Positions 1 to 64,000 of a stretch of 64,000 nucleotides of DNA are shown here, one piece after another. A program made the position numbers and the translations under genes. Position 1 is the stretch's first letter; the number at the start of each line of letters is the position of its first letter. This DNA is from Halarcobacter sp. (GTDB lineage Bacteria; Campylobacterota; Campylobacteria; Campylobacterales; Arcobacteraceae): assembly GCA_963676565.1 (NCBI GenBank), contig OY781089.1:3276669-3340668 (forward strand), in the 5' to 3' direction. The notes beneath the pieces were generated by a model that ran no database searches, was not told the origin of the DNA, and worked only from the letters and a program-made list of their open reading frames with translations.

Positions 1-553
1 CTAGATATTTTCTGTTAACTTGCAGTTCCATAGTTTTAGGGTTATGACAATCCACACAACCAATAGGATTAATAATGTCAGAACCATATTTTGCCCATTT
101 ACCAGTGAAGTACTCTAAATCACCTTGCTCATTCATAATTCTTGGTACATCTGGAGATTTACAAGTCCAACATGCAGTTGGCATAGGACCAGTTTTTGAG
201 TCAACAGGAGCACCTGTTCTTAATGTATTTCTATTATCTTCGATTGCATAGAAGTGCCCTCTTGGAGCATTATAATCTTTTGCAAATCCATATCCAGCCC
301 ATAATACGGCCAACTCTGGATACTCTTTTAACATATCATCTATGTCATCGCTTTCTTTTGTTTTTTTCCATGAGTCATATTGTCTTGGATAAAACTTTTT
401 AAACTCTTCATTTTTTGTTTGCCATCTGTCAACTTGTGGTACAGAGTTTATGATTTTTTGTTCTTCTTTCTTCTCATTAATAGATGCAATTAATGCTGTT
501 AAACAACCAATTGCTATTAATGAAGCAGCAAGTAACACTTTAAACTTCTTCAT
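1..553 (-). CDS. nrfA: Cytochrome c nitrite reductase catalytic subunit NrfA, 5' part (runs off window start)
   Basis: Manual translation from ATG 553: MKKFKVLLAASLIAIGC...LWAGYGFAKDYNAPRGH...ACWTCKSPDVP...GCVDCH. Has the diagnostic CxxCK heme-1 motif and lies directly downstream of nrfH. Not in the ORF track. Confidence 0.97.
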   Translation of the reverse strand, partial: MKKFKVLLAASLIAIGCLTALIASINEKKEEQKIINSVPQVDRWQTKNEEFKKFYPRQYDSWKKTKESDDIDDMLKEYPELAVLWAGYGFAKDYNAPRGHFYAIEDNRNTLRTGAPVDSKTGPMPTACWTCKSPDVPRIMNEQGDLEYFTGKWAKYGSDIINPIGCVDCHNPKTMELQVNRKYL

Positions 554-567
554 CTTCCTTCCCCTTC

Positions 568-1104
568 TTATTTCATTCTTTCTTTAACACCAATACTATA
601 TGGAGTTGATGTTAAACTACGTACTTTGCCATGAGGTGTGAACTTATGACAATCCCAACACTTTCGATCACTATTTAAACTATACTCATCACCACTATGG
701 TAATTCTTTGCATTAGCCCCCATTTGAGATGTTAAATCTCCATGACATCTAATACAATTTGCTTGTACTCTACTTGCACCATCTTCACTTATGTCAATAT
801 TATTTTCATAAGTGTTCATTGTAAATGCTACCGAGTGATTCCATCCGTCAATTGCTTTTGCTTTGTATTTAGCAACCACATCTCCAACAGGCAAGTGACA
901 ATCAACACAGCTTGCAACATCTTTGTGTGAACTTTTAGACCACGTTGCATATGCTGAGTTCATGGTGTGACAATTAATACATGCCTTTGGATCACTAGAC
1001 AGATATGACAACATTTTAGATGCATATACCGTATAACCAAATAAACCAACAGCGATAAGAAAACTTAAAATAGAACCGTAAACAACAATTTTGTTTCTTT
1101 CCAT
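568..1104 (-). CDS. nrfH: Tetraheme NapC/NirT-family quinol dehydrogenase NrfH
   Basis: N-terminal TM helix, four CxxCH motifs (CINCH, CVDCH, CIRCH, CWDCH). Start moved from 1125 to ATG 1104 because of an AAGGA RBS and the promoter position. Confidence 0.96.
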   Translation of the reverse strand: MERNKIVVYGSILSFLIAVGLFGYTVYASKMLSYLSSDPKACINCHTMNSAYATWSKSSHKDVASCVDCHLPVGDVVAKYKAKAIDGWNHSVAFTMNTYENNIDISEDGASRVQANCIRCHGDLTSQMGANAKNYHSGDEYSLNSDRKCWDCHKFTPHGKVRSLTSTPYSIGVKERMK

Positions 1105-1129
1105 TCTTAATCCTTTAAACTGCATTGAA

Positions 1130-1171
1130 AGTATAAGAATTTTTTAAAGAAGTTTCCTTGACCTAAATCAA
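1130..1171 (-). promoter_or_regulatory. nrfHA promoter: Crp/Fnr-type box plus -10
   Basis: TTGACCTAAATCAA at 1158-1171; -10 TATACT (minus strand) at 1130-1135; 22-bp gap. Confidence 0.75.
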
Positions 1172-1422
1172 GAATGAATAATTATTTATACTATAAAAAG
1201 GTGCTTTTTGATATAAATTATTTTTTACCTAAATCTATATAATTTATAATAATCTCTTTTTAAGTTCTTGTTTTTTTATAAAAATACCTTTTTTTAGAGC
1301 TTTAGTAGAATTAAATATAAGTAAAGTTTATACTAATATTTAAAGTAGTTTTTATAGTTGGATTTTTAATAATTTTTATAAATAATTTTTGATTAAAATT
1401 TTGAATTAAAAATTTCTTTTTC

Positions 1423-1464
1423 TTAACCTAAATCAATTTTTATTTAATTTTATATTGTTATTAT
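1423..1464 (+). promoter_or_regulatory. Promoter of NrfJ-like gene: Crp/Fnr-type box plus extended -10
   Basis: TTAACCTAAATCAA at 1423-1436; TGT-TATTAT with hexamer at 1459-1464; 22-bp gap. Confidence 0.65.
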
Positions 1465-1494
1465 TATGAATAATTATTCACATAAAGGTAAATC

Positions 1495-2199
1495 ATGTTT
1501 AAAAAATTGACTTTAGGATGTTTATCAATCCTTTTATCAACAAACTTAGCGTATGCATTAAATGAACCCCATGAAGTAAAAGTTTTAGAAAGCATAAATA
1601 GTGGCGCTTATACTTACTTAAAAGTAGAAGAAAAAGGCGAACAATATTGGGCTGCTATTATGAAAACACCAATTAAAGTTGGTAGTTCAATCACTATAAA
1701 AGAGCAAGTTTGGATGAAAAACTTTAAAAGCAAAACATTAGATAAAACTTTCGATAAGATTTTATTTGCAATGTATCCTAAAAAAGCCATTTCAGGAGTT
1801 GATAATATTCACTCTATTCATGGAGATATGATTAATAAAAAACAAAAACAAGCAATGAAACCAAATCCAAAATTTAATGAAAAAGTTGTTGTAGCTAAAG
1901 GTTCTGCTATAAAAACAACTATCTCTGAGATTTTTTCTAATAAAGACAAATTTAAAAACAAAAATGTAGAGATTCAAGGTGAGGTTTTACAAGTCTCTAA
2001 TAAAGTTATGGGTAATACTTGGGTTAAAATTTATGATGGCAAAGAAGCTGTTATTTTTAGATCACCTAATGAAGATGAAAAAATTGCAGTTGGAAACAAA
2101 GTAAAAGTTGTTGGGACAATTAATACAAATGTAGATTATGGTTTTGGTTATGCCTATGAAGTTATTGGAATAAATGGTAAATTTGAAGTAATTAACTAA
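1495..2199 (+). CDS. Exported NrfJ-like protein with C-terminal OB-fold domain
   Basis: Signal peptide ending AYA; motif VLESINSGAYTYLKV...YWAA...MKNFKSKTLDKTFDKILF recalled from NrfJ-related proteins; C-terminal GEVLQVSNKVMGNTWVKI OB-like segment; divergent from nrfH. Confidence 0.65.
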   Translation: MFKKLTLGCLSILLSTNLAYALNEPHEVKVLESINSGAYTYLKVEEKGEQYWAAIMKTPIKVGSSITIKEQVWMKNFKSKTLDKTFDKILFAMYPKKAISGVDNIHSIHGDMINKKQKQAMKPNPKFNEKVVVAKGSAIKTTISEIFSNKDKFKNKNVEIQGEVLQVSNKVMGNTWVKIYDGKEAVIFRSPNEDEKIAVGNKVKVVGTINTNVDYGFGYAYEVIGINGKFEVIN

Positions 2200-2227
2200 A
2201 AAGTAGTAGAGATTTCTACTGCTTTTT
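2198..2227. terminator. Bidirectional intrinsic terminator
   Basis: AAAAAGTAGTAGA-gatt-TCTACTGCTTTTT between convergent genes. Confidence 0.75.
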
Positions 2228-3683
2228 ATACATTTCTTATAACTTTATTTCTTCCTGTTCTTTTTGCGGTATATAGTAAATCATCTGCATTTTGAAGAAT
2301 CTCATCAATATACTCTTCTTTATTTTTATTTGAACTAATTCCAATAGAGATTGTAAATTTTACCTCAATATTATTTATTTTCATTATATTTTCATCACAT
2401 TTTTTTCTAATCTTTTCAGCTAAATAAGAAACATACTCTTCATCTTTATCAAATAAAGATATACAAAACTCTTCTCCCCCTATTCTTCCAAAAACTGCAT
2501 CTTTATCAATTATTGATAAGATAGTTAAACAAAACTCTTGTAAAACACTATCTCCTATAGCATGACCATAATTATCATTTATCTTTTTAAAATGATCAAT
2601 GTCAATTAATAATACAAAGTAATTTTTATTCTCTTCATTTGCTTTAGTTAAAAGATCTTTACTCTGTAGAAAAAAAGATCTTCTATTTTTGATATTAGTT
2701 AATGAATCTATGGTAGATAACTTATATAATTCTTTGTTTTTTTCTTCTATAAGTCTAATACTATTATCAAGGTTTTCAGTTCTTTTTTGAACTTCAAGTT
2801 CAAGTTTTTCATTGTATTGTTGTAATGTTTTTTGTTTTATATAAGATGAATACATAAATAAAGCTAAAAGAATAGTGATAATAAGATTATAATAATAAGT
2901 TACACGTAAACCATCATCTAATACCTCAGCAGTGTTTACAGTTTCTAAATTAAATAAAAATCTGTCCTTTGAGAAAAATCCAATATTACTATAGATTTTG
3001 TTATCTTCAAAATATGAATATGAATTTATTCTTTTAATATCTTTATTCTCAATAGTATTAACATAATTTTTTTCTGGTTTTAGCAAGCTTAATTTAGTTT
3101 GCTCAAAAACATTAGATATATTTTTAATATACTCTTCATCAATAATTTTTAGAGAATATATAAATCCATTTGAGTCACCTTGCCCATCACTTTTTTTTAC
3201 TTCAAGTTTAACAAGAATAAACAGCTTTTTATTAATAGATTCAATTGAATAAAAATTATCAATATCTTTTAATAAATCAATTACTTTTATCATAAAACTA
3301 TTCTTATCTAAAATATTCATATTTTTAGTATATTTATTAAAAATAATATTATTGGCTTTATCAGTATAAAAAATCATATCGATATTTAAGTAAGATAAAG
3401 TAGATGTACCTTCTCTAAAATTTTCGTAAATATAAGATCCATTTTTATCATTGATAAAGTTGTAAGTATCATCCCATTTACTGTAATCATTTATAACATT
3501 TTTTAGATTACTTATTTCTGTATCAAAATTAGATAGCACTGCGTTTATATTTACATTATTTTTTTTAGTCTCAATATTTTTATAGTTTGGAATAATCATC
3601 CCATACGATATAAGCCATAGGATAATTATGAAAAAAATAAATATTAGTGTAAAATTTAATTTGATAATTTTTAACCCATTCAT
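2226..3683 (-). CDS. Membrane diguanylate cyclase, CHASE4 sensor plus GGDEF domain
   Basis: Two TM segments, CHASE4 motif DYSKWDDTYNF, DIDHFKKINDNYGHAIGD, RIGGEEF. Start ATG 3683 has an AAGG RBS (track start 3716). Confidence 0.9.
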   Translation of the reverse strand: MNGLKIIKLNFTLIFIFFIIILWLISYGMIIPNYKNIETKKNNVNINAVLSNFDTEISNLKNVINDYSKWDDTYNFINDKNGSYIYENFREGTSTLSYLNIDMIFYTDKANNIIFNKYTKNMNILDKNSFMIKVIDLLKDIDNFYSIESINKKLFILVKLEVKKSDGQGDSNGFIYSLKIIDEEYIKNISNVFEQTKLSLLKPEKNYVNTIENKDIKRINSYSYFEDNKIYSNIGFFSKDRFLFNLETVNTAEVLDDGLRVTYYYNLIITILLALFMYSSYIKQKTLQQYNEKLELEVQKRTENLDNSIRLIEEKNKELYKLSTIDSLTNIKNRRSFFLQSKDLLTKANEENKNYFVLLIDIDHFKKINDNYGHAIGDSVLQEFCLTILSIIDKDAVFGRIGGEEFCISLFDKDEEYVSYLAEKIRKKCDENIMKINNIEVKFTISIGISSNKNKEEYIDEILQNADDLLYTAKRTGRNKVIRNV

Positions 3684-3833
3684 TTTATTACCTTTTGATA
3701 AAATAATTATACTCATTAATAGTACTTAAATAGTATCATTTTAAAAATCTATCAAATAAAATAAAATCACAATTTTATTGGTTTTTTGATATGATTATAA
3801 ATTATTATTTTAAATTAATTAAAAGTAACCCTC

Positions 3834-6434
3834 ATGAAAAAAGTTCTTATAACATTATTTTTTATTCTTTTTTTCTTTAAAGAATCCTATGCTTTAGAAA
3901 AAGTCACTCTTCAATTAAAATGGTTTCATCAATTTCAATTTGCAGGATATTATGCCGCTAAAGAGAAAGGTTTTTATTCAGATGTGGGTCTAAATGTGGA
4001 AATCAAACAAAGAGACATAAACTTTAATAATATTGAACAAGTAATAAATAATGAAGCTCAATATGGTGTAGCAGATTCAGTATTATTACTCTACAGAGCA
4101 AAAAAAGAACCTGTAATTATTGTTAGTCCTATATTTCAACATTCGCCAAGTATTTTATTTACTCTAAAAAGTAGTGGCATAAATTCACCATATAAACTAA
4201 ACAACAAAGATGTTCTATTTTATGAAAATGATACTGATGGTTTTTCTATTTTAGCAATGTTAAATAAGCTTAATGTTAAAGCAAATTTAATAAGAAAAAG
4301 AGAAAAAAATGATTATACAAAAGTATTAAACAATGAAGTAATATCTTCTGCAGGATATTTAAGTAATGAACCATTTTATTTAAAAGAAAGAAATATTGAA
4401 TTTAATATCATAAATCCTATGAACTACGGTTTTGATTTATATGGAGATATGCTTTTTACAAATGAAAATGAGATTATCAATCATCCAAATAGAGTAAAAA
4501 AATTTAAAGAAGCAACTTTAAAAGGTTGGAATTATGCCTTAGAAAATAAAGAAGAGATTATAAACTTAATTCATAAAAAATATAATAATGTAAAATCTAT
4601 AAAACATCTAAGATATGAAGCAAATGTAATAGATAAATTAATCTCTAAAGACACTGTGCCATTAGGTTCAATTGATGAAGGAAGGATTCAATATATTTCT
4701 AGTATTTATAAAGAATTTGGTTTAACAAAAAAAGATTTTAATATAAAAGATTTTATTTTTGAAAACTACAAAAAAGATGAAAATAAATTTTTAGATTTAT
4801 CTGTAAAGGATAAAAAATCAAATGAAAATGATAAACTTTATAATGAACTTACTCAAAAAGAAAAAGAGTTTTTAGAAAAACATTCTTTGATTAGATTTAA
4901 AGTGCCATCCAATAATCCACCTTTTTCTTTTCAAGAAAATGGCATTGCACAAGGTGTTGCTGTAGATTATGTTAGAGAAAGTGCTAAAAATGTAGGACTA
5001 GATGTTGAATTTATTATTAATGATGACCCTGTCTTTGAATCTTATGATCATATAAATACTACTAGAAAAAAGTATGATTCTGTTTTATATGCAGTTGAAA
5101 GTTCTGATAGAAAAAGAAAATTATCATTTGGTATACCATATTTATCTTATCCTTTAATGATTGTAAGTAATAGTAATAATCCATTTATTTCATCATTAAA
5201 GGATTTAAAAAATAAAACAATTGTATTAGAAAAAAGATATTTAACTAATAATTGGATAAAAAAAGACTATCCTGATATTAAAATAATAAATGTAGAAAAT
5301 ACATTAGAAGCTCTGAAAATGTTAAATAAAAATAAAGTAGATGCTTATGTAGGGAATGGTTTATTAACTAGCCATTTAAGTGCTATACATGAACTAAAAA
5401 ATGTAAAAATAGTAGCACCTTCAGGATATGGAAATGTAAAGTTTAGTTTTACATCACCTAAACAATGGCCTGAATTAAGTTCTTTATTAAGTAAGGGGTA
5501 TTCAAAAATATCTCAACTTGAACATAATAATATTCGTCAAAAATGGTTATCTCTAAGAACTATTGAAAAAGTTAATTATACAATTATTTGGAATATTATA
5601 TTAGTATCAATTTTGATATTAATAATATTCTTTTGGTGGAACAGAAAAATACATCAAGAGAAAAACAAAACGAAAAAAGTCTTAGAAGAGTTAAAAAAAT
5701 CTCAAAAAAAATTGATACAACAACATGAATTAATCCTAGTGCAGTCTAAAAATGTTGCAATTGGTGAAATGATAGGAAACATTGCTCATCAATGGAGACA
5801 ACCATTATCCATAATATCAACTTCGGCAACAGGTCTTTTATTAGAAAAAGAGTCAGGTTTATTAACTGACAAAAGACTAATTCAGTCATTAAATAATATT
5901 CATGAACATACAAAATACTTATCTAAAACTATAGATACTTTTAGAAACTATCTAAATACAAAAAAAGAGTATTGTGAAGTTATTTTACAAGATAGTATAA
6001 AAGAATCTTTAAATATTTTAGATGCTTCATTTAAAAACAATTTTATAACAATAAAAACAAACGTAGATGATATAGAACCTATTAAAATAAAACTGGTAAA
6101 GGGTGAGTTTTCTGAAGTATTGATTAATATATTAAATAATGCAAAAGATGTCTTATTATCAGAAGAGATAAATTCACCTTGGATAGAGCTTTTAGTTCAA
6201 AAAGAACTTGATAAAATTATAGTTACAATTGAAGATAATGGGGGAGGTATTGATCCTAAAATAATTCATAGAATTTTTGAACCATATTTTACTACAAAGC
6301 ATAAATCACAAGGTACAGGATTAGGACTTCATATGAGTTATAAAATTGTAACTGAAAGTTTAAAAGGCTCAATATATGTAAAAAATACAAATAATGGAGC
6401 CAAGTTTTTTATAGAAGTCCCTACAAGTTTTTAG
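3834..6434 (+). CDS. Sensor histidine kinase with NMT1/THI5-like and PBPb periplasmic domains
   Basis: LQLKWFHQFQFAGYYAAKEKGFY N-terminus, family-3 solute-binding domain, TM helix, H-box IAHQWRQPL, N-box NILNNAKD, DNGGG, GTGLGL. Confidence 0.92.
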   Translation: MKKVLITLFFILFFFKESYALEKVTLQLKWFHQFQFAGYYAAKEKGFYSDVGLNVEIKQRDINFNNIEQVINNEAQYGVADSVLLLYRAKKEPVIIVSPIFQHSPSILFTLKSSGINSPYKLNNKDVLFYENDTDGFSILAMLNKLNVKANLIRKREKNDYTKVLNNEVISSAGYLSNEPFYLKERNIEFNIINPMNYGFDLYGDMLFTNENEIINHPNRVKKFKEATLKGWNYALENKEEIINLIHKKYNNVKSIKHLRYEANVIDKLISKDTVPLGSIDEGRIQYISSIYKEFGLTKKDFNIKDFIFENYKKDENKFLDLSVKDKKSNENDKLYNELTQKEKEFLEKHSLIRFKVPSNNPPFSFQENGIAQGVAVDYVRESAKNVGLDVEFIINDDPVFESYDHINTTRKKYDSVLYAVESSDRKRKLSFGIPYLSYPLMIVSNSNNPFISSLKDLKNKTIVLEKRYLTNNWIKKDYPDIKIINVENTLEALKMLNKNKVDAYVGNGLLTSHLSAIHELKNVKIVAPSGYGNVKFSFTSPKQWPELSSLLSKGYSKISQLEHNNIRQKWLSLRTIEKVNYTIIWNIILVSILILIIFFWWNRKIHQEKNKTKKVLEELKKSQKKLIQQHELILVQSKNVAIGEMIGNIAHQWRQPLSIISTSATGLLLEKESGLLTDKRLIQSLNNIHEHTKYLSKTIDTFRNYLNTKKEYCEVILQDSIKESLNILDASFKNNFITIKTNVDDIEPIKIKLVKGEFSEVLINILNNAKDVLLSEEINSPWIELLVQKELDKIIVTIEDNGGGIDPKIIHRIFEPYFTTKHKSQGTGLGLHMSYKIVTESLKGSIYVKNTNNGAKFFIEVPTSF

Positions 6435-6463
6435 TTTGATTAAAATTTATTAGTTGATTCTTC

Positions 6464-7636
6464 TTATGATTTAATTCTAATCAATGTTTTTGCATATCTT
6501 ATGCTCCAGATAATAAACATAAATATCCACAGCCATGAACTAAGATGTAAAAATCCCATATAAAAAGAAGATTCATTTAAAAATAAGACAGAAGCTAGAA
6601 CTCTTGTAACAACAACTACCTGAGTTAATCCAAACACAAATTTTGTAATTTTATCAGCAACTATTTTTTGAGCAGGAACTGCATGTCCCATCACCACCCT
6701 ACTTCCAAAGCCTATAAGCAATGTTGCTACGAATCCTAAAGCAAAAATATGAAGTGCTAGTTTTAAAGAATAAATTTCAAATATAGATTCAATAAATAAT
6801 GCAACAAAACCAATAATAAGCCAAATAAATGATATAACCAATATAAAAATAATAGCAGGCGATTTTTTATAAATATTTAGATTCATCACAATATATGTAA
6901 AAAACAATGTAGATATAAAAGATGTGATTTTTAACAGAAATAAAAATTCAAACTCTAAAGAGATACCTAATGCCAAAAATAGCCCTACAGAAATCTCCCT
7001 TATATATTTTGGCTTATCCCAAGAGATTGTTTGCATATATGAACTATAAAAGGCTGGTATCATTCTTTGTGCAACTAAAAATACCAAACTAACTAGATAT
7101 GCAAAAAATATTAATAAAGATAGGTTCTTTTGAAAAAGAACTTCTAAAATTAAAAAAATAGCTCCAAATAAAAAAACTAGATTTAAATATATACTATCCT
7201 TTTTAAATGAAACATGACCTTGTTTTATAGTATAATAGAATACTTTCACAAAATAAAACATTGTAAAAGATACTAAAATCTTACCTATATTTGTAAAACC
7301 TAATAAAGATAAAATAATTCCTATTTGAAAGACAAACCATGTATTTAAATAAATCTTCTTATCAATCTCTTTAGAGCCATTAAATTTTGGCATTACTGTT
7401 ATTAAAAAACCTAAAAAAGCATTTGTAAATACTGCATAGTTTAATCCAAAGCCATGTATTAATGAAAAATCTAAAGAGACTTTTCCTAAAAATGAAATAA
7501 ATGTTAAAAGCATAATAACTAATGCGAAAAATATTGAACTAATAAAATATAATTGATGGGATTGAGAAGTAAATCTATCCCACCATTTCTCTTCTATTTT
7601 TGGTGTAAAACCATTGGGGTTTGCTGAAAATTGCAT
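6464..7636 (-). CDS. nnrS: NnrS-family membrane protein (NO stress)
   Basis: Polytopic membrane protein with H...FLGFLITVMP and LHIFALGF...SRVVMGH motifs; Fnr-type box upstream. Confidence 0.82.
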   Translation of the reverse strand: MQFSANPNGFTPKIEEKWWDRFTSQSHQLYFISSIFFALVIMLLTFISFLGKVSLDFSLIHGFGLNYAVFTNAFLGFLITVMPKFNGSKEIDKKIYLNTWFVFQIGIILSLLGFTNIGKILVSFTMFYFVKVFYYTIKQGHVSFKKDSIYLNLVFLFGAIFLILEVLFQKNLSLLIFFAYLVSLVFLVAQRMIPAFYSSYMQTISWDKPKYIREISVGLFLALGISLEFEFLFLLKITSFISTLFFTYIVMNLNIYKKSPAIIFILVISFIWLIIGFVALFIESIFEIYSLKLALHIFALGFVATLLIGFGSRVVMGHAVPAQKIVADKITKFVFGLTQVVVVTRVLASVLFLNESSFYMGFLHLSSWLWIFMFIIWSIRYAKTLIRIKS

Positions 7637-7668
7637 TTTAAATTCCTTAAATGAAAAACATTGATAGG

Positions 7669-7710
7669 ATAATAACAGTATTGATAATGTTTATCATTGA
7701 TATAAATCAA
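7669..7710 (-). promoter_or_regulatory. nnrS promoter: perfect TTGAT-N4-ATCAA box plus extended -10
   Basis: TTGATATAAATCAA at 7697-7710; minus-strand TGT-TATTAT with hexamer at 7669-7674; 22-bp gap. Confidence 0.8.
7682..7696. promoter_or_regulatory. Fur/PerR-like 7-1-7 box
   Basis: TGATAAT-G-TTTATCA, one mismatch to TGATAAT-N-ATTATCA. Confidence 0.5.
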
Positions 7711-7728
7711 GATGATTTAGATAAGGCT

Positions 7729-7770
7729 TTGATTACAATCAATAGTTTTTTTAGATTTTTATATTATGAT
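7729..7770 (+). promoter_or_regulatory. Promoter of Cys-rich small ORF: perfect TTGAT-N4-ATCAA box plus -10
   Basis: TTGATTACAATCAA at 7729-7742; TATGAT at 7765-7770; 22-bp gap. Confidence 0.75.
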
Positions 7771-7793
7771 ATTAAAAATACATTAGGATAGTT

Positions 7794-7976
7794 ATGTTTT
7801 TTAATTTATTTAAGAAAAAAGAATGGAAGAATGAAAAAAAACCAATTTATGTTTGTAAACATTGTAAACTAACATGTAAATCATGTGATTCTATTTATTG
7901 TTTTACATGTTATGTAAATAATGCAAACCCATGTCCTAGATGTGGAAAAAGGAACATTGACTACAAAGCCAATTGA
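7794..7976 (+). CDS. 60-aa protein with four CxxC motifs (putative Zn or Fe-S binding)
   Basis: CKHC-x3-CKSC-x4-CFTC-x7-CPRC; AGGA RBS; dedicated promoter. Confidence 0.75.
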   Translation: MFFNLFKKKEWKNEKKPIYVCKHCKLTCKSCDSIYCFTCYVNNANPCPRCGKRNIDYKAN

Positions 7977-7998
7977 CCTTTTTTATTTAGCTTTTATT

Positions 7999-8778
7999 TT
8001 ATTTATTTGTAAAAGTAGCTTTTCTTTTTTCAATAAAAGCATTCATTCCTTCAGTTTTATCTTCTAAAGAAAAAGTTGAATAAAAAGACTTTCTTTCATT
8101 TTTAAGTCCCACTTCTAAGCTAGATTCATAAGCATTATCTATTGATTCTTTTATTAGTTTTACAACTGGTTGACTCATTGATGCAATCTTTGAAGCAATT
8201 TCAATTGCATCATCTATTACTTCTCCTTTAGTACTAACTTTTGCAACAACTCCATAATCTTTTGCTTCATTTGCATCTATTGTTTCTCCTGTTAAGCACA
8301 TAAGCATAGCTTTTGATTTTCCTACAGCTCTTGTTAATCTTTGAGTTCCACCAATTCCTGGCATAGTCCCTATTGTGATTTCAGGTTGTCCAAACTTTGC
8401 ACTTGTATCACAAATGGTAATATCACATAAAAGAGCCAATTCACAACCTCCACCAAGGGCAACTCCAGAGACTGCTGCAATGATTGGTTTTTTATGATTT
8501 TCTAGATTATTCCACTCTTTAGTTATGAAATCATTGTTATATGCAGTTGCAAAATCTAAAGTTGATAACTCTTTTATATCTGCTCCAGCTGCAAATACAT
8601 TTTCTCCACCTGTTAAAACAATTGCACCTATGCTTTTATCTTCTTCAAATTTTTTAATTGCATCTGAAACTTCATTTATCAATGCAGATGATAATGCATT
8701 ATAAGCTTTAGGTCTATTTAGGGTAATTAAGCCAACAGTGTTATTCCTCTTTTCAACTATAATGTATTTATATTCCAT
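7999..8778 (-). CDS. Enoyl-CoA hydratase (crotonase); candidate acryloyl-CoA hydratase (AcuH/AcuK-like)
   Basis: LNRPKAYNAL, FAAGADIKE, GGGCELAL, FGQPEITIGTMPGIGGTQRL with both catalytic Glu; directly downstream of dddY. Confidence 0.93.
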   Translation of the reverse strand: MEYKYIIVEKRNNTVGLITLNRPKAYNALSSALINEVSDAIKKFEEDKSIGAIVLTGGENVFAAGADIKELSTLDFATAYNNDFITKEWNNLENHKKPIIAAVSGVALGGGCELALLCDITICDTSAKFGQPEITIGTMPGIGGTQRLTRAVGKSKAMLMCLTGETIDANEAKDYGVVAKVSTKGEVIDDAIEIASKIASMSQPVVKLIKESIDNAYESSLEVGLKNERKSFYSTFSLEDKTEGMNAFIEKRKATFTNK

Positions 8779-8801
8779 CTCTTTGCCCCTTAAGTTTTTT
8801 A

Positions 8802-8838
8802 ATTAGTATGAATTAATAGATTATTAATCCATACTAAT
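8802..8838 (-). other. Intergenic hairpin without U-tract between dddY and the crotonase
   Basis: ATTAGTATG(G)ATTAAT-aatct-ATTAAT(T)CATACTAAT on the minus strand, followed by A-rich sequence. Confidence 0.5.
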
Positions 8839-8861
8839 ATATTAAATTATAACTTAATCTA

Positions 8862-10142
8862 TTACCATTTAGTATGAGTTAAATCACACTGTATCATTTC
8901 ACCTCTATGTGCTGGAGTTCCAGGTTTTTCAGCAGATTCACATAATAAAGTTGTGCCATAATCATTTCTTTTATCATGTGCATTACTTCTTGCCCATACT
9001 GAAACTATTGCTCTTTCTTCTGGTTTTGCTTCACAATCACCATCTACTTCAAAAGCATGAATAGTATTTTGATGGAAATACATTAATGGGTCTTTATCAT
9101 AGCTTCCTTCTGCCCACATCTCATGTTCGTGCTCTTGTCCTGCATCAAATTGAACTCTTCTCATTTTATCATCAACTTTTACAGTTTTTAATAGCTTTGA
9201 ATCCTCTTTTATTGCAAAACTTTTAAACTGTTTTGTACAAGCTGGAACTCTCATATTATAATAGATTTCAGAGATTGCATGATTATGATAAGGGTATAGT
9301 GTGTCTACTGATTGTACAGTCATACCAACCTCTGCACCCACTTTTTGTCCATTTATTTCGTCTATTCTTAAAAGACCCCAATGTCCAAAAATTTCTGCAT
9401 ATGCATATCCTCCACGAATATTAAAAAAGTTTTTGTCATTTCTTTTGCTCTCTTCAGCATACATTGGGAACCAACCTGCTGCTGCCCATAGGTTTGGTAA
9501 TGCATTTGCACTTATATCATAAGGAAAAGCTGAAGGCATTTTAACTTCATCTCCTGTTACCATTTTATGAAAGTTTTGAGTAAAACTTTTTCCTAATTTT
9601 TGTACCTCTTTATTTGTAACTTTTTCTTTGAAAAACTCTTTAAATGTCGTACGATTAAGCCATTTTGCCACAGGTGAAGATTTTTCCATCTCTTTACTTG
9701 GACTATATATCCAATTAACATCTTCTCTTGCACTAAAGCATGCTTTTGCTTTATCTGGATTGTTTACTACTTGATAGATGTTTTTTACCATTAGTTTCAT
9801 ATCTCTTCTATCCATAATACACATTTTTCTGTTTCCATTAGTTGTGTCAATTACAGCTTCATCTGAATTTAAACATTCACTATTTTCAGGTGTTGTTAAC
9901 GCTATGGCATAGGCATTTAAATATTGAAGTGTTTCATCCCATAAAATATCTATGTATTTCTGTTCTTCTTTAGAATAATCATTTTTTGTAGGTAAACATT
10001 TAAACTCTGCATTAATGATGTCATTTTTATCCAAAAAATTTGGAAGTTCACTTGCTTGTGAATTAACCATCAATGATAAGCCCAATATCAAAGATGATAC
10101 ACCTTTTACATAAATTTTTTTTAACTTTTCTTCTTTTCTCAT
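8862..10142 (-). CDS. dddY: Periplasmic DMSP lyase DddY
   Basis: Signal peptide; RGGYAYAEIFGHWGLLRIDEINGQKVGAEVGMT, cupin motif YPYHNHAISEIY, YFHQNTIHAF and VWAR match recalled DddY sequences, including the His/Glu/His metal ligands and the catalytic Tyr. Confidence 0.9.
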   Translation of the reverse strand: MRKEEKLKKIYVKGVSSLILGLSLMVNSQASELPNFLDKNDIINAEFKCLPTKNDYSKEEQKYIDILWDETLQYLNAYAIALTTPENSECLNSDEAVIDTTNGNRKMCIMDRRDMKLMVKNIYQVVNNPDKAKACFSAREDVNWIYSPSKEMEKSSPVAKWLNRTTFKEFFKEKVTNKEVQKLGKSFTQNFHKMVTGDEVKMPSAFPYDISANALPNLWAAAGWFPMYAEESKRNDKNFFNIRGGYAYAEIFGHWGLLRIDEINGQKVGAEVGMTVQSVDTLYPYHNHAISEIYYNMRVPACTKQFKSFAIKEDSKLLKTVKVDDKMRRVQFDAGQEHEHEMWAEGSYDKDPLMYFHQNTIHAFEVDGDCEAKPEERAIVSVWARSNAHDKRNDYGTTLLCESAEKPGTPAHRGEMIQCDLTHTKW

Positions 10143-10170
10143 AATTTCCCCTTAAAGTTTTATCAAGAAA

Positions 10171-10236
10171 AGTCTAACTCATTTAAATTAGAAAAGCAAG
10201 TACTTACTAAAAAGATAGGTACTATCTTAAAAGATA
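10171..10236 (-). promoter_or_regulatory. dddY sigma70 promoter with upstream palindromic operator
   Basis: -35 TTGCTT (10194-10199), 17-bp spacer, -10 TAGACT (10171-10176). GTACTTAC-N7-ATAGGTAC at 10200-10222 and TATCTT-AA-AAGATA at 10223-10236. Confidence 0.5.
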
Positions 10237-10556
10237 CTTTTGAATAAGATTTGTATTAGTATTTCCTATAAAAAGGGGGAATTTACTATATTATATTTAG
10301 TTTAAATTTTTTTAAATAAATAGATATTATTAAGACTAATATTAATGAAAACAATAAATTAAAGTTTAAAATGTTTAATTTTTATTAGAAAAAAATTAAT
10401 TAAATGAAACTTATTGTAGAAGTCATTAATAATAAATATATATAACTATTATTTAGTTCTATTTAAAAGAAGATAATATAAAGCCTTGTATTTAAAAACT
10501 CTATGATTAAGTAATAATACAATTTTATTTTTCTTAATATAAAAGAAAGAGAGATT

Positions 10557-10580
10557 AAATAAGCCTATAAAGGCTTATTT
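10557..10580 (-). terminator. Intrinsic terminator after the YciI-like gene
   Basis: AAATAAGCCT-ataa-AGGCTTATTT next to the stop codon. Confidence 0.65.
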
Positions 10581-10583
10581 TAT

Positions 10584-10874
10584 TTATTGGTTTTTTGGAA
10601 GTAACTTTACTGGAACGATTTGGAAATCTTCCATATTCCAAACGCCATTAGTTACATATGGTTCATTTTCTAACCACTCATTGATTTCATCGTCATTTTC
10701 AAAATCCACAAAAAGTGTAGAACCAACCATTTTATCTTCTTCTATAAGAGCCCCTGCTTCTATAATCTTACCTTCAGACATAAGTTTTTTTGCTCCTTCT
10801 ACGTGAGCATCTCTAACTTCAAGTCTTTTCTCTAAAGCACCATCATTGTCATACGCGATTACTAAATATTGCAT
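10584..10874 (-). CDS. YciI-family protein
   Basis: KRLEVRDAH, GSTLFVDF, WLENEPYVTNGVW; ATG 10874 with GGAG RBS. Confidence 0.88.
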   Translation of the reverse strand: MQYLVIAYDNDGALEKRLEVRDAHVEGAKKLMSEGKIIEAGALIEEDKMVGSTLFVDFENDDEINEWLENEPYVTNGVWNMEDFQIVPVKLLPKNQ

Positions 10875-10967
10875 TGGCAACTCCTATATAATTTGTTGAA
10901 GGAAGTATAACATAGTAACTTAAAAAGAAAAGGATAGATGAGATTTTTTTAAAGAAAATATTAAAAC

Positions 10968-11351
10968 TTAGAAATAACTAACTGCAAAAAGAAAGGTGAT
11001 TGGATATATTAAAGCGTTCATATATCTAAATAAAAAGTTCATTTGTATATTTGGCATAATATCTTGTAAATCAATACCTTGAGACATTTTAGTTAAAAGA
11101 TTTAATTTAAATGCAATATCTAAAAATTTCAATCCAACTATACTTAACATCAAAAAACCATTATTTTGTAAAAAAATTACTAAAAAAATAGAATAGATAA
11201 AACTTGGATTTAATAAGAAAAAGTAGATTATTCCCTTTTGATAAATAGAATAATTGTTATATAAAACTCCGTGAAGAGTATCAGATTTTTGCCAATTTGA
11301 CTCAAAAAGTTCTAAGGCTATAAAGATTAAAAATAAAGATAAAAAATCCAT
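10968..11351 (-). CDS. Hypothetical membrane protein
   Basis: 127-aa ORF with about 4 hydrophobic segments, downstream of rpoC. Confidence 0.75.
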   Translation of the reverse strand: MDFLSLFLIFIALELFESNWQKSDTLHGVLYNNYSIYQKGIIYFFLLNPSFIYSIFLVIFLQNNGFLMLSIVGLKFLDIAFKLNLLTKMSQGIDLQDIMPNIQMNFLFRYMNALIYPITFLFAVSYF

Positions 11352-11356
11352 AGTTT

Positions 11357-11380
11357 AACATTAGGGTTACCCCTAATGTT
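11357..11380 (-). terminator. Hairpin immediately after the rpoC stop (weak terminator or stabiliser)
   Basis: AACATTAGGG-GTAA-CCCTAATGTT; no proper U-tract. Confidence 0.5.
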
Positions 11381-20126
<8,746 letters not shown>

Positions 20127-20225
20127 TTAAAATTCGTCCTAAAATTCTAACCTTAGCCCTCAAAGATGCTAGTCTTTATACAAGGCAAAAAATGCCTTGT
20201 ATACGAATAAAATTTGCAGTAGAAA

Positions 20226-20597
20226 TTATGCTAATTCTACAGTTGCTCCTGCACCTTCTAATGCAGCTTTAGCAGCTTCAGCGTCTTCTTTAGAAACACC
20301 TTCTTTTACTTTTGCTCCAGCTTCTTCAGCCATAGCTTTTGCTTCTTTTAATCCAAGACCAGTTAATGCTCTGATCTCTTTAATTACGTTGATTTTCTTA
20401 GCTCCAGCATCTTTTAAGATTACATCGAACTCAGTTTTTTCTTCAGCAGCTTCAGCAGCAACTGCAGCTCCACCAGCAACTGCAACAGGTTGTGCAGATA
20501 CACCAAATTTTTCTTCAAATTCTTTAACTAATTCTGATAATTCTAATACAGATAAACCAGAGATATATTCTAAAACGTCTTCTTTAGAAATTGCCAT
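20226..20597 (-). CDS. rplL: 50S ribosomal protein L7/L12
   Basis: [10 protein letters not shown]...[20 protein letters not shown]. Confidence 0.99.
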
Positions 20598-20653
20598 TTC
20601 TTTTCCTTATTATTTTTTTATTTTTAATTATATTTTATATAACGCTTAAGTAA

Positions 20654-21142
20654 TTAAGCAGCCTCTTCTTCTTTTTTAATTCTAAGAGCATCAAGCCCAA
20701 TTGTAAAGTTTCTAACTGGTCCCATCCATACAGATGCAAGCATTCCAAGAAGCTCTTCTCTAGATGGTAATTTAGCAAATGCCATAACTGTATTAAGATC
20801 AGCGATTTCACCTTCGATGATACCTGATTTAATTTCAAATTTATCTTTGTTAGCAGATGCAAATTTATCAGCAACTTTACAAGCAGAGATTTGATCTTCA
20901 GACCATAAGAAAATGTTATTTCCAGTTAATTCAACGTCACCTAATTCAGCGTTTTTAACAGCAACAGTAACTAATGAATTTTTAGCAACTTGTACTTTAA
21001 CACCATTATCTTTAGCATCTTTTCTTAAACTTTCAAGTTCTTTGTGTGAAACACCATTATATCCACATACTACTACAGCTTGTGAACCTTTGAACTCAGC
21101 AGATAAGAAATCAATTACTTCAGCTTTTTGTTGTTTAGTCAT
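20654..21142 (-). CDS. rplJ: 50S ribosomal protein L10
   Basis: VAKNSL, AKLPSREELLGML; start ATG 21142 with GGAG RBS. Confidence 0.98.
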   Translation of the reverse strand: MTKQQKAEVIDFLSAEFKGSQAVVVCGYNGVSHKELESLRKDAKDNGVKVQVAKNSLVTVAVKNAELGDVELTGNNIFLWSEDQISACKVADKFASANKDKFEIKSGIIEGEIADLNTVMAFAKLPSREELLGMLASVWMGPVRNFTIGLDALRIKKEEEAA

Positions 21143-21165
21143 TTTATATTCTCCTTTCAAAACAT

Positions 21166-21223
21166 CCAACTTCGGCAGGTTTTACAAGAATCAGGAGTAG
21201 ATTCTAACCCACTATCTTCAGTT
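21166..21223 (-). ncRNA. L10 leader (autoregulatory cis-element)
   Basis: AACTGAAGATAGTGGG...CCTGCCGAAGTTGG upstream of rplJ, resembling the L10-binding leader. Confidence 0.65.
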
Positions 21224-21298
21224 TTTAGTGTAGTGCTTTGATTAACACTCAAACGTGGGGATAAAACTATCCCCACTATTGAATGTTATAAATAAATA

Positions 21299-21997
21299 TT
21301 ATTTAATATCCATTAATTCTAATACATCAATATTAACAGATGGTGACATTGTTAATGAGATTGCTGCATTAGTGATATATCTACCTTTAGCAGATGCTGG
21401 TTTAGCTTTGTTAATAGCTGAAACAAATGCTGCAATGTTTTCTTTAATTGCTTCTTCTGAGAAAGAAACTTTCCCAACTGCAGCTTGCATGTTACCTTTT
21501 TTATCAACTCTATATGCAACTTGACCACCTTTAGCATCGTTAACTGCTTTAGTTACGTCCATAGTTACAGTTCCAGTTTTAGGATTTGGCATTAAACCTT
21601 TTGGTCCTAAAATTCTACCTAATTTACCTACAAGTCCCATACAATCTGGAGTAGCAATTAAAACATCAAAGTTAATCTCTCCACCTTGTACAGTTTCAAC
21701 TAAATCATCATTACCAACAATATCAGCACCAGCAGCTTTAGCTTCGTCCATTTTTGCACCTTTAGCAAAAACAGCAACTCTAACAGTCTTACCAGTACCA
21801 TTTGGAAGTACAACAGCACCTCTAATCATTTGATCAGCATGTCTTGGGTCAACGTTTAAGTTTAATGCAACTTCAACAGATTCATCAAATTTTGCTGATT
21901 TTAATTCTTTTACAGTTTTACAAGCTTCTGCTAGTGAATAATTTTTATCTTCAATTTTTTCAGCTAAAGCTTTATATCTTTTTGAAACTTTTCCCAT
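21299..21997 (-). CDS. rplA: 50S ribosomal protein L1
   Basis: [23 protein letters not shown]. Confidence 0.99.
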
Positions 21998-22071
21998 ATT
22001 TATCTCCGCAATTAATTTTTTTGTTTGCTACCGCTATATAAGCCAAGTGGTCAGGCTAGATATTTAACAGA

Positions 22072-22497
22072 TTAAATTTCTGTTTCAATTCCCATTGATC
22101 TTGCAGATCCAGCAACAATTTTTGCAGCTTGGTCTTTATCATCAGTATTTAAATCAGCGATTTTCATATCAACGATTTCCATAATCTGATCTTTAGTTAA
22201 TTTTCCAACTTTGTTTTTAAGTGCATTGTCAGAACCTTTTTTAACACCAGAAACTTTCTTAATTAAATCTGTCATTGGTGGTTGTTTAGTTACAAATGTA
22301 AAACTTTTATCACTATAATAAGAAATTTCTACAGGGATTGAAAAACCTGCTTTATCTCTTGTTTTTTCGTTAAATGCTTTACAAAATTCCATAATGTTAA
22401 TCCCTCTTTGACCTAGAGCTGGACCAACTGGTGGTGATGGGTTAGCAGCACCAGCAGGAATTTGAAGTTTAAGTACACCTTCTACTTTTTTAGCCAT
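22072..22497 (-). CDS. rplK: 50S ribosomal protein L11
   Basis: [26 protein letters not shown]. Confidence 0.99.
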
Positions 22498-22599
22498 GCT
22501 ATTTCCTTTTTTTAATTTTGTTGTTTAATGATTTAGGCATTAGGCAAGAAAACTCTTAGGAAGCGAAGTTTTTTTGCCTAATGCCTAATAAAAGTAGTT

Positions 22600-23127
22600 T
22601 TAAACTACTCTTTCTACTTGTGTATATGTAATCTCTACTGGAGTATTTCTTCCAAAAATAGATACATTTAGTTTTAAAATACCAGATGCCATATCAAAGT
22701 CTTCAACTACACCATTAAAGTTTGCAAATGGACCTTCATTGATTCTTACCATTTCACCTTCATCAAATGAAATTTTTGGCTTAGCAGCAGCTCTATTTTG
22801 AACCTTATCTAAAATTGAATCAATATCTTTTTTTGATAATGGAGTAGGTTTTTTAGACTCACCAATGAATCTTCCTACTTTTGGCATTGATTGAATTCTA
22901 TGCCATAGTGCTGTATCTAAATCAATTTTTGCAAATGCATATGCAGGATATAAAGGTCTTTCAACAATAGATTTATTACCTTTTTTTACTTCAATTAAAT
23001 CCTCAGTTGGAACTAATACTTCTGAGATTCTTTCATCAGCCATCTCTTCAGCTAATCTCTCAAGTGCTCTTTTTACTGCTAATTCACTACCTGAGTGTGT
23101 TTGAATCGCATACCATTGATGTGCCAT
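22600..23127 (-). CDS. nusG: Transcription termination/antitermination factor NusG
   Basis: WYAIQTHSGSE, KOW motif GPFANFNG, VSIFGRNTPVE. Confidence 0.99.
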   Translation of the reverse strand: MAHQWYAIQTHSGSELAVKRALERLAEEMADERISEVLVPTEDLIEVKKGNKSIVERPLYPAYAFAKIDLDTALWHRIQSMPKVGRFIGESKKPTPLSKKDIDSILDKVQNRAAAKPKISFDEGEMVRINEGPFANFNGVVEDFDMASGILKLNVSIFGRNTPVEITYTQVERVV

Positions 23128-23136
23128 TTATTATCC

Positions 23137-23319
23137 TTAATTTATTACAGCTGATAAGCTTAGAGACATAATTGCATCAATTAATGCTAAAAATAATGAT
23201 ATTACTGTTACAACTACAAATACCGATAGGTATGCAGATCTAATTTGTTCTTTAATAGGGAAAATTACTTTAAAAAGTTCTTCTTTAGCATTTTTATAAT
23301 ATGTTTTAAATTTGTTCAC
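23137..23319 (-). CDS. secE: Preprotein translocase subunit SecE
   Basis: EELFKVIFP plus single TM helix; GTG 23319 with GGAG RBS; canonical position. Confidence 0.93.
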   Translation of the reverse strand: MNKFKTYYKNAKEELFKVIFPIKEQIRSAYLSVFVVVTVISLFLALIDAIMSLSLSAVIN

Positions 23320-23554
23320 AATCGACTCCAAAAATTTCTAAGCTCATAAATTCTTTTAAAAAAAGTCATAACTACTTTTAAAAAAATTTAGTGATTTCTT
23401 TGTAGGATTAACACCTACAACTTACAGACAAGGAAATTCAATTTCCAACTAGGACACGAATATTATCTAAATAAAGCTTTAAATAAGCTTAGTTAAGATG
23501 TTTTTAATTTAAATTGTATTAGATAGTTTTTTTTGAAATTTAATTAGTGAAAAG

Positions 23555-23630
23555 TGGCAGGCCAGACAGGACTCGAACCCGTAACCATCGGATTTGGAAT
23601 CCGGCGCTCTACCATTGGAGCTACTGACCT
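23555..23630 (-). tRNA. tRNA-Trp(CCA)
   Basis: Cloverleaf, anticodon loop TTCCAAA, encoded CCA end. Confidence 0.97.
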
Positions 23631-23661
23631 GGTTACAAAACCATAAAGGTTAAGTAAAGTC

Positions 23662-23832
23662 TTACGACTTTAGCTTAACTTCTTTATGAGTTGTGTGTTT
23701 TTTTAATCTTGGGCTATATTTTTTAATAGCCATTTTTTCTGTATAAGTTTTTGGATTTTTGTAAGTAGTGTAATTAATATCACCACACTCTTCACATTTT
23801 AGTCCAATTTTAATGCTAACTCCGTTACCCAT
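23662..23832 (-). CDS. rpmG: 50S ribosomal protein L33
   Basis: Manual translation [56 protein letters not shown] (56 aa, below the ORF-track cutoff). Confidence 0.97.
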
Positions 23833-23841
23833 AAGTTATCC

Positions 23842-25050
23842 TTATTCGATTACTTCAGCAACAACTCCAGCACCTACAGTTCTACCACCTTCTCTGATAG
23901 CGAACTTAGTTCCCTTTTCAAGAGCAATTGGAGCAACTAATGAAACTGTCATTTCAACGTTATCACCTGGCATAACCATTTCAGTACCTTCTGGTAATTC
24001 ACAAGAACCAGTAACGTCAGTTGTTCTTACATAGAACTGTGGTCTATATCCTGAGAAGAATGGAGTATGTCTACCACCTTCCTCTTTAGAAAGAATATAT
24101 ACTTCCGCTCTAAATTTAGTGTGTGGAGTAATTGATCCTGGCTTAACAAGAACTTGTCCTCTTTGAACTTCTTCTTTTTTAATACCTCTTAAAAGGATAC
24201 CAGCATTATCACCAGCAACACCCTCGTCCATCTCTTTTCTAAACATTTCGATACCAGTAACAGTAGTTTTCATAGTATCTTTGAAACCTACGATTTCAAT
24301 CTCTTCGTTTAGTTTAATTGTACCTTTTTCAATTCTACCAGTAACAACTGTACCTCTACCTTGGATAGTAAATACATCTTCTACAGGCATTAAGAAATCT
24401 TGATCAGCATCTCTTTCTGGAGTTGGAATATAAGCATCAACTTCGTCCATTAATTTATAGATTTTTTCAGCCCATTCACCAGCAGTTCCAGCTTTAGCTT
24501 CTTCTAATGCTTGGAATGCAGAACCAGCAACGATTGGAGTGTCATCACCTGGGAAATCATACTCAGAAAGTAATTCTCTTACTTCCATTTCAACTAATTC
24601 TAACATCTCTTCTTTATCTTCATCATCAAGTTGATCTTCTTTGTTTAAGAATACAACGATGTATGGTACACCTACTTGTTTAGATAATAAGATGTGCTCT
24701 CTTGTTTGAGCCATTGGTCCATCAGTAGAAGCAATAACTAAGATAGCTCCGTCCATTTGTGCAGCACCAGTAATCATGTTTTTAACATAATCGGCGTGAC
24801 CTGGACAGTCTACGTGAGCGTAGTGTCTAGTTTCAGTTTCATATTCTACGTGAGAAGTAGCAATTGTAATACCTCTTTCTCTTTCTTCTGGAGCATTATC
24901 AATTTGATCATAATCCATAGTAGCTTGACCATTTTTAAGCCCTAAACACATAGTAATAGCAGCTGTTAATGTAGTTTTACCGTGGTCAACGTGACCAATA
25001 GTACCAATGTTTACGTGCGGTTTACTTCGCTCGAATTTTTCTTTTGCCAT
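23842..25050 (-). CDS. tuf: Elongation factor Tu
   Basis: [17 protein letters not shown]. Confidence 0.99.
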
Positions 25051-25285
25051 AAAATTCCCCTTAAAAAATTTTGGTTAATAGCCCTCTGAGTAGATAAGTC
25101 CAATAACTTCTCTATTCAGAGGGGATTTATTTTATAAATTTTGTACAAAAAAAGTACTTAACTTTTTTGTGGATGGTATTTTAATTAAAAAATACTAAAA
25201 AAAACTTTAATGGGAGATTATTTGTATAAAATAAGGAGTTATAAGTATGCGTTATAACTCAGCTCCCAGTAATCAATAAATCAAA

Positions 25286-25362
25286 TGGAGCGGGAGACGA
25301 GACTCGAACTCGCGACAATCTGCTTGGAAGGCAGAGGCTCTAGCCAACTGAGCTACTCCCGC
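25286..25362 (-). tRNA. tRNA-Gly(TCC)
   Basis: Cloverleaf, anticodon TCC, CCA end. Confidence 0.97.
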
Positions 25363-25371
25363 AACATTTAG

Positions 25372-25456
25372 TGGTGGTGAGAGAAGGATTTGAACCTTCG
25401 AAGCCATAGGCGGGAGATTTACAGTCTCCTGGATTTGACCACTCTCCAACCTCACC
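25372..25456 (-). tRNA. tRNA-Tyr(GTA)
   Basis: Long variable arm, anticodon GTA. Confidence 0.97.
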
Positions 25457-25518
25457 GTTGAAAAATTATTGTTCTGGTCAAGCGCTGGTCTTAAGACTTA
25501 CGCACGACAATAAAAAAA

Positions 25519-25595
25519 TGGAGCTGGTGAAGGGAGTCGAACCCCCGACCTGCTGATTACAAATCAGCTGCTCTAGCCAACTGAGCTACACCAGC
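25519..25595 (-). tRNA. tRNA-Thr(TGT)
   Basis: Cloverleaf, anticodon TGT. Confidence 0.97.
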
Positions 25596-25631
25596 GTCCA
25601 AGATTTAAAAAACTTTTTGCAAAACAAAAAG

Positions 25632-25707
25632 TGGTGGCGCGGGGCAGAATCGAACTGCCGACACAAGGATTTTCAGTCCTTTGCTCTACCGACTGAGCTA
25701 CCGAGCC
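25632..25707 (-). tRNA. tRNA-Phe(GAA)
   Basis: Cloverleaf, anticodon GAA; U4:C69 acceptor-stem mismatch. Confidence 0.96.
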
Positions 25708-25764
25708 AAGTGATTTAAGTAAGCGTCCTACTTAAATTGGAGTGAAATTATATACAGAACATTA

Positions 25765-26925
25765 TTAATTTAAGCTTAAATTGAAAACAAATTGTTTAAA
25801 TTCTTTTCCCCTTTGCTTATATGAACTAAATTGATCAAGTGATGCAGCAGCTGGAGACAGCATTGCAACTTCGTTTTCTTGGTGCTTTTGAGCAATTTTT
25901 AAAACTGCTGCTTCAAGTATTTCACACGAAATAAATTTTATAGAAAATTTTTCACATAAAGAATTTATTCTTTTAAAATTACTTCCTACAGAAAAAACCT
26001 CAACATTTAAATCTTTTAAATATTCAAATAAAGGTAATAAATTTGCACCCTTATCATCTCCCCCTAATATTAAATATATCTTTTTTTCTTTATATGGTAT
26101 AAGTGCATTTATAGTTGCATCAACATTTGTAGCTTTAGAATCATCAATCCATAATCTATTTTTTTTATCAAAAAACTCTTCTACTTTATGTTCATCAACT
26201 TTAAAGGAGTTAATTGTTTCATAATCAATTTCATCGAATATAATCTTTTTTGAAGATAAAGCTAATATTGAGTCTAATAAAAAAGGTTCTTTAAAATTAA
26301 TCCTTTTTTTATCTATATTAAAATATTTACATAAATCATCACTATCTTTGTAAGTTATTTTCATAGCACTTGTTGGATAATCTTTGAATTCTTCTGGAAT
26401 AATTGCAACTTCACCTTCTGTCATCATATCAAGTGGTTTTAATTTTGCTTTTTTATACTCTTCAAAACTTCCATGCCAAGAGATATGATCTTCTGATATA
26501 GGAAGAAGTAAATACAATGATGGTTTTGCTTTAGTTATATAGTGAAAAGTAAAAGAAGAAGTTTCTAAAATCCATATGGGAGCATTTAAATCAAGTTTTG
26601 ATATTGGCGTTCCAATATTACCTCCACAAAGGCTTCCTTTATCTTCTAAAAGGTGTTGAATCATTTGTGTTGTAGTTGTTTTACCATTTGTTCCACTTAT
26701 CCAGATGGAAAAAGGCATAGTATCCGCAAAAAGATCATAATCACTTTGTATGTTGTTTGATTGTTTTACCATATCATTAAAAGGTGGAATCCCTGGACTA
26801 ACTATAGTTATAGCATTGGACTCTTTATCATAGTTTGAAAAATCTTTATCATCATACAATATAACCTCATCAAACTTTTCTTTTATTGCTTGGGCTGTAA
26901 TTCCTTTTCCTAGTACTCTTATCAT
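25765..26925 (-). CDS. murD: UDP-MurNAc-L-Ala:D-Glu ligase
   Basis: ISGTNGKTTT, GGNIG, ETSSF, DDSKATN, LSPAAASLDQF. Confidence 0.97.
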   Translation of the reverse strand: MIRVLGKGITAQAIKEKFDEVILYDDKDFSNYDKESNAITIVSPGIPPFNDMVKQSNNIQSDYDLFADTMPFSIWISGTNGKTTTTQMIQHLLEDKGSLCGGNIGTPISKLDLNAPIWILETSSFTFHYITKAKPSLYLLLPISEDHISWHGSFEEYKKAKLKPLDMMTEGEVAIIPEEFKDYPTSAMKITYKDSDDLCKYFNIDKKRINFKEPFLLDSILALSSKKIIFDEIDYETINSFKVDEHKVEEFFDKKNRLWIDDSKATNVDATINALIPYKEKKIYLILGGDDKGANLLPLFEYLKDLNVEVFSVGSNFKRINSLCEKFSIKFISCEILEAAVLKIAQKHQENEVAMLSPAAASLDQFSSYKQRGKEFKQFVFNLSLN

Positions 26926-26929
26926 ATTA

Positions 26930-27991
26930 TTACCGTATTTTTAAACTTAATAAAGCTAATAAATTTGCCATAAAAGATATTATCCAAAATCTTACAATGA
27001 TTTTATTTTCTTTCCAGCCCTTCTCTTCAAAGTGATGGTGTATTGGAGCCATTAAAAAAACCCTCTTTTTTCTAAGTTTATAAGAACCAACTTGTAATAT
27101 AACTGATACGGTTTCTATTACAAAGATTAAGCCTATTAAAACCAATAATATCTCTGACTTGGCAACAATTGCCATAAAACCCATAAATGCTCCAATTGGC
27201 AAAGACCCACTATCTCCCATAAATACTTGTGCAGGATGGCAGTTATACCAAAGGAATGCAATTAAAGAACCAATTAATGCAATACCAACAATGGTTAATT
27301 CCCCTGATGTTTTTATGTTTGGTAATAAAAGATAAGATGAGAAAATTGCATGTCCTGAAACATAAACAATTCCTGATAATGTTACAAAAGCCATAATAGA
27401 AGGAACTGTTGCAAGCCCATCAAGTCCATCTGTTAAATTTACTGCATTAGATGCAGCTACCATAACCAATATCCAAAAGGCTATTGCAAAATAACCCATA
27501 TCAAATAATGGAAATTTATAAAATGGGGTATATAAAGTTGTTGTATGATTAAAATAAAATAATATAAAAGAAACTAGAAATGCAAATAAAATCTGATAGA
27601 CTAACTTTGCCCTTGGACTTAAACCTGCATTGTTTTTATTTTTGGCAATCTTTGAATAATCATCCCTAAAACCTATATAAGAGAAAAATAAAATGGTTAA
27701 TATTCCAGCTATTGCATAAAAGTTGTCTAATTTTATAGTTAATAAAGAGGATACAATTGTTGATATTATAAAAATCACTCCACCCATAGTTGGAGTTCCC
27801 ATCTTATCTTTGTGGGAATCTGGAGCATATTCATAAATTGGTTGTGAAGCTTTTTTCGACCTAGCCCACCTTACAAATTTTGGTAAAAGATACATTGTCA
27901 AAATAAAAGAGATAAAAAAAGCAATACCAGCTCTTACTGATATATATTGAAAGATATTTATATTAAATTGTTCATAAAGCCAATAAAACAA
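26930..27991 (-). CDS. mraY: Phospho-MurNAc-pentapeptide translocase
   Basis: [36 protein letters not shown]. Confidence 0.98.
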
Positions 27992-28060
27992 ATTTTTTCC
28001 TCAAAGTAATAGAATAATTAAGATTCAACAAACTTACTTATCTTAAAAAAATAGTAGTAA

Positions 28061-28159
28061 GTTTTCATAGAAATATAAGCTGAAGCTTTCAGCAAATATA
28101 TCTCTATGTTTTCACAGAAACATAACTTGAAGCTTTCAGCAAATATATCTCTATGTTTT
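28061..28159. repeat. Tandem 47-bp direct repeat (2 copies plus 5 bp), each unit palindromic
   Basis: 28061-28107 gttttcatagaaatataagctgaagctttcagcaaatatatctctat and 28108-28154 gttttcacagaaacataacttgaagctttcagcaaatatatctctat (4 differences). Confidence 0.9.
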
Positions 28160-28210
28160 GATATAATCGCGCAGATTATAGTACAATATATATTTTAAAA
28201 GGTTTAAACA

Positions 28211-29686
28211 ATGAGCAAAAAAACATTACTTGTGATAACTGATGGTATAGGATTTAACGAGTCTTCAAATCATAATGCTTTTAAAAATGCAGATACACCA
28301 ACATATGATTATTTATTTGAAAATGTTCCATATTCTTTAATTCATACATATGGTGAACATGTAGGATTACCAGATGGGCAAATGGGAAATAGTGAAGTTG
28401 GGCACATGACAATAGGAAGTGGTAGAGTACTTTATCAAGATTTAGTAAAAATCAATATTGCTATTGAAAATGACACTCTAAAAGAGAATGAAGTGGTTAA
28501 ATCTACAGTAGAAAACTCTAATAATATCCATTTAATAGGACTTGTTAGTGATGGTGGTGTTCATTCACATATTAATCATATTATAGCTTTAGCAAAAATA
28601 TCAAAAGTAATGGGTAAAAAAGTTTTTATTCATGTTATAACTGATGGTAGAGACGTTGCGCCTAATTGTGCTGGTAAATATGTACAACAGATTATTGATA
28701 TTTGTGATGAAGATATAAAAATCGCTACTATTTCTGGAAGATATTACTCTATGGATAGAGATAATAGATGGGAAAGGGTTCAAAAAGGTTATGATGCAAT
28801 TGTTTTTGCAACACCTAAAACAAATGAAAATATTTTAGATTTAATTGAAAACTCTTACAAAGAAGATATCTTTGATGAATTTATAGTTCCAACTGCCTTT
28901 GAAGGGTATGAAGGATTTAGTGAAAATGATGGAGTAATTTTCTGTAACTTTAGAAGTGATAGAGCAAGGGAATTATCAACTGCAATAGCAAGCTCAGACT
29001 TTGAAGAGTTTAAAACTTTTAAAGGTGCTTTAAATGTTGCAACAATGACACAATATGATAAGAACCTTCCTTTACCAATTATCTTCCCAAAAGAGACACC
29101 AAAAAATACCTTAGCAGAAGTTATATCTAATGCAGGTTTATCACAACTTCATACAGCTGAAACAGAAAAATATGCCCATGTTACATTTTTCTTTAATGGA
29201 GGAGTTGAAGAACCAGTATTAAATGAAACAAGAGTTTTAATCCCAAGTCCAAAGGTTGCTACATATGATGAAAAACCTGAGATGAGTGCACCAGAAGTTG
29301 GAGTTGAAGTTCAAAAAGCAATGGACAATGAAACAGATTTTATTGTAGTAAACTTTGCAAATGGTGATATGGTTGGACACACTGGCGTTTATGAAGCAGG
29401 AGTTAAAGCTGTTGAAGCTGTTGATAAAGAGTTAGGATTAATTATTCAAAAAGCAAAAGAGAAAGATTACAATCTAATATTAACAAGTGACCATGGAAAT
29501 TGTGAAATGATGAAAGATGAAAGTGGAAAAACTTTAACAAACCACACAGTTGGAGATGTGTTTTGTTTTGTAATGGCAAAAAATGTAGATAAAGTAAATA
29601 CAGGTAGCTTAAATAATATTGCACCAACTGTTTTAAAATTAATGGATTTAGAGATTCCAGCAGAAATGGATGAGGCTTTAGTTTAA
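28211..29686 (+). CDS. gpmI: 2,3-BPG-independent phosphoglycerate mutase
   Basis: GQMGNSEVGH, SDGGVHSH, AETEKYAHVTFF, TSDHGN. Confidence 0.98.
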   Translation: MSKKTLLVITDGIGFNESSNHNAFKNADTPTYDYLFENVPYSLIHTYGEHVGLPDGQMGNSEVGHMTIGSGRVLYQDLVKINIAIENDTLKENEVVKSTVENSNNIHLIGLVSDGGVHSHINHIIALAKISKVMGKKVFIHVITDGRDVAPNCAGKYVQQIIDICDEDIKIATISGRYYSMDRDNRWERVQKGYDAIVFATPKTNENILDLIENSYKEDIFDEFIVPTAFEGYEGFSENDGVIFCNFRSDRARELSTAIASSDFEEFKTFKGALNVATMTQYDKNLPLPIIFPKETPKNTLAEVISNAGLSQLHTAETEKYAHVTFFFNGGVEEPVLNETRVLIPSPKVATYDEKPEMSAPEVGVEVQKAMDNETDFIVVNFANGDMVGHTGVYEAGVKAVEAVDKELGLIIQKAKEKDYNLILTSDHGNCEMMKDESGKTLTNHTVGDVFCFVMAKNVDKVNTGSLNNIAPTVLKLMDLEIPAEMDEALV

Positions 29687-29690
29687 ATTT

Positions 29691-30389
29691 ATGATTAATG
29701 CTGTAGAAATAAAAAAACTAAAAATTACTACTAAAGAGCAAGAGTTAGTAAATATAGATTTTAAGATAGAAGACTCTACAGCTTTAATAGGTCAAAGTGG
29801 AAGTGGTAAATCTTTAACACTAAAAACTATTTTAAATCTACTGCCCTCAAATTTAAAACTTGATTTTGATGTGAATTCAAGTTTTGAATTAAATAGTTCA
29901 AATATAGGATTTATTCCTCAAAATCCATTTACTTCTTTATCCCCCATGACAAAAATTAAAAATCAGTTCTTTTGTGAGGAAAATAAGAAAAAAGAGCTTT
30001 TTCAGATTGTAGGTCTAGAAGAAAAGTTCTTAGAAAGATTCCCTTCTCAATTAAGTGGAGGGCAACTTCAAAGAGTAGTTATTGCAATAGCATTAAGTAA
30101 TGATATAAAACTACTTTTATTGGATGAACCTACAACAGCTTTAGATGAAAAATCAAAACAAATAGTTTTAGACTTGATAAAAAAACTTCAAGATGAACTA
30201 AATATTTTAATACTTTTTGTTACACACGATATTAACTCCATAAGAGATATTTGTAAAAATATTGTTATTATAAAAGATGGAACTGTAATAGAAAAAGGTA
30301 AAACAATTGAAATTTTATCTTTACCAAAAACAGAATATACAAAAGCATTAATCAACTCAACTTTTGAAAACAAAGAATTTAGGAAATAA
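29691..30389 (+). CDS. ABC transporter ATP-binding protein (peptide/nickel type)
   Basis: GQSGSGKS, LSGGQLQR, LLLLDEPTTALD, H-loop. Confidence 0.93.
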   Translation: MINAVEIKKLKITTKEQELVNIDFKIEDSTALIGQSGSGKSLTLKTILNLLPSNLKLDFDVNSSFELNSSNIGFIPQNPFTSLSPMTKIKNQFFCEENKKKELFQIVGLEEKFLERFPSQLSGGQLQRVVIAIALSNDIKLLLLDEPTTALDEKSKQIVLDLIKKLQDELNILILFVTHDINSIRDICKNIVIIKDGTVIEKGKTIEILSLPKTEYTKALINSTFENKEFRK

Positions 30390-30391
30390 GT

Positions 30392-32395
30392 ATGATGAAA
30401 TATATTTTCACCTTTATATTATTAATTACAATTGGTGTAGCTGTATGGCTACTAAACTTATATAATGATATTAGATTTGATATTAATCAGGTAGTTAACT
30501 ATAACCCGAAAAAAACTACTCAAATTTTTGATAAAAAAGGGAAACTAATTGCAAATATTTTTGACAAAGAGCATAGACTTTATGTTAAATACGAAGATAT
30601 ACCAGCAAGGGTTATTGAAGCTTTAGTTGCCATTGAAGATACACAATTTTTTGAACACTCAGGAGTAAATCCTGATGCAATTTCAAGAGCAATGATAAAA
30701 AATATAAAAGCTGGTGGATACGCTGAGGGAGCAAGTACATTAACACAACAATTAATTAAACAAGTTGTTCTTAGTAGAGAAAAAAAATTAATTAGAAAAA
30801 TAAAAGAAGCTCTACTTGCTATTAGATTAGAAACCATTTTAACAAAAGAAGAGATTTTAGAGCGATATTTAAATCAAGTTTATTTTGGACATAGTTATTA
30901 TGGGATAAAAACTGCTTCGCAAGGATATTTTAGAAAAAATCTTTATGAACTAAATATCAAAGAGATTGCTATATTAGTTGGACTTCCTAAAGCACCAAGT
31001 TTTTATGACCCAACAAGAAATTTAAAATTTACCTTAACAAGAGCAAATCAAGTTGTTAAAAGAATGCATACTTTAGGATGGATTAATAAATCTGAATATG
31101 AATATGCAATTAATTATGTTCCAGAAGTTTTTGATGATACATTAACAAAAAATAAGGCACCTTATGTAGTTGATTACACCTTAAAACTTTTAAAAGATGA
31201 TATTCCAGATATTAAAACTGGGGGATATAAAGTAAACCTAACCATAGATTTAGATGCACAAGAGATTGCACGAGAGGCTTTAACATTTGGTTATAATGGT
31301 ATATTAAAAAGGGATGAAAAACTTCAAAAAAATCCTAGAAATAATGTTGATAAAAACGGTCAAGCTGTTGAAGAAAAGTATTTTGTTAACTCTCTAAATG
31401 GTGCTATGATTTCAATAGAAAATGATACAGGAAAAATTTTAGCTTTAGTTGGTGGTGTTGATTATCAAGAATCATCTTTTAATAGAGTTATTCAAAGTAG
31501 AAGGCAACCTGGATCTGCAGTTAAACCATTTCTATACCAAACAGCATTAGATGTAGGATATTCTCCAGCTTCACAATTAGTTGATATTGGTAGAACTTAT
31601 GATTATAAAGACAATGAAGGTAATGAAAAAAAATGGCAACCTAAAAATTATGGTGGAAAATTCAAAGGTTTAATTACTCTAAGAGAATCATTAATTAAAT
31701 CAAGAAACCTTGCAACAATTAACCTTGTAACTGATGTTGGTATCAATGAGATGTATAAAGGATTAGAATCTTTTGGAATAACTGATATGCCTAGAGATTT
31801 ATCAATAACATTAGGTTCTTTTTCAATTTCTCCAATTAATTTAAGTAAAGCATATAGTGTATTTTCAAATGATGGTGTTCAAGTTACACCATATATTATA
31901 AACTCAATTGTTGATTTTAAAGATAATATTATAAACTTTGAACCTCAAACAAAATTTATAAAATCTCCCGAACAAATCTTTTTAATGAAATCTATTTTAC
32001 AAGATGTCGTAAAAAGAGGAACAGGAAGAAGAGCAAATGTTGAGGGGATAGAACTTGCAGGAAAAACTGGTACTACAAATGATAATATAGATGCATGGTT
32101 TTGTGGATTTTCACCTTCAATTCAAACTATAGTTTGGTATGGAAATGACGATAATACACCAATGAGGAAAAGTGAAGGGGGTGGAACAACTGCTGCTCCT
32201 GCTTTTTCTTACTTTTACAATAAATATTTAGAGGTTCATCCTGAAATAAGAAGAGAATTTTCTAAACCTGAGGGTGTAAAAACTTCAATTATCAACGGTA
32301 AAGAAGAGTATTATACAAAGCAATCTCCACTTCCTGAAATTGAAACACCACAAGTTATAGAAAAAAATATCCAAGGTGAAGTTATAGAATTTTAA
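30392..32395 (+). CDS. Class A penicillin-binding protein 1A
   Basis: AIEDTQFFEH, GASTLTQQL, RKIKE, SAVK, SRN, KTG motifs. Confidence 0.96.
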   Translation: MMKYIFTFILLITIGVAVWLLNLYNDIRFDINQVVNYNPKKTTQIFDKKGKLIANIFDKEHRLYVKYEDIPARVIEALVAIEDTQFFEHSGVNPDAISRAMIKNIKAGGYAEGASTLTQQLIKQVVLSREKKLIRKIKEALLAIRLETILTKEEILERYLNQVYFGHSYYGIKTASQGYFRKNLYELNIKEIAILVGLPKAPSFYDPTRNLKFTLTRANQVVKRMHTLGWINKSEYEYAINYVPEVFDDTLTKNKAPYVVDYTLKLLKDDIPDIKTGGYKVNLTIDLDAQEIAREALTFGYNGILKRDEKLQKNPRNNVDKNGQAVEEKYFVNSLNGAMISIENDTGKILALVGGVDYQESSFNRVIQSRRQPGSAVKPFLYQTALDVGYSPASQLVDIGRTYDYKDNEGNEKKWQPKNYGGKFKGLITLRESLIKSRNLATINLVTDVGINEMYKGLESFGITDMPRDLSITLGSFSISPINLSKAYSVFSNDGVQVTPYIINSIVDFKDNIINFEPQTKFIKSPEQIFLMKSILQDVVKRGTGRRANVEGIELAGKTGTTNDNIDAWFCGFSPSIQTIVWYGNDDNTPMRKSEGGGTTAAPAFSYFYNKYLEVHPEIRREFSKPEGVKTSIINGKEEYYTKQSPLPEIETPQVIEKNIQGEVIEF

Positions 32396-32419
32396 TGAAT
32401 TTAGAAAAATTGAACATAA

Positions 32420-32451
32420 AAAAAGGCTAGTCTAAATAGACTAGCCTTTTT
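32420..32451. terminator. Bidirectional intrinsic terminator
   Basis: AAAAAGGCTAGTCTA-aa-TAGACTAGCCTTTTT between convergent PBP1A and glnA. Confidence 0.9.
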
Positions 32452-32470
32452 AATTTCTATTCTTAAATTA

Positions 32471-33898
32471 TTAACAAGAATAAGTTGATTTAAACTCGAA
32501 TGCAGTTGGTCTAGCTTCGTCTGGCCAAACTTGTGTTTCAAATTTATAATGTTGATATGTATCAATCATATCTTGTGAGAATACAGGTTGTAAGAACTCA
32601 TTATCTCTAATTAATGCTTCTAATGAACCTCTTAATGTATGAGGCATTTGAGGAATTTTTCTCTCTCTAATTTCATCTAATTCTAATTCAAATAAATCGT
32701 CATCCATTGGACCAACAGGTTCATATTTATTATTAATTCCATCAAGACCAGCCATTAACATAGCAGCAAATGCTAAATATGGGCAAGCAGTTGAATCTGG
32801 GAATCTCATCTCAATTCTTGTTGCCATTTCACCTGCACCATAAGGAATTCTACAAGATGCAGATCTGTTTTGTGAAGAATAAGTTAAAATTGAAGGAGCT
32901 TCAAATCCTGGAATTAATCTTTTGTATGAGTTTGTTGAAGGATTTGTGAATGCTGCAACAGCTCTTGCATGTTTAAATACACCACCAATATAGTGTCTTG
33001 CAGTTTCACTTAAGTTACCATATTCACCTTCAGAATAGAATGTATTTTTACCATCTTTCCATACAGATTGGTGTACGTGCATTCCGTTTCCATTATCTCC
33101 AAATAGTGGTTTTGGCATAAATGTACAAGATTTACCATTTAAGTGAGCTACCATTTTACATACATATTTATATTTTTGTACGTTGTCTGCTGCTTCAACT
33201 AGAGTTCCAAATTTAACTCCAATTTCACCTTGTGCTTGAGCAACTTCGTGGTGTCCTAAAGTAACTTCTAATCCAACTTGCTCTAATACTTGCATCATTT
33301 CTGCTCTTAAGTCTACCATTGAGTCAGTTGGTTGAACTGGGAAATATCCACCTTTAGTTCTAGGTCTATGACCCATATTACCACCTTCATAATCAGTAGC
33401 ATCTGACCAACAACCCTCTTCTGAATCTACTCTATAATAAGATTCATTGATATCATCAACAATTTTTACATCATCAAAAATAAAGAATTCATTTTCAGGT
33501 CCAAAATATGCTACGTCTCCTAATCCAGACTCAGAAAGATGAGTTAATGCTTTTTTAGCAATTGATCTTGGACATTTTTCATACATTTCACCTTTGTAGA
33601 TATCATAAACATCACAAAATAAAATAATTGTAGAATCAGCAGTAAATGGATCTAAGAAAGCAGTTTCAACATCTGGCTTTAAAATCATATCTGATTTGTT
33701 AATTGGTTGCCAAGCATCAACAGAAGAACCATCAAATGGCATACCATTTTCTAACATTTTTTCATCAATAGCACTTAACATATAAGTTAAGTGATGCCAC
33801 ATACCTTTCATATCTGTAAATCTAAGATCTACAAATTTAACTTCGTTTTCCTCACAATATTTGAAAAATTCTTCAGTATTGTTAACAAATTTACCCAT
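32471..33898 (-). CDS. glnA: Glutamine synthetase type I
   Basis: [43 protein letters not shown]. Confidence 0.99.
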
Positions 33899-34020
33899 GT
33901 TTTAAACTCCTATAAAATTATTAGGAATATTGTATCCAAATAAAAGAAAACTAAGATAAATTATCTGTATAAAAAATATACAAAGAAATATTTTTTATAA
34001 TATTTTTTCAACTAATATGT

Positions 34021-34815
34021 CTAAAAATTAACTAACTTTATATCTCTATTTTTGAAGATTGCACATTGTTTATAACCTATATTTTGTGCAATTTTTATCA
34101 CTTCATCATATTTAAAACCAATTTGGTCAATACTATGTGCATCTGAAGAGAAAGTTATTGGTATGTTAAGTTCAAATGCCAGTTCTAATAAATCATAAGA
34201 TGGGTATTGTTCTTTTACTGGTTTTCTAAGTCCAGCGGCATTAATTTCAATAACCATATTTGATTTTTTTATTTCAGCCATTGCGTCTTGTGCAAGAAGT
34301 TTTATATCTTTTGTGGGAAGAAAGTTAAATACTTTTATTAAATCTAAGTGACCAACAATGTCAAATTTTCCAGATTTTGCAAGAAGTTTTAAAGCGTAAA
34401 AATATTCTTCCCAAATTTTATTAATATCTCTATTTTTGTATTCAGAAATAAACTCAGGATTATCAAATCCCCATTTCCCAAGATAATGAACAGAACCAAT
34501 TAAATAGTCAACCTTTGAATTAATCACCTCATCTAAAAGATAATCACCCTCAATAAAGTCAACTTCATAACCAAGTAAAATATTGATTTGATTTTCATAT
34601 TTCTTTTTAATATCTATAATAGAAGATTCATAAAAATCTTTTTTTTCAATTACTAATCTATATCCATCTTCAAAATTCTTCATTGGTGCATGTTCAGAAA
34701 AACCATAAAAATCTATTCCTAAATCTATAGCTTTTTGAACATACTCTTCAATTGAACCTTGGGCATGATTACATAGTGTAGTATGGTTATGAAGATCTAC
34801 TCTAAATTTTTCCAT
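34021..34815 (-). CDS. PHP-family histidinol-phosphatase (HisJ/HisK-like)
   Basis: DLHNHT..CNHA, SEH, IGSVH, GHLD, SDAH. Confidence 0.88.
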   Translation of the reverse strand: MEKFRVDLHNHTTLCNHAQGSIEEYVQKAIDLGIDFYGFSEHAPMKNFEDGYRLVIEKKDFYESSIIDIKKKYENQINILLGYEVDFIEGDYLLDEVINSKVDYLIGSVHYLGKWGFDNPEFISEYKNRDINKIWEEYFYALKLLAKSGKFDIVGHLDLIKVFNFLPTKDIKLLAQDAMAEIKKSNMVIEINAAGLRKPVKEQYPSYDLLELAFELNIPITFSSDAHSIDQIGFKYDEVIKIAQNIGYKQCAIFKNRDIKLVNF

Positions 34816-34823
34816 TAATTATC

Positions 34824-35270
34824 CTAGTTTAGTAAGCCTGCACCATTAATTGCTGTACTTCTATCTTTTGCATATACTCTTTTTCCATCAATAATGTCAT
34901 ATTTCCAAATGGGAGCAGCAGCTTTAAAATCTTCAACAAACTCATCAATCATTTCTAAAGCAACTCTTCGTTTAGGTGAACAAACAGCAGCTATATATGA
35001 ACTTTCATGGTTTAATACATCTCCCCTACTATGAGCCATTAAAACTATTGCATTTTTTTCATTCGCTTTTTTTTGCCATGAATCAAACCAAGATTGTAAA
35101 ATTGGTTCATAAATATCAAAACTTAAACCATCAATTCCATTCTCATCTCTTACAACACCATTAAATGTAATAATTGCTCCAAAATTAGAATTTTTAAATT
35201 CATCAAACCATTGTGAATTTATCTTATTTACATCAAGTGGACCATCACAAAGAATTAGTTTATCTTCCAT
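34824..35270 (-). CDS. moaE: Molybdopterin synthase catalytic subunit
   Basis: GAIITFNGVVR, FKAAAPIWK; start ATG 35270 just after the moaD stop. Confidence 0.93.
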   Translation of the reverse strand: MEDKLILCDGPLDVNKINSQWFDEFKNSNFGAIITFNGVVRDENGIDGLSFDIYEPILQSWFDSWQKKANEKNAIVLMAHSRGDVLNHESSYIAAVCSPKRRVALEMIDEFVEDFKAAAPIWKYDIIDGKRVYAKDRSTAINGAGLLN

Positions 35271-35271
35271 T

Positions 35272-35493
35272 TTATCCACCACATACAGGAGGAAGTAAAG
35301 ATACTTTGTCACCATCATTCAAAGAAATATCTTTTGAAGAAACCATAGTATCATTAACTGCCACAGCACAAGTTTCTAACCATGTTGAAACCTCACTATC
35401 ACTTTTCAATATTTCACTTAACTCAACAAGATTTTTTATCTCTACTTTAATAGGCTCTTTATTTATTGGTCCTAAAAATTCTACAGTTACCAA
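35272..35493 (-). CDS. moaD: Molybdopterin sulfur carrier
   Basis: AVAVND...GDKVSLLPPVCGG with C-terminal GG. Confidence 0.95.
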   Translation of the reverse strand: MVTVEFLGPINKEPIKVEIKNLVELSEILKSDSEVSTWLETCAVAVNDTMVSSKDISLNDGDKVSLLPPVCGG

Positions 35494-35563
35494 ATTAACC
35501 CCTTATTTACATATTTTGGAGTATTATATCGAATTTAATTTAATCTAAGGATGACACAAGTCA

Positions 35564-36223
35564 ATGAAATTTGCTAAAATAGATTTTATAAACCTTTTAC
35601 CTTTTCACATATATATTAAGAAAAGAATTCAATCAAGTCAAGTTAAATCAATAATTCAATATAAAAAATCTTACCCATCGTATATAAATAAAAAGTTCAA
35701 AACTAGAAAAGTTGATTCTGCATTTATCTCATCAATTGCATCAAGGGGAGAAAAAAAATTAGACCTTGGAATTATTGCAAGAAAAGATGTACAATCAGTT
35801 ATTGTAGTCCCAGGGAAGAAAAAAGATGATTACCAAAGTGAAACCTCAAATGCTTTAGCAAAAATTTTAAAACTTGAAGGTCAAGTTTTAATTGGAGATA
35901 AAGCATTAAAGTTTTTTCATGATAATCCAGATGTTGAAGTGATTGACCTTGCAATAGCATGGCAAAATAAATATAATTTGCCATTTGTTTTTGCAACACT
36001 ATGTTATTGCAAAAATAGAAAAATACTAGAAAAAATTATTCGTAACTTTAATAAAAAACATATTAAAATTCCGCAATATATTTTAGAGCAATACTCCAAA
36101 AGATCTGGTGTCTCAAAAAAACACATAATTGAATACCTAAAAAGAATTGATTATGATATTGGTATAAAAGAGAAAAGAGCACTTAAAAAGTTTTTGAGTT
36201 TAGCCAAAAAAGAAGGGATTTAA
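35564..36223 (+). CDS. mqnA: Chorismate dehydratase (futalosine pathway)
   Basis: [26 protein letters not shown]....LPFVFA. Confidence 0.85.
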
Positions 36224-36990
36224 TGACATTTTATGACTCAATTATATTAGGTATTATTGAAGGTGTTACAGAGTTTTTACCAATTTCATCAACTGGACAT
36301 TTGATTGTTGCAAGTGAATTTCTTGGAATTGACCAAACAAATGTAAATAAAGCTTATGAAGTAATTATTCAATTTGCTGCTATTTTAGCAGTAATATTAA
36401 ACTATCCATCAAAGTTTACTTTTAAACATATTGATCTTTGGACAAAAGTTTTAATTGCATTTTTACCAATTGCAGCTATCGGATTTATTTTTTCAAAACA
36501 AGTTAAGGCTATGTTTTCCCTTGAAATTGTAGCAGTTATGTTTATAGTTGGGGGAATTGTCTTTTTAATAGTTGAAAAATTTTATGATGAATCAAAACAC
36601 ACTACAAGTGATGTTGAAGATGTAACATACAAACAATCATTATATATTGGACTTGCTCAAATTTTTGCATTAATACCTGGTACATCAAGAGCTGGGTCTT
36701 CAATAATTGGAGCGATGTTAGTAGGACTAAATAGAAAAGCAAGTGCTGAATTTAGTTTCTTACTTGCCTTTCCTGTAATGTGTGCAACTACAGGTTATGA
36801 TTTATTAAAACACCATGAAGAATTACTTATTTCTGGGAATCTTTTAAATCTTGCAATTGGTTTTATTGTCTCTTTTATAGTTGCCTTTTTAGCGATTAAA
36901 GTATTCCTGAAATTCTTGGAAAATTTTACCTTTGTAGCCTTTGGTATCTATAGAATAATATTTGGTATTCTTTTATTAACTTTTGCTTAA
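36223..36990 (+). CDS. uppP: Undecaprenyl-diphosphate phosphatase
   Basis: [28 protein letters not shown]. Confidence 0.97.
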
Positions 36991-37995
36991 TATATAATTC
37001 ACAATTGACTCAGCTCCATTACAATGGATTGAGTCAACTAACCTTTTGCTAAGTTTAAAATTATCCTTTTTTAAAACATCAATTAAAACATCTTCAGTCA
37101 AATCATTTTCTCTACAAATATAGCAAAAATCTTTTTCTTCTAAGAATTTGGCATTTGTATATTGGTGGTCTTTTGCTGCATATGGATAAGGTATAAATAA
37201 AGTTGGTAGAGAGTTTGCACATAATTCCCATAATGTTGAAGCCCCTGCCCTACTTACTGCAAAGTCTGCTTCATTCATTTTTTTTGAAAGTTCTTTTGTA
37301 AAAGCAAAAACATCTGCCTCTATTTCAAGTTTTTTATACTCTTCTTGTACTCTTTCAAAATCACTACTACCTGTTTGATGAATAATCTTTATTCCTATAC
37401 TATTTAGTTTTAAAGCTGTTTTTAAAGCAAAGTTATTAATTGCATGTGCTCCTTGAGAGCCCCCTAAAAATATTATTGTTCTAAATTGATCTCTAATTCT
37501 AGCATTATCAAAAAACTCATTTGAAACAGGATAATCTTTTATTACAGAATTAGGATCAAAAGATGAAAAAACTTCACTTGCAAATTTTGAAGTGATTTGA
37601 TTTAATCTTCCCATTACTGAGTTTTGTTCATGGATATAAAGTTTGCAACCAAATGCTAAAATTGAAGCAAAGGTTGCAGGAGCTGCAGAAAAACCACCAA
37701 CAGAAATCACAGTTCCAACATCATACTTATCAAAGATATCAAAACATCTATTCATGGCTTTTAAAATTGCAAAAAGTGATTTTATTTTTCCAAAACCTTT
37801 TTTATTTACTACACCCTTTGTATCTAAAAAAAATGCTTTTTTTAATCTTTTGTCATTTTCAAACCATTGTTTATCTTGTCCATTTACTGAACCAATAAAA
37901 ATTGGTTTTATTCCTCTATTTGAATACTCCTCGATTAAAGAGTCAGCAACTTTAAGATGCCCTCCTGTTCCACCACCTGTAATTACAACTCTCAT
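36976..37995 (-). CDS. murG: Lipid I GlcNAc transferase MurG
   Basis: [32 protein letters not shown]. Confidence 0.97.
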
Positions 37996-39231
37996 TTATT
38001 TATTAACCTTTTCCTTCAAATTTACAGACTTACTTATTGATAACACAAGTCCAATAGCAATAGCCATAGAAAGCATTGATGAACCACCATAACTTAAAAG
38101 TGGTACTGCTATACCTTTAATTGGAATCATCCCTGAAATACCATATGAATTTATTAAAAATGCAATTATTATCATTAAAGCAATTCCAATTGTAAAAAGA
38201 TGATAAATCTTATTATCAACCCTTCTACTTATTTTAAAAATTCTTAATATAATTAAAAACATAATAGAAACAATAACTGCAAGACCTAAAAGCCCAATTT
38301 CTTCTGTAATACCTGCTAAAACAAAGTCAGTATGTACCTCACTTAGAAACCCCAGCTTTAAATCCCCTAGTCCTAAACCTTGTCCAAAAATTCCACCATT
38401 GTGAATTGCATTTAAAGAGTGAGATACTTGATATGGTTCTGGTAATTCATCAATTCTTAAATAATTATCTGCCCAATCTGGCAAGATAGAAAGAATTTTA
38501 TCTTGTACCATTGCCCACCAAGAATAGATTCTTTGTATCCTATGGGGAGCTGCTACAATTAAACCTATAAATCCAACAATACCTATAATACCTAAAGAAA
38601 CAAAAACCTTATAACTTCTATTTGCAAAAATCAGTAATATAAATAAAATACCACCTAATAATGCAACTTGACCAAAATCTTTTTGTAAGAATGCAACTAT
38701 AAATACTACAAGTAAGAAAGTAAGAAAATATGGTGCTAATAAAAGCATCTCTTGTTTTAAACCAATACGCCTAGGAACTTCAATCAATCTTCTATGAAAA
38801 GACCATGATAAAAAATATATAAAACCTATTTTAAAAAACTCAACAGGTGAAAGTGAAAATCCAGGTAATCTAATCCACCTATTTGCACCACCTGAAGCTG
38901 TTACTAATGAACTTGGAAGAACTGGCATAATTGACATAAGAACAAAAAATAAAATAAATAATCCCATACCAACTTTATTTACAATTTTGTCTGGATTAAT
39001 TAAAGAAAATCCCCACATTATAAATATTGACAAAACACCAACAAAAAGCTGTCTTATAAAAAAGTGAAATTGATTGTATCCATAAAATTCCACAGTATAT
39101 ACCGTTAGTGAATATGAAAATATTATGCTAGTAATAATAAGTGAGGATACAAGTAAAAAAAGTACATAATCTGCTTCATGTAACTTCACTTTATTAATCT
39201 TATTTTTAATTTGATTTTTGTTAGAATGCAT
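37996..39231 (-). CDS. ftsW: SEDS peptidoglycan polymerase FtsW
   Basis: GANRWI, SPVEFFK, LSEVHTDF, PLLSYGGSS; adjacent to murG and ftsI. Confidence 0.92.
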   Translation of the reverse strand: MHSNKNQIKNKINKVKLHEADYVLFLLVSSLIITSIIFSYSLTVYTVEFYGYNQFHFFIRQLFVGVLSIFIMWGFSLINPDKIVNKVGMGLFILFFVLMSIMPVLPSSLVTASGGANRWIRLPGFSLSPVEFFKIGFIYFLSWSFHRRLIEVPRRIGLKQEMLLLAPYFLTFLLVVFIVAFLQKDFGQVALLGGILFILLIFANRSYKVFVSLGIIGIVGFIGLIVAAPHRIQRIYSWWAMVQDKILSILPDWADNYLRIDELPEPYQVSHSLNAIHNGGIFGQGLGLGDLKLGFLSEVHTDFVLAGITEEIGLLGLAVIVSIMFLIILRIFKISRRVDNKIYHLFTIGIALMIIIAFLINSYGISGMIPIKGIAVPLLSYGGSSMLSMAIAIGLVLSISKSVNLKEKVNK

Positions 39232-39259
39232 CTGCTATTATATTACATTATGGATAAAT

Positions 39260-41137
39260 ATGTCTTCAAAATTCATCGAAAAAGATAACAAAATCAAAAA
39301 AATTATGATTCTATTTTTTTTCATACTTTTTTTACTAATTATATTGCTAATTTCAATCTTTGATACAATGAAAAGTTTTAGGCAGTTACCCTCTTTAGAA
39401 ACTTCAAAAAAAGAGTTATCAGTTAGAGGAGATATAATAAGTAAAGATAACTTTAAAATTACTGCATCAAAGAAAATCTATAAAGCATCTATAGATACTA
39501 GACATCTTGACTTAAATAAAAAAGAATTATTTATAAAATTATTTTCTATTTATAGTAATATCCCTTATTCAAAACTAGAAAAGAAAATTAATGAATCAAT
39601 AAAAAATCCTGGGAATCTTGTATTATCTTATAATATTGATTCAAAAACTGCAAAAAACTTAAAAGAGTTAGGATTTAAGCTTAGACGTCTAGGAGTTTTT
39701 ATCTCTAGAAAAGTTCAAGGTGGAAAAATCCTAAGGGGTTTAAGTGTTATTGAAAGTGGAGAGAAAAGATTATATTCCTATGAAGATACGTTAACTCCTG
39801 TTGTTGGGTATATTACAAAATTTGAATCAAAAAACGGGAAAACAAAAGTAAAAGGAATTAAAGGTTTAGAAAAAAAATATGATGATTTGCTAAACAATTC
39901 AAAAGATGGAATATTAAGTGGGAATAGAGATGTATTATCGTATATATCTTTTAATAAAAATTCTACTATCAAACAAAGAGTTGATGGTGCGAACTTAGTA
40001 TTAAATATCCCTTTAAAACTTCAAAAAAACAATGAGATGATTCTTGATATCTATAAAGAGAAACTAAAAGCTCAAGAGATTATTGTTTCAATTATGGATA
40101 GTAAAACTGGTGAGATTATCTCTTTAGCTTCATCTAATAGATTTAACCCAGAAAGAATTTATCAAAAAGACATACCTTCACTTAATGTTAATGCAATAGA
40201 ATATCAATATGAACCAGGATCTGTTATAAAACCTATTTCTATTGCACTTGTACTAGATAAAGGAAGAATAAAAAAAGATGAGTTATTGTTTGCATACAAT
40301 ACAAAAGGTCGTCCAAATAATAAAGGTGAATTTCCAAGGGGTAGATATAAATTAGGTAGATTTACAATTAAAGATGACCACCAATTTAAAAAGCACTATT
40401 TAACACTAGATGATATTGTAATATTTTCTTCAAATATTGGGACATTGCAATATGCCCAAAGATTATCTGGTCGTGAATTTTATGAGGGTATGAAAAAGTT
40501 TGGATTTACTAAAAAAACAGGTATAGATTTGCCCTATGAAAAAGTTGGAGTTATTCCAAAGGTTTGGCAATTTGCTGCAAATGATAAAAAAAATGAAGAT
40601 AATGTATTTAAAGCAACAGTATCATATGGTCAAGGTATGACTGCAACTTTTATGCAAATTTTAAAGGCATATTCAGCCTTTAACAATGATGGGGTTATGG
40701 TAACACCTAAAATAGTTTCATATGTTGAAGTTGAAGGAAATAAATATATTGATAAAACTATTAAAAATGAACAAATAATATCTAAAAAAACAGCTGATGA
40801 AATAAAAAGACTTTTAATAAAAACAGTTAATGAAGGAACAGGTAAAGCTGCTAAAATTGAAGGTTTAGAAATTGGAGGGAAAACAGGAACTGCACAAATT
40901 GCAAGAAGAGGTAAGTATTTAAAAGAATATATTTCATCATTTTTTGGTTTTGTAAATGATGGAGAAAATTCATATACAATTGGTGTTACCGTAATGGATC
41001 CAATTTCAACAGGAAAAAACTGGTATTACCATTATGCCTCTTGGTCTGCTGTTCCAGTATTTAAAGAAGTTATTGATAATTTGGTAAAATTAAATTATCT
41101 AAGACCTAAAAATGATATAATTTCAAATCAAAAATAA
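39260..41137 (+). CDS. ftsI: Class B PBP (FtsI/PBP3-like transpeptidase)
   Basis: TM anchor, RGDI, GLEK, YEPGSVIK, SSN, KTGTAQ; start ATG 39260. Confidence 0.88.
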   Translation: MSSKFIEKDNKIKKIMILFFFILFLLIILLISIFDTMKSFRQLPSLETSKKELSVRGDIISKDNFKITASKKIYKASIDTRHLDLNKKELFIKLFSIYSNIPYSKLEKKINESIKNPGNLVLSYNIDSKTAKNLKELGFKLRRLGVFISRKVQGGKILRGLSVIESGEKRLYSYEDTLTPVVGYITKFESKNGKTKVKGIKGLEKKYDDLLNNSKDGILSGNRDVLSYISFNKNSTIKQRVDGANLVLNIPLKLQKNNEMILDIYKEKLKAQEIIVSIMDSKTGEIISLASSNRFNPERIYQKDIPSLNVNAIEYQYEPGSVIKPISIALVLDKGRIKKDELLFAYNTKGRPNNKGEFPRGRYKLGRFTIKDDHQFKKHYLTLDDIVIFSSNIGTLQYAQRLSGREFYEGMKKFGFTKKTGIDLPYEKVGVIPKVWQFAANDKKNEDNVFKATVSYGQGMTATFMQILKAYSAFNNDGVMVTPKIVSYVEVEGNKYIDKTIKNEQIISKKTADEIKRLLIKTVNEGTGKAAKIEGLEIGGKTGTAQIARRGKYLKEYISSFFGFVNDGENSYTIGVTVMDPISTGKNWYYHYASWSAVPVFKEVIDNLVKLNYLRPKNDIISNQK

Positions 41138-41147
41138 AAGGAAAAAA

Positions 41148-41657
41148 ATGTTCGGATTCGGAAAAAAAGAATTAAAAGAGTATGATTATTCAAAAGAAGA
41201 ATTAGCAAAATTCAATTATGCAAAGATTACAACTGAAAAAGGTGTAATATTTATAAAACTATTTAATAAAGAAACACCTAATACAGTTTCAAATTTTGCT
41301 ACACTTGCAAATGACGGTTTTTATAATAACTTAAACTTCCATAGAGTTATTCCAGGTTTTATGGCACAAGGTGGATGTCCTGAAGGTTCAGGTATGGGTG
41401 GTCCCGATTGGGCTATTGCTTGTGAAACAGATGCTCCTAAACAAGTACATAATAAAGGTTCTTTATCTATGGCTCATGCAGGTCCAAATACTGGAGGGAG
41501 TCAATTTTTTATTTGTTTTGATTCACAACCACATCTAGATAGACAACATACTGTTTTTGGTGAAATAGAAGCTGATGATACTGATAGTTTTGAAGTTTTA
41601 GATAGCATTAGACAAAATGATAAAATAGAATCTATAGAAATCTTAGAGAAGAGATAA
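41148..41657 (+). CDS. Cyclophilin-type peptidyl-prolyl isomerase
   Basis: FHRVIPGFMAQGG, LSMAHAGPNTGGSQFFI, HLDRQHTVFG. Confidence 0.97.
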   Translation: MFGFGKKELKEYDYSKEELAKFNYAKITTEKGVIFIKLFNKETPNTVSNFATLANDGFYNNLNFHRVIPGFMAQGGCPEGSGMGGPDWAIACETDAPKQVHNKGSLSMAHAGPNTGGSQFFICFDSQPHLDRQHTVFGEIEADDTDSFEVLDSIRQNDKIESIEILEKR

Positions 41658-41664
41658 TATAACT

Positions 41665-41693
41665 TTTAAGGCAAGTAATAAACTTGTCTTAAA
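41665..41693. terminator. Hairpin terminator between convergent ORFs
   Basis: TTTAAGGCAAGT-aataa-ACTTGTCTTAAA. Confidence 0.6.
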
Positions 41694-41710
41694 CAGTAAA
41701 TTTAATTAAT

Positions 41711-41839
41711 TCAAAATTTATATTGAACACCAATAACGTGACCTTCTAACATAATATAAAACTTATTTTCGTCTTTTTTATCAGCTACTAATGTAACTCC
41801 AAAAGAATTATGTTTATCTATCATATGATTAAAATCCAT
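41711..41839 (-). CDS. Putative 42-aa small protein
   Basis: MDFNHMIDKHNSFGVTLVADKKDENKFYIMLEGHVIGVQYKF; AAGGAGG RBS 8 nt upstream; not in the ORF track. Confidence 0.6.
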   Translation of the reverse strand: MDFNHMIDKHNSFGVTLVADKKDENKFYIMLEGHVIGVQYKF

Positions 41840-42002
41840 TTTTTTTACCTCCTTATAAATATATAAATACATTATATACTAATTTTATTACAATTAGATT
41901 ACTATATAGCATATTTTTTAAACAATTATAAAGAAAAGTATTAAATATATATTTTATAACTTTTTCTATGATACAATTTATAAAAATTAATTAAGTATAA
42001 TA

Positions 42003-42749
42003 ATGACACTATTAAAAAATGATATTAACATACCTTTAAATAATGAAATTGTAAACATTCAAATTGAAGAAAATGATTACATAAAAATCAATGAGTATGT
42101 GAGATTTTTTGAACCTAAACTAGAATTAGGCTCTTTAATATTAATAGATGATAATAAACAAATTAAAATAGAAAATATAACTAATGTTTTAAACTCATCA
42201 GATGCTAGAGTTGTTTTTAATGACTTTGTCGTTGATTCCATGGATCAATTATTCGAATTAGTTAAACACTCATTAGATAGTAGTTTTAGTATTGATTTTA
42301 ATGATATTATCAATGATAATGATGATGATTTTACCCTAAACTTATTTGAAAATGCAGAAGAAATTCGAGATGAACAAAATACTCAAAAAATTGAAGTTGA
42401 ATTAGAAAAAGACAATAATAACTTACTAATTGTTATATATACAAATTCAATAGATTCTATACTAACCTTTCCACTAATTTATGCAAAAGAATCTATGTTA
42501 AATAATAGATGGAATAATATCAATATATTATTTTGGGATATAGCTGTTAATTGTATTATTGAATCTGAAAAAATTAAAACAGAAATAGAAGAATTAAAAA
42601 AATATCAAATTAAATTTAATTACACACTTAATCAACAAAATGAACAAACTAGTTCATATCTAAAAGATTTAGATATTAAACATCTAATAGGAGAGGAGTT
42701 GTTAAGTTCAGCGTTAAGATCAAATAGATGGACAGTAATGAGTATATAG
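42003..42749 (+). CDS. Hypothetical acidic protein with degenerate C-terminal DsrE-like domain
   Basis: C-terminal LLIVIYTN...PLIYAKESMLNNRWNNINILFW...GEELLSSALRSNRWTVMSI resembles small DsrE-family proteins but lacks CxxC. Confidence 0.55.
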   Translation: MTLLKNDINIPLNNEIVNIQIEENDYIKINEYVRFFEPKLELGSLILIDDNKQIKIENITNVLNSSDARVVFNDFVVDSMDQLFELVKHSLDSSFSIDFNDIINDNDDDFTLNLFENAEEIRDEQNTQKIEVELEKDNNNLLIVIYTNSIDSILTFPLIYAKESMLNNRWNNINILFWDIAVNCIIESEKIKTEIEELKKYQIKFNYTLNQQNEQTSSYLKDLDIKHLIGEELLSSALRSNRWTVMSI

Positions 42750-42890
42750 AATTAATTTTAATGGATATGAGATACATTAATAACCTTGTTGATGAGAAGA
42801 AGGTAGCAAATAGTAAAAACTAATTACGAGAATATAAAAAAGATAAGAAGTAAAAATAAAAAAGATAAAGATTATGAGGGGGAAAAGGCT

Positions 42891-42943
42891 AAAAAAAAAG
42901 CTTCACCCAGATCAACTAAAAAAAGTTAACTAGAATGAAGCTT
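42891..42943 (-). terminator. rRNA operon terminator
   Basis: AAGCTTCA...TGAAGCTT stem followed by a T-run on the minus strand. Confidence 0.65.
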
Positions 42944-43000
42944 CAGAATTTGTCCCTGAAAAAGATGATAATCTTTTTTAGTACAAATATATACTCAAGA

Positions 43001-43116
43001 GCTGGCAGCGGCCTACGTTTCCACAAGGGGACCCTGCAGTATTATCAGCGCAGAAGTGCTTGACTTCCAGGTTCGGAATGGAGCTGGGTATTTCCACTTC
43101 GCTAAAACCACCAGCA
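43001..43116 (-). rRNA. rrf: 5S rRNA
   Basis: Conserved CCCATTCCGAAC-like core; terminal helix GCTGG/CCAGC; ends approximate. Confidence 0.96.
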
Positions 43117-43302
43117 ATATGAGTAAAGAAAGTAATTAGTAATTGGTTACTAGTAATTAGTAACGTTACTCTCTTTACTCACATTAGGTTCTATGAGTTT
43201 TAAAAGTTAAATGTTAAAAGTCTTTGCGTTATTGCTAACGTCTTACACAATTTGTATTAAATGCTATACATTTAATAAGATAGTAAACCAAGAAATATAT
43301 AA

Positions 43303-46178
<2,876 letters not shown>

Positions 46179-46554
46179 AATAAAAGTATCTCTACTTCTA
46201 CCTTATTTGAGAAATTAACTAATTAAAGTTAATTGCTTTTTTGAATAATTATTCCTTGGCTACTATCTTATTAAACATATTGCTATATTAAATAAAACAG
46301 TTGTGTCTATCATTAATTAGATATTTAATTAAAAATATCTGATTTAGATATGAAATTTTTTATTTTTTAAATCATCTTCATACGAAAGATTAATTTAAAC
46401 GAAAAAAATTAAAGACTTTAACATTAAATTTTTAAATAACATAATCATTTTTCAATGATTGTTTAGATCATAAGATCTAATATAAATTCAAATTCATTTG
46501 AACTTATATTAAATCTATTTATTTGATTTTTACTTTTATAGTTTATTTAATAGA

Positions 46555-46630
46555 TGGTGGAGATAAGCGGGATCGAACCGCTGACCTCCTGCGTGCAAGG
46601 CAGGCGCTCTCCCAGCTGAGCTATATCCCC
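46555..46630 (-). tRNA. tRNA-Ala(TGC)
   Basis: ITS tRNA, anticodon TGC. Confidence 0.97.
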
Positions 46631-46664
46631 ACATATAATCTTATTATCAAAGATTATTTAATAA

Positions 46665-46741
46665 TGGTGGGCCTACCAGGACTTGAACCTGGGACCTCAC
46701 GATTATCAGTCGAGCGCTCTAGCCAGCTGAGCTATAGGCCC
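46665..46741 (-). tRNA. tRNA-Ile(GAT)
   Basis: ITS tRNA, anticodon GAT. Confidence 0.97.
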
Positions 46742-46910
46742 ATTTGTCACCTATTTTTTAAATAATCTTTATAAACCGAACACAATAAACTATCTATTTT
46801 TTTTCTCATCTTATTTGCTACATTTGTACGCTTAAAAAATCTACGATTTTCCAAGGTAACTGTCGTGTTGTAGCTTCTGAGCTAAGAAACGAATCTTAGC
46901 TCTTTCTCTG

Positions 46911-48427
<1,517 letters not shown>

Positions 48428-48630
48428 TAAAAAGTTTAATCTTGACTTTATTTTAGTAACTCTAAAGTTACAAAATAAATCTCAATTTGTAAAGCTAAGC
48501 TTTATGTTAAATAGACAAGGATATGTTATTACCATATTCTTGTTTCGTGTTTATTTCTCTACATCTTCATGTAGTAAATAGTTTTATCATATTCGGTTTA
48601 TAAAGATTATTATCTTAACAAACCTTTTAT

Positions 48631-48728
48631 TGTTAAAGAACGTTTGAATCGATACTCTCAACCTTGTTTCGTTAAGTGTGTCACTCAAATTGGACGGGAA
48701 TTATAATAGAATTTTTACCCCTTGTCAA
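48631..48728 (-). promoter_or_regulatory. rrn promoter (consensus sigma70) and boxA
   Basis: TTGACA (48723-48728), 17-bp spacer, TATAAT (48700-48705), GC-rich discriminator; boxA-like CGTTCTTTAACA at 48631-48642. Confidence 0.9.
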
Positions 48729-48773
48729 GGGTTTTTTATTAATATTCGCTTAAATTTTGAAATTCTTTGAAAT

Positions 48774-49400
48774 TTAGTTTTTATTTCTTGTTGTAAAACC
48801 TGTTTTTCCTTCAATTATAATTGTAGAAGTCCCTTCTTTTGGAGATTTTAATTCTATAGTACATACATCTTGTAATTTATATTCATTTGCTGAATTTTCA
48901 AAATTACTTAATTTTGTATATACATTACCATCATCTCCAAAGGAGATTTGACCAATTGAACTAGTATCATTACAGCTAATATTAACTTCTTCTATACCAA
49001 ATTCTTTTGTTAATAATACATATTTACTTGTATTTGGTCTATATTCACATTTATTTGTTGAATAAATTTTTTTATTTGTTAAAGGATCAGCTAAACTCTC
49101 TTCTAAACCTGGTTGACCAGTCATATTTGTATCACTATATATAACATAATAGACACCACCAATATTTTTATTACAATTTAAAAACTTTAAGCTCCATCTT
49201 TTTTTATGCCAAAATAGTTCATCATTATCTCTTTTTGAATCTATTAAAGCTTGATACCTAAGTTCTTTTAAATAAAGTACTAGTCTATTTGTTGCTTTTT
49301 CTAAGTTGTTATCTTCATATTTGTATATAGTAAAGGTTGACACGATAATTAAAATTGCTATTACTATTAACAATTCAAATAATGTGAAACTCTTTTTCAT
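48774..49400 (-). CDS. Prepilin-type N-terminal cleavage/methylation protein (pseudopilin)
   Basis: MKKS/FTLFELLIVIAIL class III signal with Glu at +5. Confidence 0.85.
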   Translation of the reverse strand: MKKSFTLFELLIVIAILIIVSTFTIYKYEDNNLEKATNRLVLYLKELRYQALIDSKRDNDELFWHKKRWSLKFLNCNKNIGGVYYVIYSDTNMTGQPGLEESLADPLTNKKIYSTNKCEYRPNTSKYVLLTKEFGIEEVNISCNDTSSIGQISFGDDGNVYTKLSNFENSANEYKLQDVCTIELKSPKEGTSTIIIEGKTGFTTRNKN

Positions 49401-50596
49401 ATCTTTTTTATAACATAAGCGGTATATATAACTTTTCCATAATATTTAATCTCAAATTTATAGTCATATATTTTTAAATCTTTTGTACTAAGGTAAAACT
49501 TATCACCAGAATTAATATCATAAAACTTCAATCTTAGTAATAGTTTTTTATCATCAGTGTAAATATCATTTATATGATTCTCTTTTAAATCTTTTGCTAA
49601 TTGCTTAACATAATCATATTTATAAATAAAATGTTTTTTAGGATCTTCAACTAACATATATAATGGCTTATTAACAATTGTAAAAAACAGATTTATAAAA
49701 AGAACAATTAAAACTAAACTACTAATAAGATAATGTTTATTTCTAAACTGAGGAAGTCGCACTCTAATTGTATGTAGAAAAGTTCTAACCATATATGGTA
49801 AAAAGATTACAACATAAGGTGCATAATCTTCGATATTGATTCTTTGTCTAAAAGATAAAACAAAGGAGAATATTAAAGATGTTGTAGCTATATACCAAAT
49901 AAGTCCCCTTTCTTTTTTTATACCGCTTCTATAAACAGTATAAAAAAAATATATAAAAAGTAAGGGTGAAAATATTGTTGCATAAATTGCAAAGGTGTCA
50001 ACTAAAAATCCCCTTGGCTTCCCAGATGAATCAAATCCATAAATACTCATTGAGATAAAAAACAATAGTAAACTAATTATTAGTAGTTTTTTATCTTTAT
50101 GTCTTAAAGAAAAGAAAAAAAGTGCTAGATATAAAATTGCAAAAGAGTTGTCAACAAATAAAAAAAGAACTAATAAAGCATAACAGTGTTTTTTCCATTT
50201 CTGATAATATAAAACATATAACAAAACTAAAAAAGTAACTACAATTGCACTATTAACCAATAAAGAAGCACTTATCAGACCTGGAAGTATCATAAAAATA
50301 CTCAAAGATATGTATCTATCACTTTGTTTATTAAAAAAATCTCTAGTTAGAAGAAACATTAATAGCAGGCTTAATAGATAAAACAATATAAATGGCAATC
50401 TTAAAGCTATATCGTTTTGTCCAAAAATATATATTGAAGAGTTAGTTAAAATAGTTAATAAAGAGGTGTTTTTAAATACATTTAGTGCCTCACCATATGA
50501 GATACTCATAGAGTTAGCACTATAAAATAAAGATAATAGTACTACAAAAAAAAGTGAATAAAAAATATTTTTGTAACTATTATCGTTTAAACTCAT
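49397..50596 (-). CDS. GT-C fold (ArnT/PMT-like) membrane glycosyltransferase
   Basis: Polytopic; FGQNDIALRLPFILF motif near the N-terminus. Confidence 0.65.
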   Translation of the reverse strand: MSLNDNSYKNIFYSLFFVVLLSLFYSANSMSISYGEALNVFKNTSLLTILTNSSIYIFGQNDIALRLPFILFYLLSLLLMFLLTRDFFNKQSDRYISLSIFMILPGLISASLLVNSAIVVTFLVLLYVLYYQKWKKHCYALLVLFLFVDNSFAILYLALFFFSLRHKDKKLLIISLLLFFISMSIYGFDSSGKPRGFLVDTFAIYATIFSPLLFIYFFYTVYRSGIKKERGLIWYIATTSLIFSFVLSFRQRINIEDYAPYVVIFLPYMVRTFLHTIRVRLPQFRNKHYLISSLVLIVLFINLFFTIVNKPLYMLVEDPKKHFIYKYDYVKQLAKDLKENHINDIYTDDKKLLLRLKFYDINSGDKFYLSTKDLKIYDYKFEIKYYGKVIYTAYVIKKI

Positions 50597-51162
50597 AATT
50601 TTAAGAAATTATCTATTATTTTAAATCCATGCTCACTCATAATCGATTCTGGGTGAAACTGAACTCCATAAACTTGTTTATCTTTAATCTCTAAAGACAT
50701 AATCTCATTATCATCCATACTATATGAAGTGGGTACAATTATTTCAGGTAAATTTTCTTTTTTTACCGTTAAAGAATGGTATCTAGTTTGAGTAAACTCA
50801 TCAGGAAGAGTGTCAAAGATTTTTGTTTCTTTAACCCTTTTCATTTTAGAAGTTTTACCATGCATCATATTATCTGCCTTGATTACCTCAGCACCAAAAA
50901 CTTGAGCAATACTTTGATGACCTAAACAAATACCAAATATTGGTTTTTTATCAGCAAAATGCTTTATTACGTCTAAACAAATACCTGCATCATCAGGAGT
51001 TGCAGGTCCTGGAGATATAATTATCTTTTCAGGGTTTAAAGCTTCTATCTCTTCTACACTTAATTCATCATTTCTAATTACTTTTAAATCAGCACCTAAT
51101 TCTAGGCAATACTGAACAATATTGTAAGTGAATGAGTCATAATTATCAATCATTAGAATCAT
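50593..51162 (-). CDS. pabA: Aminodeoxychorismate/anthranilate synthase glutaminase subunit
   Basis: IDNYDSFTYN, SPGP, GICLGHQ, RYHSL, GVQFHPES. Confidence 0.9.
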   Translation of the reverse strand: MILMIDNYDSFTYNIVQYCLELGADLKVIRNDELSVEEIEALNPEKIIISPGPATPDDAGICLDVIKHFADKKPIFGICLGHQSIAQVFGAEVIKADNMMHGKTSKMKRVKETKIFDTLPDEFTQTRYHSLTVKKENLPEIIVPTSYSMDDNEIMSLEIKDKQVYGVQFHPESIMSEHGFKIIDNFLKL

Positions 51163-51297
51163 CTATTATATTCCTCTATTAGAAAATACATTCTATATTT
51201 AAGGCGATATTATATCAATATTAACATTAAAATGTATTTTTTAAAAAAGTAATAAAACTGTAAAACTATATTTAAATAATTAAGCTATAATTTGATT

Positions 51298-53070
51298 ATG
51301 AAAATTCTAAAAACAATAACAATACTATTAATTCTAGTAGTAAACTTATTCTCAAAACCACTGGACAAAGTAACTATACAATTAGACTGGCTACACCAAT
51401 TCCAATTTGCTGGATATTATATGGCAAAGGAAAAAGGTTTTTATGAAAATGAAAACTTAGATGTAAATATAAAAGAGTTTGACTATAATATAAACATATT
51501 AGATGACTTATTAAATAAAAAAATAGACTATGCACTAGGAAAATCATCCCTTATAGTTGATAAACTTGAGGGGAAAGATATTGTTATTTTATCAGCCATT
51601 TATCAAAATTCACCAATGGTTTTAATCTCTTTAAAAAAATCAAATATTTTTTCACCAAAAGACTTGAAAAATAAAAATATTATGATTACTTCCGATGCAA
51701 AGTTAGCAGCAAGTATTAATTCTATGATAATATCACAAGGTGTATCTTTAGATAGTATAAATTTTCAAAAACACTCCTTTAAAATTGAAGATTTAATTAA
51801 TGGTGAAACTGATGCCATGGCTTCTTATCTTTCAAATGAACCATTTATTTTAAAAGAAAAAAACATAGACTTTGTAATTCACAATCCAAGTGATTATGGC
51901 TTTGATTTTTATGGAGGTATCTTTTATACCTCAAAAATGGAATTAAATCAAAATCCACTTAGGGTTAAAAAAATTTACGAAGCTACAATGAAAGGATGGA
52001 GTTATGCCTTTGAGAATATTGAAGAGACAGCAAAACTAATTTTTAACAAATACAATACACAAAATAAAAGTTTAAAATCTTTAATATATGAAGGTCAAAT
52101 TTTAAAAAAATTAGCAAAATTTGATGAAGGCTTATTAGGTAATATTGATAAAAAAAAGATTGAAGAGATAAAAAGGTTATATCTTCTTTTAGGGACTACA
52201 AATAAATCATACTATCTTGAAAATTTTATCTATTCACCAGATCAAATATTAAAAACAAAAAAAGTTGATAAATTCTTAAAAGAAAATCCTTTAACTTTAG
52301 TTACTAATAATACATATCCGCCCTTTACAATGATGATTGATAATAAAATTTCAGGTATTGAAATAGATTATTGGAAGCTTATAAATAAAAAACTTAGTTT
52401 AAATACAGCAAATACATTAATAGTTCAAAATGTAAAAGAAGCCTTGAAAAAGATTGATGAAAACCCAAATAATGTTAAATATAGTTTTAGTAGATATGAT
52501 AATACACCGAAACTATTGGAAACTATTCCAATTGCACATTTAAAGATGGGAATTGCTACAAAATTTAATAAACCCTATATTTCAAACTTAAATGAAATAA
52601 AGAACAAAAAAATTGCTATAGCAAAAAACTCAATATATTATAAACAAATAAAAGACCTTTATCCAGATATTGATTTTGTAAGAATTGATGACTTAAATAA
52701 AGCTATGAAATATCTAAATGAAGACAAAGTTTATGCTGTAATAGCTAAAGTTCCAGCAATTGCATATGTTATTTCAAAAGAAAACTATCAAAAAATAAAA
52801 ATTTCGGGGATTATAGATAATGTTGATTTTGAATTAAAACTTGTACTAAACAAAGAAAATACTAAGCTATTAAAACTACTAAATAGCTCTATTGCTTTAA
52901 TAAGTGATGAAGAGAGACAAGAAATCAATAATAAATACTATTCAATTGTATACCAAGATAAAGTTGACTACACTTTTGTATTAAAGTTTCTTTTACCTTT
53001 ACTAATTATTATGATTTTATTAATTATCTATAATTTTAAACTCAAAAAACAAATAAAAAAATCAAGTTAA
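51298..53070 (+). CDS. NMT1/THI5 plus PBPb periplasmic sensor with TM anchor but no cytoplasmic output domain (possibly truncated)
   Basis: IQLDWLHQFQFAGYYMAKEKGFY, paralogous to 3834-6434; ends about 12 residues after the TM helix. Confidence 0.8.
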   Translation: MKILKTITILLILVVNLFSKPLDKVTIQLDWLHQFQFAGYYMAKEKGFYENENLDVNIKEFDYNINILDDLLNKKIDYALGKSSLIVDKLEGKDIVILSAIYQNSPMVLISLKKSNIFSPKDLKNKNIMITSDAKLAASINSMIISQGVSLDSINFQKHSFKIEDLINGETDAMASYLSNEPFILKEKNIDFVIHNPSDYGFDFYGGIFYTSKMELNQNPLRVKKIYEATMKGWSYAFENIEETAKLIFNKYNTQNKSLKSLIYEGQILKKLAKFDEGLLGNIDKKKIEEIKRLYLLLGTTNKSYYLENFIYSPDQILKTKKVDKFLKENPLTLVTNNTYPPFTMMIDNKISGIEIDYWKLINKKLSLNTANTLIVQNVKEALKKIDENPNNVKYSFSRYDNTPKLLETIPIAHLKMGIATKFNKPYISNLNEIKNKKIAIAKNSIYYKQIKDLYPDIDFVRIDDLNKAMKYLNEDKVYAVIAKVPAIAYVISKENYQKIKISGIIDNVDFELKLVLNKENTKLLKLLNSSIALISDEERQEINNKYYSIVYQDKVDYTFVLKFLLPLLIIMILLIIYNFKLKKQIKKSS

Positions 53071-53091
53071 GGTATTAATTTACCTTAACTT
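53064..53091. terminator. Hairpin terminator between convergent genes
   Basis: AAGTTAAGGTA-ttaatt-TACCTTAACTT; contains the TAA stop of the upstream ORF. Confidence 0.7.
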
Positions 53092-53094
53092 CTA

Positions 53095-54909
53095 TTATAA
53101 TTGAAATTTTTTAATAAATTCATCTGATATATCTAAGATACCTCTTTGTCTTAAAGAATCAATAACCTCTTTAGAACAATCTACATCATCAGGCCATCTT
53201 CTCTTAAAATTGTCAAATGAATTTTTATTTGTTCCATCTACACAAATAGTATTTGAATCTATATAAATATCCCTATTTGAATCTATATTATTTACAACTC
53301 TCCATATTAACATATAAGAATTTTCTACATCATTTTGGTTAGCATCATCAACAATAATCAAAATCTTTAAATTATCGTATAAAGGTTCTAATACTTCAAA
53401 AAGATTCTTTTGATTTTGAGTTTTATCAACACTTATAACCGCAACTGGATTTTTTGTATCTTTATAGTATTGTTTTAGATTTTTAATATCAGAAGATATT
53501 TCTTGCATCTTTTCTAATAATTCATTATCTTCTAAAACTGTAATTCCCAACTCTTCAATCTCATCACCTGTACAATCAAGACCAAGTTTACCGCCTACTG
53601 CAAATTTTGGGGAACTATGGTCAAGGGCATCAACTACACCTCTAGTAATTAATAACTCCTCAATATCTATTCTATTTAAAATATGTCTACAAATAGCATC
53701 ATGGTCAGTTAAATCTGGTGCATCTTCATTAACAAATATTGCATGTTTAACAAAACTCATTTGCCCTACTCCCCAAAAAGCATGCATCATTTGTTGAGCA
53801 TGTCCTGGATATAAAGTTTTAATTTTTGCCAAAATCAGATTATGAAACACCCCATTTTCAGGCATGTAATAATCTATTAAATCAGGAGCTGTTGTTTTTA
53901 AAAGTGGTAAAAATATTCTTTCAGTTGCATGCCCCATATATTTATCTTCTAAAGGTGGTTTTCCAACAACAGTTGCTAAATATGTAGGTTTTTTCTTATG
54001 TGTTATTGCACTAACTTCCATAAATGGATACTCTTCTTCTAAAGTATAATATCCAGTATGATCTCCAAAAGGACCTTCAATTTTAAGTTTACTTGTATCA
54101 ACAAAACCTTCAATAATATAGTCATTATCCTTTGGAACATAAATATCATTGGTTACAGATTTCACTAATTGTGCATTTTTACCTTTTACAAATCCATAAA
54201 GCATCAATTCAAATACACCAATTGGAAGAGGAGCTTGTCCACACCAAATATACATAGGATCTCCACCAATACCAATTGAAACTGGCATTTTTTTACCAGC
54301 TTTTTTATATTCATGGAAAAAGTGGTTTGAATCTTTATGAATTTGCCAGTGCATACCTAAAGTATGGTCATCAAAAACTTGAAGTCTATACATACCAAGG
54401 TTTTTCATCTCACCATTTAAAGAAGTAGTATAAACTTGTCCCATAGTAATAAAAGGACCTCCATCTTGCTCCCAAGTAGTTAGAATAGGTAAATCAGAAA
54501 GTTTAGCATCTTTTCCAAGTTTTATTACTTCTTGACACTCCCCTTTCCCTTTCAGTTTTTTAGGTATTACATTTTTTAGTGCAAATAACTTCCCAAAAGT
54601 TGAAAGCTTTTCACTAAATGATGTAGGTGGTTTCATTTTAAGAAGAGACTCTATCTCATCTCCGATTTTATCACCATCACCAATAAATAGTTTAACTGCT
54701 TTTTCATTGCAAAAAACATTCATAAGTACTGGCATATCAAATTTTTTATTGTTTTTTCTATCAACCACATTTGTAAAAAGAATCGCTTTTGAATCCTCTT
54801 TTTTAACTTCAATATAAGCAATGTGTGGAATCTCAAGATAAATATCAAGTTCGTCATCAATAATTTTTAAAAGATTATTATTCTTTAAAATTTCTATAGC
54901 TTTTTCCAT
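53095..54909 (-). CDS. UbiD-family menaquinone biosynthesis decarboxylase (MqnL-like)
   Basis: DGGPFIT, NLGMYRLQ, EGPFGDHTGYY, GKPPLED; duplicated C-terminal domain; mqnA present in window. Confidence 0.92.
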   Translation of the reverse strand: MEKAIEILKNNNLLKIIDDELDIYLEIPHIAYIEVKKEDSKAILFTNVVDRKNNKKFDMPVLMNVFCNEKAVKLFIGDGDKIGDEIESLLKMKPPTSFSEKLSTFGKLFALKNVIPKKLKGKGECQEVIKLGKDAKLSDLPILTTWEQDGGPFITMGQVYTTSLNGEMKNLGMYRLQVFDDHTLGMHWQIHKDSNHFFHEYKKAGKKMPVSIGIGGDPMYIWCGQAPLPIGVFELMLYGFVKGKNAQLVKSVTNDIYVPKDNDYIIEGFVDTSKLKIEGPFGDHTGYYTLEEEYPFMEVSAITHKKKPTYLATVVGKPPLEDKYMGHATERIFLPLLKTTAPDLIDYYMPENGVFHNLILAKIKTLYPGHAQQMMHAFWGVGQMSFVKHAIFVNEDAPDLTDHDAICRHILNRIDIEELLITRGVVDALDHSSPKFAVGGKLGLDCTGDEIEELGITVLEDNELLEKMQEISSDIKNLKQYYKDTKNPVAVISVDKTQNQKNLFEVLEPLYDNLKILIIVDDANQNDVENSYMLIWRVVNNIDSNRDIYIDSNTICVDGTNKNSFDNFKRRWPDDVDCSKEVIDSLRQRGILDISDEFIKKFQL

Positions 54910-54993
54910 TATATCCTCTAGGTAATCTAATAATTAGTCAAAATCTTATATCATTTTATCAATAAAAAATAGTTTATAGTAGAGGTTTTAAGT

Positions 54994-56163
54994 ATGATTG
55001 ATAATATTAAATACAATTTTGATGAAGTGGTTGACAGAAAGAATACAGATTGTGCTAAATATGATGCACTAGAATTATATTTTAATGAAAAAGATCTACA
55101 ACCACTTTGGGTTGCAGATATGGATTTCAAAACTCCTGATGTAATAAATGATGCAATTATAAATAGAGCAAAACATGGAGTTTATGGATATGCTAAACCA
55201 TCAAAAAATACTTATAATCTTGTAAAAGAATGGATGAAGAAAAGACATAATTGGGATATTGATACTTCATGGATTAAATTTGTCAATGGTGTAGTCCCAG
55301 CTTATAGTGCTGCAGTTGAAGCCTTCAGTAATATTGATGATGAGATTATTGTTCAAACTCCAGTTTATTTTCCCTTATTTAAAAGTATAAAAGCAAATGG
55401 AAGAAAACTTGTAAAAAATCCTTTAATAGAAAAAGATGGTTATTACACAATGGATTTAGAGGATTTAAAATCAAAAATCACACCAAAAACAAAATTAATG
55501 GTATTGTGTTCTCCCCACAACCCAGTTGGACGAGTTTGGGATAAAAAGGAATTAGAGGAATTAGGAAATATTTGTGTACAACACAATATTATGATTATAA
55601 GTGATGAGATTCATGCAGATTTAGTATTCAAAAAATTTACTCCTATGGCATCAATTTCAAAAGAAATTTCTAATATTACATTAACTTTAAACTCTCCTGG
55701 AAAAACTTTTAATATAGCAGGATTAAATTGTGCCTATGCAATTTCTAAAAATGAACAAATACTAAAAACTTTTGAAAAAGAGATTCAAAAAAGAGAGATA
55801 GGATCAATAAATGTTTTTGGATATACCGCTTTGGAAGCTGCATATAAATATGGTGAAGATTGGTTAGAAGAATTATTAGTATATTTAAAAAATAATATAA
55901 ACTTTACAAAAGACTACTTGATTAGTCATGATTCAAAAATAACTTTTCTTGAACCAGAAGCAACATATTTACTTTGGTTAAACTTTAAAAATTTTTCTAA
56001 TAACCATGAACAAGTAAAACAAAAGCTACTTAAAGAAGCAAAAGTTGCACTTAATGATGGAACTAGCTTCGGCATCGAAGGCAAGGGCTATTTCAGACTT
56101 AACTGTGCCACTACAAAAAGAAATTTGGAAAATGCATTGGGTAAAATTGTTACATATTTTTAG
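54994..56163 (+). CDS. PatB/MalY-family PLP-dependent C-S lyase
   Basis: PLWVADMDF, CSPHNPVGRVW, SDEIHAD, SPGKTFNIAG. Confidence 0.94.
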   Translation: MIDNIKYNFDEVVDRKNTDCAKYDALELYFNEKDLQPLWVADMDFKTPDVINDAIINRAKHGVYGYAKPSKNTYNLVKEWMKKRHNWDIDTSWIKFVNGVVPAYSAAVEAFSNIDDEIIVQTPVYFPLFKSIKANGRKLVKNPLIEKDGYYTMDLEDLKSKITPKTKLMVLCSPHNPVGRVWDKKELEELGNICVQHNIMIISDEIHADLVFKKFTPMASISKEISNITLTLNSPGKTFNIAGLNCAYAISKNEQILKTFEKEIQKREIGSINVFGYTALEAAYKYGEDWLEELLVYLKNNINFTKDYLISHDSKITFLEPEATYLLWLNFKNFSNNHEQVKQKLLKEAKVALNDGTSFGIEGKGYFRLNCATTKRNLENALGKIVTYF

Positions 56164-56294
56164 TTATCTTTTTTAATAGTATTACCATTCTTCTCAATTA
56201 ACAAATAAAGTTTGAGGTATTTATCACATATGACCATATAGTTAAAGTTTTTATAGTACAATTCTTTAAACAAATCAAAATATGGGATAGATTT

Positions 56295-56657
56295 ATGTCA
56301 ACACATCTAATTCTTTCATCTATAATATTTGTTACGATAGGTTTAGTTTTAATTGGAGTTTTCTTTTTAACTAAATTTCTTGGACCAAATAAGAAAGATG
56401 ACAAACTAAAAAATACTGTTTACGAAAGTGGTATCAGTAACCCTGTTGGAGGCACAAACATCAGGTTCTCAATTAAGTTTTATCTTGTTGCAATTGGTTT
56501 TTTACTTTTTGATGTAGAAATCATATTTATGTTTCCTTGGGCTGTAAATATTTTAGATCTTGGTTATGCCGGAATTATTAAAATGTTTATTTTCATTGGA
56601 TTGCTATTTGCAGGATTAATATATATGTATAAGAAAAAGGCATTATCATGGGATTAG
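56295..56657 (+). CDS. nuoA: Complex I subunit A
   Basis: YESG, FYLVAIGFLLFDVEIIFMFPWA. Confidence 0.97.
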   Translation: MSTHLILSSIIFVTIGLVLIGVFFLTKFLGPNKKDDKLKNTVYESGISNPVGGTNIRFSIKFYLVAIGFLLFDVEIIFMFPWAVNILDLGYAGIIKMFIFIGLLFAGLIYMYKKKALSWD

Positions 56658-57163
56658 GAGCAGAAGCAAACTTAGGTGATTCTATTATCACCACAAAACT
56701 TGACGAAGCTATTAACTGGGCAAGATCGTATTCGATGTGGCCAATGGCATTTGGTACTGCATGTTGTGGTATTGAGTTTATGTCAGTTGCCGCTGCAAAA
56801 TATGATGTATCTAGATTTGGTGCGGAAGTTGTAAGATTCTCACCAAGACAAGCAGACTTACTTATTGTTGCAGGAACAATTACTTACAAACAAGCTCCTG
56901 TATTAAAAAAGATTTGGGATCAAATGTGTGAGCCAAAATGGGTTATCTCTATGGGTGCCTGTGCTTGCTCAGGTGGTTTCTATGATAACTACACAACTTT
57001 ACAAGGTATTGACGAAGTAATACCTGTTGATGAGTATGTTGCAGGATGTCCTCCAAGACCAGAGGCAGTATTAGATGCAATTATGCGAATTCAAGAAAGA
57101 TCTTACGATGAATCAATTATCAAAGATAGAGAGAAAAATTTCAAAGGGATTTTAGATGCTTAA
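56648..57163 (+). CDS. nuoB: Complex I subunit B
   Basis: GTACCGIE, SPRQAD, GACACSGG, GCPPRPE. Confidence 0.98.
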   Translation: MGLGAEANLGDSIITTKLDEAINWARSYSMWPMAFGTACCGIEFMSVAAAKYDVSRFGAEVVRFSPRQADLLIVAGTITYKQAPVLKKIWDQMCEPKWVISMGACACSGGFYDNYTTLQGIDEVIPVDEYVAGCPPRPEAVLDAIMRIQERSYDESIIKDREKNFKGILDA

Positions 57164-58790
57164 GCCAGATATGATTGTAGATTCAATAGATTTAAAAGCA
57201 ACAATTAAATCTCTTAAAGAAGAGAAAGATTATACAATTCTTCTAGATATCACTGCAGTAGATTACTTACAATATCCTGATGTTACTCCATCAAGATTTG
57301 GTGTAATTTATATTTTAAGAACAAGTGATTTCAAAAAACATTTAACTTTAAAAACTTATGTAAATGATACTACATTAGAAATCGATTCTATTACAGACCT
57401 TTATTATGCAGCAGATTGGGCAGAAAGAGAAACTTTTGACCAATATGGAATTAGATTTAAAGGTCATCCAAACTTAAAAAGAGTATTAAACCACCATCAA
57501 TTTGTGGGTCACCCATTAAGAAAAGATTATCCAGTTACAAAGGGACAAATTTGTACAGAGACTGAAGATTTAATGGATGAAATGGTTCCTTTATTAAAAA
57601 GAAAAGGTTATTCTGAATCTGATTTAGAAGAACTTATGATGTTAAATGTTGGTCCATCTCACCCTGCTTCTCATGGTACTATTAGAAACTTTGTTGCAAT
57701 GGAAGGTGAAACAATTACTGCTTGTGTAACTGAAATTGGTTACTTACATAGAGGTTTTGAAAAAGCATGTGAAACTCACAACTATTCACAAGTAATCCCA
57801 TATACAGATAGACTTAACTACTGCTCTGCGATGTTAAATAATATTGGTTATGCAAAAGCTATTGAAGATATGTTAGGTATAGATATTACTCCTAGAGCTA
57901 AAATGATTAGAGTAATTATTGGTGAGTTAAGTAGACTTACAGATCATATTGTATGTAATGCAGCAAATATGGTTGACCTTGGTGGACTTACAAACTTCTG
58001 GTATATCTTCGCTCCACGTGATAAAGCTTATGATTTATTCTCAAAATTAACAGGAGCAAGACTTACAAACTCTTACACTAGAATTGGTGGATTAGAATTT
58101 GACCTTTATGAAGGTTTTGCTGAAGATTTGGAAGATGTATTAAAAGATGTAGAAAAAGCTATTGATGATTCTTTATCACTAGTTGCTCACAATAAAATTT
58201 TCCAAGATAGAACTCAAGATGTTGGTGTAATTGATGCAAAATTTGCATTAGATGCTGGTATTACAGGTCCTAACTTAAGAGCAGCGGGAGTTCCTTTTGA
58301 CTTAAGAAAAGATACTCCATACTATGGATATGAAAACTTTGATTTTGATGTTGTAGTTGGTTCGCACGGTGATGTTTATGACAGAATCATGTGTAGATTT
58401 GAAGAGATGAGAGAATCTATGAAAATCATTAGACAAGCTATGAAAGAGCTTCCAGACGGTCCAATAAATGTTGATGCACCTGGTATTTTCTTACCATCTA
58501 AAAAAGATGTTTATGGAAATATCGAAGGGCTTATGAATCAATTCAAACTTACTTTTGAAGGTATCAAAGTTCCTAAAGGTGAATACTATGGAGCAACTGA
58601 AGGTGCTAATGGAGAATTAGGTTTTTATACTGTAAGTGATGGTTCAGGAACACCTTACAAAATTAAGTGTAGACCACCTTGTTATTATGCATTAGGTGGA
58701 TATGCAAGAATTGTAGAAGGTAATATGTTAGCTGACGCTGTTGTTACAATGGCAAGTATGAACTTTATTGCTGGGGAGTTTGATAGATAA
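57156..58790 (+). CDS. nuoCD: Fused complex I subunit C/D
   Basis: WAERETFD..G..F.GHP (NuoC) followed by NVGPSHPASHG, GYLHRGFEK, GEFDR (NuoD). Confidence 0.96.
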   Translation: MLKPDMIVDSIDLKATIKSLKEEKDYTILLDITAVDYLQYPDVTPSRFGVIYILRTSDFKKHLTLKTYVNDTTLEIDSITDLYYAADWAERETFDQYGIRFKGHPNLKRVLNHHQFVGHPLRKDYPVTKGQICTETEDLMDEMVPLLKRKGYSESDLEELMMLNVGPSHPASHGTIRNFVAMEGETITACVTEIGYLHRGFEKACETHNYSQVIPYTDRLNYCSAMLNNIGYAKAIEDMLGIDITPRAKMIRVIIGELSRLTDHIVCNAANMVDLGGLTNFWYIFAPRDKAYDLFSKLTGARLTNSYTRIGGLEFDLYEGFAEDLEDVLKDVEKAIDDSLSLVAHNKIFQDRTQDVGVIDAKFALDAGITGPNLRAAGVPFDLRKDTPYYGYENFDFDVVVGSHGDVYDRIMCRFEEMRESMKIIRQAMKELPDGPINVDAPGIFLPSKKDVYGNIEGLMNQFKLTFEGIKVPKGEYYGATEGANGELGFYTVSDGSGTPYKIKCRPPCYYALGGYARIVEGNMLADAVVTMASMNFIAGEFDR

Positions 58791-59266
58791 TGAGTAAATT
58801 TAAATATACTGAAGAAAACGAAAAAGAGTTTGCAAGAATTGCAGCTAAATATCCAAAAATTGATGCAATGATGCTTCCAGCACTATGGTTAGTTCAAGAG
58901 CAAGAGGGTTGGGTATCTCCAGAAGCAATGATTTTTGTTGCTGATAAACTAGGAAAAACACCAATTGAAGTTTATGAGTTTGCAACATTTTATACAATGT
59001 TCAACTTAAAACCAATTGGAACATACCACATTGAGTTATGTAAAACTTTATCTTGTATGTTAATGGGGGCACCTGAGCTTAAAAAATTCATCAAAGATAC
59101 TTTAGGTATTGAACCTGGTCAAACAAGTGAAGATGGAAAATTTCATTTAAGTGAAGTTGAGTGTCAAGGTGCTTGTGGTGGAGCTCCAATGATAGCATTA
59201 AATAATGAATATCATGAGAATTTAACTGTTGATAAATTAAAAAATATTATAGAGGGGTGTAAGTAA
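58790..59266 (+). CDS. nuoE: Complex I subunit E (N1a 2Fe-2S)
   Basis: ATFYTMF, CKTLSC, ECQGAC. Confidence 0.96.
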   Translation: MSKFKYTEENEKEFARIAAKYPKIDAMMLPALWLVQEQEGWVSPEAMIFVADKLGKTPIEVYEFATFYTMFNLKPIGTYHIELCKTLSCMLMGAPELKKFIKDTLGIEPGQTSEDGKFHLSEVECQGACGGAPMIALNNEYHENLTVDKLKNIIEGCK

Positions 59267-60525
59267 TGGCTGTAGAATTAATAAAAATTGTAAGCAAAAA
59301 CTTTGACATTCCAGATTCTCATAAATTAGATGTAGCTTTAAAAAACGGAAGATATGAATCTGTAGAAAAAGCTTTCTCTATGAAACCAGAAGATATCACT
59401 GAAGAGGTTTGTAAATCAGGTCTTAGAGGAAAAGGTGGTGGTGGTGCTGCTTGTGGACCAAAATGGAAATTAATGCCACCTGTTGATGAAAGACCAAGAT
59501 ATTTAATTGTAAATGGGGATGAATCTGAACCAGGAACTTTTAAAGATAGACAAATTTTCCAATACGATCCACACCTACTTATTGAAGGTATTATAGTTTC
59601 ATGTTGGGCTATGCAAGCAAATGATGCATATATTTATATTAGAGGTGAATATAAATGGTTCATTGATAGATTAAATGCAGCAATTGATGAAGCTTATGAA
59701 GCAGGAATTATTGGTGATAAAGTTATGAATAAGTATGACTTTAGAGTTGATATTACTGTTCATAGAGGTGGTGGAGCATATATCTGTGGTGAAAAATCTG
59801 CTTTAATTGAATCAATTGAAGGTAAAAGAGGACACCCAAGATTAAAACCACATGGAAAAGAGTGTGAGTGGTTTTATGGAATGCCTGCAACAGTTAATAA
59901 TGTTGAGACAATTTCATCAGTTCCAAACATAGTATTAAATGGATATGAATCATATACTAAATGGGGTACTGAAAAAGCTCCGGGTACTATGCTATTTGCT
60001 ATGAGTGGACCAGTTAAAAACCCTGGAGTTTACGAACTTCAATATGGTGAAAAGATGATTGATGTTATCAATGAAATTGGTGGAGGTATGAAAAATGGCC
60101 TTAAATTAAAAGCTGTAATCCCTGGTGGAGCATCTTGTCCAATTTTAACTGCCGAAGAGGTTGAAAAAGCTTATTTAGATTATGAATCTATGTGGGACAT
60201 CGGTTCAACATTAGGTACTGGAGGGATGATGATTATTCCTGAAGGAACTTCAATGGTTGACGTTGCAAAAAACTTAATAGAATTTTATCACCACGAGTCT
60301 TGTGGACAATGTACACCTTGTAGAGAAGGTACAGGTTGGATTGATAAAACTATCAAAAAAATTCTAGAGGGTAATGGCTCAGAAAAAGATATTGAAACTA
60401 TACTTGATGTTTGCGAAACAATGAATGGTAAAACTATTTGCGTTTTTGCACCAGCAGTAAAAGATATTATAAAAAGTATAGTTGTTAAGTATAGAAACGA
60501 ATTTACAGAATATTTTAATAAATAA
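59266..60525 (+). CDS. nuoF: Complex I subunit F (FMN, N3) with atypical nucleotide site
   Basis: NGDESEPGTFKDR, GAYICGE, NNVET, ESCGQCTPCREG...C. Confidence 0.96.
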   Translation: MAVELIKIVSKNFDIPDSHKLDVALKNGRYESVEKAFSMKPEDITEEVCKSGLRGKGGGGAACGPKWKLMPPVDERPRYLIVNGDESEPGTFKDRQIFQYDPHLLIEGIIVSCWAMQANDAYIYIRGEYKWFIDRLNAAIDEAYEAGIIGDKVMNKYDFRVDITVHRGGGAYICGEKSALIESIEGKRGHPRLKPHGKECEWFYGMPATVNNVETISSVPNIVLNGYESYTKWGTEKAPGTMLFAMSGPVKNPGVYELQYGEKMIDVINEIGGGMKNGLKLKAVIPGGASCPILTAEEVEKAYLDYESMWDIGSTLGTGGMMIIPEGTSMVDVAKNLIEFYHHESCGQCTPCREGTGWIDKTIKKILEGNGSEKDIETILDVCETMNGKTICVFAPAVKDIIKSIVVKYRNEFTEYFNK

Positions 60526-60539
60526 TTTAAGGAGATAAT

Positions 60540-61826
60540 ATGGGAAAGAATACTTTTACGTTAACAGATAATAGAGATGGCAGATCTTTTGAGTACGATA
60601 TTTTAAATGGTACAAGAGGTCCTGATGTAGTAGATATTAGATCATTTTATAAAGATTCAGGGATGTTTACTTATGACCCTGGTTATACTTCTACTGCCTC
60701 TTGTGATTCTAAAATTACATTTATTGATGGTGAAAACTCTGAACTTAGATATAGAGGTATCCCTATTGAAGAATTAGCGGGAAAGAGATCATACCTAGAT
60801 GTTTGTTATTTACTGTTTAGAGGTAATCTTCCAACAGAACAAGAGTCAAAAGATTTCGATTTAGAAATTAGACATAGATCATTTTTAGATGAAGGTATTT
60901 TAAGATTATTTGATGCACTACCAGATCATGCACATCCAATGGCAACTATGGGTGCAGCAACTATGGCTCTTGCTACAATATACAAAGATCACTTAAACTT
61001 AGAAAATGAAGAAGAGTTTAAAGTAATGAGAAGAAGAATCTTAGCAAAAATGCCAACTATTGCAGCTATGGCATTTAGAAACTCTAGAGGTGTTCCAATG
61101 ATCTATCCAGATATTGATAGATATTTCACTGAAAACTTCTTATATATGTTAAGAGCATATCCAGGTGGAAAACTAAAAAATCTTGGAAATGGATTACATG
61201 AAGAGATTAAACAAGTTGAAGTTGATGCCCTTGATGCGATTTTAACTTTACATGCTGATCATGAGCAAAATGCTTCTACAACAACAGTTAGAAATGTTGG
61301 TTCAACAGAAGCTCACCCTTATGTTGCAATTGCATCTGGTATTGCTGCGCTTTGGGGTTCTGCACACGGTGGAGCTAATGAAAAAGTTATGGATCAATTA
61401 CAATTAATTGGTGATGTTAAAAATGTGCCAACTTATATTGCAAAAGCAAAAGATAAAAATGATCCATTTAGACTTATGGGATTTGGACACAGAGTTTATA
61501 AAAACAGAGACCCAAGAGCTCAAGAGTTAAAAAGATTACAAGATAAGTTAAAAGAAGAGTTAAATCTAGATTCTAAACTTCTTGATATTGCATCTGCAGT
61601 TGAAGAAGCAGCATTAAATGATGATTACTTCAAACAAAGAGGTTTATATCCAAATATCGACTTCTATTCTGGTGTAATTTTAACTGCTCTTAAGATTCCA
61701 GTAGAGATGTTTACGCCTATTTTCGTTATCGGAAGAATTCCAGGATGGTTAGCACAATGGTCTGAATTAAAACAAGACCCTTCAGCAAAAATTGCAAGAC
61801 CAAGACAATTATATACAGGTAAATAA
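60540..61826 (+). CDS. gltA: Citrate synthase (Gram-negative type)
   Basis: TYDPGY.STASC.SKITFIDG, HADHEQNAST, HGGANE, LMGFGHRVYK, YPNIDFYSG. Confidence 0.98.
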   Translation: MGKNTFTLTDNRDGRSFEYDILNGTRGPDVVDIRSFYKDSGMFTYDPGYTSTASCDSKITFIDGENSELRYRGIPIEELAGKRSYLDVCYLLFRGNLPTEQESKDFDLEIRHRSFLDEGILRLFDALPDHAHPMATMGAATMALATIYKDHLNLENEEEFKVMRRRILAKMPTIAAMAFRNSRGVPMIYPDIDRYFTENFLYMLRAYPGGKLKNLGNGLHEEIKQVEVDALDAILTLHADHEQNASTTTVRNVGSTEAHPYVAIASGIAALWGSAHGGANEKVMDQLQLIGDVKNVPTYIAKAKDKNDPFRLMGFGHRVYKNRDPRAQELKRLQDKLKEELNLDSKLLDIASAVEEAALNDDYFKQRGLYPNIDFYSGVILTALKIPVEMFTPIFVIGRIPGWLAQWSELKQDPSAKIARPRQLYTGK

Positions 61827-61862
61827 AATAAAAGCGGTCAGAATAAAGGAGATTACACAATT

Positions 61863-63299
61863 ATGAGTGAACTTGTAAAATTTTCGGTGAATGGGGAAGA
61901 TATTGAAGCATCTAAAGGGAGTCTATTAATAGACTCACTTTTAGATAGAAATATTCATATTCCTCACTTTTGTTATCACCAAGCATTAGGAAAAGATGGA
62001 AACTGTAGAATGTGTATGGTTGAAATCGAAGGTCAAAAAAGGCCTCAAATTGCCTGTGATACTCCTGTAAAGGAAGGAATGGTAGTTAGAACTCAAGGTG
62101 AGAATATTGAAAAAGTTAGGCGTGATATTTTAGAACTTGAACTAATTAACCATCCAATTGACTGTCCAACTTGTGATCAAGCTGGAGAGTGTAAACTTCA
62201 AGATTATTACATGGAATCTGGTTTTTATGAAGCTAGAGTAGATGTAAATCAAAAAGTTACAGCTAAAAAAAGAGTTGAACTTGGTAGTAACGTAATGTTA
62301 GACCAAGAAAGATGTGTACTTTGTACTAGATGTGTTAGGTTCTGTTCTGATATTACAGGAACCAATGAATTAGGTGTTATTAGTAGAGCAGATCATTCTG
62401 TTATTGGAACTTTCCCAGGTCGTCCTTTAGATAACCCTTATGCAATGAATGTTGTGGATTTATGTCCAGTTGGAGCTTTAACTTCACAAGATTTTAGATT
62501 TAAACAAAGAGTTTGGTTTTTAGAATCTTTTGATGCAATCTGTAACGGATGTTCAAGAGCTTGTAATATTAGAGTAGATCATAGAAAAGAAAAATATAAA
62601 GATGACCAAATCTTTAGATTTAAGCCAAGAGTTAATAGAGAAGTTAACGGATGGTTTATGTGTGATGAAGGAAGACTTTCATATAAAAAAGAAGCTGAAA
62701 ACAGATTCTATACACCTAAAATTGGTGGAGAAGAAGTTGTATTTAGTAATACTTTAACAAATACATATAAACTTTTAGTTGATGAAAAAAGTACTTTATT
62801 CTTATTAGATCCAAATATGTCTTATGAAGAGATGGCAAATGTTAAAAATTTCGCTAAAGCAGTAAACGCTAATGTTTCTGGATTCGCTCCTCAATATATT
62901 GATGAAACTTTTGGTGATGATTATTTAAGAAAAAGTGACAAATGTGCAAATAGATCATCTTACAAAGAACTAGAGATTAGTGAAGATGAAAATGAATTTA
63001 AAAAATATCTTGATGAAGCTTCACTTGTTGTAGTATTTGGTAATACATATTTTGATGATAAATTAGAACTTTTAGAGGGTAAAACTGTTGTATCTTTATT
63101 CTCTCATGAAACTAATACTATTTCAAAATCTGATATAGCTATTCCAATTGCTTCATTTTATGAAAAATCTGGAACATATATCAACTTTGAAGGTATAAAA
63201 CAAAAAGTTATCTCTAAAATGAATAGAGATAATCCAATGGAAACGATAACTTCAATTTTAGAAAATATTCAATCAATGATAGGAAAAGGAACTATATGA
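61863..63299 (+). CDS. nuoG: Complex I subunit G (short form)
   Basis: CYH...GNCRMC, HPIDCPTCDQAGEC, CVLCTRC...CP, CNGCSRAC...C. Confidence 0.93.
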   Translation: MSELVKFSVNGEDIEASKGSLLIDSLLDRNIHIPHFCYHQALGKDGNCRMCMVEIEGQKRPQIACDTPVKEGMVVRTQGENIEKVRRDILELELINHPIDCPTCDQAGECKLQDYYMESGFYEARVDVNQKVTAKKRVELGSNVMLDQERCVLCTRCVRFCSDITGTNELGVISRADHSVIGTFPGRPLDNPYAMNVVDLCPVGALTSQDFRFKQRVWFLESFDAICNGCSRACNIRVDHRKEKYKDDQIFRFKPRVNREVNGWFMCDEGRLSYKKEAENRFYTPKIGGEEVVFSNTLTNTYKLLVDEKSTLFLLDPNMSYEEMANVKNFAKAVNANVSGFAPQYIDETFGDDYLRKSDKCANRSSYKELEISEDENEFKKYLDEASLVVVFGNTYFDDKLELLEGKTVVSLFSHETNTISKSDIAIPIASFYEKSGTYINFEGIKQKVISKMNRDNPMETITSILENIQSMIGKGTI

Positions 63300-64000
63300 A
63301 TGCAGTAATATTAATTGTAAACATTGCATTAGCAGTAGTTCTTGCAGTAGGTTTAACACCACTATTTGTTTGGTGGGAAAGAAGAATTGCAGGTTTTATC
63401 CAAGATAGAACTGGTCCAAATAGAGCCTCTATTGCAGGAATTAGACTTGGAGGATTAATCCAAGCAATTGCAGATATGTTAAAACTAGTATTTAAAGAGG
63501 ATTTTACACCTGCACACATTAGGTATAAATTTTTATATACAATCGCACCAGGGATTGTATTCTTCTGTTCATTTTTAACATTCGCTGTTATTCCATTTGC
63601 TGATAATTTAGTACTTGATGGTGTAAGTTACACTATGCAAGCAATTCCTGTTAGTTTAGGAATCTTATGGTTTTTAGCATTTGCAGGACTTTCTGTATAT
63701 GGAATTATCTTAGGTGGTTATTCATCTGAAAACAAATATGGACTTTTAGGTGGTATTAGAGCATCAGCTCAAGTTATTTCATATGAAGCAGCTATGGCTT
63801 TATCAATAATTTCTTTAGTTTTAACTTATGGTTCTATTCACTTAAATGATATGGTACACGCTCAAAGTGGTACTATTTTTGGAATTATTCCTGCATGGGG
63901 AATTTTTATGCAACCATTAGCAGCTTTAATTTTTATTGTAACTTCATTTGCAGAAACAAACAGAACACCTTTTGATATTGCTGAAGGTGAATCTGAAATT
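63296..64000 (+). CDS. nuoH: Complex I subunit H, 5' part (runs off window end)
   Basis: ATGA overlap with nuoG; translation WWERRIAGFIQDRTGPNR...IADMLKLVFKED...AQVISYE...AETNRTPFDIAEGESEI. Confidence 0.97.
   Translation, partial: MNAVILIVNIALAVVLAVGLTPLFVWWERRIAGFIQDRTGPNRASIAGIRLGGLIQAIADMLKLVFKEDFTPAHIRYKFLYTIAPGIVFFCSFLTFAVIPFADNLVLDGVSYTMQAIPVSLGILWFLAFAGLSVYGIILGGYSSENKYGLLGGIRASAQVISYEAAMALSIISLVLTYGSIHLNDMVHAQSGTIFGIIPAWGIFMQPLAALIFIVTSFAETNRTPFDIAEGESEI

What the first reader, a model, noticed from the sequence alone, without database searches (positions are those of the whole stretch)
59266..60525. NuoF with a rebuilt nucleotide pocket: a complex I that probably does not use NADH
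Seen versus the canonical sequence: GRGGAGFPTGxKWSF is GKGGGGAACGPKWKL (from 59428), YICGEETAL is YICGEKSAL (Lys codon 59794-59796), and KPPFP is KPHGK (59845-59859). FMN motifs (NxDESEP, NNVET) and N3 cysteines are intact. Known: in Thermus Nqo1, F70, F78 and F205 surround the adenine and E185 (E. coli E183) binds the adenosine ribose; changing E. coli E183 raises NADPH oxidation. All four positions are changed here, with Glu replaced by Lys and additional basic residues. Campylobacter and Helicobacter lack NuoEF altogether. Inference: a natural NADPH-preferring, or other-donor, proton-pumping complex I. I am not aware of it being characterised.
Basis: partly seen in the sequence, partly recalled or inferred. 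Interest (0 to 1): 0.78.

Follow-up and report, generated by a model that had tools for sequence, protein, structure and literature searches.

The report
Complex I NuoF with rebuilt adenosine pocket
The electron-input subunit of this bacterium's respiratory complex I keeps its flavin and iron-sulfur sites but has a remodelled pocket for the adenosine end of NADH, a change shared by its whole bacterial phylum that may make the enzyme burn NADPH instead.

Summary
Window 59266-60525 encodes a 419-aa NuoF inside a nuoA-H operon of a Halarcobacter. Its FMN, nicotinamide and N3 motifs are intact. The adenosine sub-site is changed relative to Thermus Nqo1: R65K, A68G, F70A, E185K, PFPA to HGKE, and G210W.

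This is not strain decay. Lys177 is present in 120 of 120 close homologues and in 42 of 42 Campylobacterota orthologues read (54-100% identity, at least six families). It is present in 0 of 150 nearest family representatives. The clade is one branch (support 100).

Across the family, loss of this Glu goes with loss of the adenine-stacking aromatic. Thermoanaerobacter kivui HydB, recalled as NADP-dependent, shows the same double loss.

The same genome also holds:
- an epsilon-type (flavodoxin-type) complex I;
- an NDH-2-like gene;
- an NADP-type monomeric isocitrate dehydrogenase.

No PntB was found.

Best reading: a complex I that accepts NADPH, either preferring it or using both nucleotides (about 0.5). 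The main rival is a rebuilt but still NADH-specific pocket (about 0.3). Nothing here measures activity.

The papers I could read call this enzyme "canonical". I found no description of the changed pocket. One relevant preprint could not be read.

The parts
56295..56657 (+). nuoA
   Evidence: PF00507, E 5e-31
56648..57163 (+). nuoB
   Evidence: PF01058, E 3e-27
57156..58790 (+). fused nuoCD
   Evidence: PF00329 plus PF00346 in one 544-aa ORF
58790..59266 (+). nuoE (N1a 2Fe-2S subunit)
   Evidence: PF01257, E 1e-52. The four Cys are visible in the translation.
59266..60525 (+). nuoF, 419 aa, with a variant adenosine pocket
   Evidence: PF01512, SLBB and PF10589. NF010120 scores 437 against a cut-off of 389; TIGR01959 scores 501.7, below its cut-off of 558.65. 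AF2 pLDDT 95.1. TM 0.95 to complex I NuoF chains.
59428..59472 (+). Glycine-rich loop and first adenine jaw: G55-K56-G-G-G59-G-A61-A-C-G-P-K66-W-K-L69
   Evidence: K56 is 42/42 versus R in 137/150. G59 is 42/42 versus A in 119/150. Position 61 is A35/G7 versus F135/Y7.
59794..59796 (+). Lys177 codon, in place of the adenosine-ribose Glu (Thermus E185, E. coli E183)
   Evidence: K in 42/42 clade genomes and 0/150 representatives. Codons AAA 36 and AAG 6.
59845..59877 (+). Rebuilt loop K194-P-H196-G197-K198-E199-C-E201-W202-F-Y204, replacing KPPFPAxSGLW
   Evidence: Position 197 is never aromatic (0/42) versus F/Y in 130/150. E199 is 42/42. Position 202 is aromatic in 42/42 versus G in 146/150.
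60540..61826 (+). gltA (citrate synthase) embedded between nuoF and nuoG
   Evidence: PF00285, E 5e-128. NF004126 scores 609 against a cut-off of 505. Same position in 21 of 21 Arcobacteraceae genomes.
61863..63299 (+). Short nuoG (478 aa)
   Evidence: Fer2_4, NADH-G_4Fe-4S_3 and Fer4_Nqo3 domains. TIGR01973 scores 362.7, below its cut-off of 470, matching model positions 2-337 of 606.
63296..64000 (+). nuoH, cut by the window and contig end; it continues at the start of the contig
   Evidence: PF00146. Matching pieces at G000:C1:1-534.

Best explanation
This is the flavoprotein subunit of a working 14-subunit-type complex I. Hydride transfer from a nicotinamide nucleotide to FMN, and electron flow through N3, are unchanged. 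The sub-site that holds the adenosine half of the nucleotide has been rebuilt:
- both aromatic jaws that sandwich adenine are removed (F70 to Ala/Gly, F205 to Gly or a polar residue);
- the Glu that binds the adenosine ribose diol and excludes a 2'-phosphate is replaced by Lys;
- basic residues (His/Lys196, Lys/Arg198) line the loop;
- a new Trp202 and Glu199 appear.

I infer that the enzyme accepts NADPH, as the preferred substrate or alongside NADH. It would couple NADPH oxidation to quinone reduction and proton pumping. In autotrophic relatives it could run in reverse to make NADPH.

In this genome it would drain NADPH made by the NADP-type isocitrate dehydrogenase. Flavodoxin/ferredoxin would go to the second, epsilon-type complex I, and NADH to an NDH-2-like enzyme.

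Shown here: the residue changes, their conservation, the intact cofactor motifs and fold, and the gene inventory. Inferred: the substrate.
For: (1) Only the adenosine end is changed. K66, W67, D85-E86-S-E88, Y172, G175-E176, K194-P195, N211-N212-V-E and the N3 cysteines match the family consensus.

(2) The change is conserved. GEKSAL is in 120/120 homologues of at least 80% identity. K177, K56, G59 and E199 are each in 42/42 orthologues read, out of 54 found in 401 Campylobacterota genomes. The clade is one side of a branch, support 100, stem length 0.25. Lys codons turn over synonymously.

All 80 listed loci carry Campylobacterota labels or are unlabelled MAGs. 76 of the 80 also carry GKGGGG[AG], and 73 of the 80 carry RLKPxxxE.

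(4) The two lost residues co-vary across the family. Of 148 representatives, 128 have Glu plus an aromatic, 14 have neither, and 3+3 are mixed (not corrected for relatedness).

(5) There is a precedent. T. kivui HydB (8a6t_B) reads GESTAL and RPPRTNE. A. woodii HydB (7q4v_B) reads GEETAL and RPPFPAN. 8A6T is identified as T. kivui in the preprint 10.64898/2026.06.25.734504. That T. kivui HydABC is NADP-specific and A. woodii HydABC NAD-specific is recalled; of PMC8578170 I saw only the search listing.

(6) In Synechocystis HoxF the two aromatic residues pi-stack the adenine of NADH, and NADPH is not used (preprint passages).

(7) Genome context (99.97% complete):
- no PntB;
- no protein reaching the SthA model cut-off among the 9 best Pyr_redox_2 hits;
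- the only isocitrate dehydrogenase found is monomeric and matches A. vinelandii 1itw_A at E = 0, with His589, Arg600 and Arg649 conserved (that these residues bind the 2'-phosphate is recalled);
- a separate epsilon-type complex I;
- an NDH-2-like gene.

(8) That E. coli E183 variants gain NADPH:quinone activity with proton pumping (Morina et al. 2011) is recalled; the paper is not held.
Against: There is no activity measurement and no ligand placement.

Two new acidic residues are invariant or nearly so (E199 in 42/42; E/D201 in 42/42). If they face the pocket they would disfavour a 2'-phosphate. They could instead take over the ribose-binding role of the lost Glu, with W202 replacing the lost Phe.

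The basic loop positions are not invariant: position 196 is H28/K9/Q4/A1, position 198 is K36/P3/R3, and position 68 is K22/E10 plus others.

The T. kivui-type proteins keep the first aromatic jaw (F/Y at position 61). This clade does not, so the analogy is partial.

The genome makes NADH (two lipoamide dehydrogenases above cut-off). The NDH-2 assignment rests on homology only (E 6.6e-34 to 4nwz_A).

Every paper I could read treats this enzyme as NADH-dependent, though none reports an assay.
Confidence: 0.5

Rival explanations
1. The pocket is rebuilt but still NADH-specific. The ribose-binding carboxylate has moved from position 177 to Glu199 (paired with Lys177 and Lys56). The adenine-stacking aromatic has moved from positions 61 and 197 to Trp202/Phe203. 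The enzyme is then an ordinary NADH:quinone oxidoreductase with a lineage-specific architecture.
For: The gains are as invariant as the losses: E199 in 42/42, an aromatic at 202 in 42/42 (G in 146/150 elsewhere), K56 in 42/42. That pattern fits compensation. The genome encodes NADH producers (lipoamide dehydrogenases). Reviews and genome papers assume NADH. NCBIfam NF010120 still names it NuoF.
Against: Replacing the discriminating Glu by Lys and adding basic loop residues is the direction expected for 2'-phosphate binding. Across the family, loss of Glu goes with loss of the aromatic, as in T. kivui HydB. An NDH-2-like gene can cover NADH oxidation. NADP-type IDH without PntB leaves NADPH without an obvious sink.
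Confidence: 0.3
2. The site binds a donor other than NAD(P)H, for example another nicotinamide or flavin nucleotide or a protein donor docking at the opened pocket.
For: Both aromatic jaws are lost, which enlarges the pocket more than a simple NAD-to-NADP switch needs. Relatives in the phylum have replaced the whole input module for other donors (passages of PMC6682613; earlier AI notes).
Against: All residues around the FMN, nicotinamide and pyrophosphate positions are kept, so a nicotinamide dinucleotide remains the simplest ligand. The genome already has a flavodoxin-type complex I. No RnfC and no further PF01512 gene was found.
Confidence: 0.07
3. The N-module is inactive or decaying.
For: The NuoF score lies below the TIGR01959 cut-off, and NuoG is short and below the TIGR01973 cut-off.
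Against: The frames are open. Orthologues at 54-100% identity span at least six families with the variant residues invariant. Codon turnover is synonymous. pLDDT is 95.1. RNA-library contigs of close relatives cover nuoE, nuoF, gltA and nuoG (weak support).
Confidence: 0.02

Closest known systems
Canonical NuoF / Nqo1 / NDUFV1 of complex I (Thermus 2FUG/3I9V, Paracoccus 8QBY, Mycobacterium 8E9G, E. coli 7AWT)
   Same: Same domains, operon place and fold (TM 0.95, 41-43% identity). Same FMN and nicotinamide motifs and N3 cysteines.
   Different: The adenosine sub-site differs: R65K, A68G, F70A/G, E185K, P204H/K/Q, F205 non-aromatic, P206K/R, A207E, G210W. The score is below the TIGR01959 equivalog cut-off.
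Engineered E. coli NuoF E183 variants (Morina et al. 2011, J Biol Chem 286:34627; recalled, paper not held)
   Same: Same position, the Glu that contacts the adenosine ribose, is replaced. Those variants gained NADPH:ubiquinone activity coupled to proton translocation (recalled).
   Different: Here the change is natural, is to Lys, comes with eight further conserved changes, and defines a clade. Its activity is untested.
HydB of the Thermoanaerobacter kivui electron-bifurcating hydrogenase (PDB 8A6T)
   Same: A NuoF homologue that has lost both the ribose Glu (GES) and the second adenine jaw (PPRT). Recalled to use NADP.
   Different: It belongs to a soluble bifurcating hydrogenase, not complex I. 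It keeps the first aromatic jaw and the canonical Gly at the position of W202, and it has Ser rather than Lys.
Epsilon-type complex I of Campylobacter jejuni / Helicobacter pylori (NuoX/NuoY in place of NuoEF; flavodoxin donor; Weerakoon and Olson 2008, as cited in PMC6682613)
   Same: Same phylum and the same theme of a changed electron input. A copy is present in this very genome.
   Different: There the whole NuoEF module is replaced. Here NuoEF is kept with FMN and its clusters, and only the adenosine pocket is changed.
GltD/NfnB-type 'long-headed' complex I of Sulfurimonas and relatives (bioRxiv 10.1101/717884; known to me only from earlier AI notes, and a search listing; not read)
   Same: A predicted NADPH-type input to complex I in the same phylum, also untested at the bench according to those notes.
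   Different: There a different flavoprotein (FAD, GltD-like) replaces NuoF. Here it is a true NuoF.

Membership tests
NuoF (complex I 51-kDa flavoprotein) | Domain architecture: Complex1_51K, SLBB, NADH_4Fe-4S | tested here: met
   PF01512 at 1.4e-42, PF22461/PF10531, and PF10589 at 1.9e-28
NuoF (complex I 51-kDa flavoprotein) | Curated equivalog models | tested here: inconclusive
   NF010120 scores 437.1, above its cut-off of 389. TIGR01959 scores 501.7, below its cut-off of 558.65. NF008436 scores 355, below 749.
NuoF (complex I 51-kDa flavoprotein) | Fold of Nqo1 | tested here: met
   AF2 pLDDT 95.1 and pTM 0.93. Foldseek TM 0.95 and rmsd 1.8-2.2 to 8e9h_F, 8qby_F and 3i9v_1.
NuoF (complex I 51-kDa flavoprotein) | FMN/nicotinamide-site residues and the four N3 cysteines | tested here: met
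   K66, W67, D85, E86, E88, Y172, G175, E176, K194, P195, N211, N212 and C346/349/352/392 are conserved.
NuoF (complex I 51-kDa flavoprotein) | Gene in a nuo operon next to nuoE and nuoG | tested here: met
   The order is nuoA-B-CD-E-F-(gltA)-G-H.
NuoF (complex I 51-kDa flavoprotein) | NADH adenosine pocket: two aromatic jaws (Thermus F70, F205) and the ribose Glu (E185) | tested here: not met
   The residues here are A61, G197 and K177. The family has F/Y in 142/150 and 130/150, and E in 131/150.
NuoF (complex I 51-kDa flavoprotein) | NADH:acceptor oxidoreductase activity | not testable with these tools
No assay of this clade was found in searches.
NADP-type NuoF homologues (T. kivui HydB pattern) | Ribose Glu replaced by a non-acidic residue, and the second aromatic jaw replaced, often by a basic residue | tested here: met
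   Here: GEK and P-H-G-K. 8a6t_B: GES and P-P-R-T. 14 of 148 representatives show the double loss.
NADP-type NuoF homologues (T. kivui HydB pattern) | Preference for NADP(H) shown by assay | not testable with these tools
   The T. kivui specificity is recalled, and only a listing was seen. Nothing is known for this clade.

The most novel reading that the evidence does not exclude
The NuoEF-type complex I of Campylobacterota, found in Arcobacteraceae, Sulfurospirillaceae, Sulfurimonadaceae, Sulfurovaceae and one genus of a sister family of 158 sampled genomes (possibly the C. fetus group), is a natural proton-pumping NADPH:quinone oxidoreductase that discriminates against NADH. If so, a whole phylum wires its NADP-linked TCA cycle directly to the respiratory chain, and its autotrophs could make NADPH by reverse electron flow. 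As I recall it, this activity was described as not found in nature when it was engineered in E. coli.
Probability: 0.3. Interest if true: 0.8.

Novelty: new variant of a known kind. Interest (0 to 1): 0.62.

Why it matters
Complex I is taken to be an NADH enzyme wherever NuoE and NuoF are present. Genome papers and a review on this phylum therefore score the Arcobacter, C. fetus and Sulfurospirillum enzymes as "canonical" NADH dehydrogenases.

If the rebuilt pocket switches or broadens the nucleotide, several things follow:
- Metabolic models of these bacteria, which include food-borne, sulfur-cycling and hydrothermal-vent species, assign the wrong redox carrier to a main energy-conserving step.
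- There would be a natural template for NADPH-driven proton pumping.
- It would give a defined set of about nine residues that encode nucleotide choice in the NuoF fold, which is also used by soluble hydrogenases and formate dehydrogenases of biotechnological interest.

If the pocket still prefers NADH, it is an example of a binding site rebuilt from different residues. That is of structural but lesser interest.

Tried and rejected
- **Names of 'GES'-type clusters.** Ten clusters looked up gave only automatic NuoF/HndC names and no specificity information.
- **P0257 as a T. kivui proxy.** It was used only as a query to bring 8a6t_B into view. Its own KYIHT motif is not the T. kivui one.
- **Papers not held.** Berrisford and Sazanov 2009, Morina 2011, Birrell and Hirst 2013, Carlone and Lascelles 1982, and Weerakoon and Olson 2008. 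The residue roles in Thermus and E. coli are therefore recalled. They are supported only by matching residue numbers in the alignments and by the HoxF preprint.
- **Paper cap.** It was reached. Not read: bioRxiv 10.1101/717884, PMC8578170, PMC10021017 and PMC5861303. The first may discuss the NuoEF-type enzyme of this phylum, so my statement that the pocket is undescribed is limited by it.
- **Pfam NDH2_C.** It gave no hit, but the E. coli control did not ring either, so the test is weak. The NDH-2 candidate came from Pyr_redox_2 plus PDB homology instead.
- **NqrA.** None found.
- **Earlier findings by place.** Nothing.
- **Raw RNA reads of run X20.** None laid, so no test.
- **Pocket geometry.** The model's coordinates are not exposed to scripts, so no distances or electrostatics could be computed.
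- **Complex prediction.** Not used, because a ligand cannot be the scored partner and NuoE-NuoF is a textbook pair.
Full report
**What is there**

Window 59266-60525 (+) is a 419-aa open frame. It carries the Complex1_51K, SLBB and NADH_4Fe-4S domains.

It lies in the gene order nuoA, nuoB, fused nuoCD, nuoE, nuoF, citrate synthase (gltA), a short nuoG (478 aa), nuoH. The window ends at the end of the single 3.34-Mb contig, and nuoH continues at its start.

Named close homologues are from Halarcobacter, Arcobacter and Aliarcobacter.

**The observation**

The HMMER alignment to Thermus Nqo1 (2fug_1) has no gaps in these regions. Counting along it gives these equivalences:

| Thermus | Window |
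|---|---|
| R65 | K56 |
| A68 | G59 |
| F70 | A61 |
| P71 | A62 |
| T72 | C63 |
| F78 | L69 |
| E185 | K177 |
| K202 | K194 (kept) |
| P204 | H196 |
| F205 | G197 |
| P206 | K198 |
| A207 | E199 |
| G210 | W202 |

In full-length E. coli NuoF (7awt_F) the same Glu is residue 183.

The roles of F70, F78, F205 and E185 in holding adenine and the adenosine ribose are recalled from Berrisford and Sazanov 2009. So is the gain of NADPH activity by E183 variants (Morina 2011). Neither paper is held. The residue numbers I derive match those I recall.

A 2026 preprint on Synechocystis HoxF states that the two equivalent tyrosines pi-stack the adenine of NADH and that NADPH is not a substrate (passages).

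**Is it more than a strain oddity?**

GEKSAL is present in 120 of 120 homologues of at least 80% identity.

A scan of 401 Campylobacterota genomes found orthologues of 54-100% identity in 54:

| Family (coded) | Genomes with an orthologue |
|---|---|
| Window's own family (f1) | 21 of 24 |
| f11 | 18 of 19 |
| f4 | 3 of 20 |
| f14 | 1 of 1 |
| f3 | 10 of 158 (all in one genus, 10 of its 13) |
| f7 | 1 of 34 |

I read 42 of the 54. The 12 left out were 8 of f11 and 4 of that genus. All 42 carry GKGGGG[A/G], GEK[S/T]A and LKPxxxE.

Column by column, against the 150 nearest representatives of the whole NuoF/HoxF/HydB family (all at or below 51% identity):

| Position | Clade (42 genomes) | Representatives (150) |
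|---|---|---|
| K56 | 42/42 | R in 137 |
| G59 | 42/42 | A in 119 |
| 61 | A35, G7 | F135, Y7 |
| K177 | 42/42 | E in 131, K in 0 |
| 196 | H28, K9, Q4, A1 | P in 142 |
| 197 | never aromatic | F84, Y46 |
| 198 | K36, R3, P3 | P in 128 |
| E199 | 42/42 | A in 81 |
| 202 | W35, F6, Y1 | G in 146 |

The residues around the FMN, the nicotinamide and cluster N3 follow the family consensus.

F78 is weakly conserved in the family (F in 68, L in 19), so its change means little.

The 42 sequences form one side of a branch with support 100 and a stem of 0.25 changes per site (FastTree with 70 representatives). This fits a single origin.

The Lys codon is AAA in 36 and AAG in 6 genomes, and the neighbouring Cys-Gly-Glu codons occur in 11 combinations. 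The amino acids are therefore held by selection.

The 80 listed loci are all labelled Campylobacterota or are unlabelled MAGs. The labelled groups are Arcobacteraceae, Sulfurospirillum, Sulfurimonas, Sulfurovum, Nitratifractor, and "Helicobacteraceae" and "Campylobacteraceae" MAGs. In those loci 76 of 80 also show the first motif and 73 of 80 the third; the rest are cut short.

**Integrity**

The AF2 model has pLDDT 95.1 and pTM 0.93. Its three least confident 10-residue blocks (82-86) are exactly the three rebuilt segments. Foldseek gives TM 0.95 to NuoF chains of Mycobacterium, Paracoccus and Thermus complex I.

NCBIfam places the protein above the cut-off of NF010120 but below that of TIGR01959.

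Contigs from three RNA libraries (two studies) of 95-99% identical relatives cover nuoE, nuoF, gltA and nuoG, and bridge both gltA junctions. This is weak support for expression, since DNA can be present in such libraries.

**What the change points to**

Only the adenosine half of the site is altered. A nicotinamide dinucleotide that differs at that end is the simplest candidate.

Replacing an acidic residue at the ribose diol by a basic one is the classic direction of an NAD-to-NADP switch (established principle).

Within this family the two lost features go together. Among 148 representatives with residues at both columns, 128 have Glu and an aromatic, 14 have neither, and 6 are mixed. Relatedness is not corrected for.

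The solved HydB of Thermoanaerobacter kivui (8a6t_B; organism confirmed) reads GESTAL and RPPRTNE. Acetobacterium woodii HydB (7q4v_B) reads GEETAL and RPPFPAN. I recall that the T. kivui enzyme is NADP-specific and the A. woodii enzyme NAD-specific. Of the paper concerned (PMC8578170) I saw only the search listing.

**Genome context (99.97% complete)**

- A second complex I of the epsilon type, with the small PF16514 protein, a 271-aa protein and an 836-aa NuoG in place of NuoE, NuoF and NuoG. It is the kind reported to take electrons from flavodoxin (PMC6682613, passages). This makes a protein donor for the NuoEF-type enzyme less likely.
- No PntB and no NqrA.
- Among the nine best Pyr_redox_2 genes, none reaches the SthA model cut-off. 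Two are lipoamide dehydrogenases.
- One 400-aa protein is most like solved NDH-2 enzymes (4nwz_A at 6.6e-34, YjlD, S. aureus NDH-2).
- The only isocitrate dehydrogenase found is monomeric. It matches the A. vinelandii enzyme at E = 0 and keeps His589, Arg600 and Arg649. I recall these as the 2'-phosphate ligands.
- gltA sits inside the operon in 21 of 21 Arcobacteraceae genomes, which ties this complex I to the TCA cycle.

Together this gives a coherent but inferred scheme. NADPH from the cycle goes to this enzyme, reduced flavodoxin/ferredoxin to the epsilon-type enzyme, and NADH to NDH-2.

**What speaks against**

There is no assay and no ligand pose, and I had no access to model coordinates.

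The gains are as invariant as the losses (E199, aromatic 202, K56). E/D201 is also invariant. A moved carboxylate and a moved aromatic could rebuild an NADH site from other residues.

The basic loop residues vary.

T. kivui-type proteins keep the first aromatic jaw, so the analogy is partial.

I therefore put NADPH acceptance (preferred or dual) at about 0.5, a still NADH-specific pocket at about 0.3, another donor at about 0.07, and decay at about 0.02.

**Literature**

Searches found no paper describing this pocket.

The papers read in passages call the enzyme "canonical", "standard" or NADH-linked:
- PMC6682613
- PMC4794192
- PMC2147049
- PMC4585668
- PMC5630845
- PMC3144371, which notes only that Arcobacter NuoH does not group with C. 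jejuni and H. pylori

Earlier AI notes of this scan point to a different, GltD-type NADPH-like input module in Sulfurimonas-type operons and to bioRxiv 10.1101/717884.

**Verdict**

This is a real, selected, phylum-specific variant of NuoF with a specific, testable prediction. It is a new variant of a known kind.

Noticed in passing
window 60540-61826: A citrate synthase gene (gltA) sits between nuoF and nuoG. The same order, nuoCD-nuoE-nuoF-gltA-nuoG, is found in 21 of 21 Arcobacteraceae genomes examined. In other families nuoF is followed by nuoG or by a convergent nuoN.
   Followed up: partly
window 61863-63299: The NuoG of this operon is only 478 aa. It matches model positions 2-337 of 606 in TIGR01973 and scores below its cut-off. 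Most of the C-terminal molybdopterin-like part is missing. The other complex I of the genome has an 836-aa NuoG.
   Followed up: no
G000:C1:~399000-413200 (L169): A second complex I operon of the epsilon type lies in the same genome: nuoA-D, an 88-aa PF16514 protein, a 271-aa protein with no Pfam match, an 836-aa NuoG, then nuoH-N.
   Followed up: partly
G000:C1:~277800-283000 (L001, L202): A HoxEFUYH-type NiFe hydrogenase cluster (HoxE and HoxU above their NCBIfam cut-offs). Its HoxF reads GGGGYPTG, GEATAL and KPPHLS, so it also lacks the ribose Glu and the second aromatic jaw. Both NuoF-family proteins of this genome deviate at the same positions.
   Followed up: partly
family representatives P0121-P0270: About a tenth of the nearest NuoF/HydB/HoxF representatives (14 of 148) lack both the ribose Glu and the PFP aromatic. 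They often have Arg or His in its place, as in GES with PPR, PPH or KY.HT. This may be a general sequence marker of non-NAD specificity in the fold.
   Followed up: partly
G000:C1:~1888440-1889640 (L177): A 400-aa Pyr_redox_2 protein is closest to solved NDH-2 enzymes. It is a candidate non-pumping NADH:quinone oxidoreductase.
   Followed up: partly
window 63296-64000 and G000:C1:1-534: The nuo operon runs across the ends of the single contig, so the assembly was opened inside nuoH.
   Followed up: no
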